NCBI GenBank assembly: GCA_951406725.2
Contig: OX597825.1
Span: 75,330,001-75,394,000 of the forward strand
DNA: 64,000 bases
Direction: 5' to 3'
Origin: Octopus vulgaris
Lineage: Eukaryota
The position numbers were made by a program, and so were the translations under genes. This document shows, piece by piece, positions 1 through 64,000 of this stretch. The notes under the pieces were generated by a model. That model was not told the DNA's origin and did not search any database. It saw only the letters and a list, made by a program, of their open reading frames with translations. The first letter of the stretch is position 1; each line of letters begins with the position of its first letter.

Positions 1-47
1 TGCCTAGATTGATAATAATATATATATATATATATATATATACATAC

Positions 48-97
<50 letters not shown>

Positions 98-721
98 CAT
101 GAACACATACATAGAGAGATTTACACATGCATATGTATACACACATAAACATGTACATACACAAAAAAAGAACCTTACACATACATTCAAAGAAACACAA
201 GCACACATACATATATTCATTCACATATATTCAAATATGTATACATTCAGACACACACAATGAAAAATAATAATAGGAGGGGAGAAGGGGAACTAAGTTG
301 GTCAAGAATAACGATTTGGAATTTATAGAGCTTTATAGAACCGTTTCATGCCAAAAAAGAAAATTTAAATGCACATGCCATAAAATATATATAGTTATGG
401 TGTGTTTATATACTATGTATATATATGTATATATGTATGATATATAAAAAGATCATATGATGTATATATATATGTACTGATATATGCATGAGTATATATA
501 TATAGGGTATATATATACTTTATTGAAAAGCAGCAGAAATATCACAAAAAAAGTGTTACTCAGAGTTTCACGTTCCCATTGACAGTCAAAACTGTCCTAC
601 GAATTTCTGGTTATTTCTGCTGCTTTTCAATAAAGAATATTACTCTAGCTCTGGTATTTGAGTACTCTCTTGACAAACACACCGTTTCACCATTTATGGC
701 TTACTGTATATATATATAGTG

Positions 722-752
<31 letters not shown>

Positions 753-1419
753 ATGCTTTGCAGAATTCACCCCAGATCTCAGCAATTCAGAATTCAAATC
801 CTGCCAAAGTCAGCATTGTCATCCATCCCTTTGGGGTTGGTGGATAAAATACCAACCTTTATAGGGTGTAGGTGCTGCATATTCTCTCTCTCTCTCTCCC
901 TCTTTCTCTCTCTCACTCACTCTCCCCCCCTCTCTCTCTCTCTCCCACTGAAGAATCGTAGAATTAAATGTTAGTTCCAGTTTTTTCCCTGTTGGAAGTA
1001 AATAAAGGTGAAAAATAAATCTTAATTGTTAATAATTAGCATCACGTATAGTGAGAGACATCGTTTATCTTTTACTTGTTTCTGTCATTCAACCTCAGCC
1101 ATGCTGGAGCACTGCCTTGAATGGCTTTAGTCAAACAAACCAGCCTCATTACTTATTCATTTGAAATTTGGTACATATATGTTACTGGTCTATTTTGCTG
1201 AACTGCTAAGTGAAGGAGAGAGAAATAATTCACGACCAGCTGCAAAGCTATGTGGGTGAGGGTGACAAAGAGACAGAAAGAGACGCACGGCGATACGCTG
1301 TGCTTGAGAATACACATCATGCCGAGTGAAATCGTAGTCATGGCTGATGTTGGTGTCACGTAACTGGCACCCATGACAGTAGCATGTAAAGGGAACTGAT
1401 CTTGGGGGTCCATCACTGA

Positions 1420-1635
1420 ACAATTGATGAACTTGTTGATATGATCGGCATGTCCTGGAGCTCCTACCGACGAATTTGAGAGTGAGGTATTGCAAATGAA
1501 AAGTGTTAGAGTAAAATTTGTCCCTCATGGAAGATCAAAGTGGCTGAGTTTCTTTTAAGAGTTGGGCCTCACAGAGGCAAAGTGGCAGACATTTTTTGAA
1601 GGTCATCACAGGTGACAAAAGTTGGTGCTATGGAA
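1420..1635 (+). mobile_element. mariner (Tc1/mariner) transposase fossil fragment
   Basis: Frameshifted translation TIDELVDMIGMSWSSYRRI...MKSVRVKFVPH...EDQ...FLKVITGDKSWCYG matches the mariner HTH, the (W/F)VP linker and the first catalytic 'ITGDE.W' motif. Confidence 0.75.
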
Positions 1636-2012
1636 TTTGTAGATATGGGAGAGGTCACAGAGGCAAAGTGGCTGAGTTTCTTTTAGTAGGGCCTCACAGA
1701 GCAAAGTGGCTGAGTTTCTTTTAGAGTTGGGGCTCACAGAGGCAAAGTGGCTGAGTTTCTTTTACTATATACAGTAGAATAAAAGTTAGAAAATCTTTGG
1801 TATTATATATTTGAAAGAATGAATAGAAATATCTTTTCTGATAATTTTTCTGCTTTAATAATTAGATGTTTGTAATTATAAGGCGTTTACTTAAGGTCAT
1901 TCTGACAGGAGTTTCTTGCTTAAAAGTGGTTTTCAAACCGATATTTTAGAGTTTGTTATCCACTGTTTAAATAGTGAGTGATTAATTACAAACGAACACA
2001 CATACAAATACT

Positions 2013-5000
2013 AGAGTTGGGCCTCACAGAGGCAAAGTGGCTGAGTTTCTTTTATGAGTTGGGCCTCACAGAGGCAAAGTGGCTGAGTTTCTTTTCGAGT
2101 AGGGCCTCACAGACGCAAAGTGGCTGAGTTTCTTTTAGAGTTGGGCTTCACAGAGGCAAAGTGGCTGAGTTCCCTCTAAGAGTTGGGCCTCACAGATGCA
2201 AAGTGGCTGAGTTTCTTTAATGAGTTCGACCTCACAGAGGCAAAGTGGCTGAGTTTCTTTAATGAGTTGGACCTCACAGAGGCAAAGTGGCTGAGTTTCT
2301 TTTATGTGTTGGGCCTCACAGAGGCAAAGTGGCTGAGTTTCTTTAATGAGTTCGTCATCACAGAGGCAAAGTGGCTGAGTTTCTTTTATGAGTTGGGCCT
2401 CACAGAGGCAAAGTGGCTGAGTTTCTGTAATAAGTTGGGCCTCACAGAGGCAAACTGGCTGAGTTTCTTTTATGAGTTGGGCCTCACAGACGCAAAGTGG
2501 CTGAGTTTCTTTTAGAGTTGGGCTTCACAGAGGCAAAGTGGCTGAGTTCCCTCTAAGAGTTGGGCCTCACAGATGCAAAGTGGCTGAGTTTCTTTAATGA
2601 GTTCGACCTCACAGAGGCAAAGTGGCTGAGTTTCTTTTAATGAGTTGGACCTCACAGAGGCAAAGTGGCTGAGTTTCTTTTATGGGTTGGGCCTCACAGA
2701 GGCAAAGTGGCTGAGTTTCTTTAATGAGTTCGGTCTCACAGAGGCAAAGTGGCTGAGTTTCTTTTATGAGTTGGGCCTCACAGAGGCAAACTGGCTGAGT
2801 TTCTGTAATAAGTTGGGCCTCACAGAGGCAAAGTGGCTGAGTTTCTTTTATGAGTTGGGCCTCACAGAGGCAAAGTGGCTGAGTTTCTTTTATGAGTTGG
2901 GCCTCACAGAGGCAAAGTGGCTGAGTTTCTTTTAAGAGTTGGGCCTCACAGAGGCAAAGTGGCTGAGTTTCTTTTAGAGTTGGGCCTCACAGAGGCAAAG
3001 TGGCTGAGTTTCTTTTATGAGTTGGGCCTCACAGAGGCAAAGTGGCTGAGTTTCTTTTAAGAGTTGGGCCTCACAGAGGCAAAGTGGCTGAGTTTCTTTA
3101 ATGAGTTGGGCCTCACAGAGGCAAAGCAGCTGAGTTTCTTTTAAGAGTTGGGCCTCACAGAGGCAAAGTGGCTGAGGTTCTTTTATGAGTTGGGCCTCAC
3201 AGAGGCAAAGTGGCTGAGTTTCTTTTCGAGTTGGGCCTCACAGATGCAAAGTGGCTGAGTTTCTTTTAGAGTTGGGCCTCACAGAGGCAAAGTGGCTGAG
3301 CTCCCTCTAAGAGTTGGGCCTCACAGAGGCAAAGTGGCTGAGTTTCTTTAATGTGTTCGACCTCACAGAGGCAAAGTGGCTGAGTTTCTTTAATGAGTTG
3401 GACCTCACAGAGGCAAAGTGGCTGAGTTTCTTTATGGGTTGGGCCTCACAGAGGCAAAGTGGCTGAGTTTCTTTAATGAGTTCGGCCTCACAGAGGCAAA
3501 GTGGCTGAGTTTCTTTTATGAGTTGGGCCTCACAGAGGCAAAGTGGCTGAGTTTCTGTATAAGTTGGGCCTCACAGAGGCAAACTGGCTGAGTTTCTTTT
3601 ATGAGTTGGGCCTCACAGACGCAAAGTGGCTGAGTTTCTTTTAGAGTTGGGCTTCACAGAGGCAAAGTGGCTGAGCTCCCTCTAAGAGTTGGGCCTCGCA
3701 GAGGCAAAGTGGCTGAGTTTCTTTAATGTGTTCGACCTCACAGAGGCAAAGTGGCTGAGTTTCTTTTAATGAGTTGGACCTCACAGAGGCAAAGTGGCTG
3801 AGTTTCTTTTATGGGTTGGGCCTCACAGAGGCAAAGTGGCTGAGTTTCTTTTATGAGTTGGGCCTCACAGAGGCAAAGTGGCTGAGTTTCTTTAATGAGT
3901 TGGGCCTCACAGAGGCAAAGTGGCTGAGTTTCTTTAATGAGTTGGGCCTCACAGAGGCAAAGTGGCTGAGTTTCTTTTATGAGTTGGGCCTCACAGAGGC
4001 AAAGTGGCTGAGTTTCTTTTATGAGTTGGGCCTCACAGAGGCAAAGTGGCTGAGTTTCTTTTAGAGTTGGGCCTCACAGAGGCAAAGTGGCTGAGTTTCT
4101 TTTAAGAGTTGGGCCTCACAGAGGCAAAGTGGCTGAGGTTCTTTTATGAGTTGGGCCTCACAGAGGCAAAGTAGCTGAGTTTCTTTTAGAGTTGGGCCTC
4201 ACAGAGGCAAAGTGGCTGAGTTTCTTTTAAGAGTTGGGCCTCACAGAGGCAAAGTGGCTGAGTTTCTTTTAAGAGTTGGGCCTCACAGAGGCAAAGTGGC
4301 TGAGTTTCTTTTAAGAGTTGGGCCTCACAGAGGCAAAGTGGCTGAGGTTCTTTTATGAGTTGGGCCTCACAGAGGCAAAGTGGCTGAGTTTCTTTTCGAG
4401 TTGGGCCTCACAGATGCAAAGTGGCTGAGTTTCTTTTAGAGTTGGGCCTCACAGAGGCAAAGTGGCTGAGTTCCCTCTAAGAGTTGGGCCTCACAGATGC
4501 AAAGTGGCTGAGTTTCTTTAATGAGTTCGACCTCACAGAGGCAAAGTGGCTGAGTTTCTTTTAATGAGTTGGACCTCACAGAGGCAAAGTGGCTGAGTTT
4601 CTTTTATGGGTTGGGCCTCACAGAGGCAAAGTGGCTGAGTTTCTTTAATGAGTTCGGCCTCACAGAGGCAAAGTGGCTGAGTTCCTTTTAAGAGTTGGGC
4701 CTCACAGAGGCAAAGTGGCTGAGTTTCTGTAATAAGTTGGGCCTCACAGAGGCAAACTGGCTGAGTTTCTTTTATGAGTTGGGCCTCACAGAGGCAAAGT
4801 GGCTGAGTTTCTTTTAAGAGTTGGGCCTCACAGAGGCAAAGTGGCTGAGTTCCTTTTAAGAGTTGGGCCTCACAGAAGCAAAGTGGCTGAGTTTCTTTTA
4901 TGAGTTGGGCCTCACAGAGGCAAAGTGGCTGAGTTCATTTTAAGAGTTGGGCCTCACAGAGGCAAAGTGGCTGAGTTTCTTTTAAGAGTTGGGCCTCACA

Positions 5001-5298
5001 GAGGCAAAGTGGCTGAGTTTCTTTAATGAGTTGGGCCTCACAGAGGCAAAGTAGCTGAGTTTCTTTAAGAGTTGGGCCTCACAGAGGCAAAGTGGCTGAG
5101 GTTCTTTTATGAGTTGGGCCTCACAGAGGCAAAGTGGCTGAGTTTCTTTTAAGAGTTGGGCCTCACAGAGGCAAAGTAGCTAAGTTCCTTTAAGAGTTGG
5201 GCCTCACAGAGGCAAAGTGGCTGAGTTCCTTATAAGAGTTGGGCCTCACAGAGGCTGAGTTCCTTTTGAGTGTCAGGCCTCACAGAGGCAAAGTACTG
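2013..5298. repeat. 42-bp minisatellite array (~78 units), with ~4 outlying units at 1536-1763
   Basis: Unit GAGTTGGGCCTCACAGAGGCAAAGTGGCTGAGTTTCTTTTAT (41-43 bp) repeated head-to-tail; the ELGLTEAKWLSFFY ORFs are a by-product. Confidence 0.98.
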
Positions 5299-5329
5299 AT
5301 TCTATGAGATCCTTTTGCAGACCACCTCA

Positions 5330-6150
5330 ATAATTATTGTGGCTGGTGACTTCAATGGACATGTTGGACAGCACCCCCATGGATTCCACGGTGTACATGG
5401 AGGCTATGGTTTTGGACCTTGAAATTAGGAGAGAACAAGATTGCTGGCGTTCTGTGATGCAAATGATCTCATCATCTGCACCACTAACTTCAAAAATCCA
5501 GCCAGTCACTTAATCAATTATCAGTCTGGTGAACACATAAGCCTGATTGACTACCTCCTCACCAGGCAACGAGATAGATGGATGCTTAAAAATGCAAAGT
5601 CTTTCCTTGTCAAAGAGTGTACAACCCAATGTAGGTTACTAGTTAATGACTTCAGAATTAGAGCTAGAAAAACCCAGAGAAATAAACCAATATAGAAAAG
5701 AAGACTATGGAAACTCAAAGACCCAGCAAACACAAAAATTTAGTGATTTGCTAATGGAAGCTTCTGATGAAAGTGAGGAAGGGTTGATGAGGACAACTGG
5801 AAGTTCTTGAGGAACAATCTACTGAAGGCTGTGGATGAAATCTGTGGTTGGTGCGGAGTCCCAGCTAGACCAAAGGTGACATGGTAATGGAGCAAAGAGG
5901 TTAATAGTGTTATAAAAGCAAAGAGACAGACCTGGAAAGAATGGAAAAATGGTGGAAGCAGAGAATTATATCAGGTAGCCAAAAAGGCATCTAGATGTCA
6001 GGTATACATAACAAAAGGAGTAACTGAAGATAAGAGATTTGCAAATGTCTTACAATGTGAGGATCAGAGGCATGAGGTGTTCAGGATTGCAAAGCAGTGT
6101 ATCAGAGAAAATAGAGATGTGATAGGTGAGAAATGTGTGTGAACGGATAA
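5330..6150 (+). mobile_element. RTE-clade LINE fragment (APE endonuclease C-terminus and linker), degenerate
   Basis: IIVAGDFNGHVG...HGVHGGYGFG...LAFCDANDLIICTTNFKNPASHLINYQSGEHISLIDYLL; GDFN and IDY endonuclease motifs; stops and frameshifts. Confidence 0.85.
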
Positions 6151-6163
6151 TAGTTCTATATTT

Positions 6164-6548
6164 GGAAGCACTCCATCGGTTACGACGACGAGGGTTCCGG
6201 TTGATCCGAATCAACGGAACAGCCAACTCGTGAAATTAACGTGTAAGTGGCTGAGCACTCCACAGACACGTGTACCCTTAACGTAGTTCTCGGGGATATT
6301 CAGCGTGACACAGAGAGTGACAAGGCCGGCCCTTTGAAATACAGGTACAACAGAAACAGGAAGTAAGGGTGAGAGAAAGTTGTGGTGAAAGAGTACAGCA
6401 GGGATCACCACCATCCCCTGCCGGAGCCTCGTGGAGCTTTAGGTGTTTTCACTCAATAAACACTCACAACGCCCGGTCTGGGAATCGAAACCGCGATCCT
6501 ATAACCGCGAGTCCACTGCCCTAACCACTGGGCCATTGCGCCTCCACG
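6164..6548 (-). mobile_element. tRNA-derived SINE with 11-bp target-site duplication
   Basis: Minus-strand head GGCGCAATGGCCCAGTGGTTAGG...GGTTTCGATTCCC (A/B boxes); flanking direct repeats GTTCTATATTT at 6153-6163 and 6549-6559. Confidence 0.85.
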
Positions 6549-6552
6549 GTTC

Positions 6553-6730
6553 TATATTTAAGAGATGAGGAATTATGTACATTATTTACATTTGATGGAT
6601 ATTCGTCCTCATCTTGTTTGTTGTTAATATGTTTTGGCTGATATACTCTCCAGCCTTCATCAGGTGTCTTGGGGAAATTTTGAACCTGGGTTCTCATTCC
6701 TAAGGTATTTTTCGATGTTATTATTATTAT
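6553..6730 (-). mobile_element. 3' part of hammerhead-tailed SINE (same family as 17260-17871)
   Basis: Near-identical to 17260-17445; minus strand has CTGATGAAGGCTG...CAGCCAAAAC (decayed hammerhead core). Confidence 0.75.
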
Positions 6731-6749
6731 TTTTTAAAAATAAAATATG

Positions 6750-7345
6750 GTCCTTTGTCTTCTGCTGAACCAGGGTCATCCCTTAACCCTAGGGTCACAG
6801 CGGGTCCTCATCTCATGGAGAGTACACGGTGTAAAATGTGTGCGGAACCTAGCAACACTATTTTCTGAAGTTCTCCCATGTTAACACTGCAAGGGAGTTT
6901 GTTGAGTTGCCTATCAAGGCCCTTTTTAATTGGCCCTAATGCTCCAATCACCACTGGTGCTGTGCTACTTTTCATTCCCTACATCTTTGTCACTTCTATT
7001 TCTAGGTCTTTGTACTTAAATAACTTCTCAACTTCTTTAATGGACAAATTTCTCTCTTATGGTACTGTCACATCTATCATCAAGCATTTCTTATTCTTCC
7101 TGTCTTTGATGATTATGTCCGGCCTGTTTGCCTTGATTTCTTTATCGGTGTTGATTGGCATGTCCCAGAGTACTGTTGCATAATTTTTTCTGTTCACAGT
7201 TTCAGGTTTATGCTGGTACCATCTTTCTGAAGTTGGAAGCTGATAGCGTTTACATACCTTCCAATGGATATATTGCGCTACTCTATCGTGTCTATGAATA
7301 TATTCGGTTTTTGCAAGCGCTGTGCATCCAGTTAAGATGTGGTTA
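6750..7345 (-). mobile_element. R4/Dong-like non-LTR retrotransposon C-terminal (restriction-like endonuclease) fragment
   Basis: Minus translation VLWDMPINTDKEIKANRPDIIIKDRKNKKCLMIDVTVP...KYKDLEIEV...PVVIGALG...LQKIVLLGSAHIL; RPD..D RLE motif. Confidence 0.85.
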
Positions 7346-7373
7346 GGGTCTGCATTTCAGATCAGTACTATTG

Positions 7374-7459
<86 letters not shown>

Positions 7460-7609
7460 TTGTTATTATTATTATTATTATTCAGGAAAATGTGAAACTA
7501 AAAGAAACAGCACATATGCTAGAACACAACAACCTCCTAAGCAGACCGAGTGCAGATATGAATAGCATATGGGAACCGGTATTAAGGAAGGATCGGAGAA
7601 TATTAGATT

Positions 7610-8690
7610 TATAATAGGTGTGATTGTCTGATGAAAGGAACCCTAAAAAAAGAGACCAAGAGCACTATACTGACAGCGCAAGACCACACTTTGACCACAA
7701 ACTGGTGGGTGAACCTTAGGAATGAGCAAGTGTCTCTGTTATGCTGCATCTGCAATATGGTGAAACTATTGCCAATATCACGAATAAATGCCCTATACTT
7801 GCCCAAAACCACTACAAGTTGTAACGACATGACTTCAGGAAACATTTTTTAACGCTGAGAGTTGCTGAAGTATGGAACAAACTGCCGGCATCAGTTGTTA
7901 GTTGTTGGAGTACTGCATCCTTCAAAACTTCCATGCTTCCTGAGATTCGCCAACACTACACTTGATTTTCTCCCTTCCATACACACACAAACATGTATCT
8001 GACTCATACATTGTTCGCTTTCCAGACATTTCTACATTACTGCATGTACTTTATATGCACTTTCTGACAAGTTGTGGTGCACCTGAGCACTGTATACAAT
8101 AATTTCATTATTATTATTATGACATGACCAGGTAGTGAAAGTGCTACATTGGAAACTGTGTGAAAAGTGGGTGCTAGAGAGAGGCAAGACGTGGAATTAG
8201 CACAAACTGCTGAGAGTGGTTGAGTCAGAGACTAGCAAAATCCTCTGGGATTTCCTGATCCAAACAGATCAGGTGCTAGAGCATAACAGACCAAACCTAG
8301 TGGTGATGGACAAGGTGTACCATTTATGCTATATAGTTGATGTTGCATGCTCCTTTGACCCACGAATAGTCAAGAAGGAAGGTGAAAATATAGATAAATA
8401 CAACCTTCTTCAGTATGAAGTAGCCTGGCTATGGAAAATGAAGAAGGTGAAGATAGTGCCAATTATACCAGAAGGCATCAAGTGGAATATAAAGGAGATG
8501 GGAATTAAGTGCCCAGTAGAACTGTTACAAAAGGTTTGCCCCCTTGGCATGGCCAAAATAATCAGGAAAGTATTAAATGGCTGAAAAGAACAGACAGCAT
8601 GGTACTGTAGGCGGCAGATAGTAAGCCCACTGCACATGCAAGATTCCAGGAGCTCCAACAAAATCTGTGATAAAGAGAAAATAATCTTTT
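7610..8690 (+). mobile_element. R4/Dong-like RLE non-LTR fragment, interrupted by a CR1-like insertion
   Basis: KGTLKKETKSTILTAQD...; KILWDFLIQTDQVLEHNRPNLVVMDK..C.IVDVA (8216-8584). A sibling copy lies inverted at 51030-51645. Confidence 0.85.
7834..8120 (+). mobile_element. 5'-truncated CR1-like LINE 3' end with 8-bp TSD
   Basis: Highly similar to 57440-57725; (ATT)n tail; GACATGAC at 7826-7833 and 8121-8128. Confidence 0.92.
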
Positions 8691-8954
8691 TGTTATTATT
8701 CTAAAGTGGTGAGCTGGCAGAATTGTTAGCACACTGGACGAAATGCTTAGTAGTATTTCACCCATTGTACATTCTGAGTTCAAATTCCGCTGAGGTTGAC
8801 TTAGCCTTTCATCATTTTGGGTTTGATAAAATAAGTACCAGTTGAGTACTGGGGTTGATGTGATCGACTGTTCCCTTCCCCATAAAATTCAGACCATCTA
8901 CCTATAGTAGAAAGGATTATTATTGTTATTATTATTATTATTATCATTATTATT

Positions 8955-9512
8955 GAGTGAGAGAGCAGTTCATGCCATCAAAGTGACACTGGGGTAAAAT
9001 ATACGAAGCCCAATATACCCATCATGACTACCCGTCTGATAAAGGTACACCAGGCACATGCATCACAACCATATGTGCACGACATGGTGATCTCATATCA
9101 AGATAAACAGCACATGACCTTGCAGGTGGGGCCCAGTTTGAATTTTCTTCAGGTTGAGTAGCCCATCCCGCTCAAACGGTCCCCGAATAAGGGTTGTTTA
9201 AGGATGTTGAAAGAACCACCCATGTTTCCAGAGGTGAACTATTCAAACCCCAAAGCATCCCTCTCAACACATGGCTATGATGCTCCCCCACTACTTCTGC
9301 TCATGATCAGAGATGCACATATCGTCAGCCACTAAGGGACATGCTCAACTGGTTAAGGTCAAACAACTGACAAGCAAATCTGTGGTATTGAGCAGAATAT
9401 TTGCTGTAGCCCATCTTTTATACCAAGACAAAACAATGTACATGATAACACTTCCAATCAGTTAAGATCAGAAGCCATGAGAGCCACTGCCTGGTACTGC
9501 ATCAGGGCATTT
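8955..9512. mobile_element. interspersed repeat of unknown class between (ATT)n tracts
   Basis: Its right end (GTTAAGATCAGAAGCCATGAGAGCCACTGCCTGGTACTGCATCAGGGCATT) recurs at 62840-62895. Confidence 0.6.
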
Positions 9513-9516
9513 ATTA

Positions 9517-9560
<44 letters not shown>

Positions 9561-9569
9561 GTTGTAAAA

Positions 9570-9775
9570 TGCACCATCCGATCGTGGCTGTTTGCCAGCC
9601 TCGTCTGGCACGTAAAAAGCACCCACTACACTCACGGAGTGGTTGGCATTAGGAAGGGCATCCAGCTGTAGAAACACTGCCAGATCAGACTGGAGCCTGG
9701 CGCAGCCTTCTAGCTTCCCAGACCCCAGTTGAACCGTCCAAACCATGCTAGCATGGAAAACGATGATGATGATTA
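9570..9775 (+). mobile_element. SINE/LINE-tail family C ending in (GAT)n; other copies ~25100-25287, 28773-29005, 27440-27780(-), 30630-31170(-), 33437-33905(-), 46755-46920(-), 49603-49700, 59290-59490(-)
   Basis: Recurring GCACCCACTACACTCACGGAGTGGTTGGC...CCATGCTAGCATGGAAA..GACGTTAAACGATGATGAT. Confidence 0.85.
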
Positions 9776-9796
9776 TTATTATTATTATTATTATTA

Positions 9797-9841
<45 letters not shown>

Positions 9842-10566
9842 GAAGGCAGTGAGTGACAGAATTGTCTGCATGCCAGGCAATGACTGTATTTCACCCATTG
9901 CTCAGATTTGAGTTCAAATTCTGCTGAGGTTGACTTTACCTTTCATCATTTCGGGATCGATGAAATAAGTACCAGCTGAAGACTGGGGTTGATGTAAACA
10001 ACCCATCCCCACCCCACCACCCCCAGGCTGCCCCTGTGACAAAAATTTGAAATAATAATAAGTATTGTTATTATTATTCTAAGGCGGCAAACTGGCAGAA
10101 TTGTTAGTGTGCTGGACAAAATCGCTACATTCTGAGTTCAGATTCTGCCAAGCTCGACTTTGCCTTTTGGGTTGATAAATTAAGTACCAGTTGAGTTCTG
10201 GGGTCGATGTAATCGACTTAACTCCTCCCTACAAAATATCAGGCCTTGTGCCTATAGTAGAAAGGGTTATTATCATTATTATTCTAAAAGATAGCACTTG
10301 TGGAACTGGTGCCTATAAAATTCGTAGAAACTGGGCATTTTTATATCTTTTACCTATTTGCTTTTTTAAGGTGACACCTTTTTCTCATGTCATTCCGTCC
10401 ATCTATCTCTTATTTTCTCTCATTGCCTCTCTCTCTCTCTCTTTCTCTCTTGTTTTTATTTTCTTGTTGCTCTGATGAATTGCCTGTCTCTCTTTCATAA
10501 CGCACTTCATCTGTTCATCTCTTTTTCTTTATTCACCCAACTGTTAATCATGCAATTTTATTCACT

Positions 10567-10621
<55 letters not shown>

Positions 10622-11053
10622 TCTAATCAATTTTCAAACCATACACTCTTCCTCTTTCCCTTCTTCTCTTTCGATTTTTTTAAAACTACCAATATGTATG
10701 TTTATATATATATTTTTTTGATTTCTTTGTAAGTATAATGTAACATGAAATTGTGGACTTAAACTAAATAGGAAATCAATGTTGTTATTGATGCCTGTAA
10801 GCTAAATAATTATTTTTAATGGGTCACTTTCTCTTAATCAAACTTAAGCTTAACTGTGGAAGACTTGCCATTGTTCTGCAGTTTGGTTGTTACAGAACGT
10901 TCTTTAGGGAACAATCAAGAATTTTATTCTGTTGCTGAATTTTATTTTCTGTCATTGATATCTATTTAATTTTGTATTGTTAGTCTTTTTAACCCAATAT
11001 TTTATATGCTATTATCTATAATTTTATCATGTTTTCACCTTAAATAAATTATA

Positions 11054-11455
11054 GGTGTAGGAGTGGCTGTGTGGTAAGCAGCTTGCTTACCAACCACATG
11101 ATTTCGGGTTCAGTCCCACTGCATCACACCTTCGGCAAGTGTCTTCTACTATAGCCTCGGGCCAACCAAAGCCTTGTGAGTGGATTTGGTAGACGGAAAC
11201 TGAAAGAAGACCATCGTATATATATGTATATATACATATGTGTGTGTGTGTATGTGTTTGTGTGTCTGTGTTTGTCTCCCCACCCAACATCGCTTGACAA
11301 CCGATGCTGGTGTGTTTACACCTCCATAACTTAGTGGTTTGGCAAAAGAGACCGATACAATAAGTACTAGGCTAACAAAGAATAGTTCAACTAAAGGCAG
11401 TGCTCCAGCATGGCCACAGTCAAATGACTGAAACAAGTAAAAAAAGTAAAAGAGT
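11054..11455 (+). mobile_element. tRNA-derived SINE family A with internal (TA/TG) microsatellite
   Basis: Head GGAGTGGCTGTGTGGTAAG...GGTTCAGTCCC; tail GACTGAAACAAGTAAAAGAGTA; more than 12 copies in the window. Confidence 0.9.
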
Positions 11456-11961
11456 ATATGTACGATTTTCATCTTTGTATTAAATACATATATCTGTTGA
11501 TTTCTATCACAATTTACAGTGATTTTTTTTCATTTACAAGGTTAATTTACTTTCACTTTTTCACAATGATAAAATGCATGTGAACTGAGTTTATTTGCAA
11601 ACAACTAGCCGATAGAAGTGCTGCCAGTCAAAAGCTTTGCATGGTGGACTCTTGCAGGTTTATGAGGTCATTGTTAAACTCACTTTCTGATGCTGGATTT
11701 TTTTCTGTTTGACTTTATTTTGAAACTTTGAAATTAAGTGAAAATTTCAAATTTGGTATATTGATGTAATTTTGTAATGATGGAAGTTTTGATGAATAAA
11801 GTAGTGTGAAATGTTGGAACAGGCATGTAATGCGAAAAATTACCTAAAAAGAAAAAAAAAAGAAGAAACTTTAGTTTTGAAGTTGTGTGGCTCTGGCCCT
11901 GGTAACGTAAATTTCTAGGGATCTTTTTTCTTTGGATGCTAATTTTCAGTCTCATCAATTT

Positions 11962-12196
11962 CTTATTTCTTTATTGCCCAGAAGGGGCTAAACATAGAGG
12001 GAACAAACAAGGACAAACAAACGGATTAAGTCGATTACATTGACCCCAGTGCGTAACTGGTACTTATTTTATCGACCCTGAAAGGATGAAAGGTAAAGTC
12101 GACCTCGGCGGAATTTGAACTCAGACTGTAACAGCAGACAAAATACCACTAAGCATTTCGCCCAGCATGCTAACATTTCTGTCAGCTCGCCACCTT
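11962..12196 (-). mobile_element. SINE family B (GGCGGCGAGCTGGCAGAA... head); other copies ~8703-8915, 10080-10268, 33192-33420(-), 38555-38730, 39445-39600(-), 41183-41408, 45125-45283(-), 54624-54857
   Basis: Recurring GAGTTCAAATTCCGCCGAGGTCGACTTT(G/A)CCTTTCATCCTTTCGGGGTCGATAAA core. Confidence 0.88.
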
Positions 12197-12625
12197 ATAT
12201 TTCTGTTTGAACTGATTTCATATTCAGTGTGATGATATATCATGTATATCATTGATTAGCATACTTTTATATGCTAATCAATGCCAGGAAAATTACTTTT
12301 GCTATATAACAAAAAAGAAACAATTATCATATTCAGTGTAATGATATACTTTAATATGATAATCAATGCTAGGAAAATTACTTTTACTATATAGCAAAAA
12401 AGAAACAGTTATTAGCTATAAAAGTTAGAAAATTTTGGGTAACTTTAGCCGATTGTAAGCCATAAACACGTTCGTATCTGTTTCCATAGTAACCAGCAAA
12501 ACATAAGAACTCTTTTGTCTGCGAGAAAGCACATGTTGATAAATATATTCGAGTCATTTAGGTGGTTGTCTTATGTGCTAAAAATAGCGGTCAAATAGGC
12601 CTTAAATCACACATCAGATGAGTAT

Positions 12626-13300
12626 GTGGTTTTGTACTTGCAAGAAAAGGGTCTTATACCCAAAAGAAAATTATGCAGAATGAAGAAGTATTTTATGAGT
12701 ACAAGAAAATGTGGTGGGAATATGTATTGGCAAGGATGCATGGAGTCTGTGTCAGTGAGGAAAGACGCATGGTTTGATTGTGGCACCCTTTCTCTTGGGA
12801 CTTTAGTGCTTTTCCTTTACTTGACTTCTGTCCGGTTTTATGTTGAGGGGATGAACCATTGCACAGCTGTTGATTATAACAGCTATGTTAGGGAAGTATG
12901 TGCTGAGGCCCTGCTCTGTCATTCAGTTAAAGTTGGTGGTCCTGCGAAAATTGTAGACATTGATGAAACAGTCTTTTCAAGATGATGAGTACAACCGAGG
13001 AAGCTACTTGAGCAGTGAGTTTTTCGGAGGAGTGTGTTGCTAGACCAGACAGGTTTTTCTTTATGCTGTACCATGTCAGGATCCTGTCAGAATCAAGTAA
13101 TGCATACATTACTTGATTCTTCCAGGAACAACAATTTTCAGCAATTTGTTGAGGGCATACTTTCACATTCCTGAAATTGATGGTTACAATTTTGAGCATA
13201 GAAAGGTGAACCACAGCTTTGGGTTTGTTAACTCGAAAGATGGTACCCACAATCAACAAGTGGAGAATACATGGGCCTCTGTAAAGCAAGGTAATAAATG
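12626..13300 (+). mobile_element. Merlin/IS1595-like (ISXO2 domain) DNA transposase fossil
   Basis: VGGPAKIVDIDETVFSR..YNRG..., LPGTTIFS..LRAY..., EHRKVNHSFGFV...GTHNQQVENTWASVK; in-frame stops. Confidence 0.85.
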
Positions 13301-13519
13301 ATGCTGTAGCACTTACAGTTCTACGGCAGATTCATATCTCTGTTTGAGAAATTGTTTGAATACATTTCTAACTTTCATTTTTAATGAACTGGTCAATGAA
13401 AAGTTTGTTTTGTTTTCTAAAAATTAAGATAAATGTAAACAAACAATATTTGATTTGTAATGTGCTATTTTGATTTTGGATAAATCTTTTAAGTTTGTGC
13501 TATAAGTTTCGGTAAATTT

Positions 13520-14730
13520 TGATCCTTTTACCTGCACGATTTTCAATAAGAAAAATAACTCGGATTTTTTGCATGGAATCAAGTACCCTGACTTCCTAAT
13601 ATGCTGCAAACCCCTTATTTTTGTTTGGAAAAAGAGTAGAAATGGGAAACTGGACCCCCTTCCATATCCTGGAATCATTGGGAATTTTTTTTTTGTTGAA
13701 TGAATTCTTGTGACCTAATATGCTACGAAACCCTTTTTTGGGTCTGGAAAATGGGGTGGGGTGAGATGGAAGCCCCAGAAATTTCACCCCTCACTTCCAT
13801 TGATCTTTTCCAAACAAAAATAAGGGGTTTGTAGCATATTAGGAGGTCAGAGTACATGATTCCATGCAAAAAATCTGACTTTTTTTTTCTTAGTGAAAAT
13901 CATGGAAAGCAGATGTTAAACGATGATGATGATCTATAATGATATATATAATTATGATAGATTGTTACCCATTCAATGTTTAAGTAAACTTCGTCACCCA
14001 TTCACTCACACTCTTTCCTTCTCTCTCTCTCTCTCTCTCTCTTCTCTCTTCTCTCTATCCACACACAAAAATGAAACTCATTTCAGTGTCAAAAATTGCT
14101 ATGGAAAAATGGTTTAGTGTTTTCAGATCTATTCGGGATTATTATATATCTTATATCCAGTGATTTTAAGAATTAGGAAAAAGATATTTTGTTAATATTT
14201 GACTTTTACTCCATTTCACTCATACATGCAAAACTCTTAACAGGTTTTTTAAAATGAATTTATCGTTCGTTATCTCTCCACACTTCGTTACTACTAATTT
14301 CTATAACCTCTGCATTTTCACTTATTCATTTTAAACTTCTTTAAATCTTCAATTTAATGTAATCCACACTCTCTCGAAAGCATATTTCAGCAAAATGTTA
14401 TCTAAAATTATGGGTAAAGAAAGAAATAGCAAAAAATATTTGAAAATGGGGGTGGGGTGGGAATTTTCAGGGGTTCCACCCGCACCCTATTTTCCGGACC
14501 CAAAAAAGGGTTTTGTTACATATTAGGGCACCGGAATTCAGTCAAAAAAAACGAAAGAAATTTCCAATGATTCCGGGATATGGGGGAAGGGGTCCGGTTT
14601 CCCACCCCCACTTTTTTCCAAACAAAATTAAAGGTTTGCAGCATATTAAGAGGTCAAGGTACTTGATTCCACACAAAAAATCCGACTTTTTTTTTTAGTG
14701 AAAATCATGTGGGTGAAAGAATCAAATAAT
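13520..14730. mobile_element. foldback/MITE-like element with ~270-bp inverted arms
   Basis: 13520-13790 is the diverged reverse complement of 14440-14730; additional internal inverted pair 13571-13632 / 13806-13867. Confidence 0.7.
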
Positions 14731-14765
14731 ACCTAAGTTTCTCATTTTGAGAAATATTTAATTTT

Positions 14766-15214
14766 TAGAATGGTTGTATACTGTCAATCTAACATGAACG
14801 TGACAGTAGGGGTGTACACCACCACTGTTTAGCCCTAGGAAGCATCGATGCCTCCTGATGGCTTTGACACATTTTTCCTGTATCCTTATATACATTTACG
14901 AAGGGGAGACAAACACCCCCAGCTGCCAGGGCTGCATCTAGAGACACGCATGTTTCAGGATCATTGTCCTTCGTCGGTCTAGACTAGCAGACACCGGTCA
15001 GCTGTTGATATCTACCTCGACTCGCAATGTATATATCTAATTTCAGTGAAGTTTATTCACTGATTATCAAAATAAGAAATATTAAATTTCTATAAAGACA
15101 CAGGAAAAATGTGTCAAAGCCATCAGGAGGCGTCGATGCTTCCTAGGGCTAAACAGCGGTGGTGTACCCCCTACTGTCACGTTCATGTTAGATTGACAGT
15201 ATACAACCATTCTA
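14766..15214. repeat. 125-bp inverted repeat with 200-bp spacer containing a hammerhead motif
   Basis: Arms 14766-14890 and 15091-15214 are near-perfect reverse complements. Confidence 0.93.
14932..14990 (-). ncRNA. type I hammerhead ribozyme motif (U4C core variant)
   Basis: Minus strand: ctgc-tag-TCTAGA CCGACGA AGGA caatga TCCT GAAA CA tgcg TG TC TCTAGA t gcag. Stems I-III all pair; GUC cleavage triplet. Confidence 0.75.
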
Positions 15215-16250
15215 TCGCCCCACCACCGTACATATCTCTACGAGAGATTTAGAAATTTAATATTTCATTTTTAATATGCTGTTTATTACATTAAATACAT
15301 TTTGAATGCTTTAAACTACAAAATACATGTTGTTTATTTGTTCTTCTCTTTTGTCATTAAGGTGGTTGTGAGGTGTGCAAAAATTACAGCTAAATAGGCC
15401 TTAAATCACGCACCTCAACAATCTTTTTCAGCATAATCATATGAACTCCTGTGTGTAGAATACAAATTTGCAAAAACTTTCTGAAAGTTCAAAAAAATAA
15501 AAAAATTATGAGGGGACATGTGTTGTGTGTAATTCATTTGTTTATGGTTTTATGTAAAAATACATGTGCCATTTCCAGGATGTTGACAAAATGTGCAGCC
15601 AAGCACAAAATGACAGCTTTCAAATCCTGTTTCCTGATTGGGCAAAAATTATCAAGCTTTAAAACTCTATAACTTCTTTAAAAAAATTTTTCTGGAAAAA
15701 GTGAAATATCTCCAGTAATTCAGCTTGGAAAACTACATTAATGAACCAAATTTAAAAATTTTCAATAAAACTTTGATTTTTGAAATCTTGGCATCCAAAC
15801 ACAAATGATCCATTTATGGTTTGAACTGAGTCATGATTAACAGCACAAAGAAATACAAAGGTTTTAATTGATTGCCACGTTTTATTTTGACACCTAATGG
15901 AGAGTACAGTAAGCTGGTTCATGAATTTACTGTTAGAAAATATACACTTAGTTTCTCAAGCAGTTGGTACTTGGTAATGTGTGCTGGATGGAACACTGGT
16001 GCATCAATGCTCTCTGCTGAATAACTCTCTTCTCTGAGCTAGCTTAGAGGAAATTCTTTATTTATAGCTGTTATGAAGCTCCAGCAAACCAGCACAGTTT
16101 GCTGGTCTGGCAAGTGGTCTGATTGGATAACATAAAGCATCCCAATTGCCATGAATGGGCTTGGTCAATGTGTAAACTGTCAGGTGACCCTATCATATGA
16201 CCATTTGCAGAAAACAAGTGTGATGAGCTGATATTCGCCTAATTAAGTAT

Positions 16251-17210
16251 AATTGGTCGAATAATAATAATAATCATAACTCTGCTACAACTACCCTTGG
16301 ATCAGTATAGCAAGCGCAAGAGAAAGGTACGAAAAGATCAAACAGAAAATAAAAATGTAGCAAGAAGGGAAAATGTACAACAAATGACAGGAACAAAAAT
16401 GTACAAAAAGGAAATGCAATGGAAGAAAAAGAAAATATGAGCAAAACCATGTCCAATGAAAATGTACAATATATCAACTGTTATGAGAATAACCAAAACA
16501 TAGTTGAAAGCCATTGGAAACAGTTCAGATAGTTCAACATGAAGGTCTTTAGAAATTACATAAGGTAGTATGTCAATAGTATGCATAGGGTGCAAGTAAG
16601 CTCTAACAGAAAAGGTTTTTTTTTTTTGTTTTTACCATTTACTCTCTTTACTCTTTTACTTGTTTCAGTCATTTGACTGTGGCCATGCTGGAGCACCGCC
16701 TTTAGTCGAGCAAATCGACCCCCCTCCCCCAGGACTTATTCTTTGTAAGCCTAGTACTTATTCTATCAGTCTCTTTTGCCGAACCGCTAGATTACGGAGA
16801 CGTAAACACACCAGCATCGGTTGTCAAGCGATGTTGGGGGGGGGGGGGGACAAACACACACACACACACACACTTATATATACATATATACGACAGGCTT
16901 CTTTCAGTTTCCGTCTACTAAATCCACTCACAGGGCTTTGGTCGGCCCGAGGCTATAGTAGAAGACACTTGCCCAAGGTGCCACGCAGTGGGACTGAACC
17001 CAGAACCATGTGGTTGGTAAGCAAGCTACTTACCACACAGCCACTCCTATGCCTACACAGCCACTCCTACACCCTGCTGTACATTTTCCCTTCTTGTTAT
17101 GTTTTTTTTTGTTGTTCTGTTGGTGTTTTTATACCTTTCCCTTGCGATCACTATACTGGTCTGAGGTAGTTGTAGCAGAGACATGATTGTTATTATTATT
17201 CGACCGATTA
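16251..17210. mobile_element. old TIR element (~130-bp diverged inverted ends) with a nested family A SINE (16640-17055, -)
   Basis: 16251-16382 vs reverse complement of 17075-17210 (e.g. CTCTGCTACAACTACC / GGTAGTTGTAGCAGAG). Confidence 0.7.
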
Positions 17211-17259
17211 ATAATAATTATGTCTCTGCTATAAAACTGAAACTGAAAGCGTTAAACAT

Positions 17260-17437
17260 TTCTATACTTAAGAGATGAGGAATTATGTACATGATTTACA
17301 TGATTTACATTTGATGAATATTTGTCCTCGTCTTGTTTGTTGTTAACACAACATTTTGGCTGATATACCCTCCAGCCTTCATCAGGTGTCTTAGGGAAAT
17401 TTTGAACCTGGATTCTCATTCCTAAGGTATTTTTCAA

Positions 17438-17474
<37 letters not shown>

Positions 17475-17480
17475 GTTGTT

Positions 17481-17519
<39 letters not shown>

Positions 17520-17750
17520 ATTATCATTATTATTATTATTATTATTATTCAGTAGTTTTATTTTTATAGCGTGCTTTCACTTCACTACCGAGCGCAGCTC
17601 TGTGTGCCTTGGGTATGTGCTGTGATTTGTTGTGATGCTCTGATGGTTATTGTATGGAAAGTGTTCTGCGTAGGATGTGTGCAGTGCCTAGTAGTGCAAT
17701 TTTCGTAGTGCCTAGTAGTGCAATTATTATTATTAGTGCCTAGTAGTGCA

Positions 17751-17796
<46 letters not shown>

Positions 17797-17871
17797 TCAC
17801 TGCCTAGAATCAAACTCGGAATCTTGGGGTTAGTAGCCTGCGCTCTTAACCACTACGCCACATTGCCCGTG
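17260..17871 (-). mobile_element. tRNA-headed SINE with decayed hammerhead in its 3' part, interrupted by an R4-like 3' end (~17550-17750)
   Basis: Head GTGGCGTAGTGGTTAAGAGCG...GAGTTTGATTCT; (AAT)n linker; GACAC CTGATGA AGGCTG..CAGCC AAAATGTT GTGTT at 17390-17345; nested piece translates KIALLGTAHILRRTLSIQ*. Confidence 0.7.
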
Positions 17872-19282
17872 TGAGCCCTGGGAGTCAGAGTGGCTGTTTC
17901 AGTGCATCTCCCTCATCATCCCCTAGGATAATGCCTCTTCTATTTTGTCTGCTGGCACCAGGAAAGTAACCTATGACAACGTTTAACAGCAGATTTCATA
18001 AAAGAGCTTTGTATAGTATATATCAACAGGTATTATAGCAATAAGAAGAAAAATATTATAAACACTGGATTTTCCTTCCTACTCTCCCCCACTCACTAAT
18101 TTTCCTTTTTTTTTTTTGTATGTTTCTTTTCTTAGTCACATTCAACTCTAAGCAGGTCAGTTTCATACACTAACTAATTCTTTTATGTCTACATCAGATC
18201 TACTTGTGTTTGTGTGTATCTCTATATACATTTCTTTATTGATCAGAAAGTCTACTGTGTTGTTACACGTTGAATTTAGGGCAAGTGAGTCTTTTGTTAT
18301 GCTTAGATTCAAATCTATTTTGTTATTCTTCACTATGTGTTGTATATAATATAATATAATATAATATAATTTTTCCTACTATAGGCACAATGTCCGACAT
18401 TTTATGGATCAGAGACCACTCGATTACATCAACCCAGGGCTCAACTGGTACTTATTTTGTCAACCTTAAAAGGATAAGAGGAAAAGTAGGCTTTGAGATT
18501 ATATCACTCAGAAAAGATCTTTATTTATATTCATATATATATACATAACACACACACATATACATATACACATACATAACACACACATATACATATACAC
18601 ATACATAACACACACACAAATACACACACACAAATACACACACATATACATATACACATACATAACACACACAAATACACACACATATACATATATACAT
18701 ACATACATACTCATACACACATGTAGTCCTTTTTAAACAGACACTGCAAGTTTGTCTCACATTTCAAGGCTGACAAAAGGTCAAAGTGACATAGAATTCA
18801 TGTTGCAAGACAGATTTTCAGCTTCAGTTTTAATTGAAACTATATCCTCTACAACAAGCATTGAGAAGTCCTTTCTCATTCATTCACACATGGCTATATA
18901 AAACTGATCCATTTAATGGGTATTTACTCTTCTAAAAATAGAGTCTCATCCTATTGGTGTTATCCCATTGAGTTAAGATTGGGTTAGTGCTCTCCTATGC
19001 AAACTGATTCAGTTCACTTGTCTTGGCAGTGTGTCATAAAGAACATGTGAGTATGATATGGAGACTTCTACATACATTACAGAATCAAATTTTTGCTGTG
19101 GTGTCGTCTTAGCTATTTTATTATTTTCTTGACTTGCCCTATTTCAAAATTTAATAATACTAGTGTGTTAATAAAAACATTTTTAGTGCTTAAGAAACTA
19201 CATAGCGTAAAATGGGTGTCATGTAAATGAGAGTGGAAACAATTTGCCATTTTATTCAAAAGTTTGTACATCTTGTTGCTAA

Positions 19283-19448
19283 AGGTGCAGGAGTGGCTGT
19301 GTGGTAAGTAGCTTGCTTACCAACCACATGGTTCAGGGTTCAGTCCTACTGCGTGGCACCTTGGGCAAGTGTCTTCTGCTATAGCCTCGGGCCGACCAAA
19401 GCCTTGTGAGTGGATTTGGTAGATGGAAACTGAAAGAAGCCTGTCGTA

Positions 19449-19497
<49 letters not shown>

Positions 19498-19720
19498 ATA
19501 TATGTTTGTGTGTCTGTGTTTGTCCCCCTAGCATTGCTTGACAACCGATGCTGGTGTGTTTACATCCCCGTCACTTAGCGGTTCGGTAAAAGAGACCGAT
19601 AGAATAAGTACTGGGCTTACAAAGAATAAGTCCCGGGGATCGATTTGCTCGACTAAAGGCGGTGCTACAGCATGGCCACAGTCAAATGACTGAAACAAAT
19701 AAAAGAGTAAAAGAGTAAAG
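19283..19720 (+). mobile_element. SINE family A
   Basis: Full-length copy similar to 11054-11455. Confidence 0.9.
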
Positions 19721-22700
19721 GGTCCATGTTCCTATTCTGACTTGGTGCTGCACTATGTTTTTTATCAACAGTTAGTTTACTATGAAGTCTTATAAGCTAA
19801 CTGATGTTAATAGCAAAGAGGGTAGAGTACTAGATGAGTTTTGAAAGGGGTTGATAATAATTCTTTAATTTTGAAACATGGTCAGTAATTTTCTAGGAAA
19901 ACAAGAAAATCAAATACATCACAAAGCTTCGGTTGACTCTGGGCTATAGTGGAAGACACCTGCCCAAAGTGCCACGCAGTGGGACTGAACCCGAAACCAT
20001 GTAGCTAGGAAGCAAGCTCCCTAACCACACAGCCATACTTTATTCTATTGACCCCGAAAGAACAAAATTTGAACACACAACATAATTCCAGATTAAATGC
20101 CACTAAGCATTTCGACCGATGTGCAAGTGACCTTTTCCACCTCGCTGCCTTGGCAGTGTTAATAACAATGGTTTCAGATTGCGGCAAAAGACTGGCAGTT
20201 TTGTGGGGAGTGGGTAAGTCAATTAATAGGGAGCTCAGTACTCAACTGGTACTTATTTTATTAATTCAGAAAGGATGAAAGGGGAAGTGACCGTGGCAGC
20301 AATTGCTGTGATTGTGTCCTGCTATTGATGTAGATAAGAATGCTTATTGTCATCAGAAAACCATATGAGAGGTTCTCTCATGGTAACTGTCACAGTATTC
20401 TCTGTTCCAACACAACATCCAGAACAAATATCACAATGCACTTTTTAGATGCTCTAACAGTTCTGTCAGCTTGTTACTTTAGACAAGGATGAGAGTAGTA
20501 AAAAGAATATGAGGGATTTGGCTATTGTGTTGCATTTCTAGAATGATGGCACACTCCCGAGAGTAAACAGTTTTATAGTCTTCTCTTGAAGTAAGATGAC
20601 ATTCTTATCTCATTTACCAGTGACATGATAAGCTTTATTCTTTTTTAGATGAAAAGAAAAGTAGACCCTCTTTCTCTCTCTTTCTCTCTATCCATCCTCT
20701 CTCTGTCCAGTGTAAACATTGATATGTTTGGTAAGACAACCTTGGGATCACAGAATACTATAAGAATGGATTTTACTATTCTACTACCAAGCAAAAAAAG
20801 CATAAAGAACAATTCTACACCATTCAATACATGTCAGTCACACTTAATTATAATAGATACAACACAAAAAGTCAGACTGGAATAAATATGGATACAGCAG
20901 ATATAAAACACAAAACCTGTTACAAAATGGATAAAATGTCATCCGACTTTGAATCAGAAACTGAACATAGGAGAGATTTAAAGGTTAGACCAATAGCTTT
21001 ATGTAATCTACAATGAATGATTGAATAAAAGATTAGCTCTGCTTGTGCCCTAATTCTTTATTGTTGTTGTTGTAAAAAAACTCACAGCTTATTTGGCCGG
21101 GTATGATGGAAAGTGTCAGCTGCCAACAGCCAGCAGACTAAGGCAACACTTGTTTTACTGGTCATGGTTCAAGAACCCTGCAAAGAATTCTTGTAGTTCC
21201 AAGCGATGTTGATCTTTGTAGGTATTCTACTTTCACACTTGCTCCGATCTTTTTCAGTCATGCTGGTAGTTGTTGAGTGCTGATACTTCCAAGTGCACCG
21301 ATTACTATTGGTATCACGTCTACTCTCCCTATTGACCACAACCTTTGTATTTCCCACTTTAAATCATCATAGTTGTTTATTTTTTCCTTCTTTCACACTG
21401 ACCCTGTTGTCACCGGGGCATGCTATATTGATTACCATATATGTTCTTCATTTTTATTCACCACAACAATGTCTGGTCAGTTATCATTATTATTATTGCA
21501 ATGTATAAATGATTATTTATTTTGCATATTCTACATAATTTGGTCAGTTGACTACAACATAGCATATTATTGTATATGTAAGAAGTTTGTATGTAATCAT
21601 TATTTCATAATGATTATTTTTTATTTGCCTTTTTTTTTTGGTAAGCTGCTTCTTCTTTGAGGAGGTACCTTGATCTGTAATGTGTAATGCATTTAGATTG
21701 TCAAGAACATAAATATAATTATAATACATGAATTTGAGAGACTTAAAATAGCAATAAAATAAATAGCCTTTCCTTATACAGGGTGGACCAAAATGATCTG
21801 ACACATTTGGAGGCTTAATAAAAGCACAAAATAAGAAATAATGAAAAGAAAAATTTTATTTTCTGAATGTACATATAATGCCATTTTATTTCATTAAGTT
21901 TTAAAAATTAAAATGCTACTCCCTTGGCAATATACACCCGTCCCTTAGCTTCCCATTTGGCTATCTGATACATTCTCCTGTTAACCCCACTCTTCCAGGT
22001 GTTCCATGCCTGTTTCTTAGCTCTGATGGCCCCGTCTATAGTACTGACATACTTCTATCTTACTTCTTGCACACACAACATTTCTATTCATTTTCACTCA
22101 AATATCTCTATAATCTCACCAGGCCTACTTTCTAATTGTATCGAAACACACGCACACAAATACACACATGCCCTTCCTTATTCCAACCACTAGCCTGAAA
22201 ATATGTGATGATTAGTGAGATGAAGAACATCGGTGTGTAGAAAAATCTACCTCAATGAATCCCCTCTTGCTCATAAAGCATGGAAAAGTGGATGTAAAAA
22301 TAAAGATAATGATGTATGTATGCACATATGTATGTATGTATGTTTGTATGCATGTATGTATGTATGTATGAGCATACGTACATATGTATGTGTGCATGTA
22401 TGTGCTGACATACTTATAAAATGGTGAATTGTACTTCTATTTTACAAAATTAGATGGTTTACAAAACAATGATCCATTGAGATTTGTTAAGCAGATTTTT
22501 GTATGTAACATTTGAAATGCTAATGAGTTGTTTTGACCCCAAAAGGATTTCGTTTTTATCAAAGTGCATTAAATTTCCATGTTGATATATTGTCCAGGAC
22601 ACAGTTTATAAATATTTTCACAATGTTTTTTGTTTTATCTTTCAAATTCTGATGTTATCATTTGTTTTTTTCTGCAAAGTAAGGATAATGTCTGCATCTC

Positions 22701-23261
22701 TGGGAGGCCTTTCCAGACAAATGGAACAATTCAGATGAAGTCTACTTTGAACTTTTGCAGGAGATGAAATAAGGAAAGTTTGAGACATTACATACATGTA
22801 GCTCAGGGGTACAAGGATTGGGTAAATTATTTAGTAGAATTCTAACCCTAATTTAGTAGATCAAATGAAACAAAAGGAGTGACAAAGAAAAGCAAAGGTA
22901 AGTGTCTTGAGTGGTATACAATTAACAAATTTAGAGAAGCAGTGACTGTTTGAAAAACGTTCAAAGAGTGTGGGGAGAGAATATTCGTGGATTAGTAATT
23001 GTGGGATTATGCTGGTTTCAAATTTTGGTACAAGGCCAGCAATTTTGGGGGAGGAAACAAGTTGATTACATTGACTCCAGTGTTCAACTGACATTTATTT
23101 TATCAACCCCAAAAGGATGAAAGCAAAGTCAACCTTGACAGAATTTGAACTCAGAACATAGTCAGACAAAATGCTGCCAAGTGTGTAAATGGTTCTGTGA
23201 GCTTGCTGCCTTTTTGTGGCACTATATTTTTAATTAAATATTTCACTGATTTCTCCCTCAG

Positions 23262-23585
23262 GTGTCCGTCTTTGTGAGTAGAAAAATCAACCTCCATGAA
23301 TCCTCTCTTGCTTATAAAGCATGGAAAAGTGGATGTAAAACTAAAGATAATGATGTATATATGTATGCATATATGTATATATGTATGTATGTATGTTTGT
23401 ATGCATGTATGTATGTATGTATGATACATGTATGTATGTATGTATACATGTATGTATACTCACAAAGCTCACGTGTATTGGACTGAAGTGGAGTCTTCTG
23501 ACAGTGACGAAAGTATTTTCACCACAAAGCAATTTCACAGCTCATGACAAATATTTAAATAACACTGCCAACCTTTATGGCTCAA
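23262..23585 (+). pseudogene. pseudo-exon 2 of an alpha-arrestin paralog
   Basis: Acceptor ...ccctcAG|GTGTCCGTCT as in exon 2; ~190-bp insertion (23272-23464); then KAHVYWTEVESSDSDESIFTTK, frameshift, NFTAHDKYLNNTANLYGS|gt. Confidence 0.85.
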
Positions 23586-24076
23586 GTAGGCTCGTATTAT
23601 GTGAAACTATGTCATGCCTGAATACACCCACACAAACATTCTTCTATACGTGTACACACACACACATAAGTTTGCACATGCAGACACACATAAACCTTTC
23701 ATTTTTGCAAACCTCTCCCATTTTATTTCATCATAAATATATTGTTGTTATTTAACCACAGGTCTGCCTTTAGTAAACAAATTTATGATCGAAAGCATTC
23801 CAGCCATGACTGTCACATCTTCTTTTTTTCAGAAATTGTACATCTAAGACTACATCTATGTTATCGACTATGTCCTTCCTTCTTTGAAACAGTAGGGTAT
23901 GATTTAAATGAGATTCGGTTGCCATTTCTTGCAAGCTGACTGACCACATAGAGGGTTTCTTAGTAACTCATATAAGAATATTCTTTAGCTTTGTTGTTAA
24001 AAAGGTGTTTTGGTTATAACCACTAAAATGAACTTAACTGTTAATACCTGAAGGATTAAGATTTTTGTGTTGTTAA

Positions 24077-24291
24077 CCCTTTCGTTACCAACCCAGCTAA
24101 AACCGGCTCTGTAGTACAAATGTCTTGTTCTCATAAGTTCTGAATTAAAATCTTCCACCAAACCTTTAGTCACAATTAATGTTCCTAACACTAGCTTAAT
24201 GATAACTAAGTTATTTACTAAATTCTTTGTTATATTTAAAGTAACTGAGAGAGACACAGATTATCTCAAAATAAATACATTAATGAAAGGG
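24077..24291. mobile_element. piggyBac-type MITE (TTAA-CCC...GGG-TTAA); copies at ~34767-34990, 55600-57791 (split by LINE), ~60200-60421
   Basis: TTAA flanks; TIR CCCTTTCGTTAC / GTAACGAAAGGG in better-preserved copies. Confidence 0.8.
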
Positions 24292-25309
24292 TTAAACACG
24301 ATTCCCTGGAGAAATACCATTGGTCAAAACATAAAGCCAGTTTTTATTTTTGTAGTTTTTCTGTTCTGTTCAGCATAAAACTAATATTGATTTTAAATTT
24401 TAGCATAAGTCTTGCAAGTTTGGGAGAATGGTCAAATCAGTTACATCAATCCCTGTACACAACTATTTATTATTTTATTGACCCCAAAATGATAAAAGGC
24501 AAGGTCAGCCTTGGTGGAATTTGAACTCAAGATGTAAAGACAGATGAAATGTTGCTAAGCATTTTGCCTGGTTACGAATGATTCTGCCAACTCACCACCT
24601 TAAGCAATATCACTAATATTACAAACTGAACCCAAATCTTTATTCACATTTTTCTCTGTACTCTCTCTTTCTTTGTACTTGCTCTTCCCCAACCTTCTCT
24701 ATTCCACTCTGTCTCTCTCTTTCTTTACTTTTTGGTACCAAAAGACCATCCAATTTTTTATCACTCATCTTTTTTCTACTTGACCAGAGCGTAGGTAAGA
24801 CATGTATTTTGTTTCATCTCCTACCTAGTACTCACTTCAGATCCCCAGTTTACCTTTTCACTTTTCATTCTTTTCTTTCCTTCTAACTTCCTTCCCTCTA
24901 CCCCATCTCTCTATCCTTCTCCTGAGCCTTCTCATTGTACTTTTGGAACACAAGCACCACTATTTTCTTCCTTTTTTGTTCATTTTCATCATGTAGTGTT
25001 CCACATTTTGAAATACTTGCAATTTGTATTTTTACTGTTTATGTTTGTTTCACTTGATATATTTCCAAAATTAAACATTTTAATATATAAAATATATTTC
25101 ACGTAAAAAGCACCCACTACACTCACAGAGTGGTTGGCGTTAGGAAGGGCATCCAGCTATAGAAACATTGCCAGATAAGACTGGAGCCTGGTGCAGCCTT
25201 CTGGCTTCCCAGATCCCCGGTCGAACTGTCCAACCCATGCTAGCATGGAGAACGGACGTTAAACGATGATGATGATGATGATGATGACATCACATTATTA
25301 CATATACTA

Positions 25310-25788
25310 ATTGTCAATGCAAAAAATGTTGTTTATTGACTATCTTCAAAATGATCACACCATCAATGGACAGTTCAATGCTAACTTGCTAAGGCAGTTA
25401 TGAAAGGCTATCGAGACCAAACTCTCAGAAAAACTGATGAATGGGGGGGGGGGGTCTTGTTTCATTAGGACAATGCTTCATCACACAAGTCCTTGGTTTC
25501 AATGGCTGCTGTGTGTGACTGGCTTTGAACTGGTTGATCACCCTCCCTATGTTAATGATTTGGTTCCGTCTGATTATCATCTGTTTCCCAACATGGAAAA
25601 ACACTCAGCTGGACACCAGTATTGCTGTGATGATGACATCTTATCTACTAGTGATGACCATTTTGACCAATAGAAATAGCTTCTTCACCAGTCCACAGTA
25701 AGAGGATCTACATTAAAAAATGAACTTCATTTGGTCACATTCCATGAGAGTGTCTTGCTCAGCCTATGAACATTTCAGCCAACCTTCA
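25310..25788 (+). mobile_element. mariner transposase C-terminal fossil
   Basis: DNASSHKS...GFELVDHPPYVNDLVPSDYHLFPNMEKH, matching the mariner HPPYSPDLAPSDYHLF motif. Confidence 0.85.
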
Positions 25789-26655
25789 TAATAATAAAAA
25801 ATATTATTATACCTGCGCTTGTTTTAATGTTGGCATTGAAAAAAATCCTCATTTTTCATTAAAAAATTTGGACCTGAGTTTGCACCCATTAAGTAAATTT
25901 TGTTCCTGGGCCACTGCATGTCTGAGCGGGTGCATATAACAATAACAACACCCATACACACACCACATCCACATGTGCAATCATGTATGCCTGTGCGATG
26001 ATGCATTATCACCATCATCATTGTTTAACGTCCATCTTCCATGCTGTCTGGCCTGCATTAATCACAAAGGTTTATCAAGGTCAAGATTGCACTCAGTTAC
26101 CATACTGAACAGCATATCGACATTGTTTGCTTACTTCTTTCATAAGTGTATGTATTTAGCATTGTTGTGTGGTTTTAGTTATACATGAATAAACACAGTG
26201 TGTATTTTATGTGTATTTGTTTGGACATGTATGTACAGAAAGACAAACAGAAATAGTAGAAAAATTTCCTTTGAACCACATTCTAGATATAGGGTTATAA
26301 CTGAAATGCCTTTGACATTGAATCAGCTCAATCAGAGAAATAATCTGGGGATAAGCAACACGACTAATAACAATAAAAAAAAAGGGGTATTTCTGTGCTG
26401 GGACCTTACCACCTGGGTGTTCACACACTTGGGGGTGCAAGATGCTACTTCAAGAATAGCAACAAAGAGGAAAAGTATATACCTTGTTAAAATCACTTTT
26501 CAGAATAAAGGTAATAAACTAATAAAAAGGATTTTGTTATTCTACAAGTGTAGACAGCAGATTACATCAATTGGTGATCAGTTAAGTATCACATCATACA
26601 AGTATTGTTTATTGATATCAATGACAAAAGACGTCCTTCTAAGACTTTCAAGATA

Positions 26656-27065
26656 GGCATAGGAGTGGCTGTGTGGTAAGTAGCTTGTTTACCAGCCACA
26701 TGGTTCTGGGTTCAGTCCCACTGCGTGGCACCTTGGGCAAGTGTCTTCTACTATAGCCTCGGGCCAACCAAAGCCTTGTGAGTGGATTTGGTAGACAGAA
26801 ACTGAAAGAAGCCTGTCGTATATATGTATATATATGTATATATGTATGTGTGTGTGTGTGTCTGTGTTTGTCCCCCTAGCGTTGCTTGACAACCGATGCT
26901 GGTGTGTTTATGTCCCTGTTACTTAGCTGTTCGGCAAAAGAGACAGATAGAATAAGTACTGGGCTTACAAAAGAATAAGTCCCGGGGTCGAGTTGCTTGA
27001 TTAAAGGCAGTGCTTCAGCATGGCCGCAGTCAAATGACTGAAACAAGTAAAAAAATAAAAGAAAG
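26656..27065 (+). mobile_element. SINE family A
   Basis: Full-length copy. Confidence 0.9.
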
Positions 27066-27859
27066 AGTATACAAATACAATGACAATATGTGGTCTTTTA
27101 CTCAATTTCTCAGTCTTCTGTAGAGTTTCATTGATTGAATATTTTATCCTAAGAATAAAAAGGGTATGAAAAGTGTTTTGAGCATCCTGCTTATGCTCCT
27201 TATATACAATTTTCAACAACAAATTTTGCTCTGTTTTCATGTACCAAATCTATAGGAATCAATGATCATGGAATGTTATGCCAAAGTGTGAGGGGGAATT
27301 TCATCAGAGCCAGCATCTTTTTCCTTTCGGTCAATTTTTGGCACTCTGAATTCTCTGCAGTCATTGAGGTCTGGCTAGTTAACATGTAACTATATTACTG
27401 CTCTAACTTTTAGAGACCTACTTATGATGATGTTGATGATGATCATCATCATCGTCATCTAACGTCCGCTTTCCATGCTGCCATGGGTTGGACGATTTGA
27501 CTAAGGACTGGTGAGACAGAAGGCTGCACCAGGCTCCAGTCTGAACTGGCAGTGTTTCTACAGCTTGATGCCCTTCCTAACGCCAACCACTCCAAGAGTG
27601 TAGTGGGTGCTTTTACGTGTCACTGGCACAAGGGCCAGTCAGGCAGTTCTGGCAACAACCATGCTCAAAAGGTGTTTTTTACATGCTACCTGCATGGGAG
27701 CCAGTCTTGTGGCACTGGCAACGACCACACTCGAATGTTGTTTTTCATGTGCCACCAGCACATGTGCCAGTAAGGAGATACACTTGCACCATATGTTTGT
27801 TATTGTATTGAATTATGCAATGATCAGGGAAAATGCCAGCAGGAACCATCACAGACTTG

Positions 27860-28510
27860 GACTTTGCAGATGATACAGCACTCTTATCTAATAGATCACT
27901 CATATCTAATAGATCAAGCTCAACAGATTAGAAGCATCAGCTGTAAAGATAAGACTGTACACAAATGCCAAGAAAACGGAGTACATGTCTTTCAACCAAT
28001 CAAATGAAACTGATCTGCTTGTTCTGAATGGTTCCAAATTGAATGTTGCTGAAGACTTCAAGTACTTAAGTGGTTGGGTGAGCAGTTTGGAAGCAGACAC
28101 CAAGATCAGGAAGGCACAAGCATGAACGGCCTTGTCACAAACTGAAGAAAGTCTGGAACACCAAATTGCTCAGGCAAGTCAAAATGAAGCTGTTCATTGG
28201 ACCTGTTGAATCAGTGCTGTTATATGGCAATGAAATGTGGACCTATTAGCTAAGATGACTCTAAATGTGAAATAGCAGCAACACATGACAAATGAATTGC
28301 CTCTACAGAGACCTGCCGAAGGTCAGCAAGAAGGTCACACACAGACGGCTGTGACTGTGCGCCATCATAAGCTGGGAGCATCCAAATTAGTCTTGTGGAA
28401 TCCACTTCATGGTGATGTAAGCAGAAGGAAACATTGTCACACATCAACAACTTGACTGCAGACACTGGCCTCGAATACATCTAAGACTTTGAAGCAGTGA
28501 TGACAGACTG
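27860..28510 (+). mobile_element. LINE reverse transcriptase C-terminal fossil (RTE-like)
   Basis: FADDTALL...LNRLEASAVKIRLYTNAKKTEYMSFN...FKYL..., VESVLLYGNEMW; decayed. Confidence 0.75.
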
Positions 28511-29259
28511 AGAAATGTAGCAGGTAGACTTTACTGCCATAATAATAAGTAATATTCTGAAAGCCTGTTTTTCCTGTTTCCAGTAAAGTCCGGTGGGGCA
28601 CAATGAGTAACATTTACTGCATTTTTTTTACTGTGAGGAAAAAATATTTTCATAGGTGTTCACTATCTAACAAAAGCTACATCAGCTAAGCAAATGACCT
28701 TCTCTTTGAGCATATAAAAGACAAACTTAAATGGGTCAAAATGAATAAGAAAAGATAAAGTAAATTTGCCTCACACCATCCGACCGTGGCCGTTTGCCAG
28801 CCCCGTCTGGCACCTGTGCCGGTGGCACTTAAAAAGCACCCACTACACTCACGGAGTGGTTGGCATTAGGAAGGGCATCCAGCTGTAGAAACATTGCCAG
28901 ATCAGACTGGGCCTGGTGCAGCCTTCGGGCTTCCCAGAACCCAGTTGAACCGTCCAACCCATGCTAGCATGGAAAGCGGACGTTAAATGATGATGATGAT
29001 GATGAGTTCTCCAGAATTACACTTGAAAAAAATTCATACACATCAATATCTAGGTCAGATGAAAGGGAATCGTGGAAAAATGACATAATATGAAATTAAC
29101 GAAACTTGACTAAATCAAGAAAATATTCTCTGTAGCTTCTTCACAATCTGCTGGAGTGGTTTTCTTGCAGAATTTTGGTTTATATAACCCCTCATAATTT
29201 TTTATTTTTTGGAATTCTAAAAGAACATGAGGATTCATACTCTCTCTTTACAGTTTTGC

Positions 29260-29637
29260 TCTTGCTTGTTTCAGTCATTTGACTGTGGCCATGCTGGAGC
29301 ACCGCCTTTAGTCGAGCAAATCGACCCCAGTACTTATTCTATTGGTCACTTTTGCTGAACCACTAAGTTTCGGGGACATAAACATACCAGCATCGGTTGT
29401 CAAGCGATGTTGGGGGATAAACACCGACACACAAACACACACATACATACACACACAACACACACATATACATATATATGACGGGTTTCTTTCAGTTTCC
29501 GTCTACCAAATCCACTCACAAGGCTTTGGTTGGGCCAAGACTATATAGTAGAAGACATTTGCCCAAAGTGTCATGCAGTGGGACTGAACCTGGAACCATG
29601 TGGTTGGTAAGCAAGTTACTTACCACACAGCCACTCT
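29260..29637 (-). mobile_element. SINE family A
   Basis: Reverse-complement copy. Confidence 0.88.
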
Positions 29638-32600
29638 AAATTATCTTTTTTTTTTTAATTACAAACTGTCCTAAATTTTGACTTCAATCCCAGTAATAGA
29701 CCATTAAACATGTTTATGGAGATAAAGATATTGAAAAACATCAATATGTAAGGGTGACAAAGAAACAAGCAGGGTGTCAAGTGGTCATGAGATGTGCTAA
29801 AGATAACAGTTAGATATCCCTTAAATCAGACACAAAAACTAATTTTTACATAGTTGTATGAATTCCCATGTATAGAATACAAATTAGCTAAAAGTTTTCT
29901 GAAAATTCCAAAATCTAGAAAAAGTTATGAGATGTTATGTGGTGTACTTAAAACAGAATTCTACCTGGCTCTCTTCCTTATACAATTATGAACCATGCAA
30001 TTAAAGAGAAGAAATTATTGAAATTAGTCATTACTCATTTTGCCCCAGTTTAGACACCAGTTTTTGGAAATTGAAAATTATCAAATTAGACATTAGTGCG
30101 AGAAAAAATTGACTTGGAACCCAACAGAGGAAAGAATTTGGGTTGTTGAACATCCAAAATTGTCTAGATATTTTATTAGCAACCTCAATTACAATTAGAT
30201 CAAAGTTGAGGGGAAATTTCTTGAATTTCTTGATGGTTTCAAACTGCTTCAACGGCAACAACAACAATGGTGGCCGATGTTTACTCCCAAAGATGATGCA
30301 AGAGGAGAAAACGGAGATGTAATACTTGCAATGTAATGTTTTCAGACAAATAGTAGGAAAATTATAGGAAATTGATAATAACTCATTTTGCCCCACTTCT
30401 ATGTAGTTATTTCAAGTTGTAGAAATGAGTTGCAATGTTACTGGTGCCAAACTGTATCGGTCTTTACTCTATCCTTGAATAACATCAGTGGCACGGAGAG
30501 AGGAGACCGGTATGCATGGGCATCTGCTGGGCTTCCATAAACAACCTTGCCTGGACTTGTGCCTTGGTGAGGAGCTTTCTAGGTGCAATCCCATGGTCAT
30601 TTGTGAGCAAAGGGTGTCTTTATATATAATCATCATCATCATCATCATCATCATCGTTTAACGTCCGTTTTCCGCGCTAGCACGGGTTGGACGGTTCGAC
30701 CGGGGACTGGGAAGCCAGGGGCTGCTCCAGGCTCCAGTCTGATCTGGCAGAGTTTCTACGGCTGGATGCCCTTCCTAACGCCATCCACTCCGCGAGTGTA
30801 GTGGGTGCTTTTTACGTGCCACCTTCACAGGTGCCAGGGGGGGGTCCGGCATCGGTCACGATCGGTTGGAGCTTTTAACATGCCAGCGGCATGGAAGCCA
30901 GCCAAGGCGGCGCTGGCAACATTCGGATGGTCTTTTTATGTGCCACCGGCACAGGAGCCAGTCAGGGCGGCACTGGCATCGGCCACGTTCGGATGGTGCT
31001 TTTTATGTGCCACCGGCACAGAAGCCAGTCGGGGCGGCGCTGGCATCGGCCACGTTCGGATAGTGCTTTTTATGTGCCACCGGCACAGGCATCACAACTA
31101 CTATTTCCATTGATATTTATTTCGACGTTCATGTTCATGTACTTGACTCAACAGGTCTCCTCAAGCACAGCGAGTATGTATGTATGTATATAGATAAACA
31201 TTTAAATATCTGTGTGTGTGTTTGCATTTATCCCCACCTCCACTGCTCTGCATCTGGAGTCTGCTTGCATCCCCATAACTTAGCAGTTTGACAAAAGACA
31301 ACAATAAAGTAAGTACCAGACTTTTCAAAAGTAGGTACTGAGGTTGATCTGTTCAACTAAGACTTTTTGAGGCAGTGCCCCAGTATAGCCACAGTCCAAT
31401 GACTGAAACAGGTAAGAAGATAAAATGTACTTTCTTTCTTTTTAAATTATTCTTTGAAGCATGGTGTTTTTCTCCCTCTTCTTATCTAAGTGATTGCAAA
31501 GTTCTTGTTTCAAATCCATATAAAAGCAATAATTTCAAGTTCCTTGTGCAAGATTTGTTTTCTTCTGCTCTGCTCCAACATAATTAAAAAAAAAAAGAAG
31601 AAAAGAAAAAAGAAAAAAATGGAAATCAAGTTAAATCAATTATTAAAAACCTATTCGTTTCAATGCTGTGACATATTGAATGTTTCATAACAGTTAATAA
31701 TTGAATGGTATTCTCAACCAAATGCAGATGGTGTGTGATGGATTCTTTCCATTTGGGTAGACAACATGGTAGTTTGCCAATTTTTAGACCAGTTGGAATA
31801 AGAAGTGTTTCATATACCCAGGTGGATGCACTTAAGCATCTTCGTGTTTTTTTTTTTGTTGCTCTTTGGTTATGTTTTGTTATTCTCAATAACTGGGGAA
31901 TTGTTCATTTCTGCTGGGTTGGAGTTTATGTCATTGAACGGTTTAACATTTCTACTTGAAATCTGGAGAGAGATGATATTTATACATACACACATACATA
32001 TATTCATACATACATATAAACTCACATACATATATTCATACATACATATGTAATGTATGTATGTATGTATGTATGTATGTATGTATGTGTGTGTGTATGT
32101 ATGTATGTATGTATGTGTGTATGTATGTATGTATGTATGTATGTATATATGTATGTATGTATGTATATATGTTTGTATGTGTTTGTATGTATTGTTGAAA
32201 TATAAAAACACATGTGATTTTGTGTATGTATCATATACCCTCGTATACATATGTATTAAATATGCATATACATATATGTGTGTGTGTATATATCAAATAT
32301 GTATATATATATATATAATGTATATATGAAAGTCTTGTTAGTACATTTGGTTGATGGAAACTGAAAGAAGCTTATTGCATATGTGTGTGTGTATGTTTGT
32401 AGTTTGACCATAAATGTGTGTGTTTGGATCTCCTTGTCTTGACATCATGTGAGAGCTGTAAATGAGTGTCACTGTTAAACAAGTGGCACAATTTATTTCC
32501 AATATTTCCAACACTGCAAGAATATATCTGGCCATGGGGGTTATATAACCTTGTTTGGAAACAGGTGGTAAGCATTGCCAACAGGAGGGGCATCGAGAAG

Positions 32601-32692
32601 AAAATTTGCCTCAATGAAATACCACTTCCAACCCATGCAAACTGAAAATTGGATGTTAAAATGATGATGATATATGTATGAAATGTGTGTGA

Positions 32693-32746
<54 letters not shown>

Positions 32747-33939
32747 CATATATTTTCCCTATCAATTGTTTAAAAATATACTAAATGTGCAATGAGGAAT
32801 TCCTTACATAGATCCTGCAACTAAAGTGCAGTACCACAGATGGCACTTGGTAGATGTATGTACTGAATGTGCACTCAAGGCGCACTGCTAGGGACATTTC
32901 CAAATAAAAGTTTCGATGCTACATTTTAAAGTCTCCTTTCTAAACTTTAATTTTATACATAACCTAATATATGCATATATATATATATTTACATGAAGTT
33001 AGATATACACCTGGAAATAGAGTGACCAATGCTTTTGCATCCATAAAGCGTTTAGTTTTATAGATGACTCATCATACCTCAATGGCTGCAGCCATTGAGG
33101 TCTGGCTAGTCATCATGTAAATATATTACTGCTCTAACTTTTAGAGATCTACTTATGATGATGATGATGATCATCATCATCGTCATTTAACTATTTCTTT
33201 ACTACCCACAAGGGGCTAAACATAGATGGGACAAACAAGGACAGACATAGGTATTAAGTCAATTATATCAACCCCAGTGCGTAACTGGTACTTAATTTAT
33301 CGATCCCGAAAGGATGAAAGGTAAAGTCGACCTCAGAGGAATTTGAACTCACAACGTTACGGCAGACGAAATACTGCTAAGCATTTTGCCTGGCGTGCTA
33401 ACAATTCTGCCAGCTCACTGGCTTTGCCAGCTCTAAGGTCCGCTTTCCATGCTGCCATAGGTTGGACGGTTTGACTGAGGACTGGTGAGACAGAAGGCTG
33501 CACCAGGCTCCAGTCTGATCTGGCAGGGTTTCTACAGCTTGATGCCCTTCCTAATGCCAACCACTCCAAGAGTGTAGTGGGTGCTTTTACGTGCCACTGG
33601 CATGAGGGCCAGTCAGGCAGTTCTGGCAACAACCATGCTCAAAAGGTGGCACTGGCAACGACCATGCTCGAATGTTGTTTTTCATGTGCCACCAGCACAT
33701 GTGCCGGTAAGGTGACGCTGGCAACGATCACATTTGAATGGTGCGTTTTACATGCCACCAGAATGGGAGCCAATCTGTGGCCCTGGCAATGATCATACTC
33801 GTATGTGCTTTTAATGTTCCACTGACACATGTGCCAATCAGGCGGTACTGTCATCAGCCATGTCAGAAATTTTGATTTTGATTTCACTTGCCTTAATAGG
33901 TCTTAGCAATATGCATGTGTATATATGTGTGTGTGTGTG

Positions 33940-34096
<157 letters not shown>

Positions 34097-34152
34097 TATA
34101 TATATATAAATATATATATATATTGATATATATATATATAATATATATATAT

Positions 34153-34385
34153 ATTGATAGATATGGTAAGACAACAAAAGAATGAAAGACACCTCCATAT
34201 TATGTAAATAGAGGAATTTATCTGTAAATGTAATATGTAACAATTATTCGGTAGTCATGATAACTCGAAGTTTTATCATGACTACCGAATAATTGTCACC
34301 TGTTACATTTACAGATAAATTCCTCTATTTACATAATATGGAGGTGTCTTTCATTCTTTTGTTGTCTTATCATTTTTATCAATAT
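34153..34385. repeat. ~110-bp-arm near-perfect hairpin next to (TA)n tract 33945-34150
   Basis: AAGACAACAAAAGAATGAAAGACACCTCCATATTATG...GTCATGATAA loop TTATCATGAC...CATAATATGGAGGTGTCTTTCATTCTTTTGTTGTCTT. Confidence 0.93.
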
Positions 34386-35681
34386 ATATATATTATAACT
34401 ATACAAACACAAACACACACACACACACACACACCAGTGTTGCTGTGCAGGTGCAAATATAGCTGTGTGGTCAGAAGCTTGCTTCCTTATTCCTAACCAC
34501 ATTGTTCTGGGTTCAGTCCTGCCATGTGGCATCTTGGTCAAGTATCTTTTACTACAACCTTAGTCCAATCAAAGCCTTGTGAGTAGATTTGGTACACAGA
34601 AACTGAAAGAAACCTGTCATATATGTGTATGTGTGTGCGTATGTGTATGTACTACCAGACAGGCCAGAGGGAACTAACAGGGCTGCCTATTACTTCCGTT
34701 TGACCTGTCTAGTAGTAGAGATAAAGCTTGTGAATGAGTTCCATCACAAATGACCTTGATAATTTAACCCTTTCATTATCAACCCGGCTGAAACCGGCTC
34801 TGGCTCTTTAGTATAAATGTCTTGTTTTCATAAGTTTTGAATTCAAATCTTCCACCAAATCTTAGTTAAAATTTATGTTCCTAAAACTAGCTTAATGATA
34901 ACGAAGTTAATTTACTAAATTCTTTGTTATATTTAAAATAATTGAAAGAAACACAGAGCATCTCAAAATAAATACAGTAACGAAAGGGTTGATCTGACCA
35001 CAAATCATTTTCTTACCACTTATCAGTAGACAATAAGCAACTCCTTGATAGATAAATCCCAGAAAATGCTTTCTCTATTGTTAGAAGTGGGGATAATTGG
35101 GTCACTGGAGGTCACTTATTCCTTTCCCACCCCTACTAAAAACCTGACTAACCTCTAAATTTCTTTGATCTGATTAAATGTACATTGTTTTAATAAATCC
35201 ATTCTGTCAACTGAAATAGTTGCAGAATCAGTGAAACTGTTTTGCTCCATGGATTTTAAAATATGTTAAATCATTTGGAATGTCATTAATTGTCAAGTTC
35301 ATACATTCATTTGAGGAAAACGGTTTCTTTATAATGATATAGTGTACCCATTAATCAATTAAAGGAGATGTTAGAAACGGCTGTAATGAATTGACACCAA
35401 TTCTTTAACTGTTACTTATTTACGTGCATATATACATACATACATATATATATAATACATGGAGGTTATGAGAGGTAATGGTGTCAGTAAGACCCAAAGG
35501 TGTCAGGTAATGCTGAGTAAGTTCTATGGACAGACTACAGTTAAGCTCCAGGTTCGGTGATTATGCGAATAAGGAGTCCAACGTAGGTCATATAACAGCA
35601 TGTATATATATAAAAAAAAATGTTCAGAATGAAATAAAAAACAAAGGCTGTGAAGATTTTAGAACATTTATAAATAGAAGG

Positions 35682-35727
35682 TCTTACAACTGTTTCCAGG
35701 ATATGTATTATATCCCTTCATTGGAGA
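35682..35727 (-). ncRNA. degenerate minimal hammerhead motif
   Basis: Minus: TCT CCAATGA AG GGATAT aatac ATATCC TG GAAA CAGTTG TA AGA; core damaged at G5. Confidence 0.5.
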
Positions 35728-36579
35728 GGGTGTGAGAAAATGGTTAAGCAATAGTTAATTTAGATAAGATACGAAACAGAGAGTGAAGTGGATGAATGAA
35801 AATAGATGTGAGATATGCAGGGATATTGCATTTGTAGATCTGTTATTTAGGCAGAATGGTATACATATAAGATTCCAATACCGTGTGAGTAAAATCCAAT
35901 AGTATTTAAAATTGGTCGTTCCAAGTATAGAGTTTGTACACAGTGCTATTGAATCAAGGGTTTTATTTAAAGTGACCTAAAAGTAGTGAATGTAAGGTCA
36001 AATCGAAAACAGGAAGAGAAGAATAAAGAAAAAAAAGAAAAAAAACAGGAAGAGAGGAATAAGGAAAAGAAAGAAAAAAGGAAAAAGAAAAACAAGGAGA
36101 GAGATAATAAAGGGAAGTGTACCAGTTAGTGGTCAGTCAAGATAATTTGAAAGTAGGAATGGGGAGATGAGGGTGAGAGAGGGAGAAAGGTATTAGAGTG
36201 TAAAAAGATAGAAGGAATGGGGGGGGTGATAGAGAGAGAGAGAGGTATAATAATGTAAAAGGTAAAGGAGTGTCAGTTATGTAGTGATAGAGTCTAAGTG
36301 ATGGAGCAGAGAGAGGGGTAGTAGTATGGAATGAAGAATTTAGGACTATATATTAGGTGGTTGGACAGGCCAGTGCTTAGTAGTAGAAGAAAATATGTGA
36401 AGATGTATACATATGTATATATTAGACATGTATATATATATTTATACAGATGTTTATACATATCAGTATCTACATATACAACTCTTCAGCTGGTCAGCTC
36501 CTGTCAAACCATTCAACCTATACCTGTATGGAAAATGGATGTTAAAAGATGATGGTGATGATGATAATGATAATGAAGA

Positions 36580-36580
36580 T

Positions 36581-36666
<86 letters not shown>

Positions 36667-36737
36667 TAGCTAGCTAGCTAGCTAGGTAGGTAGGTAAGTA
36701 GATAGATAGATAGATAGATATATAGATAGATAGTAGG

Positions 36738-36800
<63 letters not shown>

Positions 36801-36885
36801 GTAGGTAGGTAGGTAGGTAGGTAGATAGATAGATAGATAGATAGGTAGGTAGGTAGGTAGGTAGGTAGGTAGATAGATAGATAGA
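36580..36885. repeat. (GATA)n/(GGTA)n compound microsatellite
   Basis: Direct inspection. Confidence 0.97.
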
Positions 36886-37859
36886 TACACACATACATAG
36901 ACAGATAAACAAACATGTATATGCACACCATGTTCTGCAATAATATCAGTGAAACAGTGAACTGAACACAGTTTACCAGTTTAGCTGTATTGAGTGCATC
37001 ATGTATTATCTCATCAGATGCCAAGATCAGCAAAGTCAAAGCTTGTGCATTTGGCAGAATGTAGAACAGAATCAAGCACAGCAAACATCTGCCGGAAACT
37101 ACAGAATTCAGTGTGTGTATAAAACCAGTGTACTGAATAGCCTCCTGTATTCCTCCAAGCCCTGGGTCACTTATTGTCACCATCAATACAGCTCCTTAAG
37201 AGCTTCTACCATTACTCCTCTCCCCTCCTCTTTCTATCTCTGTCTCATTCCCTGCTCTTTCTCACCCAACATTATCCATTAAAAGTTCATTTGTGATGCC
37301 CCGACTCAACTCTGGCCTGCCATTTGCCCTTCCAAACCAAGTTTCCTATATTCCAGCTTTTTATTTTATGTTGTTTGTTTTGTCATTTTCTTTTTCCTTT
37401 TTTTCTTCTTCCTTTTCTTTATTTCATCAAAAGCAGTGCAGTCAATGCCATTGAGGTACCAAAACAATGCTTTCAAATAATAGGTTAAATTCCTCTCCAA
37501 CACATTTGCTCCCAGTCTGTCTCTCAAATTGATATTATTACATCAGCCACAGTTTACTAAACATATTGCTACATTAAATATTTATCTAACAACAAGAATC
37601 CTAATTAATTGCCTGTTTAATGAATGTCAAGATTACAAAATTGACTTTTTCAATCTTTCGTAGATCTTTTTGTTTCATTTTGTGTTTTTGTTTTGCATGT
37701 GTGTGTGTGTGTGTTTTGGCCAGGGAGTGAGGTGCAGAATAGGGATTTATTATCAAATTTCAAGATTTGTGGAAAAACTAACTTGGTTTATCTGACAATT
37801 TCAAAATATAAAAATGGGAAGAATGGGCATCTGTTTATTAGATAACTGCGCACACAAGC

Positions 37860-37891
37860 TCACACACACACGTACACACACGCACACACAA

Positions 37892-37922
<31 letters not shown>

Positions 37923-38026
37923 CACATGCACGCACGCACGCACACACATACGCGCACGCACACACGTACGTGCGCATACACACACACACACACGTATACA
38001 CACACACACACGCACGCACACACACG

Positions 38027-38104
<78 letters not shown>

Positions 38105-38105
38105 C
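37860..38105. repeat. (CA)n microsatellite with CG interruptions
   Basis: Direct inspection. Confidence 0.97.
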
Positions 38106-40064
38106 GCGCGTTATACAAATAATCAGTTGCTGGAACTCCGTGTGCTTAGATTTTGCAGTAAACCAGTACAAAGTGCAAAATCAATTGATAAATGAATAAC
38201 GAAAGAATTGTGGCTATTGTCTCCCCTGCACTGTTTCTCATTGTCCAGGTGCTATCCTATTGGGACCAGACTATAAAGGATAGCAGACCAATAGATATAC
38301 AGACAGGAGGGGTACCTAATACAAGTGCCACTAACAAAGGTAATAGTAGTAAGGATAGAAATCTCTGTAATTGTGGTAAAAATAAAATTTGTCCCTTAAA
38401 TACACCATGTTTCAGGAAGAATTTAGTATAGGCGCAGGAGGGGCTGTGTGGTAAGTAGCTTGCTTACCAACCACATGATTCCTAACACCAACCACTCCAA
38501 GAGTGCAGTGGATGCTTTTATGGGCCACTGGCACAAGGGCCAGTCAGATGGTACGTCTGCCGTTTCGTTGTGAGTTCAAATTCCGCCGAGGTCGACTTTA
38601 CCTTTCATCCTTTCGGAGTCGATAAATTAAGTACCAGTTACGCACTGGGGTCGATGTAATCGACTTAATACCTATGTCTGTCCTTGTTTGTCCTCTCTAT
38701 GTTTAGCCCCTTGTGGGTAATAAAGAAATAGGTACTGGCAATGACCATGCTCAAAAGGTGGGGTTTTTTAACGTTCCACCTGCATGGGAGCCAGTCTGGC
38801 GGCACTGGCAACGACCATGCTCGAATGTTGTTTTTCACGTTCCACTGGCACATGTGCCAGTAAAGCGACGCTGGCAATGATCACACTTGAATGGTACTTT
38901 TTATATGCCACCGGCCCTGGTAACGATCATGCTTGGATGGTGCGTTTAACGTTCCGCTGGCACGAGTGCCAATCAGGCGGTACTGTCATTGGCCACGTCA
39001 GCGATTTTGATTTCACTTCGCAAGCAGTTTATTGTCTAATGAATGAAGGATACTCATAAATGGGCTGGGTATACACCACTGGCTTAGGCCACGAATTATG
39101 GTCTCACTTGGCTTGTCGGGTCTTCTCAAGCACAGCATATCTCCAAAGGTCTCGGTCACTAGTCCTTACCTCGGTGACGCCCAATGTTTGAAGGTCGTGC
39201 TTCACCACCTCATCGCAGGTCTTCCTGGGTCTACCTCTTCCACGTGTATAATAAACACAAATGATACAATTATGGCTAACAATCATAGTTAACAACAATA
39301 CATGGGAAATAACTCTTCTATTCCTCCTTGGAAATGCTATAATTATTCACTATTTTTCACTGTTCTGTTCTTTTTTCTTTTTTACTGGCACTGAGTTAAA
39401 CACTGTCCGTATATACTTCCACCATAAATATTACCAAGGGCAATACATCGACCCCAGTGCGTAACTAGTACTTATTAATCGACTCCGGAAGGATGAAAGG
39501 CAAAGACGACCTTGGCGGAATTTTACTCAAAACGTAACGGCAGACGAAATGCCGCTAAGCATTTTGCCCGGCGTGCTAACGATTCTGCCAACTCGCCGCT
39601 GTTAGACAACAAATACTGGCTGTCAATTTCACTTTTCATTACCACATGAGGATAAAATTAACTCACAAATGGCTCAGTACTCCACAGACATGCACAACAT
39701 TAATATAGTTCTCAGGGAGATTCAGCCTCACACAGAATATAACAAGGCTGGGCCCTTTGAATTACAGCTACAACTTGAGACATATATATATATATATATA
39801 TATATAGTATTTGTGTGTGTGTGTATAGTTTAGGTTAGTTAAAACATATTTGCAATAATAAGTTTCGCGTGGTGGAAATAAATTCAATTACCAAACTTTC
39901 ATTCATAAATCTATTTATTATTTCGTTTTTTTTCCGTTTCAATTTGTACACTTGTACCCAGAAGTTTTCAACAACTGCACGCCAGAAGAAATGGAAAAAA
40001 TGAGTAATTCTGACTGTCTTGTTATAAATGAAAAAGTATATTATACCGTCTCCAACGTATGATA

Positions 40065-40109
40065 CACACGGACTCGAGTTTCTGGGTATTGACCCGTCAT
40101 CGGTGTGTG
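40065..40109 (-). ncRNA. minimal Penelope-type hammerhead motif (left arm of foldback)
   Basis: Minus: CACACA CCGATGA C GGGT caat ACCC A GAAA CTCGAG TC CGTGTG; palindromic ACTCGAGT stem III; GUC triplet. Confidence 0.7.
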
Positions 40110-40114
40110 ACAAT

Positions 40115-40159
40115 CACACGCCAATGACGGGTCAATACCCAGAAACTCAAGTCCGTGTG
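40115..40159 (+). ncRNA. minimal Penelope-type hammerhead motif (right arm of foldback)
   Basis: Plus: CACACG CCAATGA C GGGT caat ACCC A GAAA CTCAAG TC CGTGTG; perfect 6-bp stem I, two CpG-type lesions. Confidence 0.65.
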
Positions 40160-40379
40160 TATCATAAGTTGGACACGGGAAGGATGGCTTCCCTCTGCAA
40201 ATACTGATAGGTCACAGAAAGTGTGTCTATAGCCAGCTGGAGGAGGTGTCCTCCTGGGGCTACAAACTACAGTAGCATCCACCCTTAGGGGTTAGCCATA
40301 TTTAAATGGCAAATATACGTCATGATGTATTGCAGCTACTGTTTATAACTCGCTCTAAGATTTATTATATATTATACCA

Positions 40380-40812
40380 GAGGCGCTTAAAACGTACTTA
40401 AGCACAGATTCAGTGTCCTGCATTAATGAAGAGGAGGTTCAGAACTATCCATCTGAATTCATAAACTCACTCACTCACTCCGGTATGCTTCCTCATTGCC
40501 TCAACTTAAAAACAGAGGCTATTGTAATGCTGCTAAGAAATCTTTCGATCAGTCAAGGATTATGTAATGAAACTCGCATGAAAGTGCAAAGACTTCATTG
40601 AGCATTGTGTAGAGGCATCATCGGTAACAGGCTCCACCAGTGGTCGTACAGTTCTAATTCCCAGAATTAAACTTAGCTCAAGTGATGCAAATATTCCATT
40701 CACACTAAACAGACTTCAGTTTCCACTTCGACTTGTATATACAATGACAATTAATTAGGCTCAAGGGCAAACATTTGAAAAAATTGGAATACATTTGTCT
40801 CAACCGGTATTT

Positions 40813-40881
<69 letters not shown>

Positions 40882-41641
40882 TATGTATGAATGTATGTAT
40901 GTGGCTACGCATTTCGCCCAGCTACGCATTTCGCTGAACGGCTTTATATATATATATATATATGGCAAATATACGTCATGATGTGTTGCAGCTACTGTTT
41001 ATAACTCGCTCTAAGATTTGACCACAAATCCTTTTCTTACCACTTATCAGTAGACAATAAGCAACTCCTTGATAGATAAATCCCAGAAAATGCTTTCTCT
41101 ATTGTTAGAAGTGGGGATAATTGGGTCACTGGAGGTCACTTATTCCTTTCCCACCCCTACTAAAAACCTTTATATATATAAAAGGCGAACTGGCAGAAAC
41201 GTTAGCACGCTGGGCGAAATGCGTAGCCGTATTTCGTCTGCCGTTATGTTCTGAGTTCAAATTCCGCCGAGGTTGACTTTCATCCTTTCGGGGTCGATAA
41301 ATTAAATACCAGTTACGCACTGGGGTCGATATAATTGACTTAATCCGTTTGTGTGTCCTTGTTTGTCCTCTCTGTGTTTAGCCCCTTGTGGGTAGTAAAG
41401 AAATAGGTATTTTCTCATGGCCAATTATATGTCATATTTTCAAGAACACGAGCTATGAAGTAAGAATTATGACACTCAATTGGGATAACAGACAGGGCCA
41501 AAAAGGTGATGTGACATACACAGGAAATATTGTTTACCATGAAGTACTGTGAGGAAGACCACCGCACCAGCTAGCATCACCACCGCACCAGCCGCTAAAT
41601 CATTGCACATCCACATTACACCTTTAAGATCGGGGAACTAG
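40380..41641 (+). mobile_element. Helitron PIF1-like helicase C-terminal fossil, split by an insertion at 40819-41405
   Basis: YPSEFINSL..SGMLPH.LNLK...VMLLRNL....GLCN.TR...VLIPRI...PFTLNRLQFPLRL..TMTIN.AQGQT...PVFSH / GQLYV..SR...RNIVYHEVL*; possible CTAG end at 41638-41641. Confidence 0.9.
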
Positions 41642-41724
41642 TTAGGGGCTCACTGGATTCTCTCGGCATACCAGCAAACTACAAAATCACACCAGTCAGT
41701 ATCACCACTACTTCCAAACCCATC

Positions 41725-42280
41725 ATGCATGCATGCATGCATGCATGTATGTATGTATGTATGTATGTATGTATGTATGTATGTATGTGTGTATGTATGT
41801 GTGTATGCATGTATGTATGTATGCATTTATGCATGTGTGTATATATGTATGTATGTATGTATTTATGTATGCATTTATGTTTGTATGCATGTGTGTATGT
41901 ATATATGTATGTATACATATATGTATGTATGTATGCATGTATGTATGTATGCATGTATGTATGTATGCATGTGTGTATGTATGCATGTGTGTATGTACGT
42001 ATGCATGTATGTATGTATGTATGTATGTATGTATGTATGTATGAATGCATGTGTATGTATGTATGTATGTATGCATGTATGCATGTGTGTATGTATATAT
42101 GTATGTATGCATGTGTGTATGTATATATGTATGTATGCATGTATGTATGTATGCATGCATGCATGCATGCATGCATGCATGCATGCATGTATGTATGTAT
42201 GTATGTATGCGTGCGTGTGTATGTTTGTATGTATGTATGTATGTATGTGTGAATGAGTGTGCGTGTGTGTGTGTGTGTGG
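41725..42280. repeat. (TATG)n/(CATG)n compound microsatellite
   Basis: Direct inspection. Confidence 0.97.
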
Positions 42281-42777
42281 CCACCATCAAATGACTGAAA
42301 CAAGTAAAAGAATAAAAGAATACAGGAAAAACGTTCTGTAATACTAAACCAAGAATGCTCTTAGAATGCATACGATGTATTTAAAGGTTAAATAGTAATC
42401 TCGTTTACGTTTGTGTAACTGAGATATTTTGGTTGGATTATATAGTCATTGGTGTCACATTACTTTCTATATTCTGTAACTGTCACAGTATACTTTTCTA
42501 GGCCTGAAATTTTGCAGGCAGGGGGCGGGGAGGCAGTTGATTAGATCGATCGCAATACACAACTGGTACTTAATTTATCGACTCCGAAAGGACGAAAGGC
42601 AAAGTCGATCTCGGCAGAATTTGAACTCAGAACATAAAGATAGACGGTCATAATACACAAAATTTCTCATGGCACCAATACACTGTTTATATTGTTTGTT
42701 TTCCGTGAATTTTTCACGGGTGCAGCTAATTATTATAATTAAGGATTATCATTATTATTATTACTATTAATAATGTT

Positions 42778-43175
42778 GCAGGCATGACTGTGTGGTAAGA
42801 AGCTTGCTTCCCAACCACATGTTTCCGGGTTCAGTCCCACTGCGTGGCACCTTGGGAAAGTGTCTTCTACTGTAGCCTCGGGCCAACCAAAGCCTTGTGA
42901 GTGGATTTGGTAGACGGAAACTGAAAGAAGCCTGTCGTATATGTATATATATGTGTGTCTATATTTGTCCCCCCACCACCACCACCACTACCATCGCTTG
43001 ACAACCGATGCTGGTGTATTTACGCCCCTGTAACTTAGCCGTTCAGTGAAAGACACCGATTGAATAAGTACTAGGCTTTCAAAGAATAAGTGCTGGGATC
43101 GATTTGTTCGACTAAAGGCAGTACTCCAGCGTGGCCGCAGTCAAATGACTAAAAGAAGTAAAAGAAAAAAATAAA
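42778..43175 (+). mobile_element. SINE family A, ~160 bp upstream of the ARRDC start codon
   Basis: Full-length copy. Confidence 0.88.
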
Positions 43176-43331
43176 AGGTCCATTTTTTTAGTGGTACACC
43201 GCTTGCTCTATATTAGTCGTTGTTCACTCCTATATCGAGAGTGCGCGTGTGTGTGTGGTGGAGGTGGGGGGAGCCATCCTGCTTGCAATCGCAACTGCAG
43301 GCTTGTTGGCACGTAATCCAGCATTTCAGAG

Positions 43332-43449
43332 ATGGGGAAGCTAAGAAGTCTAACGATCCATTTTAACAATCCATCGCGAGTTTATTACGGTGGTCAGAAG
43401 TTGAGTGGACTTGTACAAATTATACTGAATGAACCTATGAAAGCGCGAG
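43332..43449 (+). CDS. ARRDC: alpha-arrestin (arrestin domain-containing protein) coding exon 1
   Basis: MGKLRSLTIHFNNPSRVYYGGQKLSGLVQIILNEPMKAR, an Arrestin_N start; G|GTAAGT donor, phase 1; joins exon 2 in frame. Not in the ORF track. Confidence 0.9.
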
Positions 43450-45795
43450 GTAAGTTAGAGAGGAAAAAAAAGAACTTAGAAAATATTTTATAAACCTTTT
43501 AATTTATTATTTTGTTAAATTTATCTATACGTAAGTTTATTTTGTTTTGATGTTTACTATGTTAGAAAACAAAGGTCATCAGAAGAGAGAATCGAAAAAA
43601 TTTGTGAAAATTCGTACAAATAAGAAAATTATGTTTTAAAACGGACTTCGATCAGAGCTCCGTCCATATTTGAGTGAAACAAAAAAACAAAGCGGGTGGT
43701 CTTGGATGTGCTAGAAACAACAGCCAGGTCTCCCTTAAATCACATAATTTCCTCTGAAAATATTAACAATTTTTTTTTTGTTTTAAACCGAAATCGTTTC
43801 TCCCATGGATTTTAAGTGCGCAGGGGGGAGGGGGGGACACTGCTCAAAATCGGTCCGGACTGGGGTGGTGAGGGATTGGCGGGAGTGAAAAAAAAAATCA
43901 TAAATTTTCAAAATTATTCTTTCTTTGTGAAAAGATGCTTCCCATCATTCGGAAGATTGTGGTGAAAAACTTATGTGGGCCGTCTGATCCGAAACTCCGT
44001 TTTTCAGAAACTCTTCGCTCCTCCCCGCCCCCTTGCAAAAACATGTTGCCAACAAATTTCTTTGTAATCGTAATCTATACCATTTGAAAGGTATTTGTAT
44101 AAAATTTCATTAAAAAATACCCATTTTCCTGAAAGTTATTTGGAGGAAAATGTCGGGTCGCGTAAATTTTCCGAAACACCTCTCCCCGACCCGTAAGAAA
44201 ATTTTTTGGCGACAAATCTTTACATACACTAAATCTACTGGATCTAAGTGGCTATTTGTTGAAAGTTAAAAAGTATCCGTTTTTCTAGAAGTTATGAAGC
44301 AGCAAAGTCAGTGGCGGGTACACTTCTGTAGTTATGCCACTAACAAACCACAGCGTCAAGTCTTCTGCAGTTTAGCGCAAGTTTGATAAAGTGAAAGTGA
44401 CCTATTAAAAATAACAATTATTAAGCTTCCAGGCATCAGTAATTACAATACTGATTGCTTATTCTGTTTAAGTCCACAATTTCAAGTTACACGATACTTG
44501 TAAAGGAATCAAATAAAAATAATATTGATAGTTCTAATGAAATTGAAAGAAAAGAAGAGAAAGAGAGTGCGTTTTGAAAGTTGAGAAAAGTGATTGAATG
44601 TAGAAGAGAGAGAGAGAGAGGCGACGAAAGAAAATGATAGATGGATGGGCGGAATGGCACATTAAAATACAGAAAAGGGTGTCACCTTGAAAGAAAAATA
44701 TAGTTTATGTAACTCGGTTCCTACAAATTCAGTGCGCATCAGATCCACTTAGATGCAAGTGGTAGTAGCAGCGGTAGCGGTGTTGTTGTTTTGTGACGAT
44801 ACAGGATGTTATAATACGTTGGAATTACGTAGAAGAGAGTGTAAAAAGGAAGTGTAAAAAGAAGGAGTGTAAAAAGGAATTAAAAGAAGGAGTGTAAAAA
44901 GGAATTAAAACAAGAGAAACAATGCAAAATATCAATACACAATTCGAACAAGGAATTATTTCTTAACCAAATTAAAGTAAACTTAATAGCAAGTTTAACT
45001 AGGATGTGTTCGAACCCCATAAGGGTTCGAGATAGGCAAAGAGGGAAAGAATATGCTTTATTAAAGTCGCTTTCCAGAATAAAATTAAATTTCTCTTTAA
45101 AATAATTTTGTGATGTTAAGAATACCTATTTTTTTATTACCCACAGGGGGCTAAACATAGAGGGGACAAACAAGGACAAACATAGGTATTAAGTCGATAA
45201 CATCGACCCCAGTGAGTAACTGGTACTTAATTTATCAACCCCCGAAAGGATGAAAGGCAAAGTCGACCTCGGCGGAATTTGAACAGAATACCAAGAACGT
45301 TATCATTCCACAGTATTCTGTAATTCGATTAAAAACATATGTAAATGAATAAACAGAAAATTGACACATCCTCATCAAATGTGATGTTTGTTGTTAAGGG
45401 TTTACGAGTTCTATAAGATTTTTGTATAAATGCGGGTCACATAGACAATGTTGGGAATCATAGCTCTCCGTAATCGTTCGATCTGGTAGAAATAGCTGCT
45501 AAATTTCCCTTAAATTACATCTCATTGGCTTTAAAAGAAGTACACGTGGCGTAACATAACACTGTTCTACATGCAACAAAAATACAAAAGAGAAAAGGCA
45601 AGATGGTTACAGTCGGGATAATTTAGGTCGTAGGACAAACTCGATAAATGCAAACCTGGAGTTAGACAACTGATGGCTTGGAATGTTGAAAATGACAGAA
45701 TCGGAAAAAAAAAATTGTGAAAATTCGTAAAAGTTTTAAAAAGTTTTGAGGGGTTTTTAGTACCAGCTTAGATCAGAACTCCACCAAATGTATTT

Positions 45796-46197
45796 ATACT
45801 CTTTTACTCTTTTACTTGTTTCAGTAATTTGACTGTGGCCATGCTGGAGCACCGCCTTTAGCCGATCGAGCAAGTCGACCCCAGGACTTATTCTTTGTAA
45901 GCCTAGTACTTATTCTATCGGTCACTTTTGCCGAACCGCTAAGTTACGGGGGATGTAAACACACCAGCATCGGTTGTCAAGCGATGTTGGTGAGACAAAC
46001 ACAGACACACAAACACACACACACATATACATACACACGCACACACACACACACACACATATATGCGCTACCAAATCCACTCACAAGGCTTTGGTGGGCC
46101 CGAGGCTATGGTAGAAGACACTTGCCGAAGGTGCCATGCAGTGGTACTGAACCCGGAACCACGTGGTTCGTAAACAAGCTACTGACCACACAGCCAC
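45796..46197 (-). mobile_element. SINE family A
   Basis: Reverse-complement copy. Confidence 0.88.
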
Positions 46198-46552
46198 GGA
46201 GGAAAAAATATTGGGAAACATCAATAGATGTGGGAGTGAGAAAGAAACAAGGAGAGAGGTCTCGGGATGTGCTAGAAATAACAACCAGATCTCTCTTAAA
46301 TCACACATTTTCATTTGAGAATATTAACAATTTTTTTAAACCGAAAATGTTTCTCCCATGGATTTTAAGAACATAATGAGAAAAAAAAAAATTGGTCAAA
46401 ATCGGTCCGGGTTGGGATGGGGTAGTGAAGGGGTGACGGGAGTGAAAAACATCATAGATTTTCAAAATGTTTCTTTTTCGTGAAAAGATACCTCCCATCA
46501 TTTGAAAGACTGGTGAGGGAAAAATTTAGAAAAAGAAAAGAACCCTGTCAAA

Positions 46553-46708
46553 GGGGTGGCTTTGTGGTAAGTAGCTTGTCTACCAACTACATGGTTCCGG
46601 GTTCAGTCCCACTGCGTGGCACCTTGGGCAAGTGTCTTCTACTATAGCCTTGGGCCGACCAAAGCCTTGTGAGTGGATTTGGTAGACGGAAACTGAAAGA
46701 AGACCATC

Positions 46709-46756
<48 letters not shown>

Positions 46757-47170
46757 TCATCATCGTTTAACGTCCGTTTTCCATGCTAGCATGGGTTGGA
46801 CGGTTCAACTGGGGTCTGGGAAGCCAGAAGGCTGCGCCAGGCCCAGTCTGATCTGGCAGTGTTTCTACAGCTGGATGCCCTTCCTAACGCCAACCACTCC
46901 AAGAGTGTAGTGGGTGCTTTATATTTATATATATATATATGTATGTATGTATGTGTGTGTATATGTTTGTGTGTCTGCGTTTGTCCCCCCAACATCGCTT
47001 GACAAGCGATGCTGGTGTGTTTACGTCCTCGTAACTTAGCGGTTCGGCAAAAGAGACCGATAGAATAAGTACTAGGCTTACAAAGAATAAGTCCTGGCGT
47101 TGATTTGCTCGACTAAAGGTGGTGCTCCAGCATGGCCACAGTCACATGACTGAAACAAGTAAAAAGTAAG
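46553..47170 (+). mobile_element. SINE family A with a family C fragment nested in its TA tract
   Basis: Head and tail of family A separated by 46755-46920. Confidence 0.85.
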
Positions 47171-47507
47171 TATTCCAACTTGTGTGAGCCGTTTAATCTG
47201 AAACTCCATTTTTCAGAAACCCTTCCTCATGTCCCCTTGCAAAAAAATTTTGCTACCAAATTCAGATGAAGAATGTCTGGTCGAGTGAATTTTCCGAAAC
47301 TCCCCAACCCCTCAGAAAATTTTTTGGCCACAAATCTTTACATACAATCAATCTACAGGATTTGAGTGGTTATTTGTTGAAAGTTTCATTAAAAGTATCC
47401 ATTTTTCTGGAAGTTATGAGGCAACAAAGTCGGTTGGGGGTACGCATTTGTAGTTATGCCTCCTTGTTTATTACATAATATATTTTGGGGAATAATTAAG
47501 AATTTTG

Positions 47508-48265
47508 GGATCTTTTCCTTTTGAACGGCACTTTGTAACATAATTTCTAGGTAACTAAAAAGTTTTAAACTTCGTATACTGGTAGAATGTGTTTTATTGA
47601 GAAAATTCTATAGATTGTAATATATTTCGTCTGAAATTTCAAGCATTTCGGCAATTTTAGCCAATCGATTACCTCCATTGAGTTAAAATCATTTGCTGCG
47701 TAACAATTAAATTAATTTAACAATTAAGAAAAAGAAATTTAGGGTTAGGGTGAGGTTTAGGGTTAGTGACAGAATGCTGTCTCAGTTTTAGACGCAGCAA
47801 ATGATTTTAACTCGATTGGTTAAAATTTGAAAAATTAAACTACGTTAAACAAACGAATTACAATTTTATCAAGAAAGCCAAGAGAAAAAATGTTTTATTT
47901 TGACATATTCTACCAGTATACAAGTTTTAAAGTGTTTAGTTAACTGAAATTGTGTGCCGTTCAAAGAAAAGATCTGAATTGAATCTAACAATTAAATTAA
48001 TTAAAATTAGAAAAAGAAATTTAGGGTTAGGGTGAGGTTTTAGGGTTAGTGACAGAATGCTGTCTCAGTTTTAGACGCAGCAAATGATTTTAACTCGATT
48101 GGTTAAAATTTGAAAAATTAAACTACTTTAAACAAACGAATTACAATTTTATCAAGAAAGCCAAGAGAAAAAAATGTTTTATTTTGACATATTCTACCAG
48201 TATACGAAGTTTTAAAGTGTTTAGTTAACTAGAAATTGTGTGCCGTTCAAAAGGAAAAGATCTGA
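47508..48265. mobile_element. MITE with internal TTAGGG repeats and a tandemly duplicated right half
   Basis: TIRs GATCTTTTCCTTTTGAACGGCAC / GTGCCGTTCAAA(AG)GAAAAGATC; 47701-47980 repeated at 47987-48268. Confidence 0.8.
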
Positions 48266-49228
48266 ATTTTTTTTTTCTGTCATTGATATTGAATCAATTT
48301 TGTTTTTTTGGCCTTTTTAACCCAATAGTTTATGTGCTATTATTTATAACTTTATCATGTTTTCACCTTATATAAGTTATATGTACAGTTTTTACCTATA
48401 TATTAAGTATGTAGAACGACCATGCGAAAGGAGAGGTGACGAATGAAGGACTCATTTAATACACCATCAATTTCAGCCAATTTTAATGTATAGATAGATA
48501 ATTTGTAAACAAACCCGAAAAGAAAAGAAAGACAACACAACCGTAGAATGTTAAGAGAAAGGTTTTATTTAGGTGTTAGCAGAGTGTGTTAGGGTTAGAG
48601 TGACATATTATTAGTATAAATAATATATAATTATAAACCCAATCTGTTTCTTAAACGAGGGACATATTCATACGGCACAGAATGCTTTTTAACTCAATAG
48701 ACGCCAGTGATTCTGTTGTTCACCAGAAGCGATAAATTACAGAACTCAATACAAATGTAGGGTATTTTTCAATGCATTATAACTGAAAGGCTCAAATTTC
48801 CAGAAGTCTGAGTTGCTTGTTTCTTATCATCAGCTGCTAAACCGAGCATACAAAGTTTAAAATTGTTTATTACTTATTCAACGAGGCTTTGGTCAGTCTA
48901 AGTCTATAGTAGAAGACATTTTCCCAAGCGCCTTGCATCCACGTTGCTGGAAAGCAAACTTTTTAACCACACAGTCATACATGTTCTTCATATATGCCTA
49001 TCCTCTTTGTATTGTTACAGGGTTACAAAATGTTAGAGATATTTTTAGCAGAGGCAATATGTTTCTTTTTGTTGTTATAGTTTGTGTTTTGGTTATGGAA
49101 ATTGCTCTTATTTAGTAGGGCAATCGGATTCTTTGGGGGAATAATTAAATTGTTATGTAATGTAATATCTTCCAAGTTAGGCTCAACTATAATTTAGTTT
49201 AAAATGTCAATAGTAATATCTTTATATT

Positions 49229-49260
<32 letters not shown>

Positions 49261-50531
49261 AAAATGAGGAATGTTCATCCAATTGAAAACAGATGCAAAC
49301 TGTGAACTAAACGGAGACACTTTGGTCCATATTTCTGTTATACCTTTTGCTACCAACCCACCTAGGACCATTTCTGGTTCTATGATACAAACTTCCAGTT
49401 GTCCAGTTGCTCTGTATTTTATCTCACACGCATACACCCTTGTTTGTACACACATACACATTTATTGACCTGAAAAAGATAAAAGACAAAGTTGAACTGG
49501 TTAGGATTTGAACTCAGAATGCAGAGAGTAAAAACATACCATAATATTTTCTATTCAATGTTCTAATAATTTTGCCAGTTTCACACCATAAAATAAAACC
49601 TTGGGCCTGGTGCAGCCTTCGGGCTTCCCAGACCCCAGTTGAACCATCCAACCCATGCTAGCATGGAAAGCGGACTTAAACGATGATGATGATGATGATG
49701 ATTATGATGATAATAAGCGTGGCATGATATGATATGATGATAATAAGTATGACATTTATCACCATTTGAATGTGACATTTATCACCACCTAAATAGCCCA
49801 CATGACACCAGTACCTGATCAGGCCCTGTGCTTTTATGTATATTGATAATGGAGTAGTTGCTTCTTTTCCCTGTGGTCAGGCATCTGCCATTGACAGGGC
49901 CATGGACAGCCAAAATGGTGTGAGCTGGAAGTCTTGGTGGCAGCAATTGCTGTGATTGTCTCCTGCTATTGATGTAGATAAGAATGCTTATTGTCATCAG
50001 AAAACCATATGAGAGGTTCTCTCATGGTAACTGTCACAGTATTCTCTGTTCCAACACAACATCCAGAAGAAATATAACAATGCACTTTTCAGATGCTCTA
50101 ACAGTTCTGTCAGCTTGTTACTTTAGACAAGCATGAGAGTAATAAAAAGAATATGAGGGATTTGGCTATTGTGTTGCATTTCTAGAATGATGGCACACTC
50201 CCAAGAGTAAACAGTTTTATAGTCTTCTCTTGAAGTAAGATGACATTCTTATCTCATTTACCAGTGACATGATAAGCTTTATTCTTTTTTAGATGAAAAG
50301 AAAAGTAGACCCTCTTTCTCTCTCTCTCCCTCTATCCATCCTCTCTCTGTCCAGTGTAAACATTGATATTTATGGTAAGACAACCTTGGGGTCACAGAAT
50401 ACTATAAGAATGGATTTTACTATTCTACTACCAAGCAAAAAAAGCATAAAGAACAATTCTACACCATTCAATAAATGTCAGTCACACTTAATTATAATAG
50501 ATACAACACAAAAAATCATACTGGAATAAAA

Positions 50532-50926
50532 TCTATATATATAAAAGTGAGGTTGTGTGGTGTCTGTCTCCTACGATTTAGATTCCTAACTACTCCCACA
50601 TTTTGCGGTGCAGTTTAACCAAAAGCGAGTATCTTATAGTCGTGATTCATATCGAGCCCTTCTGGGTATTAGCGCACATCTACAATGAGTCTACGATTTA
50701 AAAAAAAATTTACCATCATTTTTTCCCATTTTTAATGCATTTCTGGCATATATAAGGGAAGTAACTCTCTAAAAATGTATTATTAAATCTCAGAACGTAA
50801 AAAGCTACAGTAACATCCCCCTTTGTGGTTAGCCATATTGAGATGGCTATTATACTTTACATCTCTAAAAATGCTTATATAGTTATTTCCCTTACCAACC
50901 CGAGCAACGCCGGGCGATACTGCTAG
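50532..50926 (+). mobile_element. non-autonomous Helitron (395 bp)
   Basis: 5' TC, 3' hairpin CCCGAGCAACGCCGGG then CTAG; inserted between A and T; absent from the paralogous site at ~20888. Confidence 0.9.
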
Positions 50927-51029
50927 TTGGATATAATAGATTTAAAGGTTAGACAAACAGCTTTATGTAATCTACTATGAATGAATGAATAAAAGGTTAG
51001 CTCTACTTGCCCCCAATTCCTTATTATCA

Positions 51030-51645
51030 TTTTCTTTTTATCACAAGTTTTGTTGGAGCTCCCAGAGTCTTGTATGCATACATGGCTTACTACCTGCAGC
51101 CTACAGTACCATGTTATTCGTTCTTTTCAGTCATCTAATACTTTCCTGATTATTCTGGCTGTATGAAGGAGGCAAAACTTTTGTAACAGTTCTACTGGGT
51201 ACTTTATTCCAATTTTCTTTATATTCCACTTGATGCCTTCTGGTATTGTTCCTAAGGACCTAACAATAATTGGCATTATCTTCACCTTCTTCATTTTCCA
51301 TAGCCAGGCTATTTTGTATTTAAGAGGATTGTATCTATCTTTTCACCTTCCTTCTTGACTATTCGTAGGTGAAAGGAGCATGCAACATCAACTATATAGC
51401 ATAAATGGTACACCTTGTCCATCACCACTAGGTTTGGTCTGTTATGCTCTAGCACCTGATCTGTTTTGATCAGGAAATCCCAGAGGATTTTGCTAGTCTC
51501 TGACTCAACCACTCTCAGCAGTTTGTGCTAATACCACGTCTTGCCTCTCTCTAGCACTCACTTTTCACACAGTTTCCAATGTAGCACTTTTGCTACCTGG
51601 TTGTGTCACCACAACTTGTAATGGTTTTGGGTAAGTCTGCACAAC
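51030..51645 (-). mobile_element. R4/Dong-like RLE fragment (sibling of 7790-8690)
   Basis: KILWDFLIKTDQVLEHNRPNLVVMDK; lacks the CR1 insertion seen in the left copy. Confidence 0.85.
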
Positions 51646-51659
51646 TCTCAAAGAAAACC

Positions 51660-52310
51660 AAAAATATTTATTTGAAGTGAGAAATGCACAGCCTTTGCAA
51701 TCAACCTGGGCTCATAAAAGAGATGCTGGGAGCATTATTCCAGAAATGGAAAAACTTTTAAGTGCATTGATAAGGGACAAAATACAATTCATGCATATGA
51801 ATGCTAAATGGGCAATGGTTTATAACAAAGCATTGTCTCTTTCCAGTATAATTATAGGTGACACAAATGAAAGTTTTGTTGCGAGCGGAGGATGGATTAG
51901 TTAATTTAAAAATTGATGTTTAGCATTCTGTCAAAGTGCAAGGAGAAGCATCAAGTGCTGATGTCGATGCAGCAGAAAAATTTCCAGAAACATTGGCAGA
52001 AATAATTGAGAAAGCGGACTTCATGCCACAACTGATTTTTAATGTTAATGAACTAGGACTTTTCTGGAAATAGATGCCATCCAGAAGTTATATTGCTAAG
52101 GAAGAATCTGTGCTGCTTGGTTTTAAAGATGCATGTGATCAACTGACATTATTTGGAGGAAACGCATCTGGGGATTTAAGACCAATGCTAGTTTATCAAG
52201 TGGAAAATCCTAGGGCACTTAAAGACATCTTAAAAAATACCCTTCCACTCATATGGAAATGTGATAAAAAAGTTTGGGCTTCAGTAACATTATTTAAAGC
52301 ATGGGATTTA
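51660..52310 (+). mobile_element. Tigger/pogo (TIGD1-like) transposase fossil
   Basis: MEKLL...FVASGGWI...GEASSADVDAAEKFPETL...IFNVNELGLFWK.MPSRSYIAKEE...GGNASGD...PMLVY..ENPRALK. Confidence 0.88.
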
Positions 52311-52367
52311 GTCAGTGATGAAAATATTTTGACAAATTAAATTTAAATGTTGAAGTGAATCTAACGG

Positions 52368-52533
52368 ATTTAGTCAAATCGACCCCAGGACTTATTCTTT
52401 GTAAGCCTAGTACTTATTCTATCAGTCTCTTTTGCCAAACTGCTAAGTTATGAGGATGTAAACACACCAGCATCAGTTGTCAAGCGATGTTGGGGGGACA
52501 AACACAGACACACAAACATATACACGCACATAC

Positions 52534-52579
<46 letters not shown>

Positions 52580-52782
52580 GTATATATGTATATATATATA
52601 TATATATACACATATAAACGACAGGCTTATTTCAGTTTCTGTCTACCAAATCCACTCACAAGGTTTTGGTCAGCCCAAGGCTATAGTAGTAGACACATGC
52701 CCAAGGTGCCATGCAGTGGGACTGAACCCGGAACCATGTGGTTTATAAGCAAGCTACTTACCACACAGCCACTCCTACGCCT
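52368..52782 (-). mobile_element. SINE family A
   Basis: Reverse-complement copy. Confidence 0.88.
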
Positions 52783-53442
52783 AATATATTTTATTATAAA
52801 TGAACTTGATATTCTTTTTACTTTACATAAAATATTCTTTACATTCTATTGGTATTTTATTGTGATTTATTTGCGAGTATTATAAATTTTATCAGTGAAA
52901 TATTTTTCTGGGAACAAATTATATATAGCATTGCGTGATGAGTTTGAGAACAAATTAACTTGTATATCACGGCATTTAGAGAAACAATGACTGTTTGAAA
53001 AACGTTCGAAGAGTGTGGGGGAGAGAATATTCATGGATTAGTAATTGTGGGATTATGCCGGTTTCAAATTTTGGTACAAGGCCAGCAATTTTTTTGTGGG
53101 GAAACAAGTTGATTACATCGACTCCAGTGTTCAACTCACATTTATTTTATCAACCCCAAAGGATGAAAGCAAAGTCGACCTCAGCAGAATTTGAACACAG
53201 AACATAATCATAGAAAATATTGCCAGCATGCTGCCTTCTTGTGGACTGTATGTGAGGAATATTGAGATGAGGAACATCAGTGTATAGAAAAAACCTACCT
53301 CCATAAATTCCCTTTGGCCCATGAAGCATGGAAAAGTAGATGAGAAAATGAGGATAATGATGTATGCATGCATGCATGTATGTATGTATGTTTGTATGTC
53401 TATATGTATGCACTGATATACTTATAAAATGATTAATTGTAC

Positions 53443-53850
53443 TACTCTTTTACTTGTTTCAGTCATTTGACTGCGGCCATGCTGGAGCACCGCCTTTAGT
53501 CGAGCAACTCGACCCCGAGACTTATTCTTTTTGTAAGCCCAGTACTTATTCTATCGGTCTCTTTTGCCGAACCGCTAAGTGACGGGGACGTAAACACACC
53601 AGCATCGGTTGTCAAGCAATGCTAGGGGGACAAACACAGACACACAAACATATACACATACATACATATATATATATACATATATACGACAGGCTTCTTT
53701 CAGTTTCCGTCTACCAAATCCACTCACAAGGCATTGGTCGGCCCAGGGCTATAGCAGAAGACACTTGCCCAAGATGCCACGCAGTGGGACTGAACCCGGA
53801 ACCATGTGGCTGGTTAGCAAGCTACTTACCGCACAGCCACTCCTGTGCCT
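53443..53850 (-). mobile_element. SINE family A, inserted after the segmental duplication
   Basis: Full copy; empty site AATTGTACTTCTATTTTACAAAA at ~22427-22450. Confidence 0.9.
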
Positions 53851-54944
53851 TTCTATTTTACAAAATTAAATAATTTACAAAACAAAGATCCATTGAGATT
53901 TGTTAAGCAGATTTTTGTATGTAACATTTGAACTGCTAATGAATTGTTTTGATCTGAAAAGGATTTCATTTTTATCAAAGTCCATTAAATTTCCATGTTG
54001 ATATATTGTCCAGGCCACAGTTTATAAATATTTTCACAATGTTTTACCTTTCAAATCTTGATGTTATTATTGAGAATATTTCACTTTTTTTTTTTCTTTG
54101 TCTGCAAAGTAAGGATAGGAGTCCTTTCCAGGGTAGTGGAAACAATTCAGTTTATGTCTAGTTTGAACTTTTGTAGGAGATGGAATAGGGAAATAGGGGG
54201 TTCAAGGATTGGGTAAACTATTTAGTGGAATCCTAACCGTAATTTAGTAGATCAAATGAAACAAAAGGAGTGAGAAAGAAAAGCAAAGGTAAGTGCCTTG
54301 AGTGGTATACAGTTAACAAATTTAGAGAAACAGTGACTGTTTGAAAAACGTTCAAAGAGTGTGGGGAGAGAATATTCATGGATTAGTAATTGTGGGATTA
54401 TGCTGGTTTCAAATTTTGGTACAAGGCCAGCAATACTTTTTTGGGGGTGGGGGACAAGTTGATTACATCGACTCCAGTTTTCAACTCACATTTATTTTAT
54501 CAACGCCAAAGGATGAAAGCAAAGTCGACCTCAGCAGAATTTGAACACAGAACATAATCATAGAAAATATTGCCAGCTTGCTGCCTTCTTGTAGACTATA
54601 TTTTTAATTAGATATTTTTAATTAGGCGGCAAGCTGGCAGAAACGTTAGCACGCCGGGCGACATGCTTTGCAGTATTTCATCTGCCGTAACGTTCTGGGT
54701 TCAGATTCCGCCGAGGTCGGCTTTGCCTTTCATCCTTTCGGGATCAATAAATAAAGTACCAGTTTCGCACTGGGGGGTCGATGTAATTGACTTAATCCCT
54801 TTGTCTGTCCTTGCTTGTCCCCTCTATGTTTAGCCCCTTGTGGGCAATAAAGAAATATCATGCTAGCATGGAAAACGGACGCTAAATGATGATGATGATG
54901 ATGATGATATTTTTAATTAGATATGTTACTGATTTCTTCCTTAG

Positions 54945-55091
54945 GTGTCCGTCTGGAGATAAAAGGAGAAGCTCAAGTCTATTGGAGTGAAACTCGGACT
55001 ACTGGAACTGGTAAAAACTCAAGCACCACAACGGATCATTACTCAGCCAAAGAGAAGTATTTTGATTATTCTGTCGTCCTCTATGGCTCAG
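54945..55091 (+). CDS. ARRDC: alpha-arrestin exon 2
   Basis: ttAG|(G)VRLEIKGEAQVYWSETRTTGTGKNSSTTTDHYSAKEKYFDYSVVLYGS|GTaaat; 147 nt, phase 1 to 1. Confidence 0.93.
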
Positions 55092-55751
55092 GTAAATTTC
55101 CATTATGTGAAACTATGTACATGTTGAATACATTCACACAGACATGCATCCAAACACACACACATATGTACGAACGTGCGCACACACACACAAGTTTGCA
55201 CATGCAGACACACATAAACCTTTCACTTTTGCAAACCTCTCCCATTTTATTTCATCATAAATATATTGCTGTTATTTAACCACAGGTCAGTCTTCAGTAA
55301 ACAAATTTATGATCAAAAGCATTCCAGCCATGACTGTCACATCTTCTTTTTTTCAGAAATAGTACTTCTAAGACTACATCTATGTTATCAACTATGTCCT
55401 TCCTTCTTTGAGACAGTAGGGTATGATTTAAATGAGATTTGGTTGCCATTTCTTGCAAGCTGACTGACCACATAGAGGGTTTCTTAATAACTCATATAAG
55501 AATATTTTTTAGCTTTGCTGTAAAAAGGTGTTTTGGTTATAACCACTAAAATGAACATAACTGTTAATACTTGAAGGATTAAGATTTTTGTGTTGTTAAC
55601 CCTTTCGTTACCAACCCAGCTCTGGCTCTGTAGTACAAATGCTTTGTTTGCATAAGTTCTGAATTAAAATCTTCCACCAAACCTTTAGTCACAATTAATG
55701 TTCCTAACACTAGCTTAAAAATAACTAAGTTATTTGCTAAATTCTTTGTTA

Positions 55752-57729
55752 AAAAAAAAAAGTGCAATAGGTCAGCCAACCACCTCAAGCAGGTGACAAA
55801 AAAGGCAGTGGTTGAATTTAAACAATGCATTGCAGCTAATCCTGACAGCAAAGTGTTCTGGAAGTATGTGCACTCAAAGCAGAGACCCCACTCTCCAGTT
55901 GATCCCCTTCGCAATCCCCACACAGGACAGATTACTGGCAATCCTGAAGAATGTGCAGAAATCATTGCTGGATGCTATGCCGGCGTCTTTACTGTCGAAG
56001 ACCAAAATGTTCCATCTTCATCACCACTGACATCGGACTCTATATCTACTATGCAATTTACATCAGCAATGCTGCAATGCCACCTTAAGAATAAACGCAA
56101 TTATGCCTCTCCTGGTCTCGATGGTGTTACATACCTACTTCTCAAACACGGTGGGTACTTTCTTCTAAGCCAACTTTCTCTATTCTTCCAATTCTGTCTT
56201 GACAATGGTGTTACTCCAGAACAGTGGAAAACTGCCAGTGTCATCCCTCAGTTCAAAAAAGGCGACCGCACATCGCCTGTCAACTATCGCCCTGTCAGTC
56301 TTACTAGCTGCATCGCCAAACTGATGGAATCCTGTATCAGAGAAACCCTCTGGAACTTCTGGAAGTCTCACAGCCTCATCCAGCCGTTACAATTTGGATT
56401 TATTCCTAACTCCAGCTGCTGTAATCAACTCATCGAGTTTCTTGAGGACGTTACCCAAATCACTGATCACAGATCCTGGGTGGATGTTGTTTACCTGGAC
56501 TTTGCTAAGGCTTTTAACTCTGTGCCACACAAAAGACTTATGGTGAAGCTTTCTGCGTTGGGTGTAAGAGACAAACTCTATAACTGGTTGAAGTCCTTTA
56601 TTTTTGGCCGAAAAGAGGTTGTCACAGTTCTAGGACAGTACTCTTTGCCCTATGAGATGACATCTGGTGTACCACAGGGATCTGTTCGTGGCCCCCTTTT
56701 ATTTGTTGCATATGTTAATGACATAGATGCCAACTTAAAGAATGCCACAGTTCTGAAATATGCAGATGACATCAAGCTGTACCTTGAAATAAAGAGGTCA
56801 AATCCTGTACACTATAGATCCCTATTGCAAGCAGACCTGGACACCATGCAGCAGTGGATCATGGACTGGCAACTCAAGCTGGCTGTGGACAAATGTACCA
56901 CCATGCATTTTGGGAAGAGAAACCCAGCGTCCACCTACTCCCTCCACAACACTAGTCTCAAAAAGTCTTCATGTGAACGTGACCTGGGTGTTATTGTCGA
57001 CAGTGATTTGCGTTGGACAAAACACATCGCTAAAATTGTCAAGAAGGCTGAGGGTGTCTTGGCATCACTCACCAAATCCTTTGTGAGCCGCTCTCCGGCT
57101 ATCTATCTGCGGCTTTATATAGCTATGGTAAGACCTCACCTGGAATTTGCATCACCGGTCTGGAACCCCTATCTTGCCCAGGATATCAATCGTCTGGAAG
57201 CCGTTCAGCAACGTGCAACCAAAAGAATACCCTCAATCAGGCATTTGCCATATCCTGAACACCTTACTTCCCTGGGCATGGACACATTGAAACTCCGACG
57301 TTTGGCAGCTGACTTGGCAGACACCCATAAAATTATCAACCATCGTACAAACAATAACTCTGAGCACCTTTTCAAACTCCATCCATCTAAAACCCGTGGA
57401 CATATTTACAAAGTCAGAAAACAGCACAGCTCCCATGACTTTAGGAAACATTTTTTCACACTGAGAGTTGCTGAAGCATGGAACAAACTGCCGGCATCAG
57501 TTGTTAGTTGTCGGAGCACTGCATCCTTCAAAACTTCCATGCTTTCTGAGATTCGCCAACACTACACTTGATTTTCTCCCCTCCATACACACGCAAGCAT
57601 GTATCTGACTCATACATTGTTCGCTTTCCAGACATTTTTACATTACTGCATGTACTTTATATACACTTTCTGACAAGTTGTGGTGCACCTGAGCACTGTA
57701 TACAATAATTTCATTATTATTATTATTAT
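55752..57729 (+). mobile_element. 5'-truncated CR1-like LINE in intron 2, inserted into a piggyBac-type MITE
   Basis: RT ORF, 3' UTR and (ATT)n tail; MITE halves on both sides; empty site at ~24230. Confidence 0.95.
55793..57571 (+). CDS. LINE ORF2 reverse transcriptase (592 aa, uninterrupted, no endonuclease, no true start)
   Basis: NYRPVSLTS, YLDFAKAFNSVPH, GVPQGSVRGPLLF, YADDIKL, ERDLGV, VRPHLEFASPVWNP motifs of CR1/jockey-group RTs. Confidence 0.93.
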   Translation: MTKKAVVEFKQCIAANPDSKVFWKYVHSKQRPHSPVDPLRNPHTGQITGNPEECAEIIAGCYAGVFTVEDQNVPSSSPLTSDSISTMQFTSAMLQCHLKNKRNYASPGLDGVTYLLLKHGGYFLLSQLSLFFQFCLDNGVTPEQWKTASVIPQFKKGDRTSPVNYRPVSLTSCIAKLMESCIRETLWNFWKSHSLIQPLQFGFIPNSSCCNQLIEFLEDVTQITDHRSWVDVVYLDFAKAFNSVPHKRLMVKLSALGVRDKLYNWLKSFIFGRKEVVTVLGQYSLPYEMTSGVPQGSVRGPLLFVAYVNDIDANLKNATVLKYADDIKLYLEIKRSNPVHYRSLLQADLDTMQQWIMDWQLKLAVDKCTTMHFGKRNPASTYSLHNTSLKKSSCERDLGVIVDSDLRWTKHIAKIVKKAEGVLASLTKSFVSRSPAIYLRLYIAMVRPHLEFASPVWNPYLAQDINRLEAVQQRATKRIPSIRHLPYPEHLTSLGMDTLKLRRLAADLADTHKIINHRTNNNSEHLFKLHPSKTRGHIYKVRKQHSSHDFRKHFFTLRVAEAWNKLPASVVSCRSTASFKTSMLSEIRQHYT

Positions 57730-58265
57730 TTATATCTAAAATAACTGAGAGAGACACAGATTATCTCAAAATAAATACAGTAATGAAAGGGTTAAGCATA
57801 ATTCCCTGGAGAAATACCATTGGTCAAAACATAAAGCCAATTTTTATTTTTGTAGTTTTCTGTTCTGTTCAGCATAAAACTAATATTGATTTTAAATTTT
57901 AGTGTAAGTCTTGCAAGTTTGAGAGAACGGTCAAATCTGTTACATCAACCCCTATACACAACTGTTAATTATTTTATCGACCCCAAAATGATAAAAGGCA
58001 AGGTCAGCCTTGGTGGAATTTGAACTCAGGATGTAAAGACAGATTGAATACTGTTAAGCCTTTTGCCTGGTTACAAACAATTCTACCGGCTTGCCATCTT
58101 AAGCAATAAAACTAATATTAGTTTCACATTTTGGCACAAGGCTAGCAATTTGTGGGGAGGGTGTAAGACGATTGCATCAACCTCACTGCACAACTGGTAC
58201 TTATTTTATTGATCCCAAAAGGACGAGAGGTAAAGTTGAACTCAGGTCGTAAAGACAGAGAAAAT

Positions 58266-58660
58266 GAGTGGCTGTGTGGTAAGTAGCTTGCTTACCAACC
58301 ACATGGTTCTGGGTTCAGTCCCACTGCGTGGCACCTTGAAAAGTGTCTTCTACTATAGCCTCAGGCTGACCAAAGCCTTGTGAGTGGATTTGGTAGATGG
58401 AAACTGAAAGAAGCCCATCGTATATATGTATATATGTGTGCGTGTATGTTTGTGTGTCTGTGTTTGTCCCCCTAGCATTGCTTGACAACTGATGCTGGTG
58501 TGTTTATGTCCCCGTCACTTAGCGGTTCAGCAAAAGAGACGGATAGAATAAGTACTGGGCTTACAAAGAATAAGTCCCGGGGTCGAGTTGTTCGACTAAA
58601 GGCGGTGCTCCAGCATGGCCGCAGTCAACTGACTGAAACAAGTAAAAGAGTAAAGAGTAA
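58266..58660 (+). mobile_element. SINE family A
   Basis: Near full-length copy inserted in a family B remnant. Confidence 0.88.
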
Positions 58661-59511
58661 AGCATTTTGCCTGGTTACAAATGATTCTGCCAACTCACCA
58701 CCTTAAGCAATTACACGGCCATTCATACACCTGTATATACACATACATATCTATGCATTCTGTAAATAATAAACCTTAACCTTCTAGTGTTTAAACCGGC
58801 TATATCCGGCCCGAATATTCTACTCATTTTATGCTCAAACTGGCCAGAACCAGTATCTCACACCTACCCTGCAATGTCATTCTGAAAATAAACAATTACA
58901 TCTTTCAAATCTTGAAGCTACAAGATAATACCAGATTAATTTTTTTAAATGTAAATGAATAAGGATTACTTTTGACATATTAATTTGAATGCTAATGGGT
59001 TAAGCTTATAAACACTCACTTTGCTTTAGCTAGAGAAAATACTCTAATATAGGGGCATATAAGCCCTCAATGGAATAAGATGAGTATTAGTGCCATGTGG
59101 AAAACCAATATAACAGGTGTGGGTTCAATTCCCATGCTTACTATAGTACCCGTTTTGATCTGTCAAGGGGCTTATGTGCCCCTGTATTAGACTATTTTCT
59201 AAAGCTTATTTATGGTGAATGCTTAAAAGCTTAAAGCTTATAGTTATTATTTACAGAATTTTCACTTGTGATTGTTCCTTCACTTATTGCATCATCATCA
59301 TCATCATCATCATCATCGTTTAACGCCTGTTTTCCATGCTAGCATGGGTTGGACGGTTCGACCGGGGATCTGGGAAGTCAGAAGGCTGCACCAGGCTCCA
59401 GTCTGATCTGGCAGTGTTTCTACAGCTGGATGCCCTTCCTAACGCCAACCACTCCGTGAGTGTAGTAGGTGCTTTTTACGTGCCACCGGCACTTCATATC
59501 CATAGATGCAC

Positions 59512-59560
59512 TCATCATCATCATCATCATCATCAACATCATCATCACCATCATCATCAC

Positions 59561-59592
<32 letters not shown>

Positions 59593-59644
59593 CCACCACC
59601 ACCACCACCATCATCACCATCATCATCATCATCATCATCATCAT
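59512..59644. repeat. (CAT/CAC)n microsatellite
   Basis: Direct inspection. Confidence 0.97.
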
Positions 59645-59929
59645 TTAATGTCTGTTTTTCCATACGGGCATAGGTTGGACAGTTTAACAGGAGCTTCTCT
59701 AGCTGAGCAGCTGCTTGGGCTCCGTTTCTCTGCTCTGGCATGGTTTCTATGGCCGGATGCCCTTCCTAATGCCAACCGCTTTACAGGGTGTACTAGGTGC
59801 TTTTATGCAGTACCAGCACAGGTGCTGTCACATGGCACTGTTACAGTTGCACACTTTATGTAGCACCAACGCCCAACATGGTACCGATATAAATATTTTC
59901 TTCATTATGCATACATATTCTTCTTGTAG

Positions 59930-60156
59930 GTCCAGTTATGGGAGCTAATCAAGTGTTATTGAATTGCGGAGAGCATCACTATCCTTTTGAGTTTGTGCTT
60001 CCATACAATATTCCATCGTCATATGAAGGAGGAACCGGATATGTAAGATACTATGCAAAAGCTGTTATAGATAAGCCTTGGAAATTTGACCATAAGTGCA
60101 AAATTCCGTTCACTATAATTTCTGTTTTGGATCTAAACCTGACACCAAATGCATTG
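59930..60156 (+). CDS. ARRDC: alpha-arrestin exon 3
   Basis: tgtAG|(G)PVMGANQVLLNCGEHHYPFEFVLPYNIPSSYEGGTGYVRYYAKAVIDKPWKFDHKCKIPFTIISVLDLNLTPNAL|GTaagt; F.F.LP..PSS.EG..G.VRY arrestin motif; phase 1 to 0. Confidence 0.96.
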
Positions 60157-60502
60157 GTAAGTACTTATCATCATCATAATCATCATCATCCTTAACCCTT
60201 AACCCTTTTGTTACCAACTCGGCTGAAACCGGCTCTGGCTCTGTAGTACAAATGCTTTGTTTGCATAAGTTCTGAATTAAGATCTTCCATCAAACCTTTA
60301 GTCACAATTAATGTTCCTAACACTAGCTTAATGATCACTAAGTTATTTTACTAAATTCTTTGTTATATTTAAAATAATTGAGAGGAAAACATCTCAAAAT
60401 AAATACAGTAACGGAAGGGTTTATGATGAAACATATTGAATATAGTTACTTACTTGTTTTTCTTCTTTCTCTTTGATTTTTTTTGTTTATTTTTTTTTTC
60501 AG

Positions 60503-60685
60503 CAACCACTCCAACAGCAAGGGACCAAGCATTTCTGCTGCTATTGCTGCAAGTCCGGACCATTGAGTGCTCACGTGAATTTATATCGGACGGGTTACGT
60601 AAGTGGAGAGCAAATTTATATCAATGCTGAGATATGTAACATGTCAAACCGAGATATAACCCATTCAAAAGCATCCCTAGACATG
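60503..60685 (+). CDS. ARRDC: alpha-arrestin exon 4 (start of Arrestin_C)
   Basis: ttcAG|QPLQQQGTKHFCCYCCKSGPLSAHVNLYRTGYVSGEQIYINAEICNMSNRDITHSKASLDM|GTgagt; 183 nt, phase 0. Confidence 0.95.
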
Positions 60686-60742
60686 GTGAGTGAACAGTTT
60701 TATCAGCTTCACCTTATTTTATGTCTGTGTGTGTCAGTGCAT

Positions 60743-60808
<66 letters not shown>

Positions 60809-61034
60809 TGTTTGTGTCAGATTAAAGTGATCATCAAATGGCATCACATGATATTATACAATACCCCTAGATGAAGGTGTTTGTGTGGCAAAGAAGTTCA
60901 CTTTCCACCCATATGGTTCTGGGTTCATTCCTACTGCATGGATCCTTGGGTAAGTGTCATTTGCTACAGCCTTAGGCTGACCAAAGCCTTGTGAGTGTGT
61001 GTGTATATATATAAAGACTCTCAGAATGAAATAT

Positions 61035-61425
61035 AGATTGTATGATGCTTGTGTACGAATGGCCATACTCTCTGATAGTGAGACATGGGCTCTGAATGCA
61101 GAGGACATGCATAGACTGGAGAGGAATGAGGGTCATATGCTCCACTGGATGTGCAACCTCAGTGTGCATGAATGACTAAGCGCAACTGTGGTGAGAGAAA
61201 AGTTGGGCATAAGAGGAATTAAATGTGGCATGCAGGAGAGGAGAATGCTTTGGTTTGGACATGTGATGCATTTGACTGAAGGCAGCTGTATAAAGAAGTG
61301 TTGGTCACTGAAAATGGATGGTACTTGTGGAAGAGAGAGTCCCAGGAAGACGGGGGTGAGGACTGATTTCAGGATGTTGTGGCTCATGGAGAAAATGACA
61401 ATGGATCGAGATACGAGATTCTAGA
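61035..61425 (+). mobile_element. RTE LINE 3'-end fossil
   Basis: LYDACVR...SETWALNAEDMHRLERNE...REKLGIRGIKCGMQERRMLWFGHV. Confidence 0.85.
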
Positions 61426-62104
61426 GAAGATCTCAGCAAAACTGAGTTCTAGAAGATTTGTTCCCCCCTGCATGTAAGAATAAAATTTTCACACACCCTA
61501 CCCCAAGAAACTAAACTACATCTCCTCTTTTAAACCACGTTTTTTTCCTTCTTTACATTTCCTCTGGGTAACTCTGTATCTCCTCTACAGTAGCTCATCT
61601 GTTTCTGCCCTCATTCTTGATCACTCTATCTTTCTCTCATTCTTCCTTCTGGCTAGGTAACCAAGTATCTCCTTTACATCAGCACACCTGTCTCTGTCCT
61701 CTTTCTTGTTACCTCTCTCTCTCTTTCTGAGGCTGGGTAACCATGTTCCTCCTCTATAGCAAAACACCTGTTTCTGCTTCTCTGACTCTCTCTCTATCAC
61801 CCCCTAACCTTTCATCATCTGACGCAAAATCATCTCCTTTAATGCCTACTCTCCTCTCAATATTCCTTCTTTCAGTTTCCTTTTACCAAATCCACTCACA
61901 AGGTTTTGGTTGGCCCAGATCTATAATAGAAGACACTTGCACAAGGTACCTGGCAGTGGGACTGAACCTGAAACCATGTGCTTGGAAAGCAAACTTCTTA
62001 CCACACAACCAAACCTGCACATTATATATTCCAAATAATTACCATATTAATTAAGATATAAATTATCATTTTAAAATATGTTCTATCTTTCTAACCCTCT
62101 GCAG

Positions 62105-62287
62105 ATTATTTCTTTCCATGCAACGACTAAAACAACAACTGGGCATAAAAACATCACATCTGTAACGCAAGGAGGTATTCCGCCTGGGGAAAGCGATTAT
62201 TGGAATCAAGTTGCTCTTCTTATCCCACCATTGCCACCATCCAATCTGATGTACTGTAAGATTATTGACATAAAATATATATTGACG
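62105..62287 (+). CDS. ARRDC: alpha-arrestin exon 5 (gene continues beyond window)
   Basis: tgcAG|IISFHATTKTTTGHKNITSVTQGGIPPGESDYWNQVALLIPPLPPSNLMYCKIIDIKYILT|GTaagt; L.IPPLPPS...C.II.I.Y motif; 183 nt. Confidence 0.95.
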
Positions 62288-62334
62288 GTAAGTGCTTCAA
62301 TTATTTATTGGTTATATATTAATGATTTCTTTGA

Positions 62335-62553
62335 CTCTTTTACTCTTTTACTTGTTTCAGTCATTTGACTGTGGCTATGCTGGAGCACTGCCTTTAGTGG
62401 ACAAAGCATATCGACCCCAGGACTTATTCTTTGTAAGCCTAGTACTTATTCTATTGGTCTCATTTGCCGAACCGCTAAGTTACGGGGACGTAAACACACC
62501 AGCATCGGTTATCATGCAATATTGGTGGGACAAACACAGACACACAAACATAT

Positions 62554-62646
<93 letters not shown>

Positions 62647-62818
62647 CATATGTACGATGGGCTTCTTTCAGTTTCCGCCTCCCAAATCCACTCACAAGGC
62701 TTTGGTCGGCCCAAGGCTATCGTAGAAGACACTTGCCCAAAGTGCCACGCGGTGGGACTGGACCCAGAACCATGTGGTTTGTAAGCAAGCTACTTAATAC
62801 ACAGCCACTCCTATGCCT
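62335..62818 (-). mobile_element. SINE family A with expanded (TA)n
   Basis: Reverse-complement copy ~50 bp downstream of exon 5. Confidence 0.9.
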
Positions 62819-62943
62819 TTGATGTTGTCATTTTCATCAATTAGTTAAGATCAAAAGCCGTGAGAGCCACTGACTGGTACTGCATCAGGGCATTCATCAT
62901 CATCATAATCATCATCATCATCATCATCACCACCACCACCACC

Positions 62944-62974
<31 letters not shown>

Positions 62975-63574
62975 TCGTCATCATTATTATTATTATTGCT
63001 CAGCAAGATATCAAATGTCAAAATCTTAGAAAAATGTCATATCTCCAGTATCAAAGGCAAGCTGAGAAATCAGTAAAGATATGTAGGACATGTTCAAATG
63101 AAAGATGACTGGATTCTGAAAATTCTTTTGTGTGGCCAACAAGTAGAGGACATTGCAGTAAAGGAAAACCCAGCCTTAGGTATAAGGAAGCAATCACTAA
63201 GGACTCTACAGCTTAATTTGATAACTTAAGAAAGTCATTGCTTCGACTGGTTTGCATGATGTAAAATGTATCCTGATGCATCGGAACAATTTGGTTTGAA
63301 GAAACAGAACAATAAAAAAACATTATATCCTGCATTCCACAGATACATTTGCCCAATCCCAGCTGAAATCAAAACTATTAGTGTCCTCGTTATGACTTCA
63401 TGGTAAAACCCGTTCATGGACTCAAATTGCACTCACACACTCCCATTGCAAATAAATGTAGCTTCTTTTATTCTTTTCTTTTTTCTTTTTATAGTTGTTT
63501 TTCTTTTTCTCACTTCTTTACTTCTTTCTTTAAATCCTCTCCTTCAAACACTAATATGTTGAAACCAGCAAGGA

Positions 63575-63841
63575 TGATGATGATGATGATGATGATGATG
63601 GTCACGACGACAATGATGACGATCCTCCTTCACCACCAACTCCTTACCCCTTCCTCCTCCCCTTCTTCTTCCTCCTCCTCCTCCACCACCACCACCTCCT
63701 CCTCCTCCACCACCACCTCCTCCTGCTCCTCTTCCTTTCCACTTCCTCCTCTCTTCTTCTTCTTCTTCTTCTTCTTCTTCTTCCTCCTCCTCCTCCTCCT
63801 CCTCTCCTTTCCCCTTCCCCTCCTCTTCTTCCTCCTCCTCC
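63575..63841. repeat. (GAT)n and (CCT/CTT/CCA)n trinucleotide tracts
   Basis: Direct inspection. Confidence 0.95.
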
Positions 63842-64000
63842 AAGTGGTAGATTAGCAAAACCATAAGAGTGTCAAAAAAAGAAAAATGCCATTACATTCT
63901 TAGTAGCATTGCCATGTCAAAGGCTTCTGTAAATTGTCTACAGTCCCCAATTTGAAAGCCTTCCAGAAGAGGCTGCTCAGAATGTCTTCAATATCCAGAA

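Follow-up and report, generated by a model that had tools for sequence, protein, structure and literature searches.

In passages of PMC3924837 that deal with the primate red/green opsins and with the model that Teshima and Innan (2008) proposed for a 'peak of divergence', the introns of these genes are described as homogenised and one exon as left diverged. For the Tigriopus paralogs GOT1p1/GOT1p2 and GOT1Sd/GOT1Sr, the relevant sections of PMC3728101 describe exonic divergence islands, polymorphic conversion haplotypes and one decaying copy, and the same parts of both papers state that indels and clustered differences can stop conversion. Pseudogenes retained as conversion donors have been described for the MHC and for plant R genes (Takuno et al. 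2008, as cited in sections of PMC3924837). With respect to the protein family concerned here, excerpts of PMC10398895 and PMC12213294 describe a PPxY motif in the tail as a feature of alpha-arrestins, and a finger-loop region.

The octopus alpha-arrestin (ARRDC) cluster contains three homologous copies inside ~110 kb, of which genes B and C are intact and copy A is a 4.3-kb fragment. The case is a new instance of a known process, the opsin-type 'peak of divergence', and since the process is already known the gain is modest. As in the primate opsins, in the description referred to above, neighbouring duplicates are under conversion, their introns are more alike than one exon, and this exon groups by paralog and other regions by species (here for B and C, at the protein level). 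Unlike the opsins as described there, the octopus locus has three copies, one direct and one inverted, and its deepest island lies in a dead fragment. Like the Tigriopus GOT1 paralogs, as the cited sections present them, these are invertebrate duplicates with an exonic island, conversion haplotypes and a decaying copy; in the decaying Tigriopus pair, however, the intron is diverged and the exons are alike, and the dead octopus copy A shows the reverse. The non-functional A also resembles the donor pseudogenes of the cited account, standing beside functional B and C with signs of exchange, but, unlike for MHC and R genes, there is no evidence for favoured B/C diversity or for A as donor. Literature on octopus arrestin-domain duplication and on cephalopod concerted evolution contained no paper on the locus among the matches listed.

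The window is the whole stretch of DNA that was analysed, 64,000 nucleotides long (G000:C12:75330001-75394000), and positions below refer to it unless prefixed. Gene B, an alpha-arrestin with seven exons, is read from the plus strand, and its exons are identical in reading to P0006 (labelled Octopus vulgaris). The coding part of its exon 1 (43332-43448, located by tblastn), exon 2 (54945-55091, 147 nt, symmetric with phase 1-1) and exons 3-5 (59930-62287) lie in the window, and exons 6-7 beyond its end. Gene C is intact, on the minus strand and head-to-head with B; its exon 2 (G000:C12:75301042-75301185) lies upstream of the window and was 65% identical to that of B in a genome protein search. 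Copy A (20283-24621, plus strand) sits between B and C in the orientation of B, at a direct spacing of 31 kb from B. It is an orphaned piece of an ARRDC paralog, comprising part of intron 1, a broken exon 2 and part of intron 2, in blocks colinear with B and C. A profile-HMM scan from window position -5800 to 43300 gave exon 2 of A as the sole match, with no significant match for exon 1 or exons 3-7.

Copy A opens with an intron 1 block (20293-20886) that is 97.5% identical to B 49937-50530 (15 differences in 594), and the end of intron 1 with the acceptor (23004-23261) is nearest to C, not B. Intron 2 from 23668 to 24621 is homogenised with B (96%, 95% and 91% in three blocks) and includes a MITE-like repeat, which is common to A and B and absent at the matching place in C; of 282 genomic candidates for this repeat 40 were scored, and only three of these were near-full copies. 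Other intron segments of A are common with C and missing from B (87% and 73% identity). Independent transposon copies were considered as the source of the A, B and C flanks and rejected, as other genomic matches were partial (68-92%) and, among the candidates scored (40 out of 282 in one search, 40 out of 598 in another), only A, B and C matched at length.

Exon 2 of A starts at 23262 with a short 5' piece (23262-23273, codons V-R-L after a split Gly codon). It is interrupted by an insert of ~190 bp (23274-23463), which replaces about 12 exon bases, and continues as a diverged remainder with an acidic loop (23464-23585), in which a 2-nt deletion near 23530-23536 and a stop at 23545-23547 are found. 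Its donor has a G-to-A change at position -1. The reading frame is not intact, owing to insert, deletion and stop, and copy A is a pseudogene fragment of the alpha-arrestin family. Self-BLAST traced the insert to an intron 1 element 1 kb upstream (22233-22403, a unique part plus a TATG microsatellite), to which it is 73/79 identical in the unique part (23274-23352). Since insert and template differ at 6 of 79 positions, vs 33% in the exon, the insert looks younger than the island of divergence described below, although template and insert could themselves have been converted. By one of these six differences GTGTGT has become GTGAGT, which matches the splice donor consensus and lies at the first base of the insert (23274). 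An AG at the far end of the insert (23466-23467) would bring the two parts of the exon back together in frame as far as the 2-nt deletion, with five codons fewer. This donor-like change may be due to chance, or the insert was possibly rescued for a short time by being spliced out.

Copy A had been taken in the earlier note for a diverged arrestin paralog. The family holds, and can be specified further. On P0002, P0004 and P0005 the B and C proteins carry Arrestin_N (PF00339) and Arrestin_C (PF02752) domains, PF00339 also matches at exon 3 of B and C, and both have a PPAY motif in the last exon, in the C-terminal tail. Among sequences of solved structures, TXNIP (E=1.9e-29), ARRD-6 (1.1e-24) and the N-lobe of ARRDC3 (4e-23) were the best matches, and matches to beta-arrestins were weak (E about 3e-4 vs 1e-29 for TXNIP). 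Judged by these matches, B and C are alpha-arrestins (ARRDC) and not visual/beta-arrestins, and one of the two paralogs, C, lies outside the window. Human ARRDC3, TXNIP and C. elegans ARRD-6 are like B and C, with their PPAY tails, in sequence, and ARRD-6 also in fold; compared with these proteins, B and C are an octopus-lineage pair, and A, with only exon 2 and flanks, cannot code for the protein.

The AlphaFold2 model of the C-type protein P0004 (mean pLDDT 86.8) had C. elegans ARRD-6 as its best fold match (7usy_J, Z 25.8, rmsd 4.0, 340 aligned), and exon 2 forms one long predicted beta-hairpin in it, with strands 40-59 and 66-87. From the strand order and the topology of beta-arrestins, this hairpin would be the finger-loop hairpin of arrestins, which would make cargo recognition a likely target of selection. 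The net charge of the hairpin stretch was +3 in each of the three C proteins, whereas the B proteins ranged from 0 to -3; over a stretch of 17 residues it was -4 in A, +1 in B and +2 in C.

The exon remainder of A was identical to exon 2 of B at 79 of 122 aligned bases, and a codon alignment including the three 5' codons gave 82/123. Overall the two exons were 65-67% identical, vs 82.6-97.5% for the intron blocks, in agreement with the earlier note, which had put the exon at ~63% and the introns at ~90% or more. Its count of 78/123 was close to both of ours. To be corrected is the extent of the exon, which starts at 23262 and is split by the insert and the 2-nt deletion. The synonymous pairs listed there (GTG/GTC, GCT/GCC, AAA/AAG, CTT/CTC) and the loop change from TRTTGTGKNSS to VESSDSDESIF were all present in the alignment. 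When all nine A-B intron and acceptor blocks were pooled (2288/2468, 92.7%), the exon differed from them with a Fisher P of 1.8e-17, which speaks against the similar divergence of exon and intron that the note had named as fatal to its claim. Near-identity of the introns from ~23670 was likewise seen, with 393/409 identical (96.1%) between 23668-24077 and B 55192-55600, but it was uneven, ranging from 82.6% to 97.5% over eight intron blocks without the shoulder (chi-square P=1e-9). Nor is the contrast limited to the exon, as had been thought: the first 60 bp of intron 2 were identical to B at only 42 positions (70%), and the island thus extends into non-coding DNA. It is ~200 bp long, sharply bounded, and takes in ~80 bp of intron 2 (the shoulder, 23586-23667).

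Silent and replacement changes were compared over the 41 codons of exon 2 that could be aligned. For A-B, pS was 0.363 (10.2 of 28 sites) and pN 0.325 (dS 0.50, dN 0.43); for A-C, pS was 0.405 and pN 0.27 (dS 0.58, dN 0.34); and for B-C, pS was 0.20 and pN 0.19. The A-B differences were spread evenly over the codon positions (14/12/15). The flanking introns had a JC distance of 0.04, and in intron 2 the shoulder differed at 18 of 60 positions vs 16 of 409 just beyond. Synonymous A-B divergence was well above the intron average (P=2e-5), and barely above the most diverged intron block (P=0.04). Over these 41 codons, neither A-B nor A-C combined a dN/dS in excess of 1 with a dS as low as that of the neutral flanks. 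Since silent and intronic divergence equals replacement divergence, an old unconverted tract is indicated and not codon-level positive selection. The narrow peak (~200 bp) thus carries linked silent and intronic sites (pS 0.36, shoulder 70%). Rapid diversifying selection alone, one of the options put forward earlier together with a dN/dS comparison, was not supported by that comparison: dN was not above dS (0.43 vs 0.50, A-B), codon positions were even and the island enters the intron. Positive selection alone was rejected on the closeness of pS to pN and on the diverged intronic shoulder.

As a crude neutral yardstick, an intron piece that is translated in P0009 differed from A at 5 of 32 residues, and A from C at one; on this rough scale the island would predate the species split and the best-matching flanks would be younger. 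The first 60 residues of P0009, an O. bimaculoides model, are translated intron 1 sequence, homologous to window 20888-20983 and about 22680, and the N-terminus of the model is therefore probably wrong.

A three-way alignment of A, B and C gave 310 variable sites, at which the odd copy was counted per region. C was odd far upstream (35 sites vs 7 for A and 2 for B) and in intron 2 past the shoulder (50 vs 7 and 4). Over 23004-23232, B was odd at 19 of 196 sites, A at 1 and C at 6, and all differed at 3. In exon 2, A was odd at 23 sites vs 11 and 7 for the others (all different at 8), and in the shoulder at 13 of 71 sites vs 7 and 8. The earlier note had suggested a search for conversion tracts, and by permutation A=B tracts were supported at 20293-20886 (P=0.0004) and in intron 2 from 23668 (P=0.003), and an A=C tract before the acceptor at 23004-23261 (P=0.0002); for a B=C tract over the 3' end of the exon the outcome depended on the penalty used (P=0.01 with one, 0.11 with the second). 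The introns of A form a mosaic in which some tracts are B-like and others C-like, at different levels of identity, and conversion would be the cause of it. One contig from one study, X5 (depth 6; 23141-23271), has A-type diagnostic flank letters running into a C-type start of exon 2, a haplotype absent from the assembly. Exact A/C runs beyond its diagnostic letters were at most 21 bp, too short for a chimera in a 31-mer graph, and a chimera is thus unlikely. Conversion between the copies is indicated by the tract tests, by the mosaic contig and by the species-wise grouping of exons 3-7 in B and C.

This grouping was seen in B- and C-type proteins of O. sinensis (P0002, P0004) and O. bimaculoides (P0008/P0009, P0005/P0010), whose presence in both species places the B/C duplication before those splits. 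In exon 2, eight sites grouped these proteins by paralog and none by species, vs three and ten, respectively, in exons 3-7 (P=0.001); the count was made without exon 1, which the O. bimaculoides B model lacks. B-C pS was 0.22 in exon 2 and, over the other six exon blocks, 0.043, and the B/C exon 2 pair has no indel between the copies. Exon 2 thus also forms a divergence island between the living genes B and C.

Placing A itself among these sequences gave a less definite picture. No intact A-type protein was found among 120 listed of 126 P0002 matches or among eight octopus cluster members, and a 40-residue query from the open frame of A gave no candidate, in itself a weak negative. As no A ortholog was found in another species, an old paralog lacks cross-species support. 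The best exon 2 protein tree (26 rows) nests A in B on a branch of 0.86, with weak support, and an AU test rejected none of four placements. Of nine residues that B or C gained once O. bimaculoides had split off, A carries four, where 0.88 would be expected (P=0.006; post hoc, with one outgroup species), so that either the exon was not completely sealed or A is younger than assumed. This sharing fits short exchanges within the exon, a younger chimeric origin, or convergence.

Because conversion into a dead exon is neutral, the island in A requires either selection on A or a barrier. The insert would act as such a barrier, but looks much younger than the island. The retained VYW.E, KY and LYGS, which had been read as signs of constraint, do not carry that reading: 17 identical residues were seen in exon 2, with 17.0 expected under random change (P=0.59). 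Neither the BLOSUM nor the identity null gave significance (P=0.05-0.59), and neutral change would leave the exon free of stops with a probability of 0.23-0.31. On a family profile built from up to 114 non-octopus homologs, the one test with a signal of past constraint, A scored 54.7, B 92.9 and C 103.7, and 8 of 94 real homologs scored under A. In a neutral null started from C, 37 changes gave a mean of -14.7 and 0 of 5000 replicates reached the score of A, with P=0.002 at 30 changes, 0.016 at 25, 0.10 at 20 and 0.41 at 15. The profile score suggests that constraint acted during part of the divergence of A, either along the branch of A itself or along the stem leading to B and C; as the test was not significant at 20 or fewer neutral changes, A may have died early. 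Near-invariant residues were lost in A (E76D, with E in 110 of 111 homologs; T69K; F79L), and part of its divergence looks like decay. Acidic loops are also normal among intact homologs, with a net charge of -3 or lower in 26 of 98, the value in A being -4. With its residues partly family-like, A was probably functional during the divergence, and is now broken by insert and frameshift.

An assembly artefact, with B falsely duplicated or one of its haplotypes left uncollapsed as A, is suggested by flanks 96-97.5% identical to B, 31 kb apart and in direct orientation. The earlier note had likewise allowed for a misassembled haplotype. The A-specific stretch was, however, present in 6 of 24 listed runs, and contigs of X1, a possible source sample, and of runs X2-X6 were compared (no X6 contig was placed on A). 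In X1, where A-type and B-type intron contigs stood side by side, the depth was 31.5 for the contig of the A exon and 35.7 for a C-specific one. In X2 (23460-23743, one other letter) and X3 (23480-23791, no other letters), both from other studies, a contig runs from the A exon through the frameshift into B-like intron, the letters spanning the frameshift being identical in X1, X2 and X3. The 5' junction of the insert was bridged by contigs of X1 and X4, the latter with no other letters, and both X4 and X5 have contigs with the 3' portion of the A exon; no contig joining across the whole ~190-bp insert was found among those listed. No RNA run was among those listed with the A-specific stretch; X5 as RNA is a guess, and its contigs cover introns. 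Since A is carried by contigs from other studies it is not an assembly artefact, a reading that we find hardly credible.

We consider it probable, though well short of certain, that A is a broken third alpha-arrestin paralog and that exon 2 with ~80 bp of intron is an old island, kept by selection against conversion during the overwriting of its flanks. The introns around exon 2 would have been replaced through conversion with B and C, and selection would have rejected conversion over the exon and the adjoining ~80 bp of intron, preserving the old divergence. For part of that time A would have coded for a working protein with an acidic hairpin loop; insert, frameshift and loss of the other exons would have come later, and the island may persist now because 65-70% identity and the insert leave too little for conversion to cross. 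An old diverged paralog with converted introns and a protected exon was also among the options of the earlier note, and of these it is the best supported. An unlikely alternative is that A is a younger duplicate, or a B/C chimera, formed after the O. bimaculoides split, and that its exon 2 then changed fast under positive or relaxed selection before dying. Consistent with a young copy, the best tree nests A in B on a very long branch, A has four of the nine post-split residues of B or C, the MITE-like repeat of intron 2 is common to A and B but not C, and no A-type protein is among the listed octopus cluster members. Selection on the protein would, however, leave the divergence at silent sites and in 80 bp of intron unexplained (dN 0.43 vs dS 0.50), A keeps C-shared intron segments missing from B (87%, 73%), and A-B intron identity is too uneven for a single recent event.

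The island might also be mechanical in origin, A having died early, with a local difference blocking conversion, so that the exon was left to neutral drift as its flanks were being overwritten. We judge this quite improbable, since the sole large indel looks younger than the island and lies at its 5' edge, A is close to C right up to the insert, exon 2 is also an island in the intact pair B/C without any indel, and 25 or more neutral changes are rejected. It would account for a pN close to pS, even codon positions and an amino-acid identity at the neutral expectation; the profile score is compatible with 8-20 neutral changes if the exon was C-like at the start, and indels and clustered differences are described as conversion stops in the sections of PMC3924837 and PMC3728101 cited above. 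An exon swap, also proposed earlier, would have a recent B copy take exon 2 and the 3' shoulder from a fourth, more diverged paralog, now lost or missing from the assembly. The sharply bounded tract of ~200 bp with intron sequence, and a symmetric exon of phase 1-1, would suit such an event. DNA and protein searches, with the best candidates scored, nevertheless found no donor exon in the genome, and a donor would need B-like flanks and hence carry the same island, which moves the problem back one step; we regard a swap as very unlikely.

The locus amounts to a natural mapping experiment, in which conversion erased most differences between ARRDC paralogs except in one exon. Exon 2 stands out on two occasions, first between the living genes B and C, in more than one species, and again in dead copy A, and its hairpin is likely to be the cargo-specificity element of these alpha-arrestins. 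An island can outlive its gene, which cautions against taking an exon more diverged than its introns as current positive selection. More speculatively, exon 2, a single symmetric exon coding for a single hairpin, could be a swappable specificity cassette of three charge types (C basic, B neutral to acidic, A strongly acidic) in an otherwise homogenised gene, with dead A still supplying the B and C hairpins with short tracts; we give this little credence, and if true it would be MHC-like diversification from a donor pseudogene in an intracellular trafficking adaptor.

A few further features of the locus were recorded. The MITE-like repeat, uninterrupted in A, is split in intron 2 of B by a retroelement-like insertion (55752-57721), with which a 645-codon open stretch (55634-57568) goes. 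A copy of 54320-54601 (94%) at 52974-53251 is fused to the intron 1 element that templated the insert in A, and this element has been touched by two separate rearrangements. Exon 6 of B contains a GYAPQY-type repeat of nine residues (G000:C12, about 75395190-75395420) with three more units than P0002, which adds tyrosine-rich sequence to the tail; C has a single motif of this type. The last exon of B with ~3 kb around it is 95% identical to inverted C (approximately 75396700-75399760 vs 75290370-75293450 on G000:C12), with zero coding differences in the exon 7 block. Elsewhere in the window, a tandem array occupies 2014-5255 (42-bp unit, 77.5 copies, 92% matches), and two stretches at 34131-34403 (273 bp) and 40046-40178 (133 bp) are ~90% self-complementary and are probably foldback elements.
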